Assembly: GCA_903945175.1 (NCBI GenBank)
Contig: CAJAUM010000115.1
Span: 975-64,974, forward strand
Reading direction: 5' to 3'
Origin: an uncultured Bacteroidales bacterium
GTDB lineage: Bacteria; Bacteroidota; Bacteroidia; Bacteroidales; FEN-979
Length of the DNA: 64,000 nucleotides
The notes beneath the pieces are model-generated. The model was not told where the DNA came from. It made no database searches and saw only the letters and a list, made by a program, of their open reading frames with translations. Position 1 is the stretch's first letter. Each line of letters begins with the position of its first letter. The position numbers and the translations under genes were made by a program. Shown piece after piece: positions 1-64,000 of this stretch.

Positions 1-245
1 TGTGTCCGGCTTTTCCGTCTGGCATACTTACTATGTTCACCGAAATGTTATTATATTTTGCATTATCTGGATTATTTCCATGCCGTATCTGAAAAAATTC
101 AAAATATATAATTTCTGTGTGTTAATGATGATGCCATGTGTTATAAACTATCTTGTATTCAGCTCAATCCAGGCAGATAATTTTACGACAGGATCTGTTT
201 GGTTATTTGTACTGTTACTTGCCACACATGAAATATATCTCTATC

Positions 246-2246
246 TCACTTCGTCAGGAAAATTTGCATCTCATCCATATAAAATACCTGCTTATCCGGA
301 TTCCAGACGTATATTTTTATTACATCTTCCGGAGATTGAAATTCAGGTAACCGTGCACTAAGAAAAACCCTGTTCCATTCGTTTTGCTTAAATTTCTGAC
401 CATTCAGATTTAATGAAATATAGCTGTATGACTCATTGTTATGTTCAACTGACATAACCAATAAAGAATTTGAGGGCTTTAAGGGCTTTAAAAGATAAAC
501 ATACAGAACTACATCAATTCCCTTAGCCTCAATTACCTGTCCGGAAGAATCACGCTGCTTAATCTGCAGATCCTTAACCTGCTGGGAAAAGCCGGGACTG
601 AACGTCGTTTTCTCATCCATCCTGAATGAGAATTTTCCATGATGTACTGTATCTTTTGACAACAACAAGGTATTCCCGACATCTGTGGACTGATCAAATG
701 AGTTCAACAACAGTGTTTTAAGCCTGTGTTCAGCTACCAGGGCATCATTCAATGAATCCCGGATGGCATAATTATCATACCTGGGATTGCCACTACACGT
801 AATAAATACCATACAGCAATATGATTTTTCACCAGAGGGAATGGCCATGTTGCTTGGATAAAAGGATTTTATCAGCTTCATGCGGGGATGGCTGAAAATG
901 GAATCTAAAGGGATTTTGGATTCGTTGTTGCCAAAACGGGATTCCCACAGTACGACTGACCCTTCATCAATGATGTTGAGCCAGACACATTCGTATATCA
1001 ACTTCCCTTTTGGCGGATTATTGAAAAAGGGATTGATCCCCAGCACATAAGGTGTTGTTAAATCGGTAAAAAATTGTAGGTTATTGACATAGGGAGAATC
1101 TTTCACCCACCGGGAGGCACGAAAAATTGTCTCCTCCTCCGATGACTGCTGATAAGGAATTGGATAGAGACGGAAAGATGAATAAATAACCAGAAGGACA
1201 AACACCCCTGAGATAATATTTCGTAGAAGTTTCGATATTCTTAAATACTGGAATAATGCAGCCAAACCCTTAAGGGATATGATCACGGCCAACGGAGTCA
1301 CACCGGCCATAACCCTTGTAAGGCCGACCGATGCTCCCAATGCCTGCCAGTAGAGAAACGAGTGCAGGGAAAGATAAAAAAGAAAAGGAAACAACGACAA
1401 TAAGCATAGGATCACTGAACTATTCCTAAGCGTGCGATCCCTTGAAAATATTTCTTTTAATACCTGCAGCGTACCTATTATAAACAATATGGCAAGCGGA
1501 AGTCCTATTATTTCATCATAATATTTTACAAAATGGAACAGTTCGCCATGTATGTTATACAACCCATGGTGAACCTGATAGGGGAATTGAGTAAAAACCC
1601 AAAAAAAGTCTTTATAATGATACCAGCCAACCAGGCTGAAAAAAAGTGTGCCCATTGCCAGCAATGGGATTGGTTTATATTTCTTTACATACAGCAGGGC
1701 CAGGAAATAGAAGAATAAAATGAAAAACCCTTCACTTCGGGCAAACGGGAGGAATGATATTACAATTGCTGAAGCATAATAATGGCCGCTTAAGAACAAA
1801 TAGCAGGAGAAAACCAGTACAAAGCTGAAAAGAATTTCTGTAAGCGCAGTGGGCATCATGATAAAATACATCGGAGTAAAACAGACAAAGATGATCACTG
1901 GCAGGGCTGGATGGATATTCAGGAGCTTTGCAATCCTATAACAATAATAGGCAGTTGCCATGCCAAGCAACACATTGAGCATTTGAACCCATTTGAATCC
2001 TAGTTGGGCGAATGGTGCACTCAAGGCGGTATATAGCGGTCTGGCCCAGGGATAAATGAAAAATTCGGGCATTTGAAAAGCCCATTTTGAGTACAGAAAA
2101 TGAGTTATGTTTTCTGTAGAACCATAATAACCAGCAGAGAAAAAGTAGTATAGAACGACAAGGATAAAAATGATGCAAAGAACACTCCAGTGGGCATATT
2201 TGGCAAAATAATTTTTCATGGCGATTGTGTATTTGTTATGTTCCAT
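246..2246 (-). CDS. Polytopic membrane protein, ArnT/PMT-like (GT-C type) glycosyltransferase candidate with a C-terminal soluble domain
   Basis: 666-aa ORF. The N-terminal ~400 aa is a series of hydrophobic helices (WSVLCIIFILVVLYYFF, ILFSFVLVFSCYLFL, etc.), followed by a ~260-aa hydrophilic tail. The family call is by resemblance only. Confidence 0.45.
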   Translation of the reverse strand: MEHNKYTIAMKNYFAKYAHWSVLCIIFILVVLYYFFSAGYYGSTENITHFLYSKWAFQMPEFFIYPWARPLYTALSAPFAQLGFKWVQMLNVLLGMATAYYCYRIAKLLNIHPALPVIIFVCFTPMYFIMMPTALTEILFSFVLVFSCYLFLSGHYYASAIVISFLPFARSEGFFILFFYFLALLYVKKYKPIPLLAMGTLFFSLVGWYHYKDFFWVFTQFPYQVHHGLYNIHGELFHFVKYYDEIIGLPLAILFIIGTLQVLKEIFSRDRTLRNSSVILCLLSLFPFLFYLSLHSFLYWQALGASVGLTRVMAGVTPLAVIISLKGLAALFQYLRISKLLRNIISGVFVLLVIYSSFRLYPIPYQQSSEEETIFRASRWVKDSPYVNNLQFFTDLTTPYVLGINPFFNNPPKGKLIYECVWLNIIDEGSVVLWESRFGNNESKIPLDSIFSHPRMKLIKSFYPSNMAIPSGEKSYCCMVFITCSGNPRYDNYAIRDSLNDALVAEHRLKTLLLNSFDQSTDVGNTLLLSKDTVHHGKFSFRMDEKTTFSPGFSQQVKDLQIKQRDSSGQVIEAKGIDVVLYVYLLKPLKPSNSLLVMSVEHNNESYSYISLNLNGQKFKQNEWNRVFLSARLPEFQSPEDVIKIYVWNPDKQVFYMDEMQIFLTK

Positions 2247-2350
2247 GGGTGGATAACATGCAAAAGTAATACTAAATCCTGAAGCACGGGGTGTTTTCTA
2301 AAATGCTACAGTGGAAACTCTGTAAGGGGCAGAAAAAAAGTAAGATGGAT

Positions 2351-3061
2351 CTATTGAATTGCACTTTGATTCATCACAGGCGCTCCGGCGCTGACAAGGT
2401 AGATCCGGTTGGTGTTTAAACAGATACACCGGTAACGGGTTCTCACCTTCTCCTTTTTTTGGAAAATTCTTCTGCCGTGGAGGGTGAAAACGGCATCAAA
2501 CGGGAGTTCTTCGAGCCGCATGGTGGTGTCGGGGGGATCGTAATTTTTCAACGCTTTCGACAGGTGATGATCGGCCGAGGAGGAGGCCCTTGGGTTTTCA
2601 AGGTATTGGATCAGCACGGGAAGGATATCGGAAGGAAACACCCCGCTGTTCAAATAGGGCTGCATCAAACGGCGAAAGGCTGCTTTCCACTCTTTTCCGT
2701 GGGGAAGAGGCCTGGATTTGCGGCGCAGACTGAACCTCTTCAGCATCCGGCTGTGCTCGAGTGTAACATGGTGGTGCGCCAGTTCATGCACCAGGGTGAT
2801 CAGAAAGGCATAGCGATTCAGGGTTCCGTTGATGGTGATGCGTGCGGGATTGTTCTTGTGAGGCGCCCGGAAATCGCCGGTTTTTGAAGTGCGGTGGTTT
2901 ACCACCTTCAGGTTGATCGGATTTTCCTGTATTTGTGAAACCATAAACTCCACTGCAGCTTCCGGAAGACGCGTACCGAGAACCGACCTGATTTTTTCCC
3001 CGAATGGGGCGTGAGCAGGTTTGACGATGGGTGGTTTTGACTGGAAGAGGGAGAGTTGCAC
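2351..3061 (-). CDS. SprT-like zinc-metalloprotease domain protein
   Basis: 236-aa ORF with an HExxH motif in the context LITLVHELAHHHV and an SprT-like layout. Confidence 0.55.
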   Translation of the reverse strand: MQLSLFQSKPPIVKPAHAPFGEKIRSVLGTRLPEAAVEFMVSQIQENPINLKVVNHRTSKTGDFRAPHKNNPARITINGTLNRYAFLITLVHELAHHHVTLEHSRMLKRFSLRRKSRPLPHGKEWKAAFRRLMQPYLNSGVFPSDILPVLIQYLENPRASSSADHHLSKALKNYDPPDTTMRLEELPFDAVFTLHGRRIFQKKEKVRTRYRCICLNTNRIYLVSAGAPVMNQSAIQ

Positions 3062-3076
3062 CTAAATAAGCTCAAA

Positions 3077-3283
3077 CTATGCTACTTCATATTCTAATTT
3101 CATCGGTTGAGGCATTTTTTTCGAAGCGTTAAGTACCTCGATCCCAATGATATTTCCAGAGTCGTTATAGTCAATGATGATTCCAGGCTTGTCTTCATCA
3201 CTCTCACCTATTTTTTCATCAGAAAACTGGATGTAGAGAACATCAACCGCTTTATCATATTTTACTTTCATAATACTTTTCAA
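3077..3283 (-). CDS. DUF2283-family small protein (putative antitoxin partner)
   Basis: 68 aa. VDVLYIQFSDEKIGESDE...GIIIDYNDSGNIIGIEVLNASKK is typical of DUF2283. It overlaps the 3' end of the upstream DUF4258 gene. The start may be the internal Met at 3271. Confidence 0.6.
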   Translation of the reverse strand: MKSIMKVKYDKAVDVLYIQFSDEKIGESDEDKPGIIIDYNDSGNIIGIEVLNASKKMPQPMKLEYEVA

Positions 3284-3515
3284 TTTTTGAAGTTCTATAA
3301 ACCGTTATAACAAGAGGAGGAATTTTATCAATATTTACAAATACCCTGATTAAGAATCTTTGCTCCTGCGAATCTTTAATAATACTTTGAAAAACTATCA
3401 GATTATCCTGTTCAACTGTTTGGTCAGGCACTGAAAGAATGCCTTCAACGGTTTCACGGGAAATATCTCTTATTCCCATTTGGTTTAATGCATGTTGTGA
3501 CAATTGATAAATCAT
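3255..3515 (-). CDS. DUF4258-family small protein (putative toxin partner)
   Basis: 86-aa ORF directly upstream of and overlapping the DUF2283 ORF. Size and the HALNQMGIRDISRETVEGIL start resemble DUF4258. Confidence 0.55.
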   Translation of the reverse strand: MIYQLSQHALNQMGIRDISRETVEGILSVPDQTVEQDNLIVFQSIIKDSQEQRFLIRVFVNIDKIPPLVITVYRTSKIEKYYESKI

Positions 3516-3763
3516 CTGCTTGACAAGTTTCCATTACAAAGGTAAATAATTAGGCGAAGACATATTTCGTGCAATTGAGATTAGATCATTTAAACTTCGG
3601 GCAATCACACCCCCTGGGTTGAGATGTACGATGAGAGGGATATCGCGTTGAACTGCACGACCCGGCAAGCAACAGCAGGACGACAGGAACAACCAGTAAA
3701 ATCAACCTTAATCGTAAAAGTCTCATGTTTCCCATTCCCCTCTATAAATTTACAAATATTTGT

Positions 3764-3783
3764 GTCACGCGTCACGCGTCACG
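3764..3783 (+). repeat. Heptamer tandem array (GTCACGC) x ~3, intergenic
   Basis: gtcacgc gtcacgc gtcacg read directly, 60 nt upstream of the mlaE start. Confidence 0.9.
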
Positions 3784-3842
3784 TTTTATTCCATCATCAA
3801 ACGCATATTCACCGAAATTTGGTATTTTAGCAAAAAGATTTT

Positions 3843-4586
3843 ATGCTGAAGATATTTTCAACCACCGGAGAGTATGTGCTTTTGATGCGGAAGGTCTTCA
3901 GCCGTCCGCAGAAACGCAGGATCTTCTGGAACCAGCTGATGACCGAAATCAACAGCCTGGGGTTGGAATCGCTGGGAATCGTTGCCTTTATCTCCGCCTT
4001 CATGGGAGCGGTAGTGGCCATTCAAACAGCCTACAACATCACCAGCCCCCTCATTCCCATGTCGATGGTTGGTTTTACCGTGCGCCAGAGCGTCATCCTC
4101 GAATTTTCTCCTACAGTGATCTCCCTGATCCTGGCCGGAAAGGTCGGATCAAGGATCGCCTCCGAGATTGGGACCATGCGGGTGACCGAGCAGATCGATG
4201 CGCTTGAAATCATGGGGGTGAATTCTGCCAACTTCCTTATTTTTCCAAAAATCGTTGCCTCCATGCTGATCAACCCGGTGCTGATCGTTTTCAGCATGTG
4301 GATGGGCATCCTGGGCGGCTGGCTGGCCATGGTTGCTACGGGGCTGGTCTCTACAAATGATTTTGTACAGGGAATCAGGATCGATTTTTTGGGATACACG
4401 ATATTTTATGCGCTGACCAAGACGGTGTTTTTTGCCTTTCTCATCTCCTCCATCTCGGGATTTTTTGGCTATATCACCCAGGGAGGCGCCCTGGAAGTTG
4501 GCCAGGCCAGCACAAAAGCAGTCGTTTTCAGCAGCGTCATGATCATCCTTTTCAACCTGGTATTAACACAACTTCTGCTCACATGA
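3843..4586 (+). CDS. mlaE: MlaE-family ABC transporter permease
   Basis: 247-aa multi-TM ORF (GIVAFISAFMGAVVAIQT..., EQIDALEIMGVN). Its stop overlaps the start of the following ATPase gene. Confidence 0.8.
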   Translation: MLKIFSTTGEYVLLMRKVFSRPQKRRIFWNQLMTEINSLGLESLGIVAFISAFMGAVVAIQTAYNITSPLIPMSMVGFTVRQSVILEFSPTVISLILAGKVGSRIASEIGTMRVTEQIDALEIMGVNSANFLIFPKIVASMLINPVLIVFSMWMGILGGWLAMVATGLVSTNDFVQGIRIDFLGYTIFYALTKTVFFAFLISSISGFFGYITQGGALEVGQASTKAVVFSSVMIILFNLVLTQLLLT

Positions 4587-5329
4587 TCGAGGCCCGGAAC
4601 ATCAGCAAGACCTTTGGCGAACATCGTGTGCTGAAGGATGTTTCCTGCTCTTTCGAGAAGGGGAAAACAAATCTGATCATCGGGCAGAGCGGCTCGGGAA
4701 AAACGGTGCTGATGAAGTGCCTCGTCGGGTTGTTCGAAGTCGATAGCGGCATCGTTGCCTACGACGACCGCAATTTCACCACCATGAACTTTGAGCAGCG
4801 AAAAACCCTCCGGCAGGAGATTGGCATGCTGTTCCAGGGCGGCGCCCTCTTTGATTACCTGGATGTTGAAGGGAATATCATGTTTCCGCTGAATATGTTT
4901 ACCAGACAATCGCATGAAGAAAAACTCGAACGGGTCAATTTCGTGCTGAAGCGCGTCAACCTTGAGAATGTCAACAAACTGATGCCCTCCGAACTCAGCG
5001 GGGGCATGCGCAAACGGGTGGCCATTGCCCGGGCCATTTCAATGAAGCCACAATACCTGTTCTGTGATGAGCCCAATTCAGGACTTGATCCGCAAACCTC
5101 AGGAGTGATCGACCGCCTCATCCAGGAAATTACCATGGAGTACAACATCACGACCATCGTCAATACCCATGACATGAATTCGGTTCTTGGCATCGGCGAC
5201 AGCGTGGCCTTTATTTTCCAGGGCGAACTGTGGTGGAAGGGAGATAAAGAGACCATCCTGCATACCCAAAACCCTGAACTGAATGAATTTGTCTTCGGAA
5301 CAGAATTGACCTCCAGGTTAAAACGATAA
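4583..5329 (+). CDS. mlaF: ABC transporter ATP-binding protein (MlaF-like)
   Basis: Walker A GQSGSGKT, ABC signature LSGGMRKR, Walker B LFCDEP. Confidence 0.85.
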   Translation: MIEARNISKTFGEHRVLKDVSCSFEKGKTNLIIGQSGSGKTVLMKCLVGLFEVDSGIVAYDDRNFTTMNFEQRKTLRQEIGMLFQGGALFDYLDVEGNIMFPLNMFTRQSHEEKLERVNFVLKRVNLENVNKLMPSELSGGMRKRVAIARAISMKPQYLFCDEPNSGLDPQTSGVIDRLIQEITMEYNITTIVNTHDMNSVLGIGDSVAFIFQGELWWKGDKETILHTQNPELNEFVFGTELTSRLKR

Positions 5330-5339
5330 TTCAACCGCC

Positions 5340-5843
5340 ATGAATTTTATTGATTATATCATACTCATCCTTGCCGTGGCCTTCATAATCGACGGCTACC
5401 GCAATGGGATCATCATCAGCCTGGCCAGTATTGCGGCGCTGATCCTGGGAATTTATATCGCCGTCCATTTTTCAAATTACCTCGATGCCACGCTCATCGA
5501 ACATGTGAATCCATCGAAAAAATGGCTGCCCATCCTCTCTTTCTGCATCACCTTCTTGTTGGTTGTGATTGCGATCATCGTGGTGGCCAAACTCATGGAA
5601 AAGCTGGTTGATGTGGTGGGCATGGGGTTCTTAAACCATCTTGGCGGCGCTGCACTCGGACTGGTAAAGGGAATCATCCTGGTAAGCATTCTGCTGTTTA
5701 TAGCCACCAGTTTTGATCCCAAGGGAAAATGGCTCACCCATGAAGATAAAAAGGAATCCTATTTTTATAAATCCGTTTCAGAGGTTTTTCCCAAACTGAT
5801 GAAGACCTTTGGCGGGGAGATCAAATTCCCGAACTGGAACTGA
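5340..5843 (+). CDS. cvpA: CvpA-family membrane protein
   Basis: 167 aa with four hydrophobic helices and a start of MNFIDYIILILAVAFIIDGYRNG, typical of CvpA. Confidence 0.7.
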   Translation: MNFIDYIILILAVAFIIDGYRNGIIISLASIAALILGIYIAVHFSNYLDATLIEHVNPSKKWLPILSFCITFLLVVIAIIVVAKLMEKLVDVVGMGFLNHLGGAALGLVKGIILVSILLFIATSFDPKGKWLTHEDKKESYFYKSVSEVFPKLMKTFGGEIKFPNWN

Positions 5844-5853
5844 ATACCAAAAA

Positions 5854-6939
5854 ATGCAATCAACTGCACTGCCCCGGCTGCTGATCGATGTATATAAAAC
5901 CAGGAATTTAAATTCGGGAATCGGCCGGTTTTCGGTCAATTTTGCGGAGACCATCTCAAAAAACAGCAACACGGGCTACGCCATTGATTTTTTATGTCCG
6001 CGAAATTTTCCTGCCGGGGATTGGGGGCATGTCCATTTACAGAAGGTCAATTTCCAGAAACGGTATTTACCATGGTTTAACAAAACCTACGATATATGGC
6101 ATTCGCTATATCAGTTTCCATCGCATATTCCAAACCGATGCTCAAAATGGATCCTGACCATACACGACCTGAATTTCATGATGGAGAAAGATAAATGGAG
6201 ATCAACCCGCTACCTCAGCACACTTCAGGATAACGTGAACAAGGCTGCTGCCATATCGGTAATCTCTGATTACACCCGGGCGCAGGTTCTGGAACATCTC
6301 GATGTAAAAGATAAACCACTGTACCGGATTTATAACGGGATCAGCGTGAACACATTCCCCGACGCCGGGCAACCCCCCTTTCTGACCAACGACAAATTCT
6401 TCTTCACCATTGGAATAATCACGGCCAAAAAAAATTTTCATGTACTTGTGCCCCTGTTACAAAAATTTCCCGGCTATGACCTTGTTATTGCCGGGGAGAA
6501 TGATTCGGCCTACGCGAAAGGGATCCTTGCATTGGTCGATGAATTAAAACTGACCGGGCGGGTACATTTTCCCGGAAAAATTTCGGAAAAGAACAAATAT
6601 TGGTTGTATTCCCATTGCCGCGCTTTTTTGTTTCCATCGCTGGCCGAGGGATTCGGGATGCCGGTGATTGAAGCCATGCTGTTAGGAAAGCCGGTTTTCA
6701 CCAGCACCTTTGCTTCACTGCCCGAGATCGGAGATAAATATGCATTTTACTGGCAGAATTTTGATCCGGACCACATGGCAGAGGTGTTGAAAGAGGGATT
6801 GTCGGCCAGTGATCGGCAAAAGGAGGAATTTTCAACCGCAATGGTTGGTTATGCTCAGAAATTTAACTGGAGCACATGTATTGACAATTACCTTACAATG
6901 TACCGGCAGGTAACAGGGCTCAATGGTGTTACTCCATGA
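5854..6939 (+). CDS. Glycosyltransferase family 4 (GT-B)
   Basis: C-terminal EGFGMPVIEAM motif. The start was moved to the ATG at 5854 to avoid overlap with cvpA. Confidence 0.75.
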   Translation: MQSTALPRLLIDVYKTRNLNSGIGRFSVNFAETISKNSNTGYAIDFLCPRNFPAGDWGHVHLQKVNFQKRYLPWFNKTYDIWHSLYQFPSHIPNRCSKWILTIHDLNFMMEKDKWRSTRYLSTLQDNVNKAAAISVISDYTRAQVLEHLDVKDKPLYRIYNGISVNTFPDAGQPPFLTNDKFFFTIGIITAKKNFHVLVPLLQKFPGYDLVIAGENDSAYAKGILALVDELKLTGRVHFPGKISEKNKYWLYSHCRAFLFPSLAEGFGMPVIEAMLLGKPVFTSTFASLPEIGDKYAFYWQNFDPDHMAEVLKEGLSASDRQKEEFSTAMVGYAQKFNWSTCIDNYLTMYRQVTGLNGVTP

Positions 6940-8119
6940 TCGCCCTGATGCCCGGGAGTTGCTTGCCTTCGATGTATTCAAGCATGGCACCGCCGCCTGT
7001 TGACACATAGCTTACCTTGTCGGCCAGGCCGTATTTATTGATGGCTGCCACGGAATCGCCACCGCCCACGAGTGTAAAAGCGCCATTTTCAGTAGCTTTC
7101 ACCAGCGCCAGGGCGATAAATTTCGTTCCCGCTTCATAGTTGTTCATTTCAAAAACACCCATGGGGCCATTCCACAGGATGGTTCCCGATTGTTCGATCA
7201 CATGGTTGAATTTTACACAGGAGGAGGGTCCGATGTCGAGGCCCATCCAGGGTATCTGGATCTCATAGGCGCTGCTCGTCCGTTTATTGGCATCATTTGA
7301 AAAGGCATCGGCCAAAACTGCATCCGCAGGAATGTAAAGGTTGATGCCTTTTGTTTTGGCATTTTCCACAATATTTTTTGCCATTTCCACATAATCCTCC
7401 TCGACCATCGAGGCCCCGATTTCTCCGCCCAGGGCTTTGATGAAGGTAAACATCATGCCGCCGCCGATGATCAGGTTGTCGACCTTGTCCATCAGATGGT
7501 TGATGATCTCGATCTTGGTCGATACCTTGGCGCCGCCTAAAATGGCTGTAAAGGGTCGTTTGCCGTCCTTCAGGCATTTGTCGATGTTGATGATCTCGTT
7601 GGCCATGACATAGCCGAACATTTTTGTTTCAGGAAAAAATTCAGCGATTACGGCCGTTGAGGCGTGGGCACGGTGTGCCGTACCAAAGGCATCGTTCACG
7701 TACATGTCGCCTAACAGGGATAACTTCCTTGCAAATTCTTTATCGCCCTTTTCCTCCTCCTTGTAAAAACGGAGGTTTTCGAGCAGCAAAACATCACCGG
7801 GTTTCAGGGATGCGGAAAGGTCCAATGCAGACTGGCCGATACAATCGTCGGCAAATTTGACGGGCCGGTTCAGCTTTTTAGTCAGATAGGGGAGAAGGTG
7901 TTTAAGAGAATATTTTTCTTCCGGCCCTCCTTTGGGACGGCCCAGATGTGACATCAGGATCACCGATCCGCCATCGTTCAGGATCCGGGTGATGGTAGGA
8001 ATGGTGGCATCAATGCGGGTGGTGTCGGTGATTTGATACTGACCATCCAGGGGAACATTGAAATCGACACGGATAAGCGCTTTTTTATTCTGAAAACTGA
8101 AATTATCAATCGTTCGCAT
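6929..8119 (-). CDS. pgk: Phosphoglycerate kinase
   Basis: 396 aa with RVDFNVPL, MSHLGRPKG and STGGGA(M)LE motifs. Confidence 0.95.
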   Translation of the reverse strand: MRTIDNFSFQNKKALIRVDFNVPLDGQYQITDTTRIDATIPTITRILNDGGSVILMSHLGRPKGGPEEKYSLKHLLPYLTKKLNRPVKFADDCIGQSALDLSASLKPGDVLLLENLRFYKEEEKGDKEFARKLSLLGDMYVNDAFGTAHRAHASTAVIAEFFPETKMFGYVMANEIINIDKCLKDGKRPFTAILGGAKVSTKIEIINHLMDKVDNLIIGGGMMFTFIKALGGEIGASMVEEDYVEMAKNIVENAKTKGINLYIPADAVLADAFSNDANKRTSSAYEIQIPWMGLDIGPSSCVKFNHVIEQSGTILWNGPMGVFEMNNYEAGTKFIALALVKATENGAFTLVGGGDSVAAINKYGLADKVSYVSTGGGAMLEYIEGKQLPGIRAIME

Positions 8120-8145
8120 AACATTGTTTATTTATAGAATGTGCG

Positions 8146-8153
8146 CAAAAATA
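8146..8153 (-). promoter_or_regulatory. Bacteroidota-type -7 promoter element (TATTTTTG on minus strand) for pgk
   Basis: Matches TAnnTTTG, 26 nt upstream of the pgk ATG. It lies inside the palindrome at 8141-8167. Confidence 0.4.
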
Positions 8154-8214
8154 AAAATTTTGCACACGTCAACGCAGATATTTTTAATTTTACCTTGATT
8201 TTAAGACTAAAAAA

Positions 8215-9015
8215 ATGGAGGATCTCAGGCTTACCCTCATACAAACAAACCTTTTCTGGGAGGATCGGGATAAGAATCTCAATCACTTCGACCATTTGCT
8301 CGACCGCATCGATGAACAAACCGATTTAATTCTTCTTCCTGAAACCTTCAATACAGGCTTCTCTATCAATCCTTCGGCATGTGCTGAGCCTATGGAGGGG
8401 CCATCCATGCAGTTTCTCCGGAACAAATCACACGATAAAAAGGCGGTGATCATGGCCACCTTGCTTATCAGCGAAGGAGGTGAAACCTTTAACCGGCTGA
8501 TATGCATCCATCCGGACGGACATTACGAAACCTACGATAAAAGACACCTTTTCCGATTGAGCGAAGAGTATCAGATTTTTAAAGCCGGACACAGTCAGCT
8601 CATATTCGAAGTGCAGGGTTGGAAAATTTCACCGATTATCTGTTATGACCTGCGTTTCCCGGTATGGAGCAAGAACACCTGGCGCGATGGGAAATATGGG
8701 TATGACCTGCTGGTATGCCTGGCCAACTGGCCTGCATCGCGTGCCCATGTGTGGAAGACCTTGCTGGTGGCCAGGGCCATGGAAAACCAGGCTTACGTAG
8801 CGGGGGTAAACCGCATCGGAAATGACGGACATGGTACACCGCATTCGGGAGATACAAGGGTCATCGATGCCAAGGGAAATGTGCTGTTCGCGGCCACCGA
8901 AGGCAGAGAAGAGATGATGACCCTCACCCTTTCGGCACAGGATCTGACCATTTTTCGTGAATCGTTTACTGTTGGAATGGACTGGGACCACTTTTCAATC
9001 AACCCCAATAATTAG
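8215..9015 (+). CDS. Carbon-nitrogen hydrolase (nitrilase superfamily, omega-amidase-like)
   Basis: Candidate E-K-C triad in typical contexts: LPETF, YDKRHLF, ICYDLRFP. Confidence 0.8.
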   Translation: MEDLRLTLIQTNLFWEDRDKNLNHFDHLLDRIDEQTDLILLPETFNTGFSINPSACAEPMEGPSMQFLRNKSHDKKAVIMATLLISEGGETFNRLICIHPDGHYETYDKRHLFRLSEEYQIFKAGHSQLIFEVQGWKISPIICYDLRFPVWSKNTWRDGKYGYDLLVCLANWPASRAHVWKTLLVARAMENQAYVAGVNRIGNDGHGTPHSGDTRVIDAKGNVLFAATEGREEMMTLTLSAQDLTIFRESFTVGMDWDHFSINPNN

Positions 9016-9018
9016 CCC

Positions 9019-9789
9019 ATGCTTAGACTATCGGTGGTCATCATTACACATAACGAAGAGCATAATGTGCTTCGTTGTCTTGAATCGGTGAAACCGGTGG
9101 CAGATGAAATCGTCGTGGTCGATTCCATGTCGGCCGACCGCACAGCAAGTTTATGCAGGGAGTTTGGTTGCAAAGTTTTTCTGCGCGAATTTGATGGATA
9201 TGGAACACAAAAGCAATTTGCCGTAGACCAGGCCTCCAACGATTGGATTTTATCGGTTGATGCCGATGAAATTCTTTCCGAAGAGTTACAAAATGAGATA
9301 AACCTTCTCTTCCGGCACAATCCGCATCCCGGAGTCCGGATTCCGCAATCGGCTTACAACATTCCTTTCAGCCTCTGTTTCATGGGACGGATTCTCAGGC
9401 ATGGCAGCGTTGGGAAGGAGGTTCACCTGCGGCTTTTCAACAGGACCCTGGGCAGATTTACCAGGGTTCCGGTGCACGAAGGGATAGAGGTGACAGGTTC
9501 AACCGGCACCCTGAAGGGGCGCATTATCCACTACTCCTATCGGGATATCAGCCATCACCTGGAAAAGATCAACACCTATACTTCGCAGGCTGCAGAAGGG
9601 TACCATGACAGGGGACGCACCTTCTCCAAATTCATGGTTGCGCTGAAATTTCCCACCGGTTTTATTTCGAATTATTTTTTCAGACTTGGCTTTCTTGATG
9701 GTTACCCGGGATTTATGTGGTCATTCCTGGCAGCCGTGTATTCCACCTTAAAAGTCGCCAAGACCATTGAATTGACAAAGAAATCATGA
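9019..9789 (+). CDS. Glycosyltransferase family 2
   Basis: LSVVIITHNEE N-terminus, VVVDSMSADRT, and a DxD-like SVDADE. Confidence 0.8.
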   Translation: MLRLSVVIITHNEEHNVLRCLESVKPVADEIVVVDSMSADRTASLCREFGCKVFLREFDGYGTQKQFAVDQASNDWILSVDADEILSEELQNEINLLFRHNPHPGVRIPQSAYNIPFSLCFMGRILRHGSVGKEVHLRLFNRTLGRFTRVPVHEGIEVTGSTGTLKGRIIHYSYRDISHHLEKINTYTSQAAEGYHDRGRTFSKFMVALKFPTGFISNYFFRLGFLDGYPGFMWSFLAAVYSTLKVAKTIELTKKS

Positions 9790-10547
9790 CGATCCTGTTT
9801 AGTTTCCTCATCCCTCCGAAAAAGGGGCTCCCGGTACTCATGTATCACAAAATCCTTCAGGAACACCCTGATGGACTTACGGTGTCTGCAGACCAGCTTG
9901 ATCATCAGCTGATGTACCTGAAGGAAAAGGGTTATCAGACCATTGGATTAAAAACCCTGAAAAACCTGTTGAAAGATGGGGGGCTGCTGCCAAAAAAGAC
10001 GATCATCCTGACATTTGATGATGCGTATACAAATTTTCGGGATTATGCTCTCCCCTTGCTGAAAAAGTATAATTTCACGGCCACCGTGTTTGTTCCTGCG
10101 GCTTTTATTGGAAAAACGAATATCTGGGACAGGGGCAATGATGCCATCATGACAGCTGAAGATTTGAAACGGCTTGTACTGCAGGATGGGATAGAGATTG
10201 GGTTACACTCATTTTTGCACAGGAGTTATGGCGACCTTGCCATTTCCGACATGGAGGAGGATCTGAACAACTGCAGGCAGACACTTGAGTTTTACGGAAT
10301 CCCCTACGTGAAGGCGCTGGCTTATCCCTACGGTGGCTATCCGAAGAGGGATCCTGAACTGAAGGCACAAATGATTTCACTTTTTCAAAAGACCGGGCTC
10401 GATTTCGCCTTGCGCATCGGCAACCGCATCAATCCCTGGCCGATTCGCCTGCCGTATGAAATCAACCGCATCGATATCAAAGGAACCGACAGTTTTTTTA
10501 CTTTCAGAACGAAGTTGACAAAAGGCCGTGCCAAACTATTTGCCTAA
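9786..10547 (+). CDS. Polysaccharide deacetylase (NodB-type)
   Basis: ILTFDDAYTNF motif. The start overlaps the GT2 stop (ATGA). Confidence 0.75.
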   Translation: MTILFSFLIPPKKGLPVLMYHKILQEHPDGLTVSADQLDHQLMYLKEKGYQTIGLKTLKNLLKDGGLLPKKTIILTFDDAYTNFRDYALPLLKKYNFTATVFVPAAFIGKTNIWDRGNDAIMTAEDLKRLVLQDGIEIGLHSFLHRSYGDLAISDMEEDLNNCRQTLEFYGIPYVKALAYPYGGYPKRDPELKAQMISLFQKTGLDFALRIGNRINPWPIRLPYEINRIDIKGTDSFFTFRTKLTKGRAKLFA

Positions 10548-10557
10548 TCCCCTTGCG

Positions 10558-12243
10558 ATGCCCAAGACCTGGAAAGAGATTCAACGTTACTGGTACATTT
10601 TCGCCCTCATCGTGACCGTGGGGTCTCTTCCTTTTTCAAAATTCGGAATCAGCTTTGGACAATTTATGCTTGCCGGTGGCTGGATTGTAGAGCGATTCAA
10701 TGCAAGGAAGCTGCTGACTTACTTGGCCGGACGATCATTCTGGCAGGTTATCCTCCTGATATTCCCCTATTCAGTGTACCTGCTGTTTGAAGGCATCATA
10801 ACCGGATTCAGGCAATTTTTCAGAAACAGGCCGGCGCTGCTGTTCAGCTCAATCATTCTGTTGCACCTGCTGGGCCTGTTTTTCACCACCGACTTTGATT
10901 ATGCGCTCAAGGATATACGGACAAAATTGCCCTTTCTGCTGTTTCCCTTGTTCCTTTCGACATCTGAAGCTTTTGACAGGAAGGCGTTTTACAGGTTTAT
11001 GCTATTCTTTGTCCTTGTCGTCCTCGTGCGATCGGGTTATAATGGCTGGATGATCCTGACCCAAAATTTTGTCGACATCCGCGATGTGTCGCACAATATT
11101 TCACACATCATCTTCAGCCTGTTGCTATCACTGAGTATTTTCACACTTGTATACCTGTCATTGAATAAGAATTATTTCAGGCCATGGATGCGGGTATTGG
11201 GATTTCTTGTGACGCTATGGTTTTTCGGATATCTTCTTATTTCACAGTCATTCACAGGCTATGCAATCACCCTGATCACGGCCTTGATTCTAACCCCGGT
11301 CTTGATTTTCAAAACCCGCAACCGGTTACTGAAAGCAGGGTTGATTTTGTGCATTCTTCTTGTGACAGGGCTCATTTTCCTGACGCTCAAATCCATCATC
11401 CACGATTATTATCATGTGAACCCGGTGGATTTTACAAAACTTGAAAAGGTTTCGTCGCGCGGAAATCCATATATCCATAGTATCAAAGAGCCGCAGACCG
11501 AAAATGGAAATTACCTGTGGATATATATTCAGTGGGATGAAATGCGCAGTGCCTGGAATAAACGCAGCAAGATTCCCTTCGACAGCCTGAACATGAAAAA
11601 GGGGCCTGTTGCGCATACGGTCATCCGGTTCCTGACCTCCAAGGGTTGGCGTAAAGATGCGGATGCCATCGAAAAGCTGACTGACCAGGAGCTCCTTGCC
11701 ATTGAAAAGGGGGTCGCAAACCAAGAGTTTCTGAAGGAATTAAGCATCCGGGGCCGGATTTATGAATTCCTGTGGGGGTTCGACAATTACATGGAAACAG
11801 GGAATCCGACCGGTTCAACGCTGATGCAACGACTTGAATTCTGGAAAGCCTCCATCGGAATCATCCGTGGAAACTGGCTTACGGGAGTCGGGACCGGAGA
11901 TATGAATCTTATCTTCAAGTCACAATACGAAAAGATGCATTCGAAGCTTTCGCCTGACCAGCGTTGGCGTTCACACAACCAGTTTTTATCCGTTTTTATC
12001 GGATTCGGGATCATCGGATTGCTTTGGTTTTTGGTGGCTGTTTTTTATCCGCCATTCATGTTGCGCAGACAGGACGATTTTTTTATGTTTGTTTTCCTGA
12101 TCATTGCTGTTTTGTCCATGCTCACCGAAGATACCATCGAATCACAAACCGGGGTGACATTTTTTGTCCTTTTCTATTCCTTTTTCCTTTTCGCCCGGAG
12201 GGAGAAAGATCTCATCTTTTCCAAACAAATCGTACATGGCTGA
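10558..12243 (+). CDS. O-antigen ligase / Wzy_C-like polytopic membrane protein
   Basis: About 10 TM helices, a large loop, and a late region (GVGTGDMN...HNQFLSVFIGFGIIG) resembling O-antigen ligase family proteins. The start was taken at the second Met to clear the deacetylase gene. Confidence 0.6.
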   Translation: MPKTWKEIQRYWYIFALIVTVGSLPFSKFGISFGQFMLAGGWIVERFNARKLLTYLAGRSFWQVILLIFPYSVYLLFEGIITGFRQFFRNRPALLFSSIILLHLLGLFFTTDFDYALKDIRTKLPFLLFPLFLSTSEAFDRKAFYRFMLFFVLVVLVRSGYNGWMILTQNFVDIRDVSHNISHIIFSLLLSLSIFTLVYLSLNKNYFRPWMRVLGFLVTLWFFGYLLISQSFTGYAITLITALILTPVLIFKTRNRLLKAGLILCILLVTGLIFLTLKSIIHDYYHVNPVDFTKLEKVSSRGNPYIHSIKEPQTENGNYLWIYIQWDEMRSAWNKRSKIPFDSLNMKKGPVAHTVIRFLTSKGWRKDADAIEKLTDQELLAIEKGVANQEFLKELSIRGRIYEFLWGFDNYMETGNPTGSTLMQRLEFWKASIGIIRGNWLTGVGTGDMNLIFKSQYEKMHSKLSPDQRWRSHNQFLSVFIGFGIIGLLWFLVAVFYPPFMLRRQDDFFMFVFLIIAVLSMLTEDTIESQTGVTFFVLFYSFFLFARREKDLIFSKQIVHG

Positions 12244-13186
12244 GACGAAGGCACTCCATCCGGATGCATGGATGATGATCGTAAATCCCAATGCCGGGAT
12301 TAAAAAAGGGACCAAGGACTGGCCCGCAATCCTTCAGCTTCTCCGCAATGAAGGGGTCGATTTTGAATACAGGACCACTGCCCATAGGGGTCATGCCATT
12401 GAGATAACATCAGAAGTAATTTCCGCGGGATACCGAAATATTTGCGTGGTGGGAGGAGACGGCACCTTGAACGAGGTGCTGAATGGAATCATGAATCAGC
12501 AGGTCATCGCATTTTCCGATGTCACGCTGGGCATGATCCCGGTTGGAACGGGCAATGACTGGTGCCGCATGTTCAATGTCCCGTTTGATTACCTGAAGGC
12601 CATACACGTCCTAAAGCAGAAGAAAACCTTTTTGCAGGATGCCGGCAAAGTGACCTATTCTCACCAGGAAAAAAGGGTGGTTCGGTATTTTATGAATGTT
12701 GCCGGGATGGGCTATGACGCCCTCGTTGCCAAGAAAACAAACTTACTGAAAGAGAGGGGAATAGGCGGGCCGCTGATCTACCTCTATTTTGTCTTTGCAA
12801 GCCTGTTTCAGTATAAATTTATAGAAGCGGTCATTGAAGTGGATGGTGCCATGGCCTATAAGGGTGAAATTTTTTCAATGAACGTCGGGATATGCAAATT
12901 CAATGGCGGCGGGATGAAGCAGGTCCCCTTTGCTGTACCCGACGATGGATTGCTTGATGTAACCCTGATCAAAAGGACATCCAAATGGATGGTGGTAAGG
13001 TATGCCCGGAAACTGTTTGACGGAACGCTGGTTGACCTTCCCTTCATCGCAACCTTCAAGGGAGAAAACATCCGTATCCGCTCGACCGGAAAGGTTTTTC
13101 TTGAAACCGACGGGGAATCGCTCGGGCACACACCCTTTACCTTTGAAATATTGGCGCGATGTGTTAACGTGGTGGTCGGAAATTAA
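12236..13186 (+). CDS. YegS/BmrU-family lipid (diacylglycerol-type) kinase
   Basis: IVNPNAG N-terminus and GGDGT motif (VVGGDGTLNEV). The start was taken at the ATG at 12236. Confidence 0.8.
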   Translation: MAETKALHPDAWMMIVNPNAGIKKGTKDWPAILQLLRNEGVDFEYRTTAHRGHAIEITSEVISAGYRNICVVGGDGTLNEVLNGIMNQQVIAFSDVTLGMIPVGTGNDWCRMFNVPFDYLKAIHVLKQKKTFLQDAGKVTYSHQEKRVVRYFMNVAGMGYDALVAKKTNLLKERGIGGPLIYLYFVFASLFQYKFIEAVIEVDGAMAYKGEIFSMNVGICKFNGGGMKQVPFAVPDDGLLDVTLIKRTSKWMVVRYARKLFDGTLVDLPFIATFKGENIRIRSTGKVFLETDGESLGHTPFTFEILARCVNVVVGN

Positions 13187-13234
13187 ATTAACCCATCCCG
13201 TTAACCAACCCCGCTGTCAGGGGCCACTACACTG

Positions 13235-14482
13235 TCAGGGAGTCGGATTGACCCAGTCCCCATTTTCCTTGATGAGATTGATCAGCGCCTCCACCGCCAG
13301 GGATTCGTCAAGATTCTTTTCTACCAGTTGCTGTTTTTTGTACAAATTGATTTTGCCTTTGCCTGCGCCCACGTAACCATAGTGTGCGTCGGCCATTTCG
13401 CCTGGTCCGTTGACAACACAGCCCATCACGGCAATTTTCAGTCCGGACAGGTGCGATGTTTTAGCCTGAATATTTTCCAGCGCCGACTGGATATTAAATT
13501 GGGTCCGGCCGCATGAGGGGCAGGCAATAAACTCTGTTTTGGTAATCCGGGCCCCTGCTGCCTGGAGGATATTGTAAGCCACCGGAATTTCAAATTCAGG
13601 ATCTTCGGTGAGGGAAACCCTGATGGTATCGCCGATGCCATCGGCCAGCAAACTGCCGATCCCGATGGCTGACTTAATCCGTCCATCTTCTCCGGCGCCA
13701 GCTTCTGTGACCCCGAGGTGGAGCGGGTAATTCATACCAGCCTCCCTCATCTTCTCAACCAGCAAACGGTTAGCGGCGATCATCACCTTGGTGCTGCTGG
13801 CTTTCATAGATAAGACCAGATTTTGAAACGAGAGACTTTCGCAGACCAGTGCAAACTCCAGGGCTGACTGAACCATGCCCAACGGGGTGTCTCCATATTC
13901 GTTCATGATGCGATCGGAGAGCGACCCATGATTCACACCGATCCGGATGGCCGTGCCGTGATCTTTACAGATTTTTAAAAGCGGGGAGAGGCGCGTGGAA
14001 ATCAGTTCCAGCACATCACCCTCCGTGACGCGTGATGGATCAATCGTGACGCGTGATGGATCAATCGTGACGCGTGACGCATCAATCGTGACGCGTGACG
14101 CGTGACGCGTGACATTGCTTTTTTGACCTGGCATGTAATTCCCAGGATTAATCCTGATTTTTTCGACAATTCCTGCGGCGATTTCAGCGATTTTAGGATT
14201 AAAATGGACATCCGCGATCAGGGGGGTATTGTATCCGCGGAGGTGTAGTGCTTTTTTAATTTCCCGCAGATTTTCAGCCTCTTTAATTCCCGGAGTGGCA
14301 ATGCGGACATATTCACAGCCGGCTTCGATCATCCGGATGGCCTGTTCAACCGTCGCTTTGGTGTCGAGGCTGTTCGTGCTTGTCATCGACTGAACACGCA
14401 CGGGATTGTCCCCTCCCATGGGCAGATGGCCCACTTCAACAACCCGGGTTGCAAACCGCTGATATAATTGCTTGCCTTTCAT
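13235..14482 (-). CDS. ispG: 4-hydroxy-3-methylbut-2-en-1-yl diphosphate synthase, carrying an in-frame repeat insertion
   Basis: RINPGN, CPSCGRT and GCVVNGPGE motifs. 415 aa. Confidence 0.9.
   Translation of the reverse strand: MKGKQLYQRFATRVVEVGHLPMGGDNPVRVQSMTSTNSLDTKATVEQAIRMIEAGCEYVRIATPGIKEAENLREIKKALHLRGYNTPLIADVHFNPKIAEIAAGIVEKIRINPGNYMPGQKSNVTRHASRVTIDASRVTIDPSRVTIDPSRVTEGDVLELISTRLSPLLKICKDHGTAIRIGVNHGSLSDRIMNEYGDTPLGMVQSALEFALVCESLSFQNLVLSMKASSTKVMIAANRLLVEKMREAGMNYPLHLGVTEAGAGEDGRIKSAIGIGSLLADGIGDTIRVSLTEDPEFEIPVAYNILQAAGARITKTEFIACPSCGRTQFNIQSALENIQAKTSHLSGLKIAVMGCVVNGPGEMADAHYGYVGAGKGKINLYKKQQLVEKNLDESLAVEALINLIKENGDWVNPTP
14025..14113 (-). repeat. Heptamer-derived array inside ispG (three 21-nt super-units plus GTGACGC x ~3.7 on the plus strand)
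   Basis: Read directly: 14025-45, 14046-66 and 14067-87 are 21-mers gtgacgcgtga(t/c)g(g/c)atcaatc; 14088-14113 is gtgacgc repeated. Translates in frame as [30 protein letters not shown]. Confidence 0.95.
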
Positions 14483-14501
14483 AATTTCGCTATTTCGCTA
14501 T

Positions 14502-15251
14502 CTAAATCAGCCCCTTCACCCTTGGCTTTCCTGCCACAAAATCTTTCAGGTAGAAGGGCTCAAAATAGGCCAGGCTTTCAAATTTTTTTTCTCTGAACTT
14601 CTCTTCTGCCAGCCTTGTGATGAATCTGGCTGATGCCTGGAATCCATCCATAAACAAAGCATTGGGATGATCGCCCAAGACAGGCTTGCATTTTTCAGCA
14701 CCTTCACCCCCGAAAGCAATCCTATGGTCAGTCAGGAGCTCCTGAAATGAAAAATCATCGATGATTTCAGCGCAAACCTCCCGAATCTCCCTGTTTTGCT
14801 GATCAAATACCGCACTGTAAACCTCCATTCTCCGCGCATCGATCATGGGACATAAAAAAATCCCGGATTGACCATTGGTCATTGGTAATTGGTCATTGGT
14901 CATTGGTAATTGGTCATCGGTCATTTGTAATTGGTCATTCATCCCCACGGCCATGGCCTGGAGTGTGTGAACGGCAATCAGGGGTTTATCGATGGCATAA
15001 CAAAGACCTTTTGCTGCAGCCACCCCAATGCGCAGACCGGTATATGAGCCGGGGCCCATGCTCACAGCAATGGCATCAAGATCAGTGATCTGAAATCCGG
15101 AAGATTTTATTAGGTCGTCGATAAACAGGGTGAGCATGGCAGAATGAACATTCCGTGCTGAAGATTCCTTTATTCCCAGGATCTTTTCATCGCGCGCCAA
15201 TGCCACGGAACAGACCTCAGTGGCCGTTTCAATGCAAAGGATCAGTGCCAT
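14502..15251 (-). CDS. tsaB: tRNA threonylcarbamoyladenosine biosynthesis protein TsaB, carrying an in-frame repeat insertion
   Basis: ILCIETATEVCSVAL N-terminus and GPGSYTGLRIGVAAAKG motif. 249 aa. Confidence 0.85.
   Translation of the reverse strand: MALILCIETATEVCSVALARDEKILGIKESSARNVHSAMLTLFIDDLIKSSGFQITDLDAIAVSMGPGSYTGLRIGVAAAKGLCYAIDKPLIAVHTLQAMAVGMNDQLQMTDDQLPMTNDQLPMTNGQSGIFLCPMIDARRMEVYSAVFDQQNREIREVCAEIIDDFSFQELLTDHRIAFGGEGAEKCKPVLGDHPNALFMDGFQASARFITRLAEEKFREKKFESLAYFEPFYLKDFVAGKPRVKGLI
14873..14942 (-). repeat. Heptamer tandem array inside tsaB (CATTGGT/AATTGGT x 10 on the plus strand)
   Basis: Ten consecutive 7-mers read directly, with a 21-nt higher-order pattern (cattggt cattggt aattggt). 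Translates in frame as the repeat tract MNDQLQMTDDQLPMTNDQLPMTNGQ within tsaB. Confidence 0.95.
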
Positions 15252-15254
15252 GCA

Positions 15255-16640
15255 CTATTTCTCTTTTTCCTTGGTAAACAGATCTTTTTTATCAACTTTC
15301 GTCACCTTATCCCCGTCTTTCAGGAGTTTCGAAACGGCACTGTAGGGCGCCGTAATAATTTCATCTCCATCCTTTAACCCGCTAATGATCTGTATGTAGG
15401 TGTTATCCTGGATCCCTGTTTTCACATCCGCTTTTTTAGCTGTGCCATCACTCAGGATAAATACACATTCAAGAATTTTCTCACTTTTCTTTGTTGTACT
15501 TACCACTTCAATCTCACGGTCGCCATCCTCTTTTTTGGTCTTGGTTTTTTCATTGATCTTGTCGAGGCTGTCCTTGGCAATTCTCGTGGTAACAGCCTGG
15601 ATGGGAAGCGTCATTGCGTGTACAACGATCTCGGTTTGAATTTCAACAGTACAGGACATGCCCGGGCGGAAAGGGGAGAAGTCGATTGGTTTTCCCTCCA
15701 GAAGATCTTTATAGGAATCTTTGATGATGTGGATCTTCACATTGAAATTGGTCACCTGGTCAACGCTGACGCCGGTGCTGTTTGCTGATGTGGCAATCTC
15801 AGTAACCACTCCTTTGAACTTCCTGTTCAGGTAAGCATCCACTTCGATCAGGGCCGTATCGTCCAAACTTACGCGTACAATGTCGTTTTCATTGACCTGC
15901 ACCTGGGCTTCCATTTCATTGAGATTGGCAATGCGCATGATCTCTGTTCCGCTTGAGAACTGAGAGGCGCCGGTAACCCGTTCACCTTTGAGCACCCCCA
16001 GCTTTGACACTGTTCCGTCGTTGGGTGCGAAAATAGCGGTCCGGTTAAGATCCTCTTTGGATCTTTTCAGGGCTGCTTCTGAATTTTTAACCATGAATTC
16101 CGAGGCTTTGATGTCCTCTTCTCCGGCTGTCACCTGGGCCTGAGAAACCTGGAATGCTGATTTAGACTGATCATGCTCGGCTTTTGAAATCACATTCTGC
16201 TGGTAGAGTTTTTCCTGGCGTTCGAAGGTGAGCCTGGTGTTTTCAAACTGAGCTTTGACTTGTGCAAGCCGTGCTTTGGAATTTGCCAGGTTGGCTTTCT
16301 GGGTGTTTACAGAAGCTTCACTTTGATCAAACTGGGAAATGTAAATCTCAGGATCTATTTTGGCCAGAAGATCCCCTTTTTTGACCTGGTTTCCCTCTTT
16401 TACATACAATTCCACCACCTCTCCGGAAATATAAGGACTGATTTTGATATCCTTTTCAGGCTGAATCTTGCCATTGGATGAAACAGTCTGAATGATGGTC
16501 CTTTTTGTTACTTTTTCAGTAGCAACCTTTATTCCGTCGCTTCCTTTGCCTTTCAAAATGGAGGCAATCACAATGATGGCTATTACTGCCACAATGGCAA
16601 TAATGATCCATATTTTTTTCTTAGAAATCTTATTGGTCAT
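15255..16640 (-). CDS. Efflux periplasmic adaptor subunit (HlyD/MacA-like membrane fusion protein)
   Basis: N-terminal TM anchor, a long coiled-coil segment, lipoyl-like and beta-barrel segments. It lies directly downstream of the TolC-family gene. Confidence 0.8.
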   Translation of the reverse strand: MTNKISKKKIWIIIAIVAVIAIIVIASILKGKGSDGIKVATEKVTKRTIIQTVSSNGKIQPEKDIKISPYISGEVVELYVKEGNQVKKGDLLAKIDPEIYISQFDQSEASVNTQKANLANSKARLAQVKAQFENTRLTFERQEKLYQQNVISKAEHDQSKSAFQVSQAQVTAGEEDIKASEFMVKNSEAALKRSKEDLNRTAIFAPNDGTVSKLGVLKGERVTGASQFSSGTEIMRIANLNEMEAQVQVNENDIVRVSLDDTALIEVDAYLNRKFKGVVTEIATSANSTGVSVDQVTNFNVKIHIIKDSYKDLLEGKPIDFSPFRPGMSCTVEIQTEIVVHAMTLPIQAVTTRIAKDSLDKINEKTKTKKEDGDREIEVVSTTKKSEKILECVFILSDGTAKKADVKTGIQDNTYIQIISGLKDGDEIITAPYSAVSKLLKDGDKVTKVDKKDLFTKEKEK

Positions 16641-16658
16641 GGAGAAAAGAGTTTTGAA

Positions 16659-18113
16659 TTATTTACGATCGATCCTGATGGGGTTTCCCATGTAAAAGTC
16701 GAGAATGGTCGTTTTAAAGATAAAATCATATTTGGCTTGAAGAAGATCAGACTCAGCTTTGGTAAGATCTTTTTTGCTGGTGTTATAATCGAATGATGTC
16801 ATTACCCCCACGTCAAATTTCTGCTGGGCATATTTAAAGGCCTCCGATTGAGCATTGACCTTTTCCTGGGAAGCATTGAATTTTTGAAGGGAAGATGTTG
16901 CATCGGCAAAGGATTGCTCAATCAGCTTCCTTAAATCCCGCGTGGTGATGCCCAGGTCGAGTTCAGCCTGGGATTTCAGAATTTTTGCCTGGTTGATGGC
17001 CGAACGGCCTTGCCATCCGTTGAAAATAGGGATATTCAGGTAAAAGCCAACCGACTGGTTGCTGTTATCCTTGAGTTGCTCCTCGAATGGTTTTACCTGA
17101 TAGGATCTGGAGATTTCAGGCATCAGCACAAGGTCCTTCGATTGTTGGGTAATGCCGATGGGAGACCAAATAGTGTCAGCCGGGACGCTTTGATCTACCT
17201 GCATGGCAGCACCTGAATACCCCGTTCCCCATGAACCACTCAGCGAAAGTGTGGGCTGAATATACCCTCTGGCAATTGCAAGTCTTTTTTGCGCACTTTC
17301 AACACGAAGTTCAGCGCTCTTGATTTCAGGCCGGGTTTTCACGGCGTGATCAAAAATTATTTCTGCAGTGATCTTCTCTTTCGGGGCCTGCACAGGTTTC
17401 AGCTGTGGCTCCTCAATGACGAAATCGCGGGTCACCGGAAGATCAATCAACTGCTGGAGTGAAAGATTTGAAATATAAAGCCGGTTTTCAGCATCCACCA
17501 CCGTCAGTTGTTCTGTGGCTTTTTGCGCCTGGATATTCAGAAGGTCTCCCTTGGCTGAAGAGCCGGCGTCGACCTTTTTCTGAATTCGTTCAACTTCGGC
17601 TGTCGTGACCCTGAGTTGCCCCCTGGCCACATCGAGCAGTTCATTGTTAAATAAAATATCGAGGTAAAATCCTGCCACAGCAAGGGAAATGCTGTTTTTG
17701 ATCACATCCAGATCGTATCGGCTGGCCAGCAGATTGATTTTATTTTCCTTTAACGTGTTTAGTTTTTGCAGTCCGCCAAACAGGGTGACGTTACTGGCGA
17801 TATAAAAGTTATTTGACCTGACGGTGTTCGTGGCAAATGTGTTGGTGTATTGGTCAATCGTTTGTCCGAAATTCCACACATTGGTACCGTTGGCATTGAG
17901 GTTTGGCAACATGCCCAAGCCACTCTGAAGCAACGCATCCTTATTCGACTGAACGGTAAGAAGCTGCTTGTTGATGTCCAGATTATTCTCAAGTGCGTAA
18001 TTGATACAATCTTCCAGCGTCCAGATTTTTTGTGATAATCCGGGTTGGGAAAATCCCAATAAAATTACCATGATCAGGGCCAGAGGCCAAAACCGAAGTC
18101 GATACGCTTGCAT
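16659..18113 (-). CDS. TolC-family outer-membrane efflux protein
   Basis: Signal peptide, then WTLEDCINYALENNLDI, a typical OEP start, and two repeat halves. Confidence 0.85.
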   Translation of the reverse strand: MQAYRLRFWPLALIMVILLGFSQPGLSQKIWTLEDCINYALENNLDINKQLLTVQSNKDALLQSGLGMLPNLNANGTNVWNFGQTIDQYTNTFATNTVRSNNFYIASNVTLFGGLQKLNTLKENKINLLASRYDLDVIKNSISLAVAGFYLDILFNNELLDVARGQLRVTTAEVERIQKKVDAGSSAKGDLLNIQAQKATEQLTVVDAENRLYISNLSLQQLIDLPVTRDFVIEEPQLKPVQAPKEKITAEIIFDHAVKTRPEIKSAELRVESAQKRLAIARGYIQPTLSLSGSWGTGYSGAAMQVDQSVPADTIWSPIGITQQSKDLVLMPEISRSYQVKPFEEQLKDNSNQSVGFYLNIPIFNGWQGRSAINQAKILKSQAELDLGITTRDLRKLIEQSFADATSSLQKFNASQEKVNAQSEAFKYAQQKFDVGVMTSFDYNTSKKDLTKAESDLLQAKYDFIFKTTILDFYMGNPIRIDRK

Positions 18114-18136
18114 TTGTAAGGGTTTTAATACGACAT

Positions 18137-18144
18137 CAAAAGTA
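18137..18144 (-). promoter_or_regulatory. -7 promoter element (TACTTTTG on minus strand) for the tolC-adaptor operon
   Basis: TAnnTTTG match 23 nt upstream of the ATG at 18113. Confidence 0.4.
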
Positions 18145-18230
18145 ATAATTTAAATATTCATCAAGGCATTAAGACGAAGAAATTGTTGTTTGGTTACATA
18201 TAACGATTTTCCGGATTCAATATTATTTTC

Positions 18231-18238
18231 TATTTTTG
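18231..18238 (+). promoter_or_regulatory. -7 promoter element (TATTTTTG) for the atp operon
   Basis: TAnnTTTG match 30 nt upstream of the atpB ATG at 18268. Confidence 0.45.
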
Positions 18239-18267
18239 CAACTCATTATAGATGCGTTATTGGTTTC

Positions 18268-19428
18268 ATGACAGCAAGCAGATCACTCGTACCCGCTTTT
18301 CGTTTCCTTGCCCTCAGTGTCCTAATGGGCTTTTTATTAATAAGCAGGATCTATGCCTCCGCCCAGGACCATACCCAGCTTAATGCGGCAAGCGACAGTG
18401 TTTCCACGCCGCAGAGTGAAGCTGAAAGCCATAAGGCAGAGGGAAAGTTCAACGCAGGCGAGATGATCCTGGAACATGTCGTTGACAACCATGAATGGCA
18501 TGTGGCCGAAATCGGCAGCCTTCACCTGACCATTCCACTCCCGATCATCCTGCTGTACGATGGCAGGATCTACACCTTTTGTTCAAGCCGCTTTCACAAT
18601 GAATCAGGCAGTTACCTTGGATTCAAGCTTGAAAAGGAGGGGCCCCACAAAGGAAAAATCATCAGGATTGGAAGCCAGGGTGAATCGGCGGAGTCCATTC
18701 CTGTTTATGACTTCTCCATCACCAAAATAGTACTTGCCATTTTCATCAGTACGTTTTTGCTGATCCTGATCTTTGTTTCTGTTGCCAACAGTTTCAAGCG
18801 AAACAGGAATAAAGCACCCAGCGGGCTGCAGTCACTTCTTGAGCCCCTGATTATTTTTATCCGGGATGACGTTGCAAAAAGTTCGATCGGAGAAAAAAAG
18901 TACGAAAAGTTTATGCCTTTTTTACTGACAGTATTCTTTTTTATTTTCTTTAATAACCTCTTCGGACTGATTCCCTTTTTTCCCGGAGGGGCCAACGTAA
19001 CCGGGAATATTGCCGTTACACTGGTCATGGCTGTGTTTACCTTTGTTATTACCACGATCAGCGGGAATAAACATTACTGGATCGATATCATCAATACGCC
19101 CGGGGTTCCCTGGTGGCTGAAGTTCCCGGTGCCTCTGATGCCGGTGGTTGAGATTATCGGAATCATCACCAAGCCATTTGTACTGATGATTCGTCTCTTT
19201 GCAAACATTACCGCCGGGCACATCATCGTGCTTGGTTTCGTTAGCCTGATCTTTATTTTCGGGGCTATCAGCGCGGCACTCGGTGTCGGAGTTTCTGTTG
19301 TTTCTGTTGCATTCATGCTTTTTATGAATTTACTGGAATTGCTGGTTGCCTTCATTCAGGCCTATGTGTTCACCCTGTTATCGGCGCTTTATTTCGGACT
19401 TGCAACAACAGAACCGGAACACCATTGA
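18268..19428 (+). CDS. atpB: F0F1 ATP synthase subunit a
   Basis: C-terminal helices with the RLFANITAGH motif. The start was taken at the ATG at 18268. The TGA stop is the first triplet of the following heptamer array. Confidence 0.9.
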   Translation: MTASRSLVPAFRFLALSVLMGFLLISRIYASAQDHTQLNAASDSVSTPQSEAESHKAEGKFNAGEMILEHVVDNHEWHVAEIGSLHLTIPLPIILLYDGRIYTFCSSRFHNESGSYLGFKLEKEGPHKGKIIRIGSQGESAESIPVYDFSITKIVLAIFISTFLLILIFVSVANSFKRNRNKAPSGLQSLLEPLIIFIRDDVAKSSIGEKKYEKFMPFLLTVFFFIFFNNLFGLIPFFPGGANVTGNIAVTLVMAVFTFVITTISGNKHYWIDIINTPGVPWWLKFPVPLMPVVEIIGIITKPFVLMIRLFANITAGHIIVLGFVSLIFIFGAISAALGVGVSVVSVAFMLFMNLLELLVAFIQAYVFTLLSALYFGLATTEPEHH

Positions 19429-19470
19429 CGAATGACGAGTGACGAATGACGAGTGACGAATGACGAATGA
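19426..19470 (+). repeat. Heptamer tandem array (TGACGAA/TGACGAG x 6.4) at the atpB stop
   Basis: tgacgaa tgacgag tgacgaa tgacgag tgacgaa tgacgaa tga read directly. Confidence 0.95.
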
Positions 19471-19764
<294 letters not shown>

Positions 19765-19776
19765 CAGCAGCGACAG

Positions 19777-19815
19777 GTTCTTTACGGTTTAACGGTTGGT
19801 TATGCCGTAAAGAAC
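19777..19815 (+). promoter_or_regulatory. Perfect 11-bp stem-loop between atpE and atpF (candidate mRNA processing or stability element)
   Basis: gttctttacgg (19777-87) pairs with ccgtaaagaac (19805-15), with a 17-nt loop and no T-run. Confidence 0.4.
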
Positions 19816-19848
19816 ATTATCCATTCATCTACTACAAAAGAAATTGAT

Positions 19849-20343
19849 ATGGAATTAATCACTCCGGGGTTAGGCCTGGTTTTCTGGATGACACTGGCAT
19901 TTTTGCTCCTGGTGTATGTCCTTGGAAAATTTGCATGGAAACCCATCCTTCAGATGTTGAAGGAGCGTGAAACCTCTATCCATGAGGCCCTGAGTTCAGC
20001 CAGCAAGGCCAGGGAAGAGATGAAGCAATTGCAATTCAGCAATGAACAGCTGCTCCAGGAGGCAAAGAATGAGCGGGATGCCCTGATGAATGAAGCCCGT
20101 AAAGTCAGGGACAGGCTGATCGAAGAGGCACGCGTCAAGGCCACCGAAGAGGCATCGCGGATCGTTGAAGGAGCCAAGGCAAGCATTCAGAATGAGAAGA
20201 TGGCTGCCATAACGGAACTGAAAAATCAGATTGCCGAAAGTTCCCTTAACCTTGCCAAGTTCATTTTGAAACGAGAACTGTCTGATCCGAAAAAACAGGA
20301 AGAATACGTTCAGGAATTATTAAAAGAGGTTAAATTCAATTAG
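19849..20343 (+). CDS. atpF: F0F1 ATP synthase subunit b
   Basis: One N-terminal TM helix plus a long charged coiled coil. Position in the operon. Confidence 0.85.
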   Translation: MELITPGLGLVFWMTLAFLLLVYVLGKFAWKPILQMLKERETSIHEALSSASKAREEMKQLQFSNEQLLQEAKNERDALMNEARKVRDRLIEEARVKATEEASRIVEGAKASIQNEKMAAITELKNQIAESSLNLAKFILKRELSDPKKQEEYVQELLKEVKFN

Positions 20344-20348
20344 CTGAA

Positions 20349-20909
20349 ATGAACATTTCCCTGGTAGCGGAACGTTATGCCGCAGCACTGTTTGAGTTGG
20401 CCACCGAAAAGAACGCGGTGGAGGCGGTTTGTGCCGACAGCAAGCTGATTTCTCAGACATGCGAAAACAGCCGGGATCTAAGGTTGTTTTTGAAAAGTCC
20501 GATTATCAACTCGGGAAAAAAGCGGGCTGTTCTGAAGGATATTTTTGAGAAGGATATTCACCAGATCACGATGACCTACATGCTCATCATGGTTCGAAAA
20601 AAAAGGGAATCTCTTATACCGGAAATCGCGCTGCAGATCATTGAACTTTATTTGCAGTATAAGAATATCATGACAGTTCATTTCAAATCGCCGGTCCTGC
20701 CCGATCCGGATGTCAGGAAAAAGGTACTTGATCTGATGAAGAAGTATACCAAATCGGATATTGATCTGAAGGCAGAAATCGATGAATCGCTGATTGGCGG
20801 TTTTATACTCTCCTGGAAGGATAAGCAATATGACGCAAGCATCCGCAGGGAGATAGAGGAGATGCGCAATGCAATAGCAAAAGTAAATTTATATAAAAAA
20901 GGTTTTTAA
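20349..20909 (+). CDS. atpH: F0F1 ATP synthase subunit delta
   Basis: 186 aa with an [11 protein letters not shown] start typical of OSCP/delta. Position in the operon. Confidence 0.8.
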
Positions 20910-20920
20910 GATATCTTATT

Positions 20921-22510
20921 ATGGCAGAGATCAAACCCGCAGAAGTTACCGCGATTTTACGGAGGGAACTGGCCGGTTACCAAAGTGAAAAAGAACTTGA
21001 AGAGGTCGGCTCCGTATTGACGGTAGGTGATGGCATCGCCCGCATCTATGGTATGAACAATGTCGAAAGCGGTGAGCTGGTCGAATTCGAGAAAAACGGG
21101 CTGAAAGGCATTGTACTGAACCTGGAAGCTGACAACGTCGGAGTTGTTTTACTTGGCGATTACTTTGAAATCAAGGAGGGGGATATTGTAAAACGTACCC
21201 GACGTATTGCCTCCATTGAAGTGGGGGAAGGGTTACTTGGCCGGGTCATTGATACCCTGGGTGAGCCCATCGACGGGAAGGGAAAGATTGAAGGAGTGCG
21301 TTACGAGATGCCCCTGGAGCGTAAGGCTCCCGGTGTTATTTTCCGTCAGCCGGTAAACCAGCCTTTGCAAACCGGCATCAAGCCCATCGATGCCATGATC
21401 CCAATTGGCCGCGGTCAGCGGGAGCTGATCATTGGCGACCGCCAGACCGGGAAAACAGCCATTGCCATTGACACCATCATCAACCAAAAGGAATTTCACG
21501 CCCGTGGGGAAACGGTTTATTGCATTTATGTTGCAGTTGGCCAGAAGGGCTCAACGGTAGCCAATATTGTTAAAACCCTCGAAGAAAAAGGCGCCATGGC
21601 CTACACGGTTGTTGTATCCGCCACCGCCTCCGATCCTGCGGCCATGCAGTACTATGCTCCCTTTGCCGGAGCTGCCATCGGCGAATTTTTCAGGGATACG
21701 GGCCGACCGGCGCTGGTCATTTATGATGACTTGTCGAAACAGGCCGTTGCCTATCGCGAAGTCTCCCTGCTGCTCCGCCGTCCCCCCGGACGCGAAGCCT
21801 ACCCGGGTGACGTATTTTACCTCCACTCCCGGCTGCTCGAACGGGCTGCACGGGTGATTTCATCCGATGACATTGCCCGTCAGATGAATGACCTCCCGGC
21901 CAATCTGAAATCAATGGTCAAGGGCGGAGGGTCGCTTACCGCACTGCCGATCATCGAAACCCAGGCGGGTGACGTATCAGCCTATATTCCTACCAATGTG
22001 ATCTCCATTACCGATGGCCAGATCTTCCTTGAAACAAGCTTGTTCAATGCCGGAATCCGGCCTGCAATCAATGTGGGTATTTCGGTATCCCGGGTGGGTG
22101 GAAATGCGCAGATCAAGTCTATGAAAAAAATCGCCGGAACACTTAAACTCGACCAGGCTGAATACCGCGAGCTCGAAGCCTTTTCAAAGTTCGGTTCCGA
22201 TCTCGACGCCGCCACCAAGGCTGTGCTTGATAAAGGCGCCCGCAACGTGGAAATCCTCAAGCAGCCGCAGTACTCCCCGATGACGGTTGAAAAACAGATC
22301 GCCATCATTTTCTGCGGAACCCGTGGTTTGATCAAGAACGTTCCGGTTCGGAGTGTAGGTAATTTTGAGGTTGAATACCTGCATTTTATGGAGTTGAATC
22401 ACCAATCGGTATTGAATAACCTGAAGGCCGGCAAACTCCTGGATGAAGATCTGAAAACCATGGAAGAGGTTGCAAAAGAGTTGTCAAAAAAATACGAGGA
22501 AAAGAAATAA
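20921..22510 (+). CDS. atpA: F0F1 ATP synthase subunit alpha
   Basis: Walker A GDRQTGKT and highly conserved alpha-subunit sequence throughout. Confidence 0.97.
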
Positions 22511-22519
22511 GACAGGTAA

Positions 22520-23410
22520 ATGGCCGGACTGAAGGAAGTACGTATTCGGATTGCATCGGTTAAATCAACCCAGCAGATCACCAATGCCATGAAGATGGTG
22601 GCGGCCTCCAAGTTGCGTAAGGCGCAGACGGCCATTATCAAATTGCGCCCCTATGCAGCCAAATTGAGGGATATTCTGCAAAACCTCAGCACATCCATCG
22701 ACAGTTCCGACGAAAACATATATTCACAGGAACGCAAAGCTGAAAAGGTGTTGCTGGTGGTGATTGCTTCAAACCGTGGTTTGTGCGGTGCCTTTAACTC
22801 CAACATCATCAAAATGGGGGTGAACCTCACTGCAACTACCTATCATCAGCAGTTCATCCAGAACAATGTCAGTTTTATCACCATCGGACGAAAAGCAACC
22901 GAGTTCTTCCGTAAGCGCAAATTCAATGTCATTGAATCGCATGATGATCTTTTTGATCAGCTTACCTTCGCCAATGCCTCTATTCTTGCCGAAAAACTGA
23001 TGAAGGGATTCGCCGCCAAGGAATATGACCGGATTGAACTGATTTATAATCAGTTCAAAAATGCTGCCGTGCAACGGTTGATCGTGGAACAATACCTCCC
23101 CATTGCCCCGGCCCAGGCGGCAGACCAGGTACCTGCGACCAAAGTGGAGTCGGATTACATTTTCGAACCGGATAAGGAGACCATTGTGCGTGAACTGATT
23201 CCGAAAACATTGCGTATTCAGCTGTTCAAAGCGGTCCTTGATTCATTTGCATCAGAACAGGGGGCCAGGATGACCGCCATGCAAAAGGCCACTGAAAACG
23301 CAAAAGATCTCCTGCGCGACCTCAACATCTCCTACAACAAAGCCCGTCAGAATGCCATCACCAATGCCATTCTTGAAATTGTTTCGGGGGCTGAAGCGCT
23401 GAAGGGATAA
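22520..23410 (+). CDS. atpG: F0F1 ATP synthase subunit gamma
   Basis: RIASVKSTQQITNAMKMVAASKLRKAQ N-terminus and ITNAILEIVSGAEAL C-terminus. Confidence 0.93.
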   Translation: MAGLKEVRIRIASVKSTQQITNAMKMVAASKLRKAQTAIIKLRPYAAKLRDILQNLSTSIDSSDENIYSQERKAEKVLLVVIASNRGLCGAFNSNIIKMGVNLTATTYHQQFIQNNVSFITIGRKATEFFRKRKFNVIESHDDLFDQLTFANASILAEKLMKGFAAKEYDRIELIYNQFKNAAVQRLIVEQYLPIAPAQAADQVPATKVESDYIFEPDKETIVRELIPKTLRIQLFKAVLDSFASEQGARMTAMQKATENAKDLLRDLNISYNKARQNAITNAILEIVSGAEALKG

Positions 23411-23425
23411 GTTCCCTTCAAACCG

Positions 23426-24037
23426 CTAATCCACAATTGCAATTCGCCTTACAACTATTCCCGCATCTGATTTCAGTCTCAGGAAGTAGTACCCTTTGGA
23501 GAAGTCAGACAGGTCGAATGTCATTTCAGCCGAACCATTGGTTAACTTGGCAGAAATGGTTTTTCCGCTGAGATCCATGAGGGAGATCTCGGCCTCCGTA
23601 TTCAAAGTATTTCCAAATGACAGCTTGAATACGCCCCTGGAGGGATTTGGGTAGACAACCATGCTGTTGTCTTTATGTTCACCAACCGCTGTGGCTAAAG
23701 TAGCAGTAAATGAACCAACCATACCCATCCCTGCATGCGGGGTGCAAACGTAATTGTAATCGCCGGCCAGCAGAACGCGATATTCATAGGAATGGTTTGC
23801 TGTACTGATATTAGCATCCCAACTGGAAGCACCGCCCGGGATCACCCCTGATGTTGTGGTATGACTCCCGTTATCCCATACCCAGCGTACAGTATCGCCA
23901 ACTGCTACATTCAGGGACGAAGGGGTAAAATAATAGTTTCCGGCATGTACGATGTGCTTAATGGCGTATGTGTCTGTATGATAACCTAGTGCCATTGCCA
24001 GAACATATATCAAGAAATAGGGTAGTTTTTTCATCAT
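23426..24037 (-). CDS. Secreted cupredoxin (plastocyanin/azurin-like type-1 copper) protein with a T9SS C-terminal sorting domain
   Basis: Signal peptide. Copper-ligand pattern H...CTPHAGMGM (C-x2-H-x4-M). C-terminal VVYPNPSRGVFKL...GYYFLRL is a Por/T9SS tail. Confidence 0.75.
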   Translation of the reverse strand: MMKKLPYFLIYVLAMALGYHTDTYAIKHIVHAGNYYFTPSSLNVAVGDTVRWVWDNGSHTTTSGVIPGGASSWDANISTANHSYEYRVLLAGDYNYVCTPHAGMGMVGSFTATLATAVGEHKDNSMVVYPNPSRGVFKLSFGNTLNTEAEISLMDLSGKTISAKLTNGSAEMTFDLSDFSKGYYFLRLKSDAGIVVRRIAIVD

Positions 24038-24078
24038 GTTTGATATTTAAATATTAAACGATTTAGACTAAATAAAAA

Positions 24079-24086
24079 CAAAAATA
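24079..24086 (-). promoter_or_regulatory. -7 promoter element (TATTTTTG on minus strand) for the cupredoxin gene
   Basis: TAnnTTTG match 41 nt upstream of the ATG at 24037. Confidence 0.35.
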
Positions 24087-24132
24087 CAACATATTGAATC
24101 ATAAGTCAAGAATTATTATCAGAAATATTCAT

Positions 24133-24140
24133 TAACTTTG
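24133..24140 (+). promoter_or_regulatory. -7 promoter element (TAACTTTG) for ferritin
   Basis: TAnnTTTG match 24 nt upstream of the ATG at 24164. Confidence 0.45.
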
Positions 24141-24163
24141 TATTTATTCAAATCAAATAACAT

Positions 24164-24703
24164 ATGATCACAAAGAACGTTGAAAAAGCGATAAACGAGC
24201 AGATCAAACGCGAAGAGCATTCTTCACGCATATACCTGTCAATGGCCTCATGGGCTGAACGGAATGGTTTTCCGGGTGCATCCAATTGGCTCTATGTACA
24301 AACGGAGGAGGAGCGCATCCATATGCTCAAACTGGTTCATTATCTCAACGACCGTGGCGGAGCGGCCGTCATTCCTGCGCTGGATGCGCCTGATGCAAAA
24401 TTCAAATCGTTGCCCGATGTATTTCAGCAGGTACTGAAACATGAGGAGTACATCTCTGCCTCGATCAATGAACTCTATGCCACCTGCACCAAGGAGAAGG
24501 ATTTCACCACGGCAAACTACCTGCAGTGGTATATTACCGAACAAATCGAAGAGGAGAGCACCGTGCGAAATATTCTCGACCAGATCAAACTGGCTGGCAG
24601 TGACAAAGGCGGTCAATTTATGATGGATAAGGAATTTGCAACCATGGCCATTGCCAAAAGAGCGGCCCTTGCCCTGAGCGGCGGCGCTACCGCAGTAATT
24701 TAG
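24164..24703 (+). CDS. ftnA: Ferritin (non-heme, Ftn-type)
   Basis: Ferroxidase-centre contexts: EEHSSRIYLSMASW, EEERIHMLKLV, EQIEEE. Confidence 0.88.
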   Translation: MITKNVEKAINEQIKREEHSSRIYLSMASWAERNGFPGASNWLYVQTEEERIHMLKLVHYLNDRGGAAVIPALDAPDAKFKSLPDVFQQVLKHEEYISASINELYATCTKEKDFTTANYLQWYITEQIEEESTVRNILDQIKLAGSDKGGQFMMDKEFATMAIAKRAALALSGGATAVI

Positions 24704-25241
24704 CGAGTTTGTTGTACCAGCTTCGCCCGTACTTACGGATCAATGCCCCTTCCAGGAACTGGTAAAGGGGTATTTTTTCATTATGGCCCTTTATCAAAGC
24801 ATTTTTACAGATGGGCCATTTGTGATAGTTGAGCAGGTCATTTACCGGGGTTGATTTAATCCGGATGGGGTAGAGGTGACAGGAGATGGGCTTGGCAAAT
24901 GGAATTAGCTTCTCCTGGAAGGCCTTTTCAATGGCGCAGCGGGCAATGCCGGCATCAAAATAGACAAAGGCACACTCCTTTCCGTGGATCAGCGGTGTGA
25001 CGAATTTTCCCTCGGCATCATAGTCGAACACGCCCAGCATCTCCACTTCGTTAATGCCTTCCTGAACCATGAAGGGCTTGATAGCATCAATAAAATCTTC
25101 GAGAAGCGAAATCTCCGCCTCATCCAGAGGCGCTCCTACATCACCCTCCACACAGCAGGCCCCTTTACATTTTGCCATGTCGCAGCAAAAAAAGAGCTCT
25201 TTTACTTCATCGGAAATCAGGGTGTTTTCTAAGTAAATCAT
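24687..25241 (-). CDS. DUF3109-family Cys-rich protein
   Basis: N-terminal FFCCDMAKCKGACCVEGDVGAPL cluster, characteristic of DUF3109. Confidence 0.6.
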   Translation of the reverse strand: MIYLENTLISDEVKELFFCCDMAKCKGACCVEGDVGAPLDEAEISLLEDFIDAIKPFMVQEGINEVEMLGVFDYDAEGKFVTPLIHGKECAFVYFDAGIARCAIEKAFQEKLIPFAKPISCHLYPIRIKSTPVNDLLNYHKWPICKNALIKGHNEKIPLYQFLEGALIRKYGRSWYNKLAKLLR

Positions 25242-25288
25242 GACTATTCAATTATAGAATGCAGATGGTGCCTGCTTTGCAGACATTT

Positions 25289-26347
25289 TTAGATTTTTGC
25301 GATCATTTGCCGTGATGGTTTATACCGTCGCCAGAATTTAAATCGTGTCAAGGATGTGAAATAAAAAAAATCCCGGATCCCGGGGATTCTCAGCAGATAA
25401 TGGTAGATGCGATAGGAGAGCACCATGACAGCGAAGGTAAGGATCCATCCGGTAAGGGTGACGCCCAGCTTCGCCCATCCATTGCCGGTAGGGATGGTGA
25501 CGAAATTACCCACCCATTGCCAGAACCAGACCATGATTCCCATATTGAGCAGGCACATGATGCCGATGATATAACCATGGGCTGTTTCGATGGCCCTTTT
25601 GGGACAGTTGTTCATGCAACGCATACAACTTTCGCAGCGGTACGACCAAAATGGGCGGGCATCCACTGTCAGAATGGCCTTGACAGGACAGTTGTCGATG
25701 CAAATGTCACATTTGTCGCAGGCACTGGTGGCGTAAAACGATTTGGCCAAAACAAAACGGCCGACGAAAAAATATCCAATGCTGATCGGAGAGATAAGCA
25801 GGTCCTGGATGATATCGCGGAAGGCCGTGTAGACCTTTTTTCCATCGAGGATTTTTGATGCAAATCTTATGGTGATGCCTTTACAATGGCTATAAATTGA
25901 TTCAACCACCTTTTCCTTCACTCCTGGATGAAAAGAGATCCAGTTTGAGGGCAGGTCGATGGAACGGAGCCCCACGATGCGATAGCCCTTCAGCAGCAGA
26001 ACCAGCGCTGAGAGCCAAAGTGCAATCCCGCTCAGTCCGGGAACAAACCACTTGGACAGTTTCAACCCGGCACGGGTATTCATCAGGAAGACGCTGTTTC
26101 CCTTAGACCGGGGAAAACGAAAAATAAAATACATCATGGCCGGGGGATAGTTGAATCCGTGGGTGGGAGATACAAACCCCACCAGGGAATGTGGTGGCGG
26201 TGGCTGTATTTTTTTCCGGTCGGTTTTCGCAATATCGATTGTTTCAGCAGGAATGTTTCGTTTCAGTGCCGTATCTGCAAACCACTGAACCACAGTGCGG
26301 GCATTGCCTGTACCAGAAAAGAAATAGATTTGAAGAGATAGTTCCAT
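25289..26347 (-). CDS. EFR1-type flavodoxin-like / 2x[4Fe-4S] ferredoxin fusion with membrane helices
   Basis: IYFFSGTGNA flavodoxin-like start. CDKCDICIDNCP and CESCMRCMNNCP clusters. Hydrophobic helices lie before and after the cluster domain. Confidence 0.65.
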   Translation of the reverse strand: MELSLQIYFFSGTGNARTVVQWFADTALKRNIPAETIDIAKTDRKKIQPPPPHSLVGFVSPTHGFNYPPAMMYFIFRFPRSKGNSVFLMNTRAGLKLSKWFVPGLSGIALWLSALVLLLKGYRIVGLRSIDLPSNWISFHPGVKEKVVESIYSHCKGITIRFASKILDGKKVYTAFRDIIQDLLISPISIGYFFVGRFVLAKSFYATSACDKCDICIDNCPVKAILTVDARPFWSYRCESCMRCMNNCPKRAIETAHGYIIGIMCLLNMGIMVWFWQWVGNFVTIPTGNGWAKLGVTLTGWILTFAVMVLSYRIYHYLLRIPGIRDFFYFTSLTRFKFWRRYKPSRQMIAKI

Positions 26348-26366
26348 GGTTGACGTTTTCGGCAGG

Positions 26367-27161
26367 TTATTTTCCTACAATGGCAACAATACGCAGCGGT
26401 GCCCCACTTCCCCCTTTGATCTTCATCGGAAGAGCTACGATATAAGCCCCTGTGGCCGGAACCTGCTCTAGGTTCGTCACATTTTCGTACATGGTAAGTC
26501 CCGCAGCACACAAAATCCGATGGGTCTGAAAATCCTTGGATTGTCCGTAATCAATGCTTGGTGTATCCAGGCCGATCGCTTTGATGTTGCGGTTTTCCAC
26601 CAGCCATCTGGCTGCTCCCGGATCCAGTCCCGGGAAATGCAATTCTGCCACCCCCTCTTCTCCTGTTTTCAGGGTCCCGGTATATTTCAGGTGATCCTCC
26701 CAGTATTTTCCAAAACCGGTGTTTAACAGGATGATTGCTCCGTGGGGGATTTTTCCATGCGCGCCTTCCCATTTTTCAAAATCTGCTACGGAAACCAGGT
26801 AGTCGCGGTTATCGGCAGCCTGCCTGGTCACATCCAGAACAACGCCCGGACCATGAAGTTGTTCAACTGGAACCTGGTGAATGAATTTCTGACCCTGTCC
26901 GAAATGAACCGGCGCATCGAAATGGGTTCCGCCATGCTCTTCAGCCGAAAATTTAAAGGATGAATAGAAGTAACCCTTTTCGGTTAGGCCATAAAAGACG
27001 GTATCATGCCTGTATGGCTCATCTTTGGGCCAGTATACCGTATTGGTATCGAAGTCGTGGGTAAGGTCGATCCATTTTGCGGAAGACAGTATCTCAGCCG
27101 GATCATCAGCGCTGCAGGAGACAAAAAAAGCCAGCGACAGAAATATAAATAAATTCTTCAT
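26367..27161 (-). CDS. Cyclase-family protein (kynurenine formamidase-like), exported or lipoprotein
   Basis: Signal peptide ending FFVSC. HGGTHFDAPVH metal-binding motif. Confidence 0.75.
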   Translation of the reverse strand: MKNLFIFLSLAFFVSCSADDPAEILSSAKWIDLTHDFDTNTVYWPKDEPYRHDTVFYGLTEKGYFYSSFKFSAEEHGGTHFDAPVHFGQGQKFIHQVPVEQLHGPGVVLDVTRQAADNRDYLVSVADFEKWEGAHGKIPHGAIILLNTGFGKYWEDHLKYTGTLKTGEEGVAELHFPGLDPGAARWLVENRNIKAIGLDTPSIDYGQSKDFQTHRILCAAGLTMYENVTNLEQVPATGAYIVALPMKIKGGSGAPLRIVAIVGK

Positions 27162-27219
27162 TTATTCTTGGAATGGTTGATCAAAGATAATGGTTTCAGG
27201 GAAATGAAAGAAAATAGAT

Positions 27220-27227
27220 TATCTTTG
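27220..27227 (+). promoter_or_regulatory. -7 promoter element (TATCTTTG) for the LytTR two-component operon
   Basis: TAnnTTTG match 19 nt upstream of the ATG at 27246. Confidence 0.4.
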
Positions 27228-27245
27228 AGTTAAAATGGGCGTATT

Positions 27246-28004
27246 ATGATTTCATGTATCATCATTGATGATGAAAAGAAGGCCAGGGAGACCTTTGAAA
27301 TGTCGGTTCAGCGGTATCTTTCGGATAAACTGAGTGTGGTAGCCATGGCTGACTCAGTGAAAGAGGGGGTGTATGCCATCCACAAAATGAGGCCCGATAT
27401 GGTGTTCCTCGACATTGAAATGCCTATCGAAAATGGATTTAAACTGTTTGATTATTTTGAAACCGTCTCTTTCGAGGTTGTGTTTCTTACCGCTTTTAAA
27501 AATTATGCCATCAACGCCATTCGCTTCTCAGCCTTTGATTACTTGCTAAAACCACTCGATCACAATGAACTGACAGAGGTTATATCCAGATTTGAAAAGA
27601 AGAAAAAGGATGCAAGCAATCAGATCAGGGTAAACGCCTTGTTAAGCAATATCAATATCGGGGCAGACATCAGCTCCAAGATTGCCCTTCCTACCGCCTC
27701 AGGATACCAGATGGAAAAGATCAATCATATTATCTATTGTGAGGCAGAGGAAAATTACACTAAAATATATACCGTGAAGGGAGATTCCTTTCTGGTTTCA
27801 CGCACGTTGAAAATAGTTGAAGAGATGCTTCCTCCTGAATATTTCTTTCGAATTCATAAGTCGTATCTTGTCAACATGAATTTTGTAAAAAACTACAACC
27901 GCACCGACGGGCACAAGATCCTTCTGGAGAATGGGGTGGAGCTGGAGATTGCCACCAGGAGGAATGAGGAGTTTGTCAAAGCGCTCACTAAAGCCAAGGA
28001 CTGA
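27246..28004 (+). CDS. LytR/AlgR-family response regulator (REC + LytTR)
   Basis: REC domain (IIIDDE..., FLDIEMP) and a C-terminal LytTR domain (FFRIHKSYLVN). Confidence 0.9.
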   Translation: MISCIIIDDEKKARETFEMSVQRYLSDKLSVVAMADSVKEGVYAIHKMRPDMVFLDIEMPIENGFKLFDYFETVSFEVVFLTAFKNYAINAIRFSAFDYLLKPLDHNELTEVISRFEKKKKDASNQIRVNALLSNINIGADISSKIALPTASGYQMEKINHIIYCEAEENYTKIYTVKGDSFLVSRTLKIVEEMLPPEYFFRIHKSYLVNMNFVKNYNRTDGHKILLENGVELEIATRRNEEFVKALTKAKD

Positions 28005-28007
28005 GTC

Positions 28008-31000
28008 ATGTATTTCCGCCACGGCGCTTATGTTTTCCCGAAGGTTTTTTTTCAGATCATTGGAATAATTGTCTTCGTAGTTATTTCAATGAGTTTATCC
28101 GGCCAGAATTATTATACCCGGAATTTTACCATTGAAGATGGTTTGCCATCGAATACCGTTCGCGCGGTATTCAAGGATTCACGCGGCATCATGTGGGTTG
28201 GTACCTCGGCAGGCCTCTGCAGGTTTGACGGACGGGAATTCACCGTATATAACTCCGCCAACGGCCTTGGTGCGGAAAATATTTTCGACATTACGGAAGA
28301 CAACAAGGGGAATCTCTGGATTGGAGGAATGGGCTGCGGCATCTCCATGTTCGACGGGACAAAATTTACCAATTATGATGAGAAAAAAGGCCTGGTGTGC
28401 AATGATGTACGGCGGGTATGGTGGTCGAAGAAATTCAATATCCTGCTTGTCGGGACCAACTTGGGCTGCAGTGTTTTTACCGGGAAAGCGTTCTATTCCT
28501 TAACGGTAGCAGCAGTCGATAAAGAATATAAATCATTGGTTGTAATCGGATTTGAGGAAAAAACGGAGGTCATCAGAATTTTTAGTTACGGTTTCCGGAC
28601 AGTTTATTGGTATAACCCGGTAGCCCATAAGTTCACCAAAGATACGGTTGGGACCGTATTGAATATACAACCCAATTGTAATCCGATATCAGGAAAAAAC
28701 GGGGATACGATCTGGAGTTGGGGAAGAACCGGCATCCTGGTATGGAATAAAAAATGTATTGCAAAGTTTGACAGTTTGGGTCAGGTGTTTCATATGGCCG
28801 CAGATGATAAAAAAAACATCTGGATTGCCGCCTGGACAGAATTTCCTATTCCTGCGATGCCGGGAGGTTTTTATATGTATGACGGCACAAAGGTAGTTTC
28901 TCTGGGTAAACAGACCGGAATCACCGAACCCGGGGTCTGGACCGTGCTTTATGATTCAATATTTCATGCCGTCTGGGTAGGAACCCTTCGCCAGGGGCTT
29001 TTCAGGATGCCCTTGCCATTTGTCGAATGCTATGGACCATCCTGGTTCGGGTTATCTTCGCTGAAAATAAATGCCATCCACGCAGGCCGGGGCAACAACC
29101 TCTGGATCGCCACCTCCAAGGATATCATCAGGAAAAACCCGGATAGTGGCTTATACATATACCCGCGCGACGTGCTCAGAAAGATTCAGCATCTTGCTTA
29201 TTTAAAGTACTTTGACCTGAACTACATGCAATACAGGGATAAGGATGGCTCATTTGAGAAATATAAAAAACTGATTGCCGAAGGGAAATTTCCTTATCCA
29301 AATCCGTATCATCAAATTTTCCTTGAATGGGGAGAAGAGCGTATTTTACCTGCTGGTTCACTTTATGATCCAGCCTTGTATAACCAAGCCAGGCGGGATA
29401 TAATAAAAGAAAGCAAAGACACGACAGTCTTCGGTTTTTTAGGTATCGGTGAAGATTCCCGTCACAATATCTATGTCAAAGGAAGGTTTTTACTCATCCG
29501 GTTTAATGATAGGACAAATTTTATGCGTCCGGAAGTAATCCCCATTGCCCAAAATAATTCACTTTATATAATGGCGTTCGATAAGACAGACACATTATTT
29601 TGCTCTTCTTACTGGTTTTGGGGAATATCCAGGTGTGCCATTTTTCCTGAAGTGAAATATCCTGATCCGTTTTTTTCTTTAGCTGGCAAGGATAATGCCA
29701 CAGACCGCCCGGTGCGTATGTATTCCCGGGGTAATGAAATCTGGAGTGCAAGCAAGGTCGGGGGGCTTTTTCTTACTTTTGGGAGAAAAAATTACGCTTT
29801 CTGCAAGGCTGATTCGACCCTTCCCAGGAGTTTCAATGATCTTTGTTTCGATGGAGAGCACAATGTGATTGCCGGAGCGAACAACGGGGAGGTGTTTGTT
29901 TTTCGTTGGGATGGAGAAAAACTAAATCTACTTCACAGGTTAAACCGGAAAAACGGCATTGTTGGAAACAGCATTCGTTGGGTAAAAACCGACGGGCAAT
30001 CGAATTTATTTATCGGGACTAACGAGGGATTGAATCTGGTTGATCTGAAAGAGTTATATGCAGGGGGGAAGGCCAGGGTGAGATTTTTTTCAAAGGAGTC
30101 AGGGTATGTTGATCCAACTGCTGAATTTTCGGAAGTTGATTCAACCGGTGACCTTTGGATTGCATCAAGTAAACAGCTTTTCAGGTTGAACCGGAAACTT
30201 CTTTTTGACTATACTTCACATGTTGCAAATCTTTTGCTTACGGGGATGGAAATCAATCAGGTTCCCTTGAACCAGGTGGATGGATTTACTGCTGATCCAT
30301 GGTTCGGATCCCCGACAGAAAAACTGAAACTGACCCATGATCAGAACAATGTGATGTTTTATTTTGATGCCGTGAATTACCTGGATGCCAATCAGCAGCG
30401 GTTCAGGCACAGGCTTTTACCGGTAAACAAGCAATGGAGTGAGTATTCGTCCGACCGCAAGGCTTTTTTCCCAATGCTTCGTCCCGGTCATTACACCTTT
30501 GAGATTGAATCGTACAGTACCATTGATAACAGTCAAATCAGCCATTTATCCTATCAGTTCGTCATCCGGCCGCCCTTTTATTTTACCTGGTGGTTTATTC
30601 TTTTATCGATGTTGCTGATCACAGCCATTGCAATATCAGCCTGGCGACTTAGGATAAATCAGATCAGGAATCAGGAAAAACTTAAGGCCAGTATCCAGTT
30701 AGAGCTTACCAATATGGAGATGAAGGCGCTGAAAGCCCAAATGAATCCCCATTTTATTTTCAATGCCCTTAACTCCATTCAGAGCTATATCCTGAGCAGC
30801 AATATCGACAAGGCTTTGTATTATCTTTCCATGTTTTCAAAACTGGTGAGGAAAACCCTGGAGAATGCCACCAAGGAGTTCGTTCCCCTGGTGGAAGAGC
30901 TGGAATTCCTTAATTTTTACATTGAATTGGAGAAGATGCGGGTTGAAGGACAATTTAATTGTGTAACAGAATTGGATCCTGATCTCCCGCTCGACACCAC

Positions 31001-31349
31001 CATGATCCCACCCATGATCATTCAGCCTTTTGTGGAGAATGCGATCAAGCATGGACTCCTGAAACTCAAAGTGGTTGGGGTGCTTAGGGTACAGGTAAAA
31101 AAACTCAATGAGATCCAATACCAGATAGTCATTGAGGACAATGGCATTGGCCGGAGGAAAGCTGCGGAGTTAAAAAACAGCGAGGGGAAAGTGCATAATT
31201 CGAAGGGGCTTGACATCACCAACACCCGGATTCGCCTGTTGAATGCCAACGGGAATACGGGCAAATTCAGTATAACAACGATTGACCTGTTTGATGCTGA
31301 AGGCCATCCGGCCGGAACCCGGATTGAGGTTAATTTTCCGCTGGCTTAA
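28008..31349 (+). CDS. Sensor histidine kinase with periplasmic two-component-regulator propeller / Y_Y_Y domains and a LytS-type kinase core
   Basis: 1113 aa. Repeated propeller motifs (GLPSNTVRAVFKDSRGIMWVGT, etc.), one late TM helix, and NPHFIFNALNSIQ (His_kinase) plus an HATPase-like end. Confidence 0.85.
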   Translation: MYFRHGAYVFPKVFFQIIGIIVFVVISMSLSGQNYYTRNFTIEDGLPSNTVRAVFKDSRGIMWVGTSAGLCRFDGREFTVYNSANGLGAENIFDITEDNKGNLWIGGMGCGISMFDGTKFTNYDEKKGLVCNDVRRVWWSKKFNILLVGTNLGCSVFTGKAFYSLTVAAVDKEYKSLVVIGFEEKTEVIRIFSYGFRTVYWYNPVAHKFTKDTVGTVLNIQPNCNPISGKNGDTIWSWGRTGILVWNKKCIAKFDSLGQVFHMAADDKKNIWIAAWTEFPIPAMPGGFYMYDGTKVVSLGKQTGITEPGVWTVLYDSIFHAVWVGTLRQGLFRMPLPFVECYGPSWFGLSSLKINAIHAGRGNNLWIATSKDIIRKNPDSGLYIYPRDVLRKIQHLAYLKYFDLNYMQYRDKDGSFEKYKKLIAEGKFPYPNPYHQIFLEWGEERILPAGSLYDPALYNQARRDIIKESKDTTVFGFLGIGEDSRHNIYVKGRFLLIRFNDRTNFMRPEVIPIAQNNSLYIMAFDKTDTLFCSSYWFWGISRCAIFPEVKYPDPFFSLAGKDNATDRPVRMYSRGNEIWSASKVGGLFLTFGRKNYAFCKADSTLPRSFNDLCFDGEHNVIAGANNGEVFVFRWDGEKLNLLHRLNRKNGIVGNSIRWVKTDGQSNLFIGTNEGLNLVDLKELYAGGKARVRFFSKESGYVDPTAEFSEVDSTGDLWIASSKQLFRLNRKLLFDYTSHVANLLLTGMEINQVPLNQVDGFTADPWFGSPTEKLKLTHDQNNVMFYFDAVNYLDANQQRFRHRLLPVNKQWSEYSSDRKAFFPMLRPGHYTFEIESYSTIDNSQISHLSYQFVIRPPFYFTWWFILLSMLLITAIAISAWRLRINQIRNQEKLKASIQLELTNMEMKALKAQMNPHFIFNALNSIQSYILSSNIDKALYYLSMFSKLVRKTLENATKEFVPLVEELEFLNFYIELEKMRVEGQFNCVTELDPDLPLDTTMIPPMIIQPFVENAIKHGLLKLKVVGVLRVQVKKLNEIQYQIVIEDNGIGRRKAAELKNSEGKVHNSKGLDITNTRIRLLNANGNTGKFSITTIDLFDAEGHPAGTRIEVNFPLA

Positions 31350-31355
31350 AAAGGG

Positions 31356-31697
31356 TTACGCCAGTTGTGTCTGCTCTTCCATTGCAACACAGGGGGCCTG
31401 GTTACCAGCAGGCGCATATAAATTAATCCACCTCTCCTTCATCGCTTCCAATTGTTCATAGGAGGATGTGTTTTTCAGTACCTCGTATTGCAGGATTTTG
31501 GGTTTTACCGACTGCATGAAGTACCGCAAGGGGATATTGGGCTCATTGGGTCTGAAATGAGCAAGCATGGCCTGATGGAGGTTGTCAGTCACCCCTACGA
31601 AACGGCAGTTTGCTGATGAGAAAATGGCATAAACGGCCGTAGATACCGGCAAATTCACCTTTTCAGAATTTAACAGGATTTGTATTGCTTCATTCAT
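31356..31697 (-). CDS. Hypothetical protein (weak, degenerate GIY-YIG-like N-terminus)
   Basis: 113-aa ORF. AVYAIFSSANCRFVGVTDNLHQAMLAHF loosely resembles a GIY-x10-YIG nuclease core but lacks the tyrosines. The function is not supported. Confidence 0.4.
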   Translation of the reverse strand: MNEAIQILLNSEKVNLPVSTAVYAIFSSANCRFVGVTDNLHQAMLAHFRPNEPNIPLRYFMQSVKPKILQYEVLKNTSSYEQLEAMKERWINLYAPAGNQAPCVAMEEQTQLA

Positions 31698-32015
31698 GGT
31701 TATTACGTTTTTTGATAATGTTCATCCCCATAATAAAACTATAACATAGCTATATAAGTCTGCAAATATATAACAATCTTAATGCACTCGGTTACGAATT
31801 TATTTAACGTGGGGTTTTATATGTGAATGAATACTTCTATACAAGGAACGCACAATTAGTGGAGGAGAATTATAATCAACCCCAAATTGACATATATCAA
31901 TCCATTCCTTGATATTTGACAATACTGTTTTGTTATTTCACACCTAATCAATTCATTAAAATATAAAATTGGAATCAGCTTGATATGTCAGGTTAGGTTG
32001 TTTCAGATTAATTTT

Positions 32016-32023
32016 TAACTTTG
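32016..32023 (+). promoter_or_regulatory. -7 promoter element (TAACTTTG) for the nuo operon
   Basis: TAnnTTTG match 27 nt upstream of the nuoA ATG, at the end of a 352-nt AT-rich intergenic region. Confidence 0.45.
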
Positions 32024-32049
32024 CCCCCACTTCTGTTAAAAGATTCACT

Positions 32050-32400
32050 ATGAGTGCTGAAAGTCTGATTCTTTTCTTTATTGTTGGGGCCTTTCTGGTG
32101 GGGTTTGCCATTGTGTTCGCCACCCTTGTTGCACCCACTTCAACAAACCCGCAAAAGGCTGAACCTTACGAATGTGGTATCCCCACCGAGGGACTGACCT
32201 GGCTTCAGTTCAATGTGGGGTATTACCTTTTTGCCATCATCTTTTTGGTTTTCGATGTGGAAAGTGTCTTTATCTTCCCATGGGCTGTGGTGATGAAAGA
32301 ACTTGGCATGGTTGCCTTTATTGAGATCATCATCTTCTTTTTTGTTCTCGGATTGGGTCTGTTATATGCCTGGAAGAAAGGAGCTTTGAAATGGGAATAA
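32050..32400 (+). CDS. nuoA: NADH-quinone oxidoreductase subunit A
   Basis: 116 aa, three TM helices, YECG motif, first gene of the operon. Confidence 0.9.
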
Positions 32401-32942
32401 AAAATATGAAAGAGGCGGATTTCCGCGATAATGAAAGTCTGGAGCTATTTAAGCAATCGGGTGGTAATATTCTGATGACCACCATCGATGCCGTGATTGA
32501 CTGGGGCCGTTCAAATTCCATCTGGCCGCTCACCTTTGCCACCAGTTGCTGCGGCATTGAAATGATGGCTACCGGCGCTTCGCGCCACGATTTTGCCCGG
32601 TTCGGGATTGAAGTGTACCGTGCCTCTCCCCGTCAGGCCGATGTTATTGTGGTGGCCGGAACCGTTGTTAACAAAATGGCCCCGGTGCTCAAACGGTTGT
32701 ACGACCAAATGTCGGATCCCAAATATGTGATCGCCATGGGCGCCTGCGCAGTTTCCGGCGGCCCCTTCTTTTACAATACCTATCACGTTGTACGTGGCGT
32801 TGACCACGTGATTCCGGTCGATGTGTACGTTCCCGGCTGCCCGCCGCGTCCCGAAGCCCTGCTCTATGGCGTGATGCAGCTTCAGCGCAAAATAAAACTG
32901 GAATCCATGACCAATCCAAGAAAAACCGAAGAATTAAAATAG
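32391..32942 (+). CDS. nuoB: NADH-quinone oxidoreductase subunit B
   Basis: [17 protein letters not shown] and PGCPPRPE (N2 cluster ligands). Confidence 0.95.
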
Positions 32943-32955
32943 ATAATTTCCCAAG

Positions 32956-33414
32956 ATGGATAACGCAGCATTGAAGGAGCGTATTCTGGGTCTGGTTCCC
33001 GACGCAGAATACCAGGAGAACAAGCAATTCCTTACCTTCATCATCCCGCCGGCAAAAATGCATGACCTCGCCTTCAAACTCAAGTCTGAGGCAGACCTTG
33101 CATTCGATTTTCTCTTCTGCCTTAGCGGAGTTGACATGGTGAAATTCCTTGAAGTGGTTTATCACCTCGAATCAACTTCCCACAAGCATCAACTGGAACT
33201 CAAAGTGCGCACGGAAGATCGTGTTAACGGAGCTGTTGACACCGTTTGCGATATATGGAGAACGGCCGAGTTTCATGAACGGGAGGCCTTCGACCTTGTT
33301 GGTATCCGGTTCAACAACCATCCCGACCTCCGGAGGATTTTCCTCGAAGAGGGCTGGCTTGGTCACCCGCTCCGTAAAGATTATGTTGATGAAGTTAACA
33401 TCGTAGAACTTTAA
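32956..33414 (+). CDS. nuoC: NADH-quinone oxidoreductase subunit C
   Basis: WRTAEFHEREAFDLVGIRFNNHPDLRRI motif. Confidence 0.9.
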   Translation: MDNAALKERILGLVPDAEYQENKQFLTFIIPPAKMHDLAFKLKSEADLAFDFLFCLSGVDMVKFLEVVYHLESTSHKHQLELKVRTEDRVNGAVDTVCDIWRTAEFHEREAFDLVGIRFNNHPDLRRIFLEEGWLGHPLRKDYVDEVNIVEL

Positions 33415-33417
33415 GGT

Positions 33418-34545
33418 ATGAAAGAAGTCATTCACCTGCCTGTCCAGAATGTTGAGGAGGAGGAATACCATATTAATATGGGGCCGCAGCACCCATCCAC
33501 CCATGGCGTGCTCCGGTTGGTTGTTTCACTCCAGGGAGAGATCGTAAAAAGCCTGAAGCCGCATTGCGGGTATATCCACCGCGGCATTGAGAAGATGTGT
33601 GAGAAGGATACCTATCCCCAGATCATCCATCTCACCGACCGGATGGATTATCTCTCAGCCCACATCAACAACCACGCTGTATGTATGCTGGTTGAGAAGG
33701 CACTCGAAGTCGAAGTCCCAGAAAGGGTAAAATACATCCGGACCATTGTCGATGAACTCAACCGGATTGCCTCCCACCAGTTATGGTGGTGCAGCTTCGG
33801 CATGGATATGGGCGGACTGACCTGTTTTTTCTATGGATTGCGCGACCGTGAAAAAATTCTCGATATTTTCGAAGAATCATTCGGGTCACGATTGCTTCAC
33901 TCTTATTACACGCCGGGCGGACTCATGATGGACATTCACCCTGACTTCCAGAAGAATGTCAAGGCTTTTATCAAGTATTTCCGCAAGAAGATCAAGGACT
34001 ATGATGAACTGCTTACCGGCAACATCATCATGCAGCTGCGTACCCAGGGTATCGGAATTCTTTCAAAGGAAGATGCCATCAGTTACGGGGTAACAGGTCC
34101 GTCGGGCCGTGCCTCGGGGTTTGCCTGCGATGTTCGCAAACATCACCCGTATGGGGTATACGATAAAGCAGATTTCAAGGAAATTCTCGGAACCAAAGGC
34201 GATACCTTTGAACGCTACATGATGAGAATGGACGAAATGCTTGAATCGATGAAGATCATCGAGCAGCTCATTGACAATATTCCTGCCGGGGACCACACCG
34301 CAAAGATGAAAGCAGTGCTCAAACTTCCTGCCGGTGAGTATTTCCAACGCGTGGAGGCAGCCCGTGGTGAATTGGGGGTGTATGTTGTCAGCGATGGCAA
34401 TAAAAGCCCGTATCGCATGAAATTCCGTTCCCCGAATTTCTCCAACCTGAGTGTACTTGATCATATCAGCCGTGGGTGTAAGATTGCTGACCTGGTAGCC
34501 ATTGGGGCCTCATTAGACTATGTTATTCCGGATATTGACAGATAA
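33418..34545 (+). CDS. nuoD: NADH-quinone oxidoreductase subunit D
   Basis: NMGPQHPSTHGVLRL near the N-terminus and VIPDIDR at the C-terminus. Confidence 0.95.
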   Translation: MKEVIHLPVQNVEEEEYHINMGPQHPSTHGVLRLVVSLQGEIVKSLKPHCGYIHRGIEKMCEKDTYPQIIHLTDRMDYLSAHINNHAVCMLVEKALEVEVPERVKYIRTIVDELNRIASHQLWWCSFGMDMGGLTCFFYGLRDREKILDIFEESFGSRLLHSYYTPGGLMMDIHPDFQKNVKAFIKYFRKKIKDYDELLTGNIIMQLRTQGIGILSKEDAISYGVTGPSGRASGFACDVRKHHPYGVYDKADFKEILGTKGDTFERYMMRMDEMLESMKIIEQLIDNIPAGDHTAKMKAVLKLPAGEYFQRVEAARGELGVYVVSDGNKSPYRMKFRSPNFSNLSVLDHISRGCKIADLVAIGASLDYVIPDIDR

Positions 34546-34557
34546 TAAAATTTATCT

Positions 34558-35646
34558 ATGAACTTTAGCATATACGACTTTACGTCATTCACCCAATGGA
34601 TCGATAAGTTCCTCTACGACAACCTGCCGGCCTTCTGGGCCATCGCCGTGGAAATGACCCTCATCGGCCTGGTTATCCTCGTTTTTTATGCGCTGGTCGG
34701 GCTTTTCCTGGTGTATGCAGAGCGAAAGGTTTGTGCATTCATGCAGAACCGGGTCGGACCAAACCGGGTTGGCCCGTTTGGATTTTTCCAGACAATCGCC
34801 GACTTTGTTAAGCTTATGATGAAGGAGTTGGTGTACATCAAGAATGCAGACAAACTGCTGTTCAACATTGCACCATTCATAATCATCATAGCTTCATTCA
34901 TGGCCATTGCAGCCATCCCGTTTGCCAAGGGGCTGCATGCCATTGATTTTGATATAGGGGTCCTTTATGTGATTGCTGTATCATCTCTGGGTGTTGTGGG
35001 AATCCTGCTGGCCGGCTGGTCGAGCAACAACAAGTATTCACTCATCGGCGCCATGCGTTCAGGAGCCCAGATTGTGAGCTATGAACTCTCGGTAGGGCTG
35101 TCGCTGGTCACCATCATCATCCTGGCTGGTACCATGCAGTTTTCGGCCATTGTAGAGGGACAGGCCAATGGTTGGTTTATATTTAAAGGGCACATCCCTG
35201 CTTTTATCGCTTTTATTATTTTCCTGATCTCCAGCACTGCTGAAACAAATCGGGGTCCTTTTGACCTGGCCGAAGCCGAATCGGAACTTACAGCCGGGTT
35301 CCATACCGAATATTCAGGGATCAAGTTCGCCTTTTTCTTTCTGGCTGAATATATGAACATGTTTATTGTGGCCTCCATTGCAGCAACCGTATTCCTGGGC
35401 GGCTGGATGCCGTTCCATGTCAGCGGATGGGCGGGATTCAACCACATCATGGATTTTATCCCGCCATTTGTATGGTATATCGGGAAAACCTTCTTTATTA
35501 TCTGGATTATGATGTGGTTCAAATGGACCTTCCCGAGATTAAGGATCGACCAGTTATTGACACTGGAATGGAAATATCTATTACCCATCAACCTGGTCAA
35601 TATTCTTATCATGGCATTTATCGTATTAATGGGTTGGCATTTTTAG
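34558..35646 (+). CDS. nuoH: NADH-quinone oxidoreductase subunit H
   Basis: [19 protein letters not shown] and [14 protein letters not shown] motifs. Confidence 0.95.
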
Positions 35647-35652
35647 AAAACT

Positions 35653-36135
35653 ATGAACAGCTTTTTCGAATATTTTACAGATATCTACCGCGCGGTTAAA
35701 TCTCTCCTTACGGGGATGAAGGTAACCGGGAGATACTTCTTCAGCCCCTGGGAGATCGTAACCCAGCAGTACCCGGAGAACCGGAAGACCCTGAAAATGT
35801 ACGACCGGTTCAAGGGCGAAGTGATCATGCCACACAATGAGCACAACGAACATCGCTGTACCGGATGCGGGATATGTGAAACGGCTTGCCCGAACGGAAC
35901 CATCGAGATCATTCAGGCAAAGATCGATATGCCCGACGGCAAAAAGAAACGCATCATCGACAAGCATATTTACCACCTGGGGATGTGCACCTTTTGCGGG
36001 TTGTGCATCAAAGCGTGCCCCTCGGATGCACTGGCCTGGGGACAGGAGTTCGAACATGCGGTATTTGACCGGTCGAAACTGAACAAGACCTTGAATCAAC
36101 CCGGATCATCCATCATTAAAGATATTGTAGAATGA
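35653..36135 (+). CDS. nuoI: NADH-quinone oxidoreductase subunit I
   Basis: Two 4Fe-4S motifs, CTGCGICETACP and CTFCGLCIKACP. Confidence 0.92.
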   Translation: MNSFFEYFTDIYRAVKSLLTGMKVTGRYFFSPWEIVTQQYPENRKTLKMYDRFKGEVIMPHNEHNEHRCTGCGICETACPNGTIEIIQAKIDMPDGKKKRIIDKHIYHLGMCTFCGLCIKACPSDALAWGQEFEHAVFDRSKLNKTLNQPGSSIIKDIVE

Positions 36136-36644
36136 CACCAAATCAATTGATGTTTGCGATATTTTCCGCAGTCATTATCATCTTTTCCATCCTGACTGTG
36201 ACCAGCCGGCGTATTCTGCGGGCAGCCATCTTTCTCTTGTTTGTACTTGTTGCAACAGGTGGCTTGTACTTTCTGCTGAGGTTTAACTACCTTGCAGCCA
36301 TTCAGCTTACCCTGTATGCCGGCGGCATCGTGGTCATGATCATTTTTTCGATCCTTCTTACAAGTCATATTGCAGAAAAACTGGAAGCGCCGGGTCTGAA
36401 AAAGATCATCCCTGCTTTTTTTGCTGCGGCCGGAGGCGCCTTGATTACCATTGCAACCATCCTGCAGCACAAATTTCCTACTGAGGTTATTTCGGGCAGC
36501 GAACGTACCGACATCCGGTTGATCGCCAAAAGCCTTATCAGCACAGAAAAATTCGGATATGCACTGCCCTTCGAAGTGATCAGCATCCTGTTGCTCGCAG
36601 CGATGGTGGGGGCTATCATCCTTGCAAAAAAACGTAAAGATTAA
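36132..36644 (+). CDS. nuoJ: NADH-quinone oxidoreductase subunit J
   Basis: 170-aa membrane protein, operon position, YAGGIVVM motif. Confidence 0.85.
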   Translation: MTPNQLMFAIFSAVIIIFSILTVTSRRILRAAIFLLFVLVATGGLYFLLRFNYLAAIQLTLYAGGIVVMIIFSILLTSHIAEKLEAPGLKKIIPAFFAAAGGALITIATILQHKFPTEVISGSERTDIRLIAKSLISTEKFGYALPFEVISILLLAAMVGAIILAKKRKD

Positions 36645-36666
36645 TTCACAATAATACCAAGACGAT

Positions 36667-36984
36667 ATGTTTGAAGGCGTTCCTTTAACCTGGTTTTTAA
36701 TCACCGGCACCATCATGTTCTTTGTCGGTATTTATGGATTTCTGGTCAGGAAAAACCTGATCACAATCCTCATGTCGACAGAGCTGATCCTGAATTCGGT
36801 CAACATCAACTTTGTTGCATTTAATAAAATCCTTTACCCGGATCATCTGGAGGGGATGTTTTTCAGCATTTTCATCATTGCAGTTGCCGCAGCGGAAGCA
36901 TCGGTGGCCATCGCCATCATCATCAACATCTACCGCCGCCTGGTCGATATCAATGTGGAGAAGATGAATGAAATGAAATATTAG
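36667..36984 (+). CDS. nuoK: NADH-quinone oxidoreductase subunit K
   Basis: 105 aa, three TM helices, conserved Glu residues (STELILNSVN, AAAEASVAIAI). Confidence 0.9.
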   Translation: MFEGVPLTWFLITGTIMFFVGIYGFLVRKNLITILMSTELILNSVNINFVAFNKILYPDHLEGMFFSIFIIAVAAAEASVAIAIIINIYRRLVDINVEKMNEMKY

Positions 36985-36990
36985 GGGTTA

Positions 36991-37060
36991 GGAATTAGCC
37001 AATAGCCATTAGGGAAAAGGAAAGCCTCAATGGCCAATGGCTAATGGCTAATGCCTTTTT
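36991..37060 (+). repeat. Inverted heptamer arrays forming an 18/20-bp hairpin plus T5 between nuoK and nuoL
   Basis: Left arm ggaattagccaatagccatt (36991-37010) pairs with right arm aatggctaatggctaatgcc (37036-37055). 25-nt loop, then ttttt. The units are AGCCAAT/AGCCATT and their complement AATGGCT. Confidence 0.9.
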
Positions 37061-37113
37061 AAACCAAATAACCGAATAAAATTATCAGAATAACAACGTA
37101 ATTCAAGCCTCAT

Positions 37114-39039
37114 ATGATCGATTTCTCTTACACTGTCTGGATCCTGCTGATACCGCTGATCATGTTCGTGGTGGTTGGCCTGTTCGGGAACCGTTTTAAA
37201 CCGCTGGTCTCGGGAATCGCCGGAACTGCCGGCTTGTTTGTTATATGGATCCTGTCGCTGATCACGGCCTACAAGTACTTTTTTGTACTCGAAAAGGCTG
37301 CCGATGGTTCGTTTCAGAAATTCCTGGCGTTTAACGTGCGCTGGCTGAACCTGACCGATACCCTGCATATTGACATGGGCGTCCTTCTTGATCCAATCTC
37401 CATCATGATGCTGATCGTGATCACGACCGTATCATTTATGGTGCATGTTTATTCAATCGGATATATGGATGGAGAGAAGGGATTCATGCGCTTTTTTGCA
37501 ACCCTGTCCTTGTTCAGTTTCTCGATGCTCGGGCTGGTGGTGGCCACCAACATCTTTCAGATGTATATTTTCTGGGAGCTGGTAGGCGTTTCATCCTATC
37601 TGCTGATCGGATTTTATTATACCAGGGATTCCGCAGTTTCAGCCTCAAAAAAAGCATTTATTGTTACCCGGTTTGCTGACCTTGGATTCCTCATCGGGAT
37701 CCTGATGCTTTCCTTTGCAACCGGAACCTTCGATTTTCTGACCCTTACCGGACCGAATAGCCCTGCATTTTCCTCGGGAACCGGGATCATGTTCCTTGGA
37801 TTGTCAACCATGACCTGGTCCATGATCTTTGTCTTCATGGGAGGCGCCGGTAAATCGGCCATGTTCCCGCTGCACATCTGGCTCCCCGATGCCATGGAAG
37901 GTCCCACCCCCGTGTCGGCCCTTATCCATGCGGCCACGATGGTTGTTGCCGGGGTATACCTGGTTGCGCGATTATTCCCGATTTACGTTTTTGCCGCCCC
38001 CGTAGCCCTTGATGTGGTGATGTATGTCGGGGCGTTCAGTTCAATTTTTGCCGCCGTCATCGCCTGTACCCAGTTTGATATCAAGCGTGTTCTGGCCTAT
38101 TCCACCATGTCGCAGATTGGTTTGATGATGTTCGCCCTGGGCGTTTCAGGATACGGTGGGCACGAGGGACTCGGATACATGGCCTCCATGTTCCACCTCT
38201 TCACCCATGCATTTTTTAAATCGCTGTTATTTCTTGGCGCAGGAGCCATCATTCATGCCGTTCACAGCAATGTAATGAATGAAATGGGGGGCTTGCGGAA
38301 ACACCTTCCCATCACCCATATCACCTTTCTCATTGCGTGTCTCGCCATAGCCGGTGTTCCGCCTTTATCGGGTTTCTTCAGCAAGGACGAGATCCTGGCT
38401 GCCGGCCACGAAAGAAGTTTGATGCTATATTGGGTTGAAATGATCGTATCGGGTTTAACGGCCTTCTATATGTTCCGCCTCTATTTCTCCATCTTCTGGG
38501 GGAAAGACAGACATTATCATCACACCCCGCATGAAGGATCAAAAACGATGACCATTCCATTGATGCTCCTTGCCATTGGGGCACTCCTCTCAGGGTTGAT
38601 TCCTTTCTCACATTTTGTGACAACCGACCGTTTGCCTTTCGCTGCCCACCTCGATTACGGCATTGCCATTCCGGCTGTGCTGGTTGGATTGCTTGGGATC
38701 GGCATCGCAATGGTTTTTTACAGAAAAGAGACCGATTTACCCGACAGGATTTACAATGCGCTGGGTGGTTTCTCAAAGGCAGCCTTTCACAAATTCTACA
38801 TTGATGAGGTGTACCTTTTTATCACCAAAAAAATCATATTTAACTACATTTCACGTCCGGTCGCCTGGTTCGACCGCCACATTGTGGATGGGGCCATGAA
38901 TGGTATCTCTTTTGTCACCAATGAGGCTGCCGATCGTATCAAAAGATTTCAATCGGGGCAACTGCAGCAGTATGCGCTTGTTTTGGTTTCGGGCGTTGTG
39001 CTCCTTACCCTGTTATTCACCTATTTAATGACCAACTAA
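37114..39039 (+). CDS. nuoL: NADH-quinone oxidoreductase subunit L
   Basis: 641-aa antiporter-like subunit (WLPDAMEGPTPVSALIHAATMV). Confidence 0.95.
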   Translation: MIDFSYTVWILLIPLIMFVVVGLFGNRFKPLVSGIAGTAGLFVIWILSLITAYKYFFVLEKAADGSFQKFLAFNVRWLNLTDTLHIDMGVLLDPISIMMLIVITTVSFMVHVYSIGYMDGEKGFMRFFATLSLFSFSMLGLVVATNIFQMYIFWELVGVSSYLLIGFYYTRDSAVSASKKAFIVTRFADLGFLIGILMLSFATGTFDFLTLTGPNSPAFSSGTGIMFLGLSTMTWSMIFVFMGGAGKSAMFPLHIWLPDAMEGPTPVSALIHAATMVVAGVYLVARLFPIYVFAAPVALDVVMYVGAFSSIFAAVIACTQFDIKRVLAYSTMSQIGLMMFALGVSGYGGHEGLGYMASMFHLFTHAFFKSLLFLGAGAIIHAVHSNVMNEMGGLRKHLPITHITFLIACLAIAGVPPLSGFFSKDEILAAGHERSLMLYWVEMIVSGLTAFYMFRLYFSIFWGKDRHYHHTPHEGSKTMTIPLMLLAIGALLSGLIPFSHFVTTDRLPFAAHLDYGIAIPAVLVGLLGIGIAMVFYRKETDLPDRIYNALGGFSKAAFHKFYIDEVYLFITKKIIFNYISRPVAWFDRHIVDGAMNGISFVTNEAADRIKRFQSGQLQQYALVLVSGVVLLTLLFTYLMTN

Positions 39040-39051
39040 TACCGTAGAAGA

Positions 39052-40563
39052 ATGAGTATTCTCACGCTATTTATCATTATACCGGTTCTCACCATAATTG
39101 GTATTTTATTCAGTAAATCCCATATGCAAGTCAAATGGGTGTCGGTGGTAGGCATGGGCCTGCAGTTGCTGAGCGCCATCGGACTGATCCTGCTGTACCT
39201 GGCCGAGCGTAAAGCCGGCAACATGGCCGAAGTACTCTTCGTACAGGATAATTTATGGTATGAAACCCTCAACATCCATTTTTACGTTGGCGTTGACGGC
39301 GTATCGGTAGCCATGATCGGGCTGACAGCCCTGGTGGTATTTGCCGGGATCTTTGCAAGCTGGGATATTGTTGACCTGCCCCGCGAGTTTTTCACCTCGT
39401 TGATTCTCTTAGCCTCAGGTGTATTTGGATTCTTTATCTCCCTCGACCTTTTTACCATGTTCCTTTTTTACGAACTGGCAGTAATCCCGATGTACCTGCT
39501 CATTGGTATCTGGGGAAGCGGCCCGCGGCATTATTCAGCCATGAAGCTGACATTGATGCTTATGGGCGGCTCAGCTTTCATTCTGTTGGGCATCATCGGC
39601 ATCTATATGCACTCTGCCCCCAATGGAGGCCCGCTGACCTTTGACCTTATCAAAATCTCCAAAGAAACAATTCCCCTGGATATTCAATGCTTTCTCTTCC
39701 CCTTTCTTTTTGTGGGATTTGGCGTATTGGGCGCATTGTTCCCTTTCCACACGTGGTCGCCCGATGGTCATGCCTCGGCGCCTACTGCCGTTTCGATGCT
39801 CCATGCCGGCGTGCTGATGAAACTGGGCGGATATGGTTGCTACCGTGTTGCTGTGTTTCTCCTTCCTGCAGCAGCGCATGAGCTGGGATGGATCTTCCTG
39901 ATCCTTGCTACCATTGGCGTCATTTACGGAGCATTCGGAGCAATCTGGCAGAAAGATCTTAAATACATCAATGCCTATTCTTCGGTGAGCCATTGCGCCC
40001 TGGTGCTTTTTGCCATCCTGATGTTCAACCAGACTGCCATGAACGGCGCCATCATGCAAATGATCTCCCACGGAATCATGACAGCCCTTTTCTTTGCATT
40101 AATCGGGATGATCTATGGAAGAACCCATACGCGGTATATCAACGAGATGGGCGGACTGATGAAGGTCATGCCCTTCCTGGCTGTCGCTTACGTAATCGCC
40201 GGTTTGGCCTCCCTCGGACTCCCGGGGTTCAGCGGTTTTGTGGCGGAGATGACCATTTTCATTGGCGCTTTCCAAAATGTTGATACCTTCCATCGCGTTG
40301 CTACCATCATCGCCGCCTCATCCATTGTCGTAACGGCGGTGTACGTGCTCAGAGTGGTGGGTATTCTATTGCTGGGAAAAATAAAGAATGAACATTTTGA
40401 AGAGATCAAGGATGCCAAATGGCATGATAAAATTAGCGTGGTTACACTCATTTTCGGGATTACCCTGATCGGAATGGCGCCACTCTGGCTTTCGGATATG
40501 ATAACAGGCGGACTGGGCCCCATTGTGCAGAAATTGCTTGCCGCGGCACCGATATTACCATAA
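39052..40563 (+). CDS. nuoM: NADH-quinone oxidoreductase subunit M
   Basis: 503-aa antiporter-like subunit (HTWSPDGHASAPTAVSMLHAGVLMKLG). Confidence 0.93.
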   Translation: MSILTLFIIIPVLTIIGILFSKSHMQVKWVSVVGMGLQLLSAIGLILLYLAERKAGNMAEVLFVQDNLWYETLNIHFYVGVDGVSVAMIGLTALVVFAGIFASWDIVDLPREFFTSLILLASGVFGFFISLDLFTMFLFYELAVIPMYLLIGIWGSGPRHYSAMKLTLMLMGGSAFILLGIIGIYMHSAPNGGPLTFDLIKISKETIPLDIQCFLFPFLFVGFGVLGALFPFHTWSPDGHASAPTAVSMLHAGVLMKLGGYGCYRVAVFLLPAAAHELGWIFLILATIGVIYGAFGAIWQKDLKYINAYSSVSHCALVLFAILMFNQTAMNGAIMQMISHGIMTALFFALIGMIYGRTHTRYINEMGGLMKVMPFLAVAYVIAGLASLGLPGFSGFVAEMTIFIGAFQNVDTFHRVATIIAASSIVVTAVYVLRVVGILLLGKIKNEHFEEIKDAKWHDKISVVTLIFGITLIGMAPLWLSDMITGGLGPIVQKLLAAAPILP

Positions 40564-40613
40564 TTTACGATGTACGATTTTAGATTTATTAAGTAATTAA
40601 AAAGTTCTGAACG

Positions 40614-42023
40614 ATGTTGATAATGAGACATGAATTGCTGCTGATTGCCATCACAGTAATCTTATTGATTGTCGAAATTTTTCTGCCCAATACACAGAAG
40701 CGCAAGATCATTTTACCGGCTATCCTGTTAATGGCTGCCGTGACGGTCCTGGGATTTTTTCCGGGAACACCCGGAATCCTGTTTGGCGGTATGTTTCAAT
40801 CGTCACAACTCACCATGATGCTCAAGAATATCCTGAACATCGGTGTGCTGATCATATTTATCCAGTCGGTCGATTGGCTTAAACAAGATCAGAATAAGGA
40901 AAAGGTAAGCGAATTTTTCCTGCTGATGCTTTCAACGCTGATCGGGATGAACTTTATGATATCTTCGGGCGATTTCCTGATGTTCTACATCGGCCTGGAA
41001 TTGGCAACTATTCCGGTTGCAGCATTGGCCGCCTATGAAAGACTGAAAGAAAAATCAGCCGAGGCAGGGGTTAAACTGATCTTCATCTCTGCACTTTCGT
41101 CCGGCATTTTATTGTACGGGTTATCCATGATTTATGGTACTACAGGAACAATGTATTTCGTTGATGTAGCCCCGATGATAACCGGTGCGCCGCTGCAGGT
41201 ACTCGCCTTCATCTTCTTCTTTGCAGGCATGGCCTTTAAAATTTCCCTGGTTCCCTTCCATCTTTGGACTGCCGACGTTTATGAAGGAGCGCCTGTCAAT
41301 GTAACCTCGTATCTGTCGGTGATTTCGAAGGGAGCCGCCGTATTTATTTTCACCATCATTCTGTATACTGTATTTTCCAAGATTGCCGTGATGTGGAGTG
41401 AATTGCTCTATGTCATTACACTTCTGACCATAACGGTTGGTAACCTGTTTGCCATGCGCCAGCAGAACCTCAAGCGGTTCCTTGCTTTTTCATCCATAGC
41501 CCAGGCCGGATTCATTCTGTTGGGTGTCATCGGACAAAGCCAGCTCGGGATGACCACGGTCATTTATTTTGCCCTGGTGTACATCTTCTCTAACCTGGGA
41601 GCCTTTGGCGTGGTTGGAATTATATCAAACCGCACAGGCAAAGAGAACATCAACGATTATGACGGACTTTACCGGACCAACCCCAATCTGAGCCTGGTCA
41701 TGATGCTTGCGCTCTTTTCATTGGCCGGTATTCCACCCCTTGCAGGGTTTTTCGGAAAATTTTTCCTGTTTACAGCCGCAGCAAAACAGGGATATTACTG
41801 GCTGGTTCTCATTGCCCTTGTCAACACCATCATTTCACTATACTATTATTTACTGGTGATAAAGGCGATGTTGTTAAATAACAGCGATCAGCCAATTGCT
41901 AAATTTAAAAGCGACGGTTACACCCGGCTTGGACTACTTCTGTGTGTTGCCGGTATTGTTATCATTGGTTTTACCAGTTCAGTTTATGAGTTGGTATTCA
42001 ACCTGAGTTTTGGATTGAATTAA
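40614..42023 (+). CDS. nuoN: NADH-quinone oxidoreductase subunit N
   Basis: 469-aa antiporter-like subunit (FHLWTADVYEGAPVNVTSYLSV). Last gene of the operon. Confidence 0.92.
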   Translation: MLIMRHELLLIAITVILLIVEIFLPNTQKRKIILPAILLMAAVTVLGFFPGTPGILFGGMFQSSQLTMMLKNILNIGVLIIFIQSVDWLKQDQNKEKVSEFFLLMLSTLIGMNFMISSGDFLMFYIGLELATIPVAALAAYERLKEKSAEAGVKLIFISALSSGILLYGLSMIYGTTGTMYFVDVAPMITGAPLQVLAFIFFFAGMAFKISLVPFHLWTADVYEGAPVNVTSYLSVISKGAAVFIFTIILYTVFSKIAVMWSELLYVITLLTITVGNLFAMRQQNLKRFLAFSSIAQAGFILLGVIGQSQLGMTTVIYFALVYIFSNLGAFGVVGIISNRTGKENINDYDGLYRTNPNLSLVMMLALFSLAGIPPLAGFFGKFFLFTAAAKQGYYWLVLIALVNTIISLYYYLLVIKAMLLNNSDQPIAKFKSDGYTRLGLLLCVAGIVIIGFTSSVYELVFNLSFGLN

Positions 42024-42079
42024 TCTTCCCCGGTAAGGACAGGGTTCCCTTGTTTTTACGTTAATGAAAAAAAACCATT

Positions 42080-42409
42080 ATGGCACTGACGAAAGGAAAG
42101 CACAATATAGCCGAAATTGAAGGTATGCGTTGCAGCGTTATTGAAAATGGCGCTACCCAAGAACGGTCTCAGTTTTTAAAAGAGCTTCTCATTTTCAACG
42201 GATATGAGGTGAAGATGGAAAAGGAAAAGGCAAAGGATGGCTCTGTACTTGACACCTACGTTATCGGATTGACAGATATTCTTTTCAACGCCATGATCGT
42301 CGTGTATGAAAAGAAACTTGTCAGGAAGGATGGTCTTACAGTAACACCTGCTTACTGGAATCAATGGTCAAAGCAGGAAACCATCCCATACTGGCGTGTT
42401 CAACTGTAA
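42080..42409 (+). CDS. Hypothetical soluble protein
   Basis: 109-aa ORF immediately after nuoN. No motif recognised. Confidence 0.45.
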   Translation: MALTKGKHNIAEIEGMRCSVIENGATQERSQFLKELLIFNGYEVKMEKEKAKDGSVLDTYVIGLTDILFNAMIVVYEKKLVRKDGLTVTPAYWNQWSKQETIPYWRVQL

Positions 42410-42414
42410 TCAGC

Positions 42415-42612
42415 ATGCAAAAATTCGCCAAGTATTTCTCCTGGTTTGTCATCCTGCTTTATTTCGTTCTGGGCGTTTATATTCTTGTAAGTCCGCGATT
42501 TCAGTACCTTTCAAAGGAGATAAAAATAATTTTTGCCGTCTTCCTGTTTCTATACGGGGGATTCCGGCTTGCGCGTCTTTGGACAAAAAACAGGGAGCAA
42601 AACGAAGAATAA
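42415..42612 (+). CDS. Hypothetical small membrane protein (two TM helices)
   Basis: ATG at 42415, 5 nt after the previous stop. FSWFVILLYFVLGVYILV and IIFAVFLFLYGGFRLA helices. Confidence 0.4.
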   Translation: MQKFAKYFSWFVILLYFVLGVYILVSPRFQYLSKEIKIIFAVFLFLYGGFRLARLWTKNREQNEE

Positions 42613-42643
42613 TAAAATTTGTCCCGGGCAATAATAAATTTTA

Positions 42644-42651
42644 TACTTTTG
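42644..42651 (+). promoter_or_regulatory. -7 promoter element (TACTTTTG), with TTTG 22 nt upstream, for the PstS-like/TPR genes
   Basis: TAnnTTTG match 42 nt upstream of the ATG at 42693. TTTG at 42618-42621. Confidence 0.4.
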
Positions 42652-42692
42652 TGTTTGATCAAAAGAAACTGCTGATTTATAGCAATTAAGAG

Positions 42693-43652
42693 ATGAAGAG
42701 CCAAATTGGGAACGTATACTGGGCTACCGGCATGGCGTGGGTAACCTGCTTTCTGCTGTTTACCTCCTGTGGGGGGAATCCGAATCTTAAAAATCACGAT
42801 ACGCCTACTGCAGGAACCATCAAGGTTGGAATCGACGATTCCTATCACCTGCTGCTCGAGGCTGAGATTTTTACGTTTCAAACCGTTTATAAATATGCGC
42901 ACATTGACACGCTTTTTAAATCAGAAGCTGATGTGATCAATGATTTTATGAATGATTCGGTACCCTTGATCATTGTAAACCGGAAGCTTTCTGAACAACA
43001 AGTGGCTTATCTCAGGGAAAGGCAATACATCCCGAAAACAACCAAGATTGCCATTGATGCGGTCGCGCTGATCGTGAACAATGAAAACCCGGATACGGCG
43101 CTGTTTTATAAGACCGTTAAAGAAATTTTCCAGGGGAAAATCAAATCATGGGACCAAATTAACCCCAAGTCAAAGTTGAAGGATGTCAAGGTTGTGTTCG
43201 ACAATTTCAAATCGGGGAATCCGCGCTATTTTAAGGATAGATTTGCGCTCGATTCATTTCCATCCACCTGCTTTGCTGCCCTGACCAACTCAGAGGTGAT
43301 CAGCTATGTGGAGAAAAACAAGAATGCAATTGGGGTGATCAGTGTAAACTGGATCAGTGACCCTGCCGATACAGTTTCACATAATTTTCTGAAACGGTTT
43401 AAGGTTGTTGGCGTTGCGATGGAGGGCGACAATGATCCCGGAACTAAATTTTACAGGCCCTTCCCTGGTTATATTGCTGAAGGCTCCTATCCATTTACCC
43501 GTGACGTATTTTGCATTAACCGCCAGACCTATACCGGAATGGCACATGGTTTTTCATCGTTTCTTGCAGGTGAAAAGGGACAGCTCATTGTTCTTCATTC
43601 CGGCCTGGTTCCCGCTGCAATGCCGGTGAGATTAGTTGAAATTAAACATTAA
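42693..43652 (+). CDS. PstS-family (phosphate-binding-like) periplasmic substrate-binding lipoprotein
   Basis: Lipoprotein-like signal (LLFTSCGG) and a PBP-like fold signature (TIKVGIDDSY..., GVISVNW). Confidence 0.7.
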   Translation: MKSQIGNVYWATGMAWVTCFLLFTSCGGNPNLKNHDTPTAGTIKVGIDDSYHLLLEAEIFTFQTVYKYAHIDTLFKSEADVINDFMNDSVPLIIVNRKLSEQQVAYLRERQYIPKTTKIAIDAVALIVNNENPDTALFYKTVKEIFQGKIKSWDQINPKSKLKDVKVVFDNFKSGNPRYFKDRFALDSFPSTCFAALTNSEVISYVEKNKNAIGVISVNWISDPADTVSHNFLKRFKVVGVAMEGDNDPGTKFYRPFPGYIAEGSYPFTRDVFCINRQTYTGMAHGFSSFLAGEKGQLIVLHSGLVPAAMPVRLVEIKH

Positions 43653-43671
43653 AACAGAGGAGATACAGATT

Positions 43672-45384
43672 ATGTCGAGATTTACTAAACCGGTTGGTGT
43701 CGTTGTTGCGCTGATGCTTTTCTTTCCTTTTACTGCCAGACTTTATTCGCAGGACCTGAATGCTGCTATAAAGCTTACCAAAAGTGAACAGTTCGCTCTT
43801 GCTGCCTCGATGTTCAAACAATTGATCCAGCAAACGCCTTCCAATGGCGATATTTACTATTATTATGGCCGAAATTGTCTGGAAAAGTATAATTCGGACA
43901 CGATGAATGTATCATTTCAGGAAAAGTCCGATTCAGCGAAGGCCATCTTTGAACTTGGTATCAAACAGGATCCGACAAATCCTCTGAATTTTGTCGGTCT
44001 GGGTGGGCTCGAAATGATTAACAAAGATCTTGCGGGTGCAAAGGTTGAATTTGACAAAGCCCAGGCCCTGCTGCCATCGAAAGCAAACAAAACGATAAAG
44101 ATGCTTCCTGAGCGTCAAGCCAAAATTTTGATTCAGATTGCTGAATCATACGTCATCGCCGGTGTCAAGGACACAGCCATTGCATTTTCCTATTTGCGGA
44201 ATGCAGAAAAGCTGGATAAAAAGAACCCCGAGCTTTATATTGTCAGGGGGGATGTTTATTTTTACCTGTTGAACGATGGCTCAAAGGCAATTTCCTGTTA
44301 CAATATTGCCCAGGGACTTGATCCAAAATCGCCTGAGGCCAAACTGCGCGTCGGGCAATTGTGGCTCCGGGCAAGGCAATACACCACAGCTTTGAATTAT
44401 TACCAGGAGGTTGTTAAGATGGACTCTACCTTTGCGCCTGCATACCGTGAATTGGGCTCGTTGCTTGCACGCGCCGGCCGGCCTGAAGAGGCAAAAAAGA
44501 ATTTCGCAAAGTTTCTTGAACTCTCCCGGAATACTGCTGCCCGTAAGCAATACGTCAATACCCTCATCGAATTGAAAGATTATAAAGAGGCCATAAATCA
44601 ACTCAATATGATTCTGAAGGTCGATGATTCAGATAATGATGTCAACAGGGCTTTAGCCTATTCCTATTATGAGACCCAGAGATATGATTCAGGTCTTTTT
44701 TATATCCACAAATTCATTACGAATTCAAAACCTGAAAAGGTCCGCTCACTTGATTATACTTACTACGGGCGGCTGTTGGCAAAAACAAAACAGGATTCAC
44801 TTGCGACAGAACAACTGATGAAGGCCTATTCATTGGATACAACGAAAGTGGAGCTTGTTTCAGAAGCAGCCTTGTGTTATACCAGGGTAAAAAAGTATGA
44901 TAAGGCAAAGGAACATTATGAGCTCAAGATAGCTACCAAGAAGGGGGTTCCGATGGATTACTATAACCTGGGAAAAGTTTACTACAGCCTCCAGGATTAT
45001 GTGAATGCCGACACCAACCTCGCCATTTTCAACACCCTCCAGCCCGAATACATTCCGGGTTTTGCATGGAGGGCACGCACCAAGTCAAATCTCGATATAA
45101 AGGATCCCAAAGGGTTTAATACAACAGGATATGCGGTTCCCGTATATGAGGGGCTGATCGAAAAAACCCAATCCGATACCGTGAAATATATGAAAGAACG
45201 GTTTGAATCATTCGATTACCTGGCATTTTACCATTACAGCCAGTGGTCACGCGATCAAAAGCTCAAGGATGAAGCAGCAAAAGCACTGGATAATTACCTT
45301 AGAATGAGTATTGTAGATCCAAATAATGAAAAAGTAGTTGTGGTTAAGCCGGTCATTGATATGCTGAAAACGAAGATCAAATAA
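43672..45384 (+). CDS. Tetratricopeptide-repeat protein (exported)
   Basis: Signal peptide, then many TPR-like 34-aa units (AxxYYxxGxxxL patterns). The start was taken at the ATG at 43672. Confidence 0.8.
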   Translation: MSRFTKPVGVVVALMLFFPFTARLYSQDLNAAIKLTKSEQFALAASMFKQLIQQTPSNGDIYYYYGRNCLEKYNSDTMNVSFQEKSDSAKAIFELGIKQDPTNPLNFVGLGGLEMINKDLAGAKVEFDKAQALLPSKANKTIKMLPERQAKILIQIAESYVIAGVKDTAIAFSYLRNAEKLDKKNPELYIVRGDVYFYLLNDGSKAISCYNIAQGLDPKSPEAKLRVGQLWLRARQYTTALNYYQEVVKMDSTFAPAYRELGSLLARAGRPEEAKKNFAKFLELSRNTAARKQYVNTLIELKDYKEAINQLNMILKVDDSDNDVNRALAYSYYETQRYDSGLFYIHKFITNSKPEKVRSLDYTYYGRLLAKTKQDSLATEQLMKAYSLDTTKVELVSEAALCYTRVKKYDKAKEHYELKIATKKGVPMDYYNLGKVYYSLQDYVNADTNLAIFNTLQPEYIPGFAWRARTKSNLDIKDPKGFNTTGYAVPVYEGLIEKTQSDTVKYMKERFESFDYLAFYHYSQWSRDQKLKDEAAKALDNYLRMSIVDPNNEKVVVVKPVIDMLKTKIK

Positions 45385-45413
45385 TTACTGTTTGATTGCG
45401 TATTATATTTTTT

Positions 45414-45421
45414 TATCTTTG
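45414..45421 (+). promoter_or_regulatory. -7 promoter element (TATCTTTG), with TTTG 19 nt upstream, for exbB
   Basis: TTTG 45391-94, 19-nt spacer, then TAnnTTTG. 62 nt upstream of the exbB ATG. Confidence 0.45.
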
Positions 45422-45482
45422 TGGGCCTTTTAGTAAGAAAATCAATTAATTCATTCAATTTTTAATCTAAAACTTTTTAACG

Positions 45483-46304
45483 ATGAGCAAGACAAATAAA
45501 CAAGGCGGAGCCCTCGGTGAAGCCTTAAGGTCAGTGTTTACAGTGGGCGTTATGGTAATCGCCCTCATTATCTCCTACATCATTTACAAGTATGTGTTTG
45601 GTAATCCTCTGTTTTTTGAAGGAGGCAACCCTGAAGGAAGTCCGCTTCCAGGCAACTACCTGGCCATCATTTATAAGGGCGGTGTCATCGTTCCGTTCCT
45701 GATCGCCTTAAACCTTATTCTTGTCATCTTTGCCGTGGAACGCGGAATCGTTCTTTTCCGTGCCAAAGGAAAAGGCCGGCTCAATGTCTTTGTTAAGACC
45801 CTTCAGACAAATCTTGACAACAATAAAATTGAAGACGCCATTGTCGCCTGTGACAAACAAAGAGGTTCACTCGCCAATGTTATGAAAGCAGGCTTGCTCC
45901 GATATCGTGCCCTGCAGAATGATCAAACGCTGGAAAAAGATCAAAAGATCCTCGCCCTTCAGAAGGAATTCGAAGAGGCCTCAGCCTTAGAACTTCCGAT
46001 GTTATCGCGTAACCTCGTTATCCTGTCCACCATTGCTTCTATCTCCGTGTTAACCGGTTTGATGGGAACGGTTATTGGTATGATCAAGGCCTTCGGTGCT
46101 TTGGCTCAGGCCGGCGCTCCCGATGCACTTGCCCTTGCAAACGGTATCTCTGAGGCCCTTATCAACACCGCCTTTGGTATTTTCGGATCATTGCTGGCCA
46201 TCGTATTGTATAACTTCTATTCCACGCAGATCGACAGCTTCACCTATAAAATTGATGAAGCCGGATTCAGTCTTGTTCAGTCATTTGCCGCTGCAACCAA
46301 ATAG
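45483..46304 (+). CDS. exbB: MotA/TolQ/ExbB proton-channel protein
   Basis: Three TM helices and an LTGLMGTVIGMIKAF motif. Confidence 0.85.
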   Translation: MSKTNKQGGALGEALRSVFTVGVMVIALIISYIIYKYVFGNPLFFEGGNPEGSPLPGNYLAIIYKGGVIVPFLIALNLILVIFAVERGIVLFRAKGKGRLNVFVKTLQTNLDNNKIEDAIVACDKQRGSLANVMKAGLLRYRALQNDQTLEKDQKILALQKEFEEASALELPMLSRNLVILSTIASISVLTGLMGTVIGMIKAFGALAQAGAPDALALANGISEALINTAFGIFGSLLAIVLYNFYSTQIDSFTYKIDEAGFSLVQSFAAATK

Positions 46305-46320
46305 TTAAAAAAAGAGCTGT

Positions 46321-46956
46321 ATGCCAAAAATTAAACCACCGGCACGAAGTCCACACATAGACATGACGCCTATGGTGGATTTATTTTCCTTGCTGCTGAC
46401 ATTTTTTATGTTGACTACATCTTTCCGTCCTCAGGAAGCTGCACCCATTGAAACCCCATCTTCGGTTTCGGAAAAGCAGGCGCCTGACAATGATATCATG
46501 ACGATTTTCATTGACAAAGATGGCAGGGTTTTTTTCAACATCGACAATGGAAAAGATACCTCTACCCATTTCAGGGAAAAGTTGCTTCAGAAAATGGCCG
46601 AGCAGTATAAACTGACCTTTACACCGAAGGAACTGGATAAATTCAGCAAGATGTCCTCATTCGGCATGCCAATCAAGAATCTGAAGGCTTGGATTAATGT
46701 TAAAGATCCGAAAGATCGTGACAAATTACAGGAGGGGATTCCCACAGATTCAACTGACAACCAGCTGGCCTGGTGGGTCCGAATGGCCCGCTTAACCAAT
46801 CTGGGGGCTGAAGTTGCCATCAAGGGCGATGCTGATACCAAATACACCGACGTGAAGAAGATTATGGATCTGTTGCAGGAAAACAAGGTAAATAAATTTA
46901 ATCTCGTTACCAACCTTCTGAGAGAAGAAATCAGCCTGAAGGATATACCAAAATAG
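46321..46956 (+). CDS. exbD: ExbD/TolR-family biopolymer transport protein
   Basis: IDMTPMVDLFSLLLTFFML N-terminal motif. Confidence 0.8.
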   Translation: MPKIKPPARSPHIDMTPMVDLFSLLLTFFMLTTSFRPQEAAPIETPSSVSEKQAPDNDIMTIFIDKDGRVFFNIDNGKDTSTHFREKLLQKMAEQYKLTFTPKELDKFSKMSSFGMPIKNLKAWINVKDPKDRDKLQEGIPTDSTDNQLAWWVRMARLTNLGAEVAIKGDADTKYTDVKKIMDLLQENKVNKFNLVTNLLREEISLKDIPK

Positions 46957-46992
46957 GTAACGTGATTCTAATCCCTAAAAGATAAAACCAGT

Positions 46993-47631
46993 ATGGGTGA
47001 AATAATTGTTGAAGAAAAAGGGAAAAAGGGTGGAAAGCGTAAAGCGAAGAAACATAGCACCCGCATCGACATGACCCCCATGGTCGACCTGATGTGTTTG
47101 CTCATTACCTTCTTTATGCTTACCACGGCTTTTAGTAAGCCCAAGGTCATGGTCATTACCATGCCCGAAAAAGATACGCCAGAGGATAAAAACCGTCCGG
47201 AAATTCCGAAAAACAGAACCTTGAATATTTTGCTTACAGAAGGTCATAAGGTCTATTATTACATTGGTATTGCAGACCCCAAGAAACCTGCTGAATTGCC
47301 ACAGCTCATCAAAACCGACTTTAGTAAAGATGGGATCAGAAAGTTCTTATTGATCAAAAATAAGGATCTTTTTACCAAAATTGCCGAATATCGTGATAAC
47401 CGGGTGACCGGCAAGACGGAGGTGGCAGATACAACAGCTGATAATGCGATCAAGAAGATGAAAAAGGACGACCAAAAAGGTCCGATCGTTTTGATCAAGG
47501 CTGACGAAAATGCAAAATATAAGGACATGGTTGACATCATTGACGAAATGGCCATATGCAATATCGCCAGTTATGCCGTGGTTGATCCATCCCCAACAGA
47601 GCTGGAGATGTTGAAAAACGCTCCAAAATAA
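46993..47631 (+). CDS. exbD: ExbD/TolR-family biopolymer transport protein (second copy)
   Basis: IDMTPMVDLMCLLITFFML N-terminal motif. Confidence 0.8.
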   Translation: MGEIIVEEKGKKGGKRKAKKHSTRIDMTPMVDLMCLLITFFMLTTAFSKPKVMVITMPEKDTPEDKNRPEIPKNRTLNILLTEGHKVYYYIGIADPKKPAELPQLIKTDFSKDGIRKFLLIKNKDLFTKIAEYRDNRVTGKTEVADTTADNAIKKMKKDDQKGPIVLIKADENAKYKDMVDIIDEMAICNIASYAVVDPSPTELEMLKNAPK

Positions 47632-47669
47632 TCAGAGATATTGTGTTTAACACGTTAAAAAAATAGTGT

Positions 47670-48452
47670 ATGGCAATTGAAAAACAGCATGTAGAATCGC
47701 TGGAGGATATTGTTTTCAAAAACAGGAACAAGGAGTATGGCTCATATTATCTGCGAAAAAAATACAGAAAGTTTGTGATCATCTCCATGATTTTTGGTTT
47801 TGTATTAACAGCAGTTATTGTGGCCTATCCACTGATCAATGCCTATATCAATAAGGAAAGACTGATCAGGGAAAAGGAAAAAGAGGTTGGTGTGACCATC
47901 GATAACATTAAACAGGAAGAGGCACCACCACCACCACCTCCTCCTCCTCCTCCCGAAGCCATGGTTGAAAAAGTTAAGTTTACAGCTCCCGTTGTTGTCG
48001 AAGATACAACCATTGAAGTCAGCATGGCCAATATGGATGATCTGAATAAAAAAGGCAATGTCGAAGCTCCAAGCGAAGATGTAGTCGTTGAGGTAAAGGA
48101 TGAGGGACCAAAGGTTATTGAAACCCCGCAACAAGCTGAAATATTTACGGTTGTTGAAGAGCAGCCCGGCTATCCCGGGGGTGAAGAGGCCCGTATATCT
48201 TACTTGCAACAGAATATTAAATATCCTGAAGAGGCCAAGGAATTGGGTATTCAGGGTAAGGTATTTGTGACGTTCGTGGTTGAAGTTGATGGATCAATCT
48301 CTGATGTACGCGTACTTCGTGGCATCGGAGGAGGTTGCGACGAAGAGGCCATCCGTGTGGTGAAATCGATGCCCAAATGGGTTCCCGGCAAACAACGCGG
48401 AGTTCCTGTTCGTGTACAATTTAACTTACCGATCAAATTTACCTTGCAGTAA
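47670..48452 (+). CDS. tonB: TonB-family energy transducer
   Basis: N-terminal TM anchor, Pro10 linker, and a C-terminal TonB domain (GIQGKVFVTFVVEVDGSISDVRVLRG...). Confidence 0.85.
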   Translation: MAIEKQHVESLEDIVFKNRNKEYGSYYLRKKYRKFVIISMIFGFVLTAVIVAYPLINAYINKERLIREKEKEVGVTIDNIKQEEAPPPPPPPPPPEAMVEKVKFTAPVVVEDTTIEVSMANMDDLNKKGNVEAPSEDVVVEVKDEGPKVIETPQQAEIFTVVEEQPGYPGGEEARISYLQQNIKYPEEAKELGIQGKVFVTFVVEVDGSISDVRVLRGIGGGCDEEAIRVVKSMPKWVPGKQRGVPVRVQFNLPIKFTLQ

Positions 48453-48455
48453 GAT

Positions 48456-48483
48456 CGTGATGCGTGAAGCGTGACACGTGACA
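48456..48483 (+). repeat. Heptamer tandem array (CGTGATG CGTGAAG CGTGACA CGTGACA) 3 nt after the tonB stop
   Basis: Read directly. It belongs to the GTGAC/GTCAC class. Confidence 0.85.
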
Positions 48484-48490
48484 AAAATCA

Positions 48491-48521
48491 AAAAGGCGGT
48501 TCCTGATGGGGTCGCCTTTTT
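48491..48521 (+). terminator. Rho-independent terminator after tonB
   Basis: aaaaggcg (48491-98) pairs with cgcctttt (48513-20), with a 14-nt loop. The T-run is the 3' stem arm itself (tttt, 48517-20) plus one further t at 48521. Confidence 0.6.
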
Positions 48522-48540
48522 AATTAAACATCCTCAGCCA

Positions 48541-49419
48541 ATGCGTATAAAAAACATTGAACAGGTTATCTCCCCGCCGGCTCCCCATATGGTGGGTGAT
48601 GGATTCAGGGTCCACAATTTTATTCCGGGTAGTTATCCGATGGATATGGAAAGGATGAGCCCATTTATTTTAATGGATTACAATTCAAAAGTTGTAATTA
48701 AACCATCAGACCAGCCCAAAGGTGTTGGCGTTCATCCGCACCGTGGTTTTGAAACGGTGTCGATTGCTTACCATGGCAAGATTGCTCATCACGACAGTGC
48801 CGGAAACAGTGGTGTAATTGGCGAAGGGGAGGTGCAATGGATGACCGCAGCTTCAGGTATTTTGCATAAGGAGTACCACGAACTGGAATTCAGTAAAAAA
48901 GGAGGCGATTTTCAGATGGTCCAGCTTTGGGTCAATTTACCGGCAAAGTACAAAATGACATCGCCTAAGTACCAGGCTATTACCAGGGAAATGATGCCAA
49001 AGGTTGAGCTCCCGGATAATGGAGGAACAGTGGAGGTGATTTCAGGCCGATACCAGGATGTAGCCGGTGCAGCATCAACCTTCACCCCGATCCATCTGTT
49101 CAATGTAAAGATAAACCAGGGCGCAAAGGCCTTCTTTGGTTTTCCTTCTGCCTTCAATACGGGGTTATTGGTTGTGGAAGGGAGTATCCGCATAAATGGG
49201 ACTGACACCGCGCCAACCGACCATTTTGTTTTGTTTCGCAATGACGGGGAAGAATTCTCTATCCAGGCAGATGAAAAATCAGTTGTACTGGTTCTTAGCG
49301 GTGAACCCATTCCTGAACCGGTGGCAGCTGCAGGTCCGTTTGTTATGAACACCAGGGCCGAGTTGAGGCAGGCTTATGAAGATGTGAACTCCGGAAAATT
49401 CGGATATCTCGAAGATTGA
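48541..49419 (+). CDS. Pirin-family protein
   Basis: HPHRGFETVSIAYHGKIAHHDSAGN cupin metal motif. The start was set at the ATG at 48541, because the longer track ORF (48478) would read through the heptamer array and the terminator. Confidence 0.88.
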   Translation: MRIKNIEQVISPPAPHMVGDGFRVHNFIPGSYPMDMERMSPFILMDYNSKVVIKPSDQPKGVGVHPHRGFETVSIAYHGKIAHHDSAGNSGVIGEGEVQWMTAASGILHKEYHELEFSKKGGDFQMVQLWVNLPAKYKMTSPKYQAITREMMPKVELPDNGGTVEVISGRYQDVAGAASTFTPIHLFNVKINQGAKAFFGFPSAFNTGLLVVEGSIRINGTDTAPTDHFVLFRNDGEEFSIQADEKSVVLVLSGEPIPEPVAAAGPFVMNTRAELRQAYEDVNSGKFGYLED

Positions 49420-49540
49420 TGATCGTAAGCTAATCGTTTAGCAACCCTCGCCATTGCATATTCTATGGGAGGTACAACCAGTCTAAGTCATTGATTGTCA
49501 TTACCCGATAATTTAGAATACTTCCAAAAAAAACTTTTTG

Positions 49541-49548
49541 TAACTTTG
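49541..49548 (+). promoter_or_regulatory. -7 promoter element (TAACTTTG) for the hdr-flx operon
   Basis: TAnnTTTG match 35 nt upstream of the hdrC ATG. Confidence 0.45.
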
Positions 49549-49582
49549 TGCTGTTAATTTATTAACAATACAAAAATATCTT

Positions 49583-50152
49583 ATGATAACACTTGGATCT
49601 CAGGGGAAAAACACATTTCTGGAAGCCGTTAATAAAAAAAGCGGCGCCAATGTGCTTGAATGTTATCAATGCGGCAAATGTGTGAGTACCTGCCCGGTGT
49701 CGCAATACATGGATTTTCCGCCCCGGGAGATCATGCAAATGATCAAGCTGGGGTTGAAAAACGAGTCATACATGGCCAATTCCCACTGGTTTTGCCTCAC
49801 CTGTTCAGCCTGTTCAGGCCGCTGCCCGCGCGAAATCGATATTCCTGCGGTGATGGAGGCGGTTCGCCATCTGGCCATCGACGAAAATTACATCAATGAT
49901 TCGAAAAAGGTGAAGGAGATCCGTAAGTTCCATGAGATCTTCCTATCCATGATCAAGCGTTACGGCCGCAACTATGAACTACGCATGATGGCCGAGTTCA
50001 ACATCCGTACCCGCAACCTGTTCAAAGATATGCACCTCGCCCCGAAGGCGTTGCTCAAAGGAAAAATCCCCCTGGGTGTAAAACCTCTTAAAAGCGCCAA
50101 AGCCATCAAGCGCATGTATGAAGTAGCTGAAAAACTGGAAAAGAATAAATAA
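49583..50152 (+). CDS. hdrC: Heterodisulfide reductase subunit C-like (2x[4Fe-4S])
   Basis: CYQCGKCVSTCP and CLTCSACSGRCP motifs. HdrC size and its position before HdrB. Confidence 0.8.
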   Translation: MITLGSQGKNTFLEAVNKKSGANVLECYQCGKCVSTCPVSQYMDFPPREIMQMIKLGLKNESYMANSHWFCLTCSACSGRCPREIDIPAVMEAVRHLAIDENYINDSKKVKEIRKFHEIFLSMIKRYGRNYELRMMAEFNIRTRNLFKDMHLAPKALLKGKIPLGVKPLKSAKAIKRMYEVAEKLEKNK

Positions 50153-50163
50153 CCTGACCGAAG

Positions 50164-51108
50164 ATGAAGAAATTAACCTATTTCCCGGGTTGTTCTGCAC
50201 ATGGTACCAGTGAGGAATTTGACAGTACCCTCAAATTGGTACTCAAAACCCTGGATGTGGAACTGGAAGACATTCCTGATTGGAATTGCTGTGGCGCCAC
50301 CTCTGCCCATGTGATGACCGAAAACCTGGCCTATGCGCTCCCATTACGCAACCTGGTGCTGGCCGAAAAGCTGGAAAACACCACCATGGGCATTGCCTGT
50401 GCATCATGTTACCAGCGCATGAAGGTGACCAAGGTAAAAATGGACGGAAACCCCGAGTTGGCGAAACGGATCAATACCACTGTTGTGGAAGAGGGTACTT
50501 ACGAGGGTAAGGTAGATGTGAAATCGATGCTGCAATATGCTTACGAAGATATCGGGCTGGAGATTATCAAGAGCAAAGTTACCAAGCCCCTCACCGGTTT
50601 GAAGGTAGCCTGCTACTATGGTTGCCTTCTCACCCGGCCCAAAGAGATTACCAAATTCGACTCCCCGGAGTACCCGGTCTCCATGGACCAGATCTGCGAG
50701 GCGCTGGGAGCTACGGCCACCGAATTTGATTACAAGACCGAATGCTGCGGCGCCTCCTTCTCAATCTCCAATACAGAGGTGGTGGAAAACCTGAGCGGTC
50801 AGATCCTGGCCATGGCCAAAGAGAGCGGCGCCCACGCCATTGTGGTTGCATGTCCGCTTTGCCAGTCGAACCTTGACATGCGTCAACCCGATATTGAAAA
50901 GCTGCAGGGCGTCAAATATGACATCCCCATTTTTTATTTTACTCAGCTTATGGCGCTTGCCTTCGGATACCCGATCGAACAGTTGAAATTTCCAAAACAC
51001 ATCGTTCCCGTTGAAGGAGCATTGGCCAACATCGGAAAGGTTGAACCCGTGCCTGAGAAAGTTAAAAAACCCATCAAAGCTGTTGAAGCAGAAAGCGAGG
51101 TTAAATAA
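50164..51108 (+). CDS. hdrB: Heterodisulfide reductase subunit B-like (two CCG domains)
   Basis: NCCGATSAH and ECCGASFS CCG motifs, with accompanying Cys patterns (CASCYQ, CPLCQ). Confidence 0.85.
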   Translation: MKKLTYFPGCSAHGTSEEFDSTLKLVLKTLDVELEDIPDWNCCGATSAHVMTENLAYALPLRNLVLAEKLENTTMGIACASCYQRMKVTKVKMDGNPELAKRINTTVVEEGTYEGKVDVKSMLQYAYEDIGLEIIKSKVTKPLTGLKVACYYGCLLTRPKEITKFDSPEYPVSMDQICEALGATATEFDYKTECCGASFSISNTEVVENLSGQILAMAKESGAHAIVVACPLCQSNLDMRQPDIEKLQGVKYDIPIFYFTQLMALAFGYPIEQLKFPKHIVPVEGALANIGKVEPVPEKVKKPIKAVEAESEVK

Positions 51109-53081
51109 TGGCAAGAGTAGGAGTTTTCGTTTGTTTTTGCGGCGCCAACATTGCCGACTATGTGGATGTTCCCCAGGTTGTTGAGGAGGTCAAACGCATC
51201 AAGGAGGTTAAGTACGCCGTTGAATATAAGTATATGTGCTCCGATCCGGGGCAGGGAATGATTCGCGATGCCATTGTGCAGTATAAACTGACTTCTATTG
51301 TCGTTGCGGCCTGTTCGCCCCGCATGCACGAAAAGACCTTCCGCAAGGCACTGTCAGATGCAGGGATGAATCCCTATTTGCTGGAAGTCGCCAACATCCG
51401 GGAGCATTCTTCATGGGTTCATCAGAAAGATAAAAAGGCGGCTACAGAGAAGGCCATGGATCTTTGCCGTATGGCTGTGGCGAAATCCATTGCCAACGAG
51501 CAGTTGCATGAGATTTCAGTTCCTGTAACCAAACGCGCCCTTGTGATCGGCGGCGGGATTGCCGGAATACAGGCTGCTCTTGATATTGCCGATGCACGCA
51601 TTCCTGTTGTACTGGTTGAAAAGAGCTCCTCCATCGGTGGCAAAATGGCCCAGCTCGATGAGACCTTCCCAACCCTCGACTGCGCCCAGTGCATCCTCAC
51701 ACCTAAAATGGTGGATGTAGCCTCCCATCCCTATATTGAACTGATTCCTTATGCAGAAGTTCTTGAATTACAGGGATTTGTTGGCAACTACAAGGTCAAG
51801 ATCAAAAAGAAAGCATCCTATGTGAATTTCAAAACCTGCACCGGTTGTGGCGCCTGCTGGCAAAAATGCCCTGTCAAGGTTCCCAACGAGTACAACATGG
51901 GCATCGACAAGCGGAAGGCGATCTATACGCCATTCCCGCAAGCAGTTCCGAACAAGCCGGTCATCGATGCCGAACATTGCACCATGTTGCAGAAAGGAAA
52001 ATGCGGCATCTGCGCCAAAGTTTGCCTGCCGGGGGCCATTGACTACCAGATGCAGGACGAGATCATCGAACGGGAAATCGGGGCGGTGGTTGTAGCTACA
52101 GGATACGATATGTGGGATCCGACGCCGTATGAAGAATATGGCGTAGGCCGTTTCAAAGACATCATCACATCTCTGGAGTTTGAACGCATGGTTTCAGCCA
52201 ACGGTCCCACCAACGGCGTACCCCAGAGACCATCCGATGGAAAAGTACCTAAAAATGTTGTGTTCATAAAGTGTGTTGGCTCCCGCGACGAGGCCAAGGG
52301 CATTGAATACTGCTCGAAGATCTGCTGCATGTACACTACCAAACACACCATTCTGCTGCATCATAAGGTGCACGATTCCCATGCCTATGTCTTTTATATG
52401 GATATCCGTGCGGCAGGAAAAGGGTATGAGGAATTTGTGAAGAAAGCCCAGGTTGACACCGGTACAACCTACCTTCGTGGGCGGGTGTCAAAAATTTACA
52501 AGAAGGGTGACAAGCTGATGGTTCGCGGCGAAGATGCCCAGATCGGACAGGTGGTGGAGGTGGAGGCTGATCTCGTTGTGCTGGCCACTGCCGTAAGCGC
52601 CCCCAAAGATAATCCTGAACTTGCCCGTTTGCTGGGGATTTCGTACGACAAATATGGTTACCTGTCGGAAGCACATCCCAAACTTCGCCCGGTGGAAACA
52701 GCCAAGGCTGGAATTTTCCTGGCGGGTTGCACCCAGGCTCCCAAGGATATTCCCGAAACGGTATCGCAGGCCTCTGCCTGTGCAGCCAAGGTTTGCGGAC
52801 TTTTTGCCGGTGATACCATGAAGAAGGACCCGATGGTTTCAACCATCAACAACGAGTACTGCTCGGGCTGCCAGAATTGTGTGCTGGTTTGTCCATACGG
52901 AGCAATTGTCACAGAAGAGGTTCCGATGGGGCATGGCTCGAAGGAGCTCCGCACCGTTGCAAAAATTAACGAAGGCGTTTGCCAGGGTTGCGGATCCTGT
53001 GTGGCGATCTGCCGTAGTCAGGCAATAAATCTTGCAGGATTTACCGATCCTCAAATCATTAACGAGATAGTTTCAATCTGA
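51108..53081 (+). CDS. hdrA: Heterodisulfide reductase subunit A-like (FAD plus multiple FeS clusters)
   Basis: VGVFVCFCGANIADYVD N-terminus, FAD fold ALVIGGGIAGIQAALDIAD, several CxxCxxCxxxCP motifs. No in-frame TGA. Confidence 0.9.
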   Translation: MARVGVFVCFCGANIADYVDVPQVVEEVKRIKEVKYAVEYKYMCSDPGQGMIRDAIVQYKLTSIVVAACSPRMHEKTFRKALSDAGMNPYLLEVANIREHSSWVHQKDKKAATEKAMDLCRMAVAKSIANEQLHEISVPVTKRALVIGGGIAGIQAALDIADARIPVVLVEKSSSIGGKMAQLDETFPTLDCAQCILTPKMVDVASHPYIELIPYAEVLELQGFVGNYKVKIKKKASYVNFKTCTGCGACWQKCPVKVPNEYNMGIDKRKAIYTPFPQAVPNKPVIDAEHCTMLQKGKCGICAKVCLPGAIDYQMQDEIIEREIGAVVVATGYDMWDPTPYEEYGVGRFKDIITSLEFERMVSANGPTNGVPQRPSDGKVPKNVVFIKCVGSRDEAKGIEYCSKICCMYTTKHTILLHHKVHDSHAYVFYMDIRAAGKGYEEFVKKAQVDTGTTYLRGRVSKIYKKGDKLMVRGEDAQIGQVVEVEADLVVLATAVSAPKDNPELARLLGISYDKYGYLSEAHPKLRPVETAKAGIFLAGCTQAPKDIPETVSQASACAAKVCGLFAGDTMKKDPMVSTINNEYCSGCQNCVLVCPYGAIVTEEVPMGHGSKELRTVAKINEGVCQGCGSCVAICRSQAINLAGFTDPQIINEIVSI

Positions 53082-53569
53082 TGGAAACAGAAGTAAAAGA
53101 TCAACTTGTAAGCATTGAAAAGCCCGAATTGGTTGCCCCTCCCAACTGGGAACCGGTGATCATGGGTATTCTGTGCAACTGGTGTTCCTATGCAGGATCG
53201 GACCTCACGGGAACTTCCAGGATCCAGTATCCGCCCAACATCCGCATTATCCGGGTGCCCTGTTCATCGCGCGTTGATCCGTGGTTTCTGATCAAATCAC
53301 TTCAGACCACGGCCGATGGCGTGTTGGTTTCGGGATGCCACCCGGGCGACTGTCACTACATCACCGGGAATTACTATGCCCGTCGGCGTTTCCTGGTAAC
53401 CAAGAAACTACTGAATTTCGTTGGCTTCCATGAAAACAGGATTCAATTTTCCTGGGTTTCAGCTGCCGAAGGCCCCAAATTCGCCAAGGTGGTGAACAAG
53501 GTGACGGAAGAGATCAAGAAACTCGGACCGCTTCATTTATACAAAAAAGAAAATTTCGAAAAGAAATGA
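53081..53569 (+). CDS. flxD: MvhD/FlpD-like hydrogenase iron-sulfur subunit (FlxD)
   Basis: ILCNWCSYAGSDL...RVPCSSRV...VSGCHPGDCHY, the canonical MvhD pattern. Confidence 0.85.
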   Translation: METEVKDQLVSIEKPELVAPPNWEPVIMGILCNWCSYAGSDLTGTSRIQYPPNIRIIRVPCSSRVDPWFLIKSLQTTADGVLVSGCHPGDCHYITGNYYARRRFLVTKKLLNFVGFHENRIQFSWVSAAEGPKFAKVVNKVTEEIKKLGPLHLYKKENFEKK

Positions 53570-54417
53570 ACTATACAAAACAGATCCAGGACATCGCGGC
53601 GAAGCTGTTTACTGAAGGAAAGATCGACGTTTTTGTTGGTTATCGCATGAACGGTTTCGACGATAACCAGGTTCCGGTGCTGATTACCGACCCGCAAGAC
53701 GTGTCCAAACTTGTGTTCACCGACAAATCGGTTTTCAACCTTGTGAATTACCTCAAGACTGACCATACACGCAGAAAACGGGTTGGGTTGGTCGTCAAGG
53801 GATGCGACAGCCGATCGCTCAACCTGATGCTGACCGAAAGCCAGGTGAAACGTGAAAATCTATATGTTGTCGGAATTTGCTGCGAAGGAATAGTGGATGA
53901 TTCGGGGCACAAGATGCAGAATTGCGTGGAATGCGTGGTTCCCGATGCAGTGGTGAGTGATGAACTTCTCGGGACTCCTTCGGGACAGAAACCTTATATG
54001 GTAAATGTCGATATTGCCGCGCTTGCTGCAAAGCCACTTACAGAAAGGACGGCCTATTTTGAAGAGGTCTTCGAAAACTGCATCCGCTGCAATGCCTGCC
54101 GCCATTCATGTCCGTTGTGCTATTGTGCCAAATGCTGTATTGACCAGGAGACGGCCACCTTATACAACGGTGCAAATACCACCTCCGCTGCGTTCCATGC
54201 CCTGATGACCTGGTCGCTGCACCTGGCAGGCCGCTGCGTTGATTGCCGAAACTGCGAAAAAGCCTGTCCGAGCCACCTGCCATTGCATTTACTGCACAAA
54301 CAGAATGAAAGTGTGATCTATGAGAACTTCCAGGAGCACCTGGCCGGGGTCATTCCCGAGGATCGCGGCGCATTTTACAAGTACAGTCTGAAAGATCCCG
54401 ATGATTTTATCATGTAA
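53566..54417 (+). CDS. flxC: 4Fe-4S dicluster protein (FlxC-like)
   Basis: CIRCNACRHSCPLCYC and CVDCRNCEKACP motifs. Position between the MvhD-like and AsrA/HydB-like genes. Confidence 0.65.
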   Translation: MNYTKQIQDIAAKLFTEGKIDVFVGYRMNGFDDNQVPVLITDPQDVSKLVFTDKSVFNLVNYLKTDHTRRKRVGLVVKGCDSRSLNLMLTESQVKRENLYVVGICCEGIVDDSGHKMQNCVECVVPDAVVSDELLGTPSGQKPYMVNVDIAALAAKPLTERTAYFEEVFENCIRCNACRHSCPLCYCAKCCIDQETATLYNGANTTSAAFHALMTWSLHLAGRCVDCRNCEKACPSHLPLHLLHKQNESVIYENFQEHLAGVIPEDRGAFYKYSLKDPDDFIM

Positions 54418-54432
54418 TCCGAATCCGAACTT

Positions 54433-55466
54433 ATGAGCGTTGAAACATTTGTTACCGATAAAGCCGGCTTGATCACATTCTATGAAGCCATCATGGCCAG
54501 TCACGAAACCTATGCCCCGGTCGAGAAATTCGGCAAATTTGATTTTAAGCAGGTGAAAAGCCTGGCGGAATGTGACCCAGAATCGCCCATTGCAAAGACC
54601 CAGAGCATCAAGCCCCTTTTCTTCCCCAGGTCGGCCAAGGTGATGAAATATGTTGCCACAAGCACAGGAACGGAAGTTTCGGAGGTTGATGAGGATCCGC
54701 TTGCCGTTAAACGCGTCATCCTGGGCGCAAAACATTGCGATGCCCGTGCATTGCAGGTTCTTGACAAGGTATACAACTGGGATTACATCGATACCGATTA
54801 CCAGAAGCGCCGGGAAAATACTGTGATTATCTCGACCCGTTGCGACAAGGCTGACACCCATTGTTTCTGCACTTCGCTCGATTACGATGTTGAAAATCTC
54901 AATGCCATGGATGTTTTGGTTGTACATGGATCCGATGGAAAGGTTTACATCAAAGCCAGGACAGAGAAAGGTTCTACACTTTTAAATACAGAGGTCACGC
55001 GTCACGCGTCACGTGTCACGGAAGAAGCCGCAGCACCCGACCTGAAAAAGCAATACGAAGCCTTTGCGGGTTCTTTCAGGCTTAAGATGGATTATTCGGA
55101 GGTTAATTCAAAATTGTCGAAGATCTTCGACACCCCGGAATTTGAAAATGTCTCGGGAAATTGTGTGAGCTGCAACACCTGTGCCTTTGTTTGTCCGACC
55201 TGCCATTGCTTCAAAATCTCCGATGAAAAAATCAAAGATACAGGGTTGCGATATAAAAGCTATGACTCCTGTAACAACGGATATTTTACCCTGATGGCGG
55301 GCGGTCACAATCCCCGTCCGGCCAAGTACCGTCGCTGGCGGCAGCGTGCCATGCACAAGTTTGTATACTACAAGGAGCGCTTTGGCGAGAACCTTTGTGT
55401 GGGGTGCGGTAAATGTACCATAGCCTGCCCGGTAAACATCAGTATTTTTGAGGTGGTTAATCAGGT

Positions 55467-55488
<22 letters not shown>
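54433..55488 (+). CDS. flxB: AsrA / sulfhydrogenase-beta-like 4Fe-4S protein (FlxB-like) with an in-frame heptamer insertion and a repeat-encoded C-terminus
   Basis: [16 protein letters not shown] and [12 protein letters not shown] motifs. The last 7 codons and the TAG stop lie in the GGCAGTA array. Confidence 0.65.
54994..55021 (+). repeat. Heptamer tandem array (GTCACGC x 4, last two degenerate) inside flxB
   Basis: gtcacgc gtcacgc gtcacgt gtcacgg read directly. Translates in frame as VTRHASRVT. Confidence 0.95.
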
Positions 55489-55627
<139 letters not shown>

Positions 55628-55633
55628 AAGGGG

Positions 55634-56020
55634 ATGGAAGTGGAAAAGAAAAAAATTGTTTCCTATAAAGATCTTGAGGTCTGGAAAAAGGGGGTCCGAT
55701 TTACCATTGAAATCTACAGAATTACCAGCGAGTTTCCAAGTAGGGAACAATTCGGGCTTACCAATCAGTTGCGCAGGGCCGCATCCTCTATCCCTGCCAA
55801 TATTGCAGAAGGATATGGTCGTGAGAGCACGAAAAATTATATTCAGTTCCTTAAAACTGCCAGAGGTTCATTGAATGAAGTCGAAACTTTTCTTTATATA
55901 GGATTTGAATTGGAATATCTTAATAAACAAACCCTTGACAACTTGATTATTAAAACCACTGAACTTGGAAAAATGATGAATAGCCTGATCAAAAAACTAA
56001 ACCCTAACCCCACTGCCTAA
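55634..56020 (+). CDS. Four-helix-bundle protein (23S rRNA intervening-sequence protein / Avd family)
   Basis: [10 protein letters not shown]...[30 protein letters not shown]...[16 protein letters not shown] are hallmark motifs of the family. Confidence 0.9.
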
Positions 56021-56045
56021 TGCCTACTGCCTATTGCCTATTGCC
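56011..56045 (-). repeat. Inverted copy of the GGCAGTA/GGCAATA array (5 units)
   Basis: cactgcc taatgcc tactgcc tattgcc tattgcc. Its reverse complement matches array units 13-17 (55551-55585) at 33/35 positions. It contains the TAA stop of the four-helix-bundle gene. Confidence 0.95.
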
Positions 56046-56085
56046 TTATCCCAATCAAGATTAACAAAACATCACACACATAACT

Positions 56086-56919
56086 ATGGAAACGCTTCTC
56101 GTCCCGATGATCTGCAAGGTTGACAAAGTCATCCAGGAAACACCCGATATCCGTACCTACCGCCTGAAATTCAGAGACGAAGGGATGATGGAGAAATTCA
56201 CTTTTCTTCCCGGTCAGTTCGTGGAATTCTCATTGCTCGGCTCAGGCGAATGTACCTTTTGCATCGCCTCCTCAGGTACCCGCAAAGGATATTTCGACTG
56301 CTCCATCAAGAAGGCGGGTGTAGTGACTGCCGATATTCACACAAGCATCGAAGAGGGGGATGAAGTAGGCATCCGCGGTCCGTTCGGGAATTGGTTCCCC
56401 TTGGAAGATATCAAAGGAAAAAACCTGCTGTTTGTTGGTGGTGGCATAGGCCTGGCTCCCCTGCGTTCACTCATTCAGTATTGTATTGACAACCGAAGCG
56501 ATTACAAGGATTTCACCATCCTTTATGGTGCCCGTACTTCTGCTGATCTGTGTTACAAGGATGAAATCAAGGAATGGCAGGATAACAAAAGCCTGAAAGT
56601 GGTTCTCACCATTGATAAACCGGAAGATACCTGGACCACCCATGTCGGGGTTGTACCTAAAATCCTTGAAGAGATTGTAAAGCCAGTCATCGAAAACACG
56701 AAGGTAATCACCTGCGGTCCGCCGATTATGATCAAATACACCATCCAGTCGCTTCTAAAGCTTGGATTTGCCGACAAGGACATCATTACCACCCTCGAAA
56801 TGAAGATGCAGTGCGGCCTTGGAAAATGCGGCCGATGCAACATTGGTTCGACCTATGTATGCAAGGATGGGCCGGTTTTCACCAATGAGCAGTTGAAAAA
56901 CTTGCCTGACGAGTTTTAA
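56086..56919 (+). CDS. flxA: FAD/NAD(P)-binding oxidoreductase with a C-terminal [2Fe-2S] (AsrB / sulfhydrogenase-gamma / PyrK-like; FlxA-like)
   Basis: FNR-like fold (FLPGQFVEF, LLFVGGGIGLAPLRS) and a C-terminal CGLGKCGRCNIG...CKDGP cluster. Confidence 0.75.
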   Translation: METLLVPMICKVDKVIQETPDIRTYRLKFRDEGMMEKFTFLPGQFVEFSLLGSGECTFCIASSGTRKGYFDCSIKKAGVVTADIHTSIEEGDEVGIRGPFGNWFPLEDIKGKNLLFVGGGIGLAPLRSLIQYCIDNRSDYKDFTILYGARTSADLCYKDEIKEWQDNKSLKVVLTIDKPEDTWTTHVGVVPKILEEIVKPVIENTKVITCGPPIMIKYTIQSLLKLGFADKDIITTLEMKMQCGLGKCGRCNIGSTYVCKDGPVFTNEQLKNLPDEF

Positions 56920-56933
56920 GCTATCACGAAAAA

Positions 56934-57380
56934 TTATTTCAATTTTTTATTTTTCGAATAGGCCGTCGATGGTTCCTGAGCCATTTCGTACCGGACTTGT
57001 TTTTTCCTTTTGGGTAGTTGATCGTTAACGACAAGATTGGATGGTGACTCTTTTTTAGGTTTTCGCTTTGCCTTTATTTCAAAAGTAATGTCCAGCGCTT
57101 TTTCAAACTTAGCAATGGTCATCAGGTTCAAAAGTTTGTTGCCACGATAGAGTTGTGTTAAATAGCTTGCCGATGTGCCGATTTTTTGTGCTAACTCTTT
57201 TTGTGTCATCTCTCGTTCTTCTGATAGAATCTCAATCTCGCTGAGAAAGCGGAACATGATCATGTGAGCCCCATGTCCTATTTCTTCTTCATATGAATTA
57301 AAAGCAAGGAGACCCTGGAAAGCCTTCCTGATCTCCTCAGAATTCCGGAATTTCGTACGCATAACTTCCTGCTTTTTCAA
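56934..57380 (-). CDS. XRE-family helix-turn-helix protein (putative HigA-like antitoxin) with a Lys-rich tail
   Basis: MTQKELAQKIGTSASYLTQLYRGNKLL is an HTH_XRE motif. It lies downstream of and overlaps the toxin-like ORF. The start is uncertain (57380 or 57362). Confidence 0.7.
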   Translation of the reverse strand: MKKQEVMRTKFRNSEEIRKAFQGLLAFNSYEEEIGHGAHMIMFRFLSEIEILSEEREMTQKELAQKIGTSASYLTQLYRGNKLLNLMTIAKFEKALDITFEIKAKRKPKKESPSNLVVNDQLPKRKKQVRYEMAQEPSTAYSKNKKLK

Positions 57381-57738
57381 TGATTGAAATTTCTCTGTGT
57401 GTTAATTCTTTTTGTTTCTTTCTCATTAGCAATTCTGATGCAATTACAATTTGAGTGTTATCAGGAGTTTCATATTCCTTGCAATAGATACGATCATTTT
57501 CCTGCCCCGGGAAAAATTTCATCGCTGTTACACCTTTTGTTCGGTGGTCTATTTCTTCTTTTGAATAGATCTGATAATTTGAGTGACCGATTAACAATAA
57601 ATCACAGATAAACCTGAATTTTTTAATGTGTCTTGGATCTTGCCTGATATAATCAAATATTTCACCAGAATTGATTTCATCAATATAAATATGTCTTTTA
57701 TTATCCGGAGAACTATCAAATAATATACATTTCTGCAT
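57337..57738 (-). CDS. RelE/HigB (phage Gp49-like) toxin candidate
   Basis: GVTAMKFFPGQENDRIYCKEY...IVIASELLMRKKQKELTHREISIIEKA resembles the Gp49/HigB pattern (R-I-x-Y ... KKtqk ... A). The toxin-first gene order is as in higBA. Confidence 0.5.
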   Translation of the reverse strand: MQKCILFDSSPDNKRHIYIDEINSGEIFDYIRQDPRHIKKFRFICDLLLIGHSNYQIYSKEEIDHRTKGVTAMKFFPGQENDRIYCKEYETPDNTQIVIASELLMRKKQKELTHREISIIEKAGSYAYEIPEF

Positions 57739-58047
57739 ACAAAATTAAGCTATAGGTTAATTATATCCAAATTTTAATTGCATAATTTGCGAATTGAAGG
57801 AATCTCTTAATCAGGAAAAAGAGAAAAGGTAATACACCCCGTTGATTAAAAATGAAAATTTTTAAGACAATCGCAGTAAAACCCCCTTGAAATTAATAAA
57901 GCGTTGAAAAGTTTGCCGGATTATGGCCAGGGACTGTTAATCGGGGAAACAAGAAATTAAATTGATTTCCAATCAGGATAGTTATTCTTTGACAATGCCT
58001 GATAGAAGTTGGAAATATCATTGGTGTTTATTTATTTATCTCAATTC

Positions 58048-58338
58048 TTAAAATTTTATAAATTTATCAAACCCGGGCGCAAAGCTCCTTGGTTCGAATT
58101 CAATAAAAAAATATTCTGCGACCCCATGAATTACATATGGGTCGTTTTTCATGATCTCACGCGCTTCTGCTTTGCTTTCAGTATTCATCAGGATGAATCC
58201 GCCGGTTCGCGGTATCTGCGGGCCGGAACAGATGGCAATTCCTTTTTCATAAAATGTTTTCAGAAATGCACGATGTGCTTCGAGATGTTTGTCCACCTCT
58301 TCAATGGGCCTAACGTAGACTGAATGGATCGCGACCAT
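58048..58338 (-). CDS. YciI-family protein
   Basis: 96 aa. HRAFLKTFYEKGIAICSGPQIPRTGGFILMN...DPYVIHGVAEY matches the YCII pattern. Confidence 0.75.
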   Translation of the reverse strand: MVAIHSVYVRPIEEVDKHLEAHRAFLKTFYEKGIAICSGPQIPRTGGFILMNTESKAEAREIMKNDPYVIHGVAEYFFIEFEPRSFAPGFDKFIKF

Positions 58339-58465
58339 AAAATTAATTTTGCTGCAAATTTATTGGAATTATCGTTCCAAATCACGCTGTCATGGTGTCA
58401 ATGCCCGGTCAGGGCTGGGGGAATCCTTGCTGTGTGTGGGTGAAAAAAAACAGTATTTTTGCAGT

Positions 58466-60181
58466 ATGAAAAATTTTTCGACCCAAGTCTTGATTTTTAT
58501 GGCCATTCTTTTGATCGGCCCTTTGGCATCCTACAATCAAAATGTGCGCATTCCTGCTGCTCAAAAAGCAAGAATGCACCAGGAAGTTCCCGATCAAAAA
58601 TATCAGGCGCCATCGGCAGAGACAAAAAAAACCTCTCCGGCTCCCCTTCTGAAAAGTACCGGGTTTTTTACGGCACAGGTCAATGTGGATGCAAACGGAG
58701 ACAATATTCTCGGGGATGCAGCCAACGAACCATCCATTGCTGTTGACCCGACCAATCCCAACCATATCGTCATCGGGTGGCGGCAATTTGACGATGTGAA
58801 CAATAATTTCAGACAGGCAGGGTATGGCTATTCAACCGATGGCGGAATGAGCTGGACATTTCCTGGGGTAATTGAAGCGGGTATTTTCCGGTCAGATCCC
58901 GTACTCGACTTTGATGCGGAAGGAAACTTTTATTATAACAGCCTGACAAGTAATTCAGGTGTTTATACATGCAAGGTATTTAAAAGCACCAATGGCGGTG
59001 CCTCATGGGATTTGGGAACCGAAGCCCGCGGAGGAGACAAACAATGGATGACGATCGACCGTACCACCGGGCCGGGTAGTGGAAATATCTATTCCTTCTG
59101 GACCTCTTACTTCAGTTCATGCCAGCCTGGGTTTTTCACCCGCTCGGCCAATGCAGGCGAGAGCTATGAAAATTGTGTGACCGTGACCGGCAGCCCCTAT
59201 TGGGGCACCATGGCGGTTGGACCGTCAGGAGCATTGTACATTGCAGGAGTCGGTGCTTTAGAAGGCATCACCGTTGCAAAATCTATCAATGCACAAACCC
59301 CCGGATCAACAATTTCATGGGGTTATCCATCTTCCGCTGATGTAGATGGAAATATCGTGGGGCAGGATCCAATCAACCCGGTTGGCATCCTAGGTCAGGC
59401 GAATATTGACGTTGATTGTTCCAATGGTCCTGGCCGTGGCAATGTTTACGTCATGGCCTCCGTTGCCCGGCAGTCAGTGACTGATCCCGCTGATGTAATG
59501 TTCGCTAAAAGCACGGATGGCGGGCTTACATTCGGTCCTGCGCAACGTCTCAATACCGATGTAAGTACCAGTAATTACCAGTGGTTCGGGACCATGTCGG
59601 TAGCGCCAAACGGGCGGATTGATGTAATCTGGCTCGATACACGAGATGCTCCTTATACCGGTTCCTATTTATCGGCGCTCTATTATTGTTATTCTGATAA
59701 TCAGGGACAAACATGGTCGATCAACAAAAAACTCTCTGAGCTGTTTGACCCAAAGGTGGGATATCCACAGCAGGAAAAAATGGGAGATTATTTCGATATG
59801 GTATCTGATGACGAAGGGGCACATCTCGCCTGGGCCAACACCCTGAACGGAGAGCAGGATGTCTATTATACACACATAATTCCCACGATTGTCGGCCTGG
59901 ATGAAGGACTGTTGAATCCGGACCCTCTTTCGCTATCATGTTATCCCAATCCATTCCGGGATCAAACGACCATCCGGTATCAAATCCCTGAGGATTGCAT
60001 GGTGAAGGTGGCAATATGCAACCTGTATGGCGCAGAAGTGAGCGTACTGGTCGATAAATTTCAACCAACGGGCAGCTACAACGTGGCATTTTCCGATGAA
60101 CTCCTGCCTGCAGGGTTTTATTTATGCCGGGTGTCTGCTGGTTCACACAACGAAACCTCCAGGTTGGTGAAGTTGAAATAG
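58466..60181 (+). CDS. BNR/Asp-box repeat (sialidase-fold-like) secreted protein with a T9SS C-terminal sorting domain
   Basis: Signal peptide from the ATG at 58466. Asp-boxes STDGGMSW, STNGGASW, SDNQGQTW. C-terminal CYPNPFRDQTTIRY...GFYLCRV is a Por tail. Confidence 0.75.
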   Translation: MKNFSTQVLIFMAILLIGPLASYNQNVRIPAAQKARMHQEVPDQKYQAPSAETKKTSPAPLLKSTGFFTAQVNVDANGDNILGDAANEPSIAVDPTNPNHIVIGWRQFDDVNNNFRQAGYGYSTDGGMSWTFPGVIEAGIFRSDPVLDFDAEGNFYYNSLTSNSGVYTCKVFKSTNGGASWDLGTEARGGDKQWMTIDRTTGPGSGNIYSFWTSYFSSCQPGFFTRSANAGESYENCVTVTGSPYWGTMAVGPSGALYIAGVGALEGITVAKSINAQTPGSTISWGYPSSADVDGNIVGQDPINPVGILGQANIDVDCSNGPGRGNVYVMASVARQSVTDPADVMFAKSTDGGLTFGPAQRLNTDVSTSNYQWFGTMSVAPNGRIDVIWLDTRDAPYTGSYLSALYYCYSDNQGQTWSINKKLSELFDPKVGYPQQEKMGDYFDMVSDDEGAHLAWANTLNGEQDVYYTHIIPTIVGLDEGLLNPDPLSLSCYPNPFRDQTTIRYQIPEDCMVKVAICNLYGAEVSVLVDKFQPTGSYNVAFSDELLPAGFYLCRVSAGSHNETSRLVKLK

Positions 60182-60247
60182 GGTCATCATTCTCCAAAGG
60201 TGGACCATTTTTTTTATCTTTACGCCTGAACCCTTCACCTGTACCTT

Positions 60248-61618
60248 ATGCTTCATCCAAAACGCCTACTGAACGCATTTTTCATCTCCCTTACCCTGGC
60301 TGTCATTGTTCACCTGGCCGATCATTTTACCGTATTGGAACTCCCGGGATGGTTGCTGTTAATCCTTCGCTGGATCCCGCTGATCATCTATTTCCTCTAT
60401 GCCATCACCAAAAGGAAGCTGACCACCTGGATTTTCGTAAGCATGTTGGCCGGGGTGGAGTTTGGACATGATTTGCCTATGGTGGCCAAAGAGCTGAACC
60501 TTGTCAGCCAGATCTTCATCCACCTGGTGAAAACCATAATTGCACCACTGATTTTTGCAACCCTGGTGACAGGAATTGCAGGTCATGCCAATCTCAAACA
60601 GGTTGGCCGCATGGGATGGAAATCGCTGGTATACTTTGAGGTGGTATCTACCATTGCACTCTTCATCGGGCTGGCAGCCATTAATCTCAGCGGAGCAGGA
60701 ATGGGCGTGGTAGTGCCTCCTGAAATGACCAAAGGAACGCTACCGGAGGTACATTCTCAGAGTTGGCAGGATGTAATACTTCATGTTTTTCCGGAGAATA
60801 TAGCGAAGTCAATTGCAGAGGGGCAGGTTTTGCAGATTGTTGTGTTCAGCATCTTGTTCGGCATTGCCCTGGCAATGGTCAAGGAGCAATACCGTTCACC
60901 CATGTTGCGGTTTACTGAATCACTCACCGCCGTGATGTTCAAGTTCACCAACATCATCATGCTTTTTGCCCCGTTTGCCGTCTTCTCCGCCCTTGCATAC
61001 AGTGTTGGACATATGGGGCTGAATGTACTTGTAAACCTGTTTGAATTGCTGGCAACCCTTTACGTAGCGTTGCTTGTTTTCATATTTGTTGTGCTGCTTC
61101 CCATTATGCTTGTGTTGAAGATCCCGGTGAAGAAGTTCATCAAAGCCATTGCCGAACCCGCCACCATTGCCTTTGCAACAACAAGTAGCGAATCGGCCCT
61201 GCCACGGGCCATGGAAAACATGGAGCAATTCGGCGTTCCGCGGAAAATAGTCTCCTTTGTCATGCCTACTGGTTATAGTTTTAACCTGGATGGCACAACC
61301 CTTTATCTTGCGATGGCATCAATCTTTGTAGCTAACATGGCGGGAATTCATCTCTCATTCGAAACCCAGATCGTGATGATGCTAACGCTGATGCTTACAA
61401 GCAAGGGTGTGGCGGCTGTTCCCCGTGCATCCCTTGTCATTCTCCTGGGCACAGCAGCCAGCTTTGGCCTTCCGGTCTGGCCTATTTTTATCATTCTGGG
61501 GATTGATGAATTAATGGACATGGCCCGCACGGCCATCAATGTGATTGGAAACTGCCTGGCCACCGTGGTGGTGGCAAAATGGGAGGGTGAATTTGACAAT
61601 GAAAAGGCAGGCTCATGA
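60248..61618 (+). CDS. Dicarboxylate/amino acid:cation symporter (DAACS/GltP family)
   Basis: TSSESALP and PTGYSFNLDGT motifs. About 8 TM helices plus hairpins. Confidence 0.9.
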   Translation: MLHPKRLLNAFFISLTLAVIVHLADHFTVLELPGWLLLILRWIPLIIYFLYAITKRKLTTWIFVSMLAGVEFGHDLPMVAKELNLVSQIFIHLVKTIIAPLIFATLVTGIAGHANLKQVGRMGWKSLVYFEVVSTIALFIGLAAINLSGAGMGVVVPPEMTKGTLPEVHSQSWQDVILHVFPENIAKSIAEGQVLQIVVFSILFGIALAMVKEQYRSPMLRFTESLTAVMFKFTNIIMLFAPFAVFSALAYSVGHMGLNVLVNLFELLATLYVALLVFIFVVLLPIMLVLKIPVKKFIKAIAEPATIAFATTSSESALPRAMENMEQFGVPRKIVSFVMPTGYSFNLDGTTLYLAMASIFVANMAGIHLSFETQIVMMLTLMLTSKGVAAVPRASLVILLGTAASFGLPVWPIFIILGIDELMDMARTAINVIGNCLATVVVAKWEGEFDNEKAGS

Positions 61619-63039
61619 AAATTCTTCTCACAGGTTCCACAGGTTATATCGCCAAACGTCTATTGCCGGTTTTGCTGGCAAACAGACATGAAGTAGTTTG
61701 TTGTGTCAGGGATATCAACCGGTTTGAAACGAGCCGTTTTCACAGCGACAAACTGCATGTTGTCGAAGTTGATTTTTTAATTGAAGAAGAATTAAAAAGG
61801 ATTCCTGAAGATATTGATGTCGCCTACTACCTGATTCATTCCATGGCGACTACCCGTGGAAAGTTTGAGGAAATGGAGGCCATTTCTGCCGGGAATTTTA
61901 AGAGGCGGATTGAGCAAACCAAGGTAAAACAAGTCATCTATCTTAGTGGCATCGTCAACGAAAAACAGCTATCAAAACATCTTTCCTCACGAAAAAATGT
62001 TGAAGAAATTCTGACCTCAGAAGTTTATGCCCTGACCACCCTTAAAGCTGGGATCATTGTCGGATCAGGCAGCGCCTCCTTTGAAATTATCCGTGACCTG
62101 GTCGAAAAATTACCCGTTATGATCGCTCCGAAATGGTTGGGGACTAGATGCCAGCCCATCTCGATACGGAACGTTGTGCAATATTTATCGGGTGTTATGC
62201 TGAAACGGGAAACCTTCAGTAAAAGCTATGATATTGGCGGTCCGGATATACTTACCTATAAAGAGATGTTACTCCGCTTTGCCCGCATACGTGGTTTACG
62301 CAGATGGATCGGGATCATGCCGATAATGACTGCCAGGTTATCTTCCTATTGGCTCTATTTTGTAACGTCCATTTCCTACCCGTTGGCCACCAAACTGGTA
62401 AACAGTATGAAGGTAGAGGTTGTGTGTAAAGACAATGAACTGGAAAAGATGCTTGGGATCGTTCCAATCTCCTATGATAAATCCATCGAACTGGCTTTCG
62501 ACCGGATTGAGCAGCACCAAGTGCTGTCAAGCTGGAAAGATGCGCAGACCAGTACAAAACTTGAAAAGGGATTGTCGAACTTTATTGAGGTGCCGGTGTT
62601 TGGATGTTATAGTGATATCAGGAAACGAAAAGTATCTGATTCCCGAAAGGCTTTGGAAAGAATCTGGTCCATCGGCGGGGAAAATGGATGGTACTATGCT
62701 GATTTGCTATGGAATATCAGGGGTTTTATTGACAAAATGGTTGGCGGGGTAGGCATTCGCAGGGGAAGAACCAGTCCTGAAGAAATTGCAGCCGGTGACG
62801 CCCTTGATTTCTGGAGGGTCATTTATGCTGATAAAAAGGAAAAGAGATTTTTACTTTATGCTGAAATGAAGCTTCCCGGAGAGGCATGGCTCGAATTTAC
62901 CATCGACCGGGATAATATCCTTAATCAAACGGCGACATTTCGCCCGACTGGCATATGGGGAAGGCTTTACTGGCTTTCACTGTTTCCATTCCATGCCGTG
63001 ATATTCAGAGGAATGATACGGAATATAGCCAAGCCCTGA
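61615..63039 (+). CDS. NAD(P)H-binding (NmrA/SDR-like) protein fused to a DUF2867-like C-terminal domain
   Basis: MKILLTGSTGYIAKRLL Rossmann start. The C-terminal half (GENGWYYADLLWNIRG...) resembles DUF2867. Confidence 0.75.
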   Translation: MKILLTGSTGYIAKRLLPVLLANRHEVVCCVRDINRFETSRFHSDKLHVVEVDFLIEEELKRIPEDIDVAYYLIHSMATTRGKFEEMEAISAGNFKRRIEQTKVKQVIYLSGIVNEKQLSKHLSSRKNVEEILTSEVYALTTLKAGIIVGSGSASFEIIRDLVEKLPVMIAPKWLGTRCQPISIRNVVQYLSGVMLKRETFSKSYDIGGPDILTYKEMLLRFARIRGLRRWIGIMPIMTARLSSYWLYFVTSISYPLATKLVNSMKVEVVCKDNELEKMLGIVPISYDKSIELAFDRIEQHQVLSSWKDAQTSTKLEKGLSNFIEVPVFGCYSDIRKRKVSDSRKALERIWSIGGENGWYYADLLWNIRGFIDKMVGGVGIRRGRTSPEEIAAGDALDFWRVIYADKKEKRFLLYAEMKLPGEAWLEFTIDRDNILNQTATFRPTGIWGRLYWLSLFPFHAVIFRGMIRNIAKP

Positions 63040-63049
63040 TTTTCAAAAG

Positions 63050-63799
63050 CTACTTGATATCGCTGGCTTTTGCTTCTTCCATGATGACATCATAGGCATA
63101 GCCGGAACCGAAATCTTTGTTCAGGTTGATGATCCCTTTAAAAGTAACCGTGTTGCCAACTGCAACGCTGTCCAAGGTGGTCACTGTAAGGTCGAATAGA
63201 TCTGAAAATTCAGTGCCATCCTGGATATGTGCCCAGTTTTTGTTCATCACAACGGGATTGTACCTGACTACCTTGCCGCGAATGGTTACCATCTTCCCTG
63301 CATAGGTAGTTTTATTTTTATAAAGTTCCGAAATGGTGATCCCGCCATTTGGCCTCTCTACAGAAATTTCGGACCAACGAACGATTTTTACCTTTTTGGG
63401 TGTCAATTCCTGTTGAGATGCAGCCTGGGTCGCTACAAGCTTATTACTGGGATCATCTACAAAAAAGATCGAAGGAAAGGTGCGTCCCAACTCCTTGCTC
63501 ACAAAATCTTTCATTTCAGAAGCCCTGGTATAGTAAACTGAATCCCCTGTCTTGATATCAACCTTCACAATGGCAATCCAGAATTTATTTTTATTTTCTT
63601 CAACCTGGAGGTAGGTATAGTTTGTCGTTTGAATGACCTCAATCACGCTGACGCCATGGGTGCCGGGAGGCAGCGTCGGCGCCTTGCTGTTTTCACCACT
63701 TCGGTAAAAGAGTGTTACAATAAAAAATATTCCAAGTATGGCCAGAAGGACGATAAGAATTATTTTGCTTTTATTCATAAAAGTGAATGGTTTATTCAT
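63050..63799 (-). CDS. Hypothetical membrane-anchored protein with two OB-fold-like halves
   Basis: 249 aa with an N-terminal TM helix (IILIVLLAILGIFFIVTLF). It lies 41 nt downstream of the cytochrome c gene fragment. No family recognised. Confidence 0.5.
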   Translation of the reverse strand: MNKPFTFMNKSKIILIVLLAILGIFFIVTLFYRSGENSKAPTLPPGTHGVSVIEVIQTTNYTYLQVEENKNKFWIAIVKVDIKTGDSVYYTRASEMKDFVSKELGRTFPSIFFVDDPSNKLVATQAASQQELTPKKVKIVRWSEISVERPNGGITISELYKNKTTYAGKMVTIRGKVVRYNPVVMNKNWAHIQDGTEFSDLFDLTVTTLDSVAVGNTVTFKGIINLNKDFGSGYAYDVIMEEAKASDIK

Positions 63800-63840
63800 G
63801 TTTAGAGCGCAAAGATAGATATTTATTCATTGCACATCCC

Positions 63841-63999
63841 CTATTCAGTTCTAATGGTGTTATTCATCATTTTGCCGGCATTTCCAGTCGGGTGACAGTT
63901 GTAACAGGCGGCACTGTTATAAGAATATCCTGAAACGCCCTGATGGTCATTGTTTGTAGAGCTTTGTGGGTGACAGGAGGTGGTGCAGGTAAACACCGC
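63841..63999 (-). CDS. c-type (multi)heme cytochrome, C-terminal fragment (gene continues beyond the window)
   Basis: My own minus-strand translation: AVFTCTTSCHPQSSTNNDHQGVSGYSYNSAACYNCHPTGNAGKMMNNTIRTE*. It has one CxxCH (CYNCH) and one CxxxCH (CTTSCH) heme-binding motif. Too short for the ORF track. Confidence 0.45.
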   Translation of the reverse strand, partial: AVFTCTTSCHPQSSTNNDHQGVSGYSYNSAACYNCHPTGNAGKMMNNTIRTE

Positions 64000-64000
64000 A

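Follow-up and report, generated by a model that had tools for sequence, protein, structure and literature searches.

The open reading frame (ORF) under study (54433–55488, + strand; 351 aa) lies in the 64,000-nt stretch of DNA that was analyzed (hereafter the window, to which all coordinates refer), and encodes an Fe-S subunit of the HydB/ShyB/AsrA family. A Fer4_22 domain (Pfam) occupies residues 243–336, and the nearest solved relative is the beta subunit of P. furiosus sulfhydrogenase I (9nez_B; E = 6e-38, residues 14–339). The gene order around it comprises an HdrC-like Fer4 protein, an HdrB-like protein with CCG domains, HdrA, an MvhD/FlxD-type protein (PF02662), a 283-aa Fe-S protein, the 351-aa ORF itself, a PF05635 "IVP" gene, and an AsrB/HydG-like flavoprotein (flxA-like). 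The "IVP" gene, which adjoins the ORF downstream, belongs to the 23S rRNA intervening-sequence protein family. In the Flx-Hdr layout of Ramos et al. (2015), as cited in PMC5861303, a HydB-like Fe-S subunit occurs together with flxA (FAD/NAD(P) and 2Fe-2S), flxC, flxD (MvhD), and hdrABC; the operon in the window has the same layout, which places it by gene context with FlxABCD-HdrABC. The name flxB used in the initial annotation is therefore consistent with the operon context, but the NCBIfam models ShyB, HydB, and AsrA match the protein at only 157, 153, and 126 bits, respectively, each far under its curated cut-off, and no FlxB-named model is present among the curated family models matched to this ORF. 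Because the assignment derives from operon context and not from a curated model, the product is termed FlxB-like here, and flxB is kept as a short name for the gene. Separately, the last six codons and the stop of the ORF (AVGSRQ-stop) come from the next heptamer array.

Within flxB, four head-to-tail units of GTCACGC type (GTCACGC, GTCACGC, GTCACGT, and GTCACGG) occupy 54994–55021 on the + strand, as had been reported initially; the exact sequence and Tandem Repeats Finder (TRF) agree on this, the latter delimiting 54994–55020 with a period of 7, 3.9 copies, and 95% matches. Base 54994 opens codon 188, and 54994–55020 correspond to codons 188–196, giving the peptide VTRHASRVT (V188–T196), while 55021 starts Glu197. 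A second array is found in ispG (13235–14482, − strand; 415 aa; TIGR00612 at 450 bits vs. a cut-off of 280), where it spans 14024–14113 (− strand) and is comprised of four GTCACGC-type units followed by 21-nt super-units (ATTGATCCATCACGCGTCACG), together encoding VTRHASRVT and three copies of IDxSRVT. Translation confirmed that ispG, on the minus strand, carries GTCACGC in the sense direction and encodes a 9-mer identical to that of flxB. A third GTCACGC array in the window, with 2.9 units (TRF), is located at 3764–3783 (+ strand).

The sharing of this peptide follows from the arithmetic of the repeat. Since 7 and 3 have no common factor, each sense frame gives the same cyclic peptide: three units amount to 21 nt, or seven codons, and (GTCACGC)n reads as cyclic V-T-R-H-A-S-R whichever of the three sense frames is used. 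Translation of the complement yields D-A-stop-R-V-T-R and, from three units upward, a TGA in each frame, so that arrays surviving in genes are sense-oriented and bound to encode VTRHASR; it is for this reason that FlxB, IspG, and ∼10 further ORFs have the peptide in common. Only the codon phase at the edge of the array is left free to vary, and in this flxB and ispG agree, each array beginning with GTC as a codon. The earlier proposal that the shared 9-aa peptide is due to the repeat alone is thus borne out, as its translation is forced in any sense frame, and all of the frame-read copies inside long ORFs, flxB and ispG included, are sense-oriented. The same stop-codon orientation argument has been made for TAACTGA repeats (MacGregor, 2015; PMC4679880).

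The initial annotation had spoken of two unrelated proteins and had recommended a proteome search for VTRHASR. The proteins are indeed unrelated, but the count was too low, as cyclic permutations of VTRHASR occur in at least 11 ORFs of at least 150 codons. Five such ORFs were assigned by Pfam to unrelated domains, namely a MurF-alanine racemase fusion (whose Ala_racemase_C domain is divided by the array), an M1 peptidase, an amino-acid permease, a DUF218 protein, and an NAD-dependent epimerase; degenerate copies were additionally identified by eye in ORFs resembling DnaE, PurL, and PFL.

These arrays belong to a genome-wide population. The assembly (4.41 Mb in 155 contigs, 44.9% G+C), whose relatives are freshwater MAGs labeled as Bacteroidales, Prolixibacteraceae, or "Draconibacterium," contains 321 period-7 arrays of at least 2.8 copies (TRF). 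At scores of at least 38, there are 289 arrays of period 7, compared with 9 of period 6 and 18 of period 9, and a reversed control pattern had no matches in any of the 61 genomes searched (61/61), vs. 46 for GTCACGC in genome G000; together, the excess of period 7 and the empty control exclude chance. The most frequent unit classes are AATGACC (62 arrays), ACGCGTC (equivalent to GTCACGC; 59), AATGACG (37), ACACGTG (20), and AATTACC (20). The GTCACGC arrays are stereotyped in length (3–4 units in 49/59) and spread over dozens of the 155 contigs, and their intergenic copies typically consist of a T-run, GTCACGCGTCACGCGTCACG, and a second T-run. Arrays are depleted in coding sequence, with 22% (70/321) in long ORFs vs. 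82% of random windows, where coding status was judged genome-wide by ORF length.

The heptamer families are distributed independently of one another and are patchy among congeners. In the genus of the window genome, the perfect 20-nt GTCACGC pattern (2.9 copies) has 85, 46, 24, 13, and 8 matches in five genomes and a single match in a sixth, and it is absent from another seven. The GGTCATT family has 125 matches in G000, 60 in G014, 10 in G003, and approximately none elsewhere, and the ATCCGGC family is present in all sampled genomes of another genus while being absent from the genus of the window.

The position of the array in FlxB-like proteins was examined in 120 homologs (73–100% identity), including an alignment subset of 39 sequences with 81% mean column identity. 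The array falls in a hypervariable inter-domain linker (54985–55044, + strand; approximately residues 185–204), which is the only long unconserved block of this Fe-S protein: in the 39-sequence alignment, ∼15 consecutive consensus columns lack a preferred residue ("x") between the invariant G180 and F211, and the array aligns to a gapped, unconserved stretch of 9nez_B. The possibility, raised in the initial annotation, that the peptide is part of a conserved FlxB/AsrA domain is thereby set aside. Although the initial annotation spoke of an insertion, the array is not private to the window genome: it is inherited across a clade, and a VTRHASRVT-type linker with a constant length of nine codons is present in 24 related species. 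The array peptide, or near variants thereof, is found in most flxB orthologs down to ∼80% identity. Judging from these alignments, the linker is probably a tolerant inter-domain segment. An AlphaFold2 model built from the 39-sequence alignment had a mean pLDDT of 58.7, with the whole Fe-S domain below 50 and values of ∼90 around residues 181–200; a disordered-loop call from this model was dropped, given that the overall model is poor and the local confidence, if anything, points the other way.

Among ∼100 orthologous loci, many have a 7-nt periodicity at this linker, with units that differ by lineage. In addition to GTCACGC (peptide VTRHASR), the linker units include GAATATC (EYRISNI), GCAGTCA and GCAGTCG (GCAGTCR; SQQSAVG), a set of one-mutation neighbors comprised of ATCCGGC, ATCCTGC, ATCCAGC, ATCAAGC, and ATCTGGC (PASGIxH), and others (CCCGGCT, GTACGAA, GACGGCG, ACGAATG, and GCAGCCC). 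About half of the distinct sequences (41/79 by a strict rule) have no clear repeat at the linker, and linker lengths cluster at 15, 17, 22, and 31 residues. In a maximum-likelihood tree from which the linker was left out, the VTRHASR type is basal to a 39-row clade, within which linkers derived from other heptamers have taken its place on several occasions. Assemblies contain exactly the same protein on 36 contigs and a version differing by one residue on five; neither frameshifted nor unit-step (7-nt) variants were seen among the 120 homologs, the ∼100 orthologous loci, or these 41 contigs. An apparent ∼400-nt insertion in some related loci was rejected as a weak match of the query ferredoxin domain to an upstream paralogous Fe-S gene.

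From the corresponding comparison of orthologs, the ispG loop behaves like the flxB linker. The ispG array has the conserved RINPGNY motif to one side and the LSPLLKICK helix to the other, and at this site orthologs have either other heptamer arrays or a non-repeat loop, the latter being IDKKGRQTDPSYWMNEANYSRELE in genera without repeats. A GTCACGC-derived peptide occupies this loop in four genomes (G000, G003, G014, and G036), and in another genus the loop holds compound AGGGTCG + ATCCGGC + GCATCCA arrays, with up to ∼40 added residues. Array length varies widely across genera, and between G000 and G003 it differs by 14 aa, or two 21-nt steps.

Several observations indicate that the flxB array is kept similar to the ideal repeat at the DNA level. 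In the VTRHASR clade, four-fold third positions within the array are 69% identical to the window sequence and 77% identical to the ideal repeat, compared with 49% in the rest of the gene. Codon bias was ruled out as a cause of this third-position conservation, since the array codons are minority codons (ACG is used for 16% of Thr, GCG for 14% of Ala, and GTC for 19% of Val). In four species (G003, L005, G036, and G028), the array is identical to (GTCACGC)n at 25–27 of 27 positions, and the 14 codons just upstream, at 48–70% nucleotide identity, are among the most diverged of the gene. Import of the array from a relative by recombination was ruled out for such distant species, as the upstream flank is highly diverged and the array nearly identical.

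The state of the array also follows the state of its family in the genome. In the 24 species whose linker is of VTRHASR type, the closer the flxB array is to the ideal repeat, the more perfect GTCACGC arrays tend to lie elsewhere in that genome (Spearman 0.83, n = 24, with sixteen further genomes scored through their loci; 0.77 as a partial rank correlation with protein identity to the window controlled), which constitutes strong but not conclusive evidence, because the correlation takes no account of phylogeny and the array counts are affected by MAG completeness and assembly quality. The contrast is illustrated by two genomes: G032, which among the relatives sampled in the family set is the closest (90% aa identity, with flanks that are almost the same), lacks such arrays, and its flxB array has decayed (23/27), while the more distant G028 (79% aa identity) has eight arrays and an flxB array at 25/27. 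The flxB array is inherited and constant in length, and whether it is near-perfect or decayed depends on how the family fares in that genome. In one species (L007; genome G065, with 29 GTCACGC arrays), the flxB array is GCGTTACGCGTTACGCGTTACG, that is, three units of GTTACGC at unchanged length, and this GTTACGC variant array was found nowhere else in genome G065. Such an array fits concerted evolution inside a coding array. The confinement of the variant to flxB weakens gene conversion from other arrays as the only homogenizing route.

Simple repeats of this kind have precedents. According to Mrazek, Guo and Shah (2007), as cited in PMC4679880 and PMC4692102, heptanucleotide repeats show the strongest over-representation among the long simple sequence repeats (LSSR) of many bacteria, and these two sources describe LSSR as mostly non-coding and attributed to polymerase slippage, with coding repeats being mainly multiples of three. 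The arrays described here are like LSSR in that 7-nt units, within the 5–11 nt of that class, are arranged head to tail, that period 7 lies far above the neighboring periods, and that they are mostly non-coding, and on the tandem arrangement and the period excess they can be counted among them. They differ in that 70 of the 321 arrays are in frame inside long ORFs, many of which are housekeeping genes, and in that one is kept constant in length across 24 species.

Closer parallels are found in the TAACTGA family, known from Beggiatoaceae, Cyanobacteria, and five Bacteroidetes (MacGregor, 2015; PMC4679880), and the GGGNATC family of Xanthomonas and Nostoc, in which approximately four units are preferred (Rehm et al., 2015; PMC4692102). 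Here as there, a single heptamer occurs at tens to hundreds of loci with an intergenic bias and is patchy among relatives; as in the TAACTGA family, stop codons in one orientation restrict the in-gene copies, and the preference for approximately four units in the GGGNATC family has its counterpart in the 3–4 units of most GTCACGC arrays. By its unlinked loci, its coding under-representation with stop-limited orientation, and its patchiness, the GTCACGC family is of this type. It is distinguished by its unit, which does not form G-quadruplexes and includes the palindrome ACGCGT, by its host (a freshwater Bacteroidales/Prolixibacteraceae-like MAG), by the coexistence of several families in one genome, and by in-frame copies in conserved enzymes, which are common here and traceable across orthologs.

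A further comparison is with the short tandemly repeated repetitive (STRR) heptamers of heterocystous cyanobacteria, which were reportedly described by Mazel et al. in 1990 with the units CCCCAGT, TTGGTCA, and CAACAGT. The AATGACC class, the most abundant in the window genome with its 62 arrays, is the same as the STRR unit TTGGTCA by rotation and complement. The presence of several heptamer families per genome is another likeness, but GTCACGC is none of the three classical units and its Bacteroidales host belongs to another phylum, and the GTCACGC family is accordingly not assigned to STRR. We know of no link between Bacteroidales heptamers and heterocysts or filaments. The existence of STRR in Calothrix PCC 7601 is mentioned in PMC4692102. 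The repeat class is already known; what is new is the unit and the host lineage, and conserved enzymes preserve its in-frame copies in an unusually rich record. A limited literature search yielded no paper on one orthologous coding site with different heptamer arrays across species, nor any linking in-gene array integrity to family abundance.

Taken together, the tract in flxB is very probably an in-frame member of a genome-wide GTCACGC heptamer family (LSSR/STRR class) that sits in a tolerant linker and is homogenized by an ongoing DNA-level process. The peptide would then be a by-product of the repeat with no selected function of its own. A process of this kind, acting inside the array, may keep the units homogeneous, and would run only in genomes with an active heptamer family; where it has stopped, the array would decay to an ordinary linker or be replaced. 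For the homogenization of four units without a change in length, there are only candidate mechanisms: strands could slip, misalign, and be corrected from a template, or the array could gain and lose 21-nt steps in frame, as the ispG array does. The process itself might reflect a general proneness to slippage, or each unit family might have a specific factor of its own. More tentatively, and with considerable doubt, it can be proposed that heptamer arrays in these Bacteroidales, instead of being passive microsatellites, serve as substrates for a family-specific system encoded in the genome (a binder, a "writer," or an activity of the recombination type), which seeds and homogenizes them, and whose loss leads to the death of arrays genome-wide. 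If so, the in-gene copies in flxB and ispG would be tolerated off-target products of this system, the state of the array at one orthologous site would report its activity species by species, and the origin of STRR-like heptamers, long unexplained, would become addressable by phylogenetic profiling.

An alternative is that the array functions as a DNA- or RNA-level cis element (a unit-specific binding site, or a structural or recombination signal) maintained by purifying selection, within and between genes, in those genomes that encode its partner. Much of the evidence above could be read in this way, including the nucleotide-level conservation that extends to non-preferred codons, the correlation of integrity with genome-wide abundance, the stereotyped 3–4 units with T-runs flanking the intergenic copies, the patchy and independent distribution of families among congeners, and the ACGCGT palindromes that recur every 7 bp when read from the sequence. 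The partner, however, is hypothetical, many orthologs do well with an unrelated sequence at the linker, and G065 tolerates a fully substituted unit at flxB only. Since this variant is confined to flxB, local homogenization fits it better than selection for a fixed binding sequence, and we regard a cis element as rather unlikely.

A neutral fossil, in which a single ancestral insertion has since decayed by point mutation with no process acting at present, is less probable still. It would account for the constant length of nine codons in 24/24 species and for the many decayed versions (e.g., 13–18/27 in L118, L013, and L035), yet several distant species retain 25–27/27 in a gene whose four-fold sites elsewhere are near saturation (44–58% identity). 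Furthermore, the extent of decay goes with loss of the family across the genome rather than with divergence, as in G032 vs. G028, and a private unit has been homogenized in G065.

Two remaining explanations are highly improbable. Phase-variable simple-sequence contingency loci are known from Haemophilus and Neisseria (PMC4679880; PMC2651432), and a repeat unit of a length not divisible by three within an ORF, as in flxB, is the classic slippage-frameshift layout (PMC4679880), in which the gain or loss of a single 7-nt unit would switch flxB (and ispG) on or off; but the array cannot be grouped with such loci, as frame-switching variants are absent from the 120 homologs and ∼100 orthologous loci, the identical protein was recovered on 36 contigs, length changes between close relatives (in the ispG array) occur in 21-nt steps, and the genes concerned have housekeeping or essential roles (IspG, TsaB, PurL-like, DnaE-like) and are not surface determinants. 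Likewise, while the retention of the amino-acid sequence in many orthologs and the high local AlphaFold2 confidence might suggest that VTRHASRVT is a convergently recruited, selected protein motif (a His/Arg/Ser/Thr-rich contact or modification site), the same peptide is shared by enzymes, a permease, and a peptidase, in which it lies at loops, domain splits, or termini, orthologs carry unrelated heptamer-derived peptides such as SQQSAVGSQQSA or MNIEQRISNNEF in its place, and the conservation reaches synonymous positions, which protein-level selection does not explain.

Taken alone, the peptide shared by flxB and ispG is a curiosity with a simple cause, a 7-nt repeat read in frame. Across species, it offers a natural experiment, in which one orthologous 27-nt site records the birth, maintenance, decay, and replacement of arrays in ∼100 genomes. 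The comparison of genomes having fresh arrays with those having decayed ones provides a handle on why bacteria accumulate particular heptamers, a question that has been open since STRR were described. In addition, loop inserts of 9 to ∼40 residues that are encoded by repeats are tolerated in IspG, TsaB, and other essential enzymes, a point to consider in annotation and when "low-complexity" inserts in MAG proteins are interpreted. A second peptide, DQLPMTN, for which a proteome search had also been recommended initially, likewise recurs, and is encoded by the CATTGGT family in four long ORFs (TsaB and three others).

The GTCACGC arrays found throughout the genome (e.g., window positions 54994-55021, within the flxB-like gene, and 3764-3783) carry a 6-bp palindrome, ACGCGT, at every unit junction, and these palindromes recur at 7-bp spacing; GTCACGT, which is one mutation from GTCACGC, gives CACGTG. 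The arrays start with GTCACGC and end with GTCACG, and those in intergenic regions have T-runs on their flanks and often adjoin arrays of other families. At the orthologous locus L007 of a related genome (G065:C100:~10498-10517), the flxB array has been homogenised to a private variant, GTTACGC (three copies), with the peptide VMRYALRVT, and this variant array occurs only once in G065. Two further orthologous loci, L033 and L064, belong to bins that carry the labels Alphaproteobacteria and Syntrophothermus; both nest within the Bacteroidales clade at 70-76% identity, and are probably mis-binned contigs.

The C-terminus of the FlxB-like ORF (54433-55488) is itself made of repeat sequence, because its orthologs terminate at approximately residue 346, while the final six codons and the stop of this ORF (AVGSRQ*) are supplied by the first units of a GGCAGTA array (55467-55624; 22.6 copies). 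The flxB-like and flxA-like genes are separated by a gene of the PF05635 family (23S rRNA intervening-sequence protein, or bAvd-like four-helix bundle; 55634-56020), which is flanked by two heptamer arrays: this GGCAGTA array, and a TGCCTAT array at 56014-56046.

In tsaB (minus strand, 14502-15251), an in-frame CATTGGT array of 9.6 copies (minus strand, 14873-14939) encodes the stretch …LQMTDDQLPMTNDQLPMTNGQ… of the protein. Uninterrupted ACCAATG units would give TGA here, and the 21-nt super-unit remains open because the variant ACCAATT takes the place of one ACCAATG per 21-nt period. The presence of this variant in every period therefore suggests an order of events, in which the stop seems to have been removed first by mutation, and the 21-nt super-unit amplified later.

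In another genus of the family, the arrays in the ispG loop (L083, L085, L095, and L099) are compound and combine as many as three distinct heptamers, namely AGGGTCG (four copies), ATCCGGC, and GCATCCA (four copies). These arrays contribute up to ∼40 residues and lie directly after the catalytic-face motif, RINPGNY.

Tandem arrays of period 8 are likewise in excess in the genome containing the window (G000), with 106 at the common threshold, and examples of their units include AACAGGGT and AAGGTGAC. They are also seen in frame as 8-residue periods, as in an epimerase ORF of the same genome (C15:~26.8 kb; PVTLSPCHPVTLSPCH).
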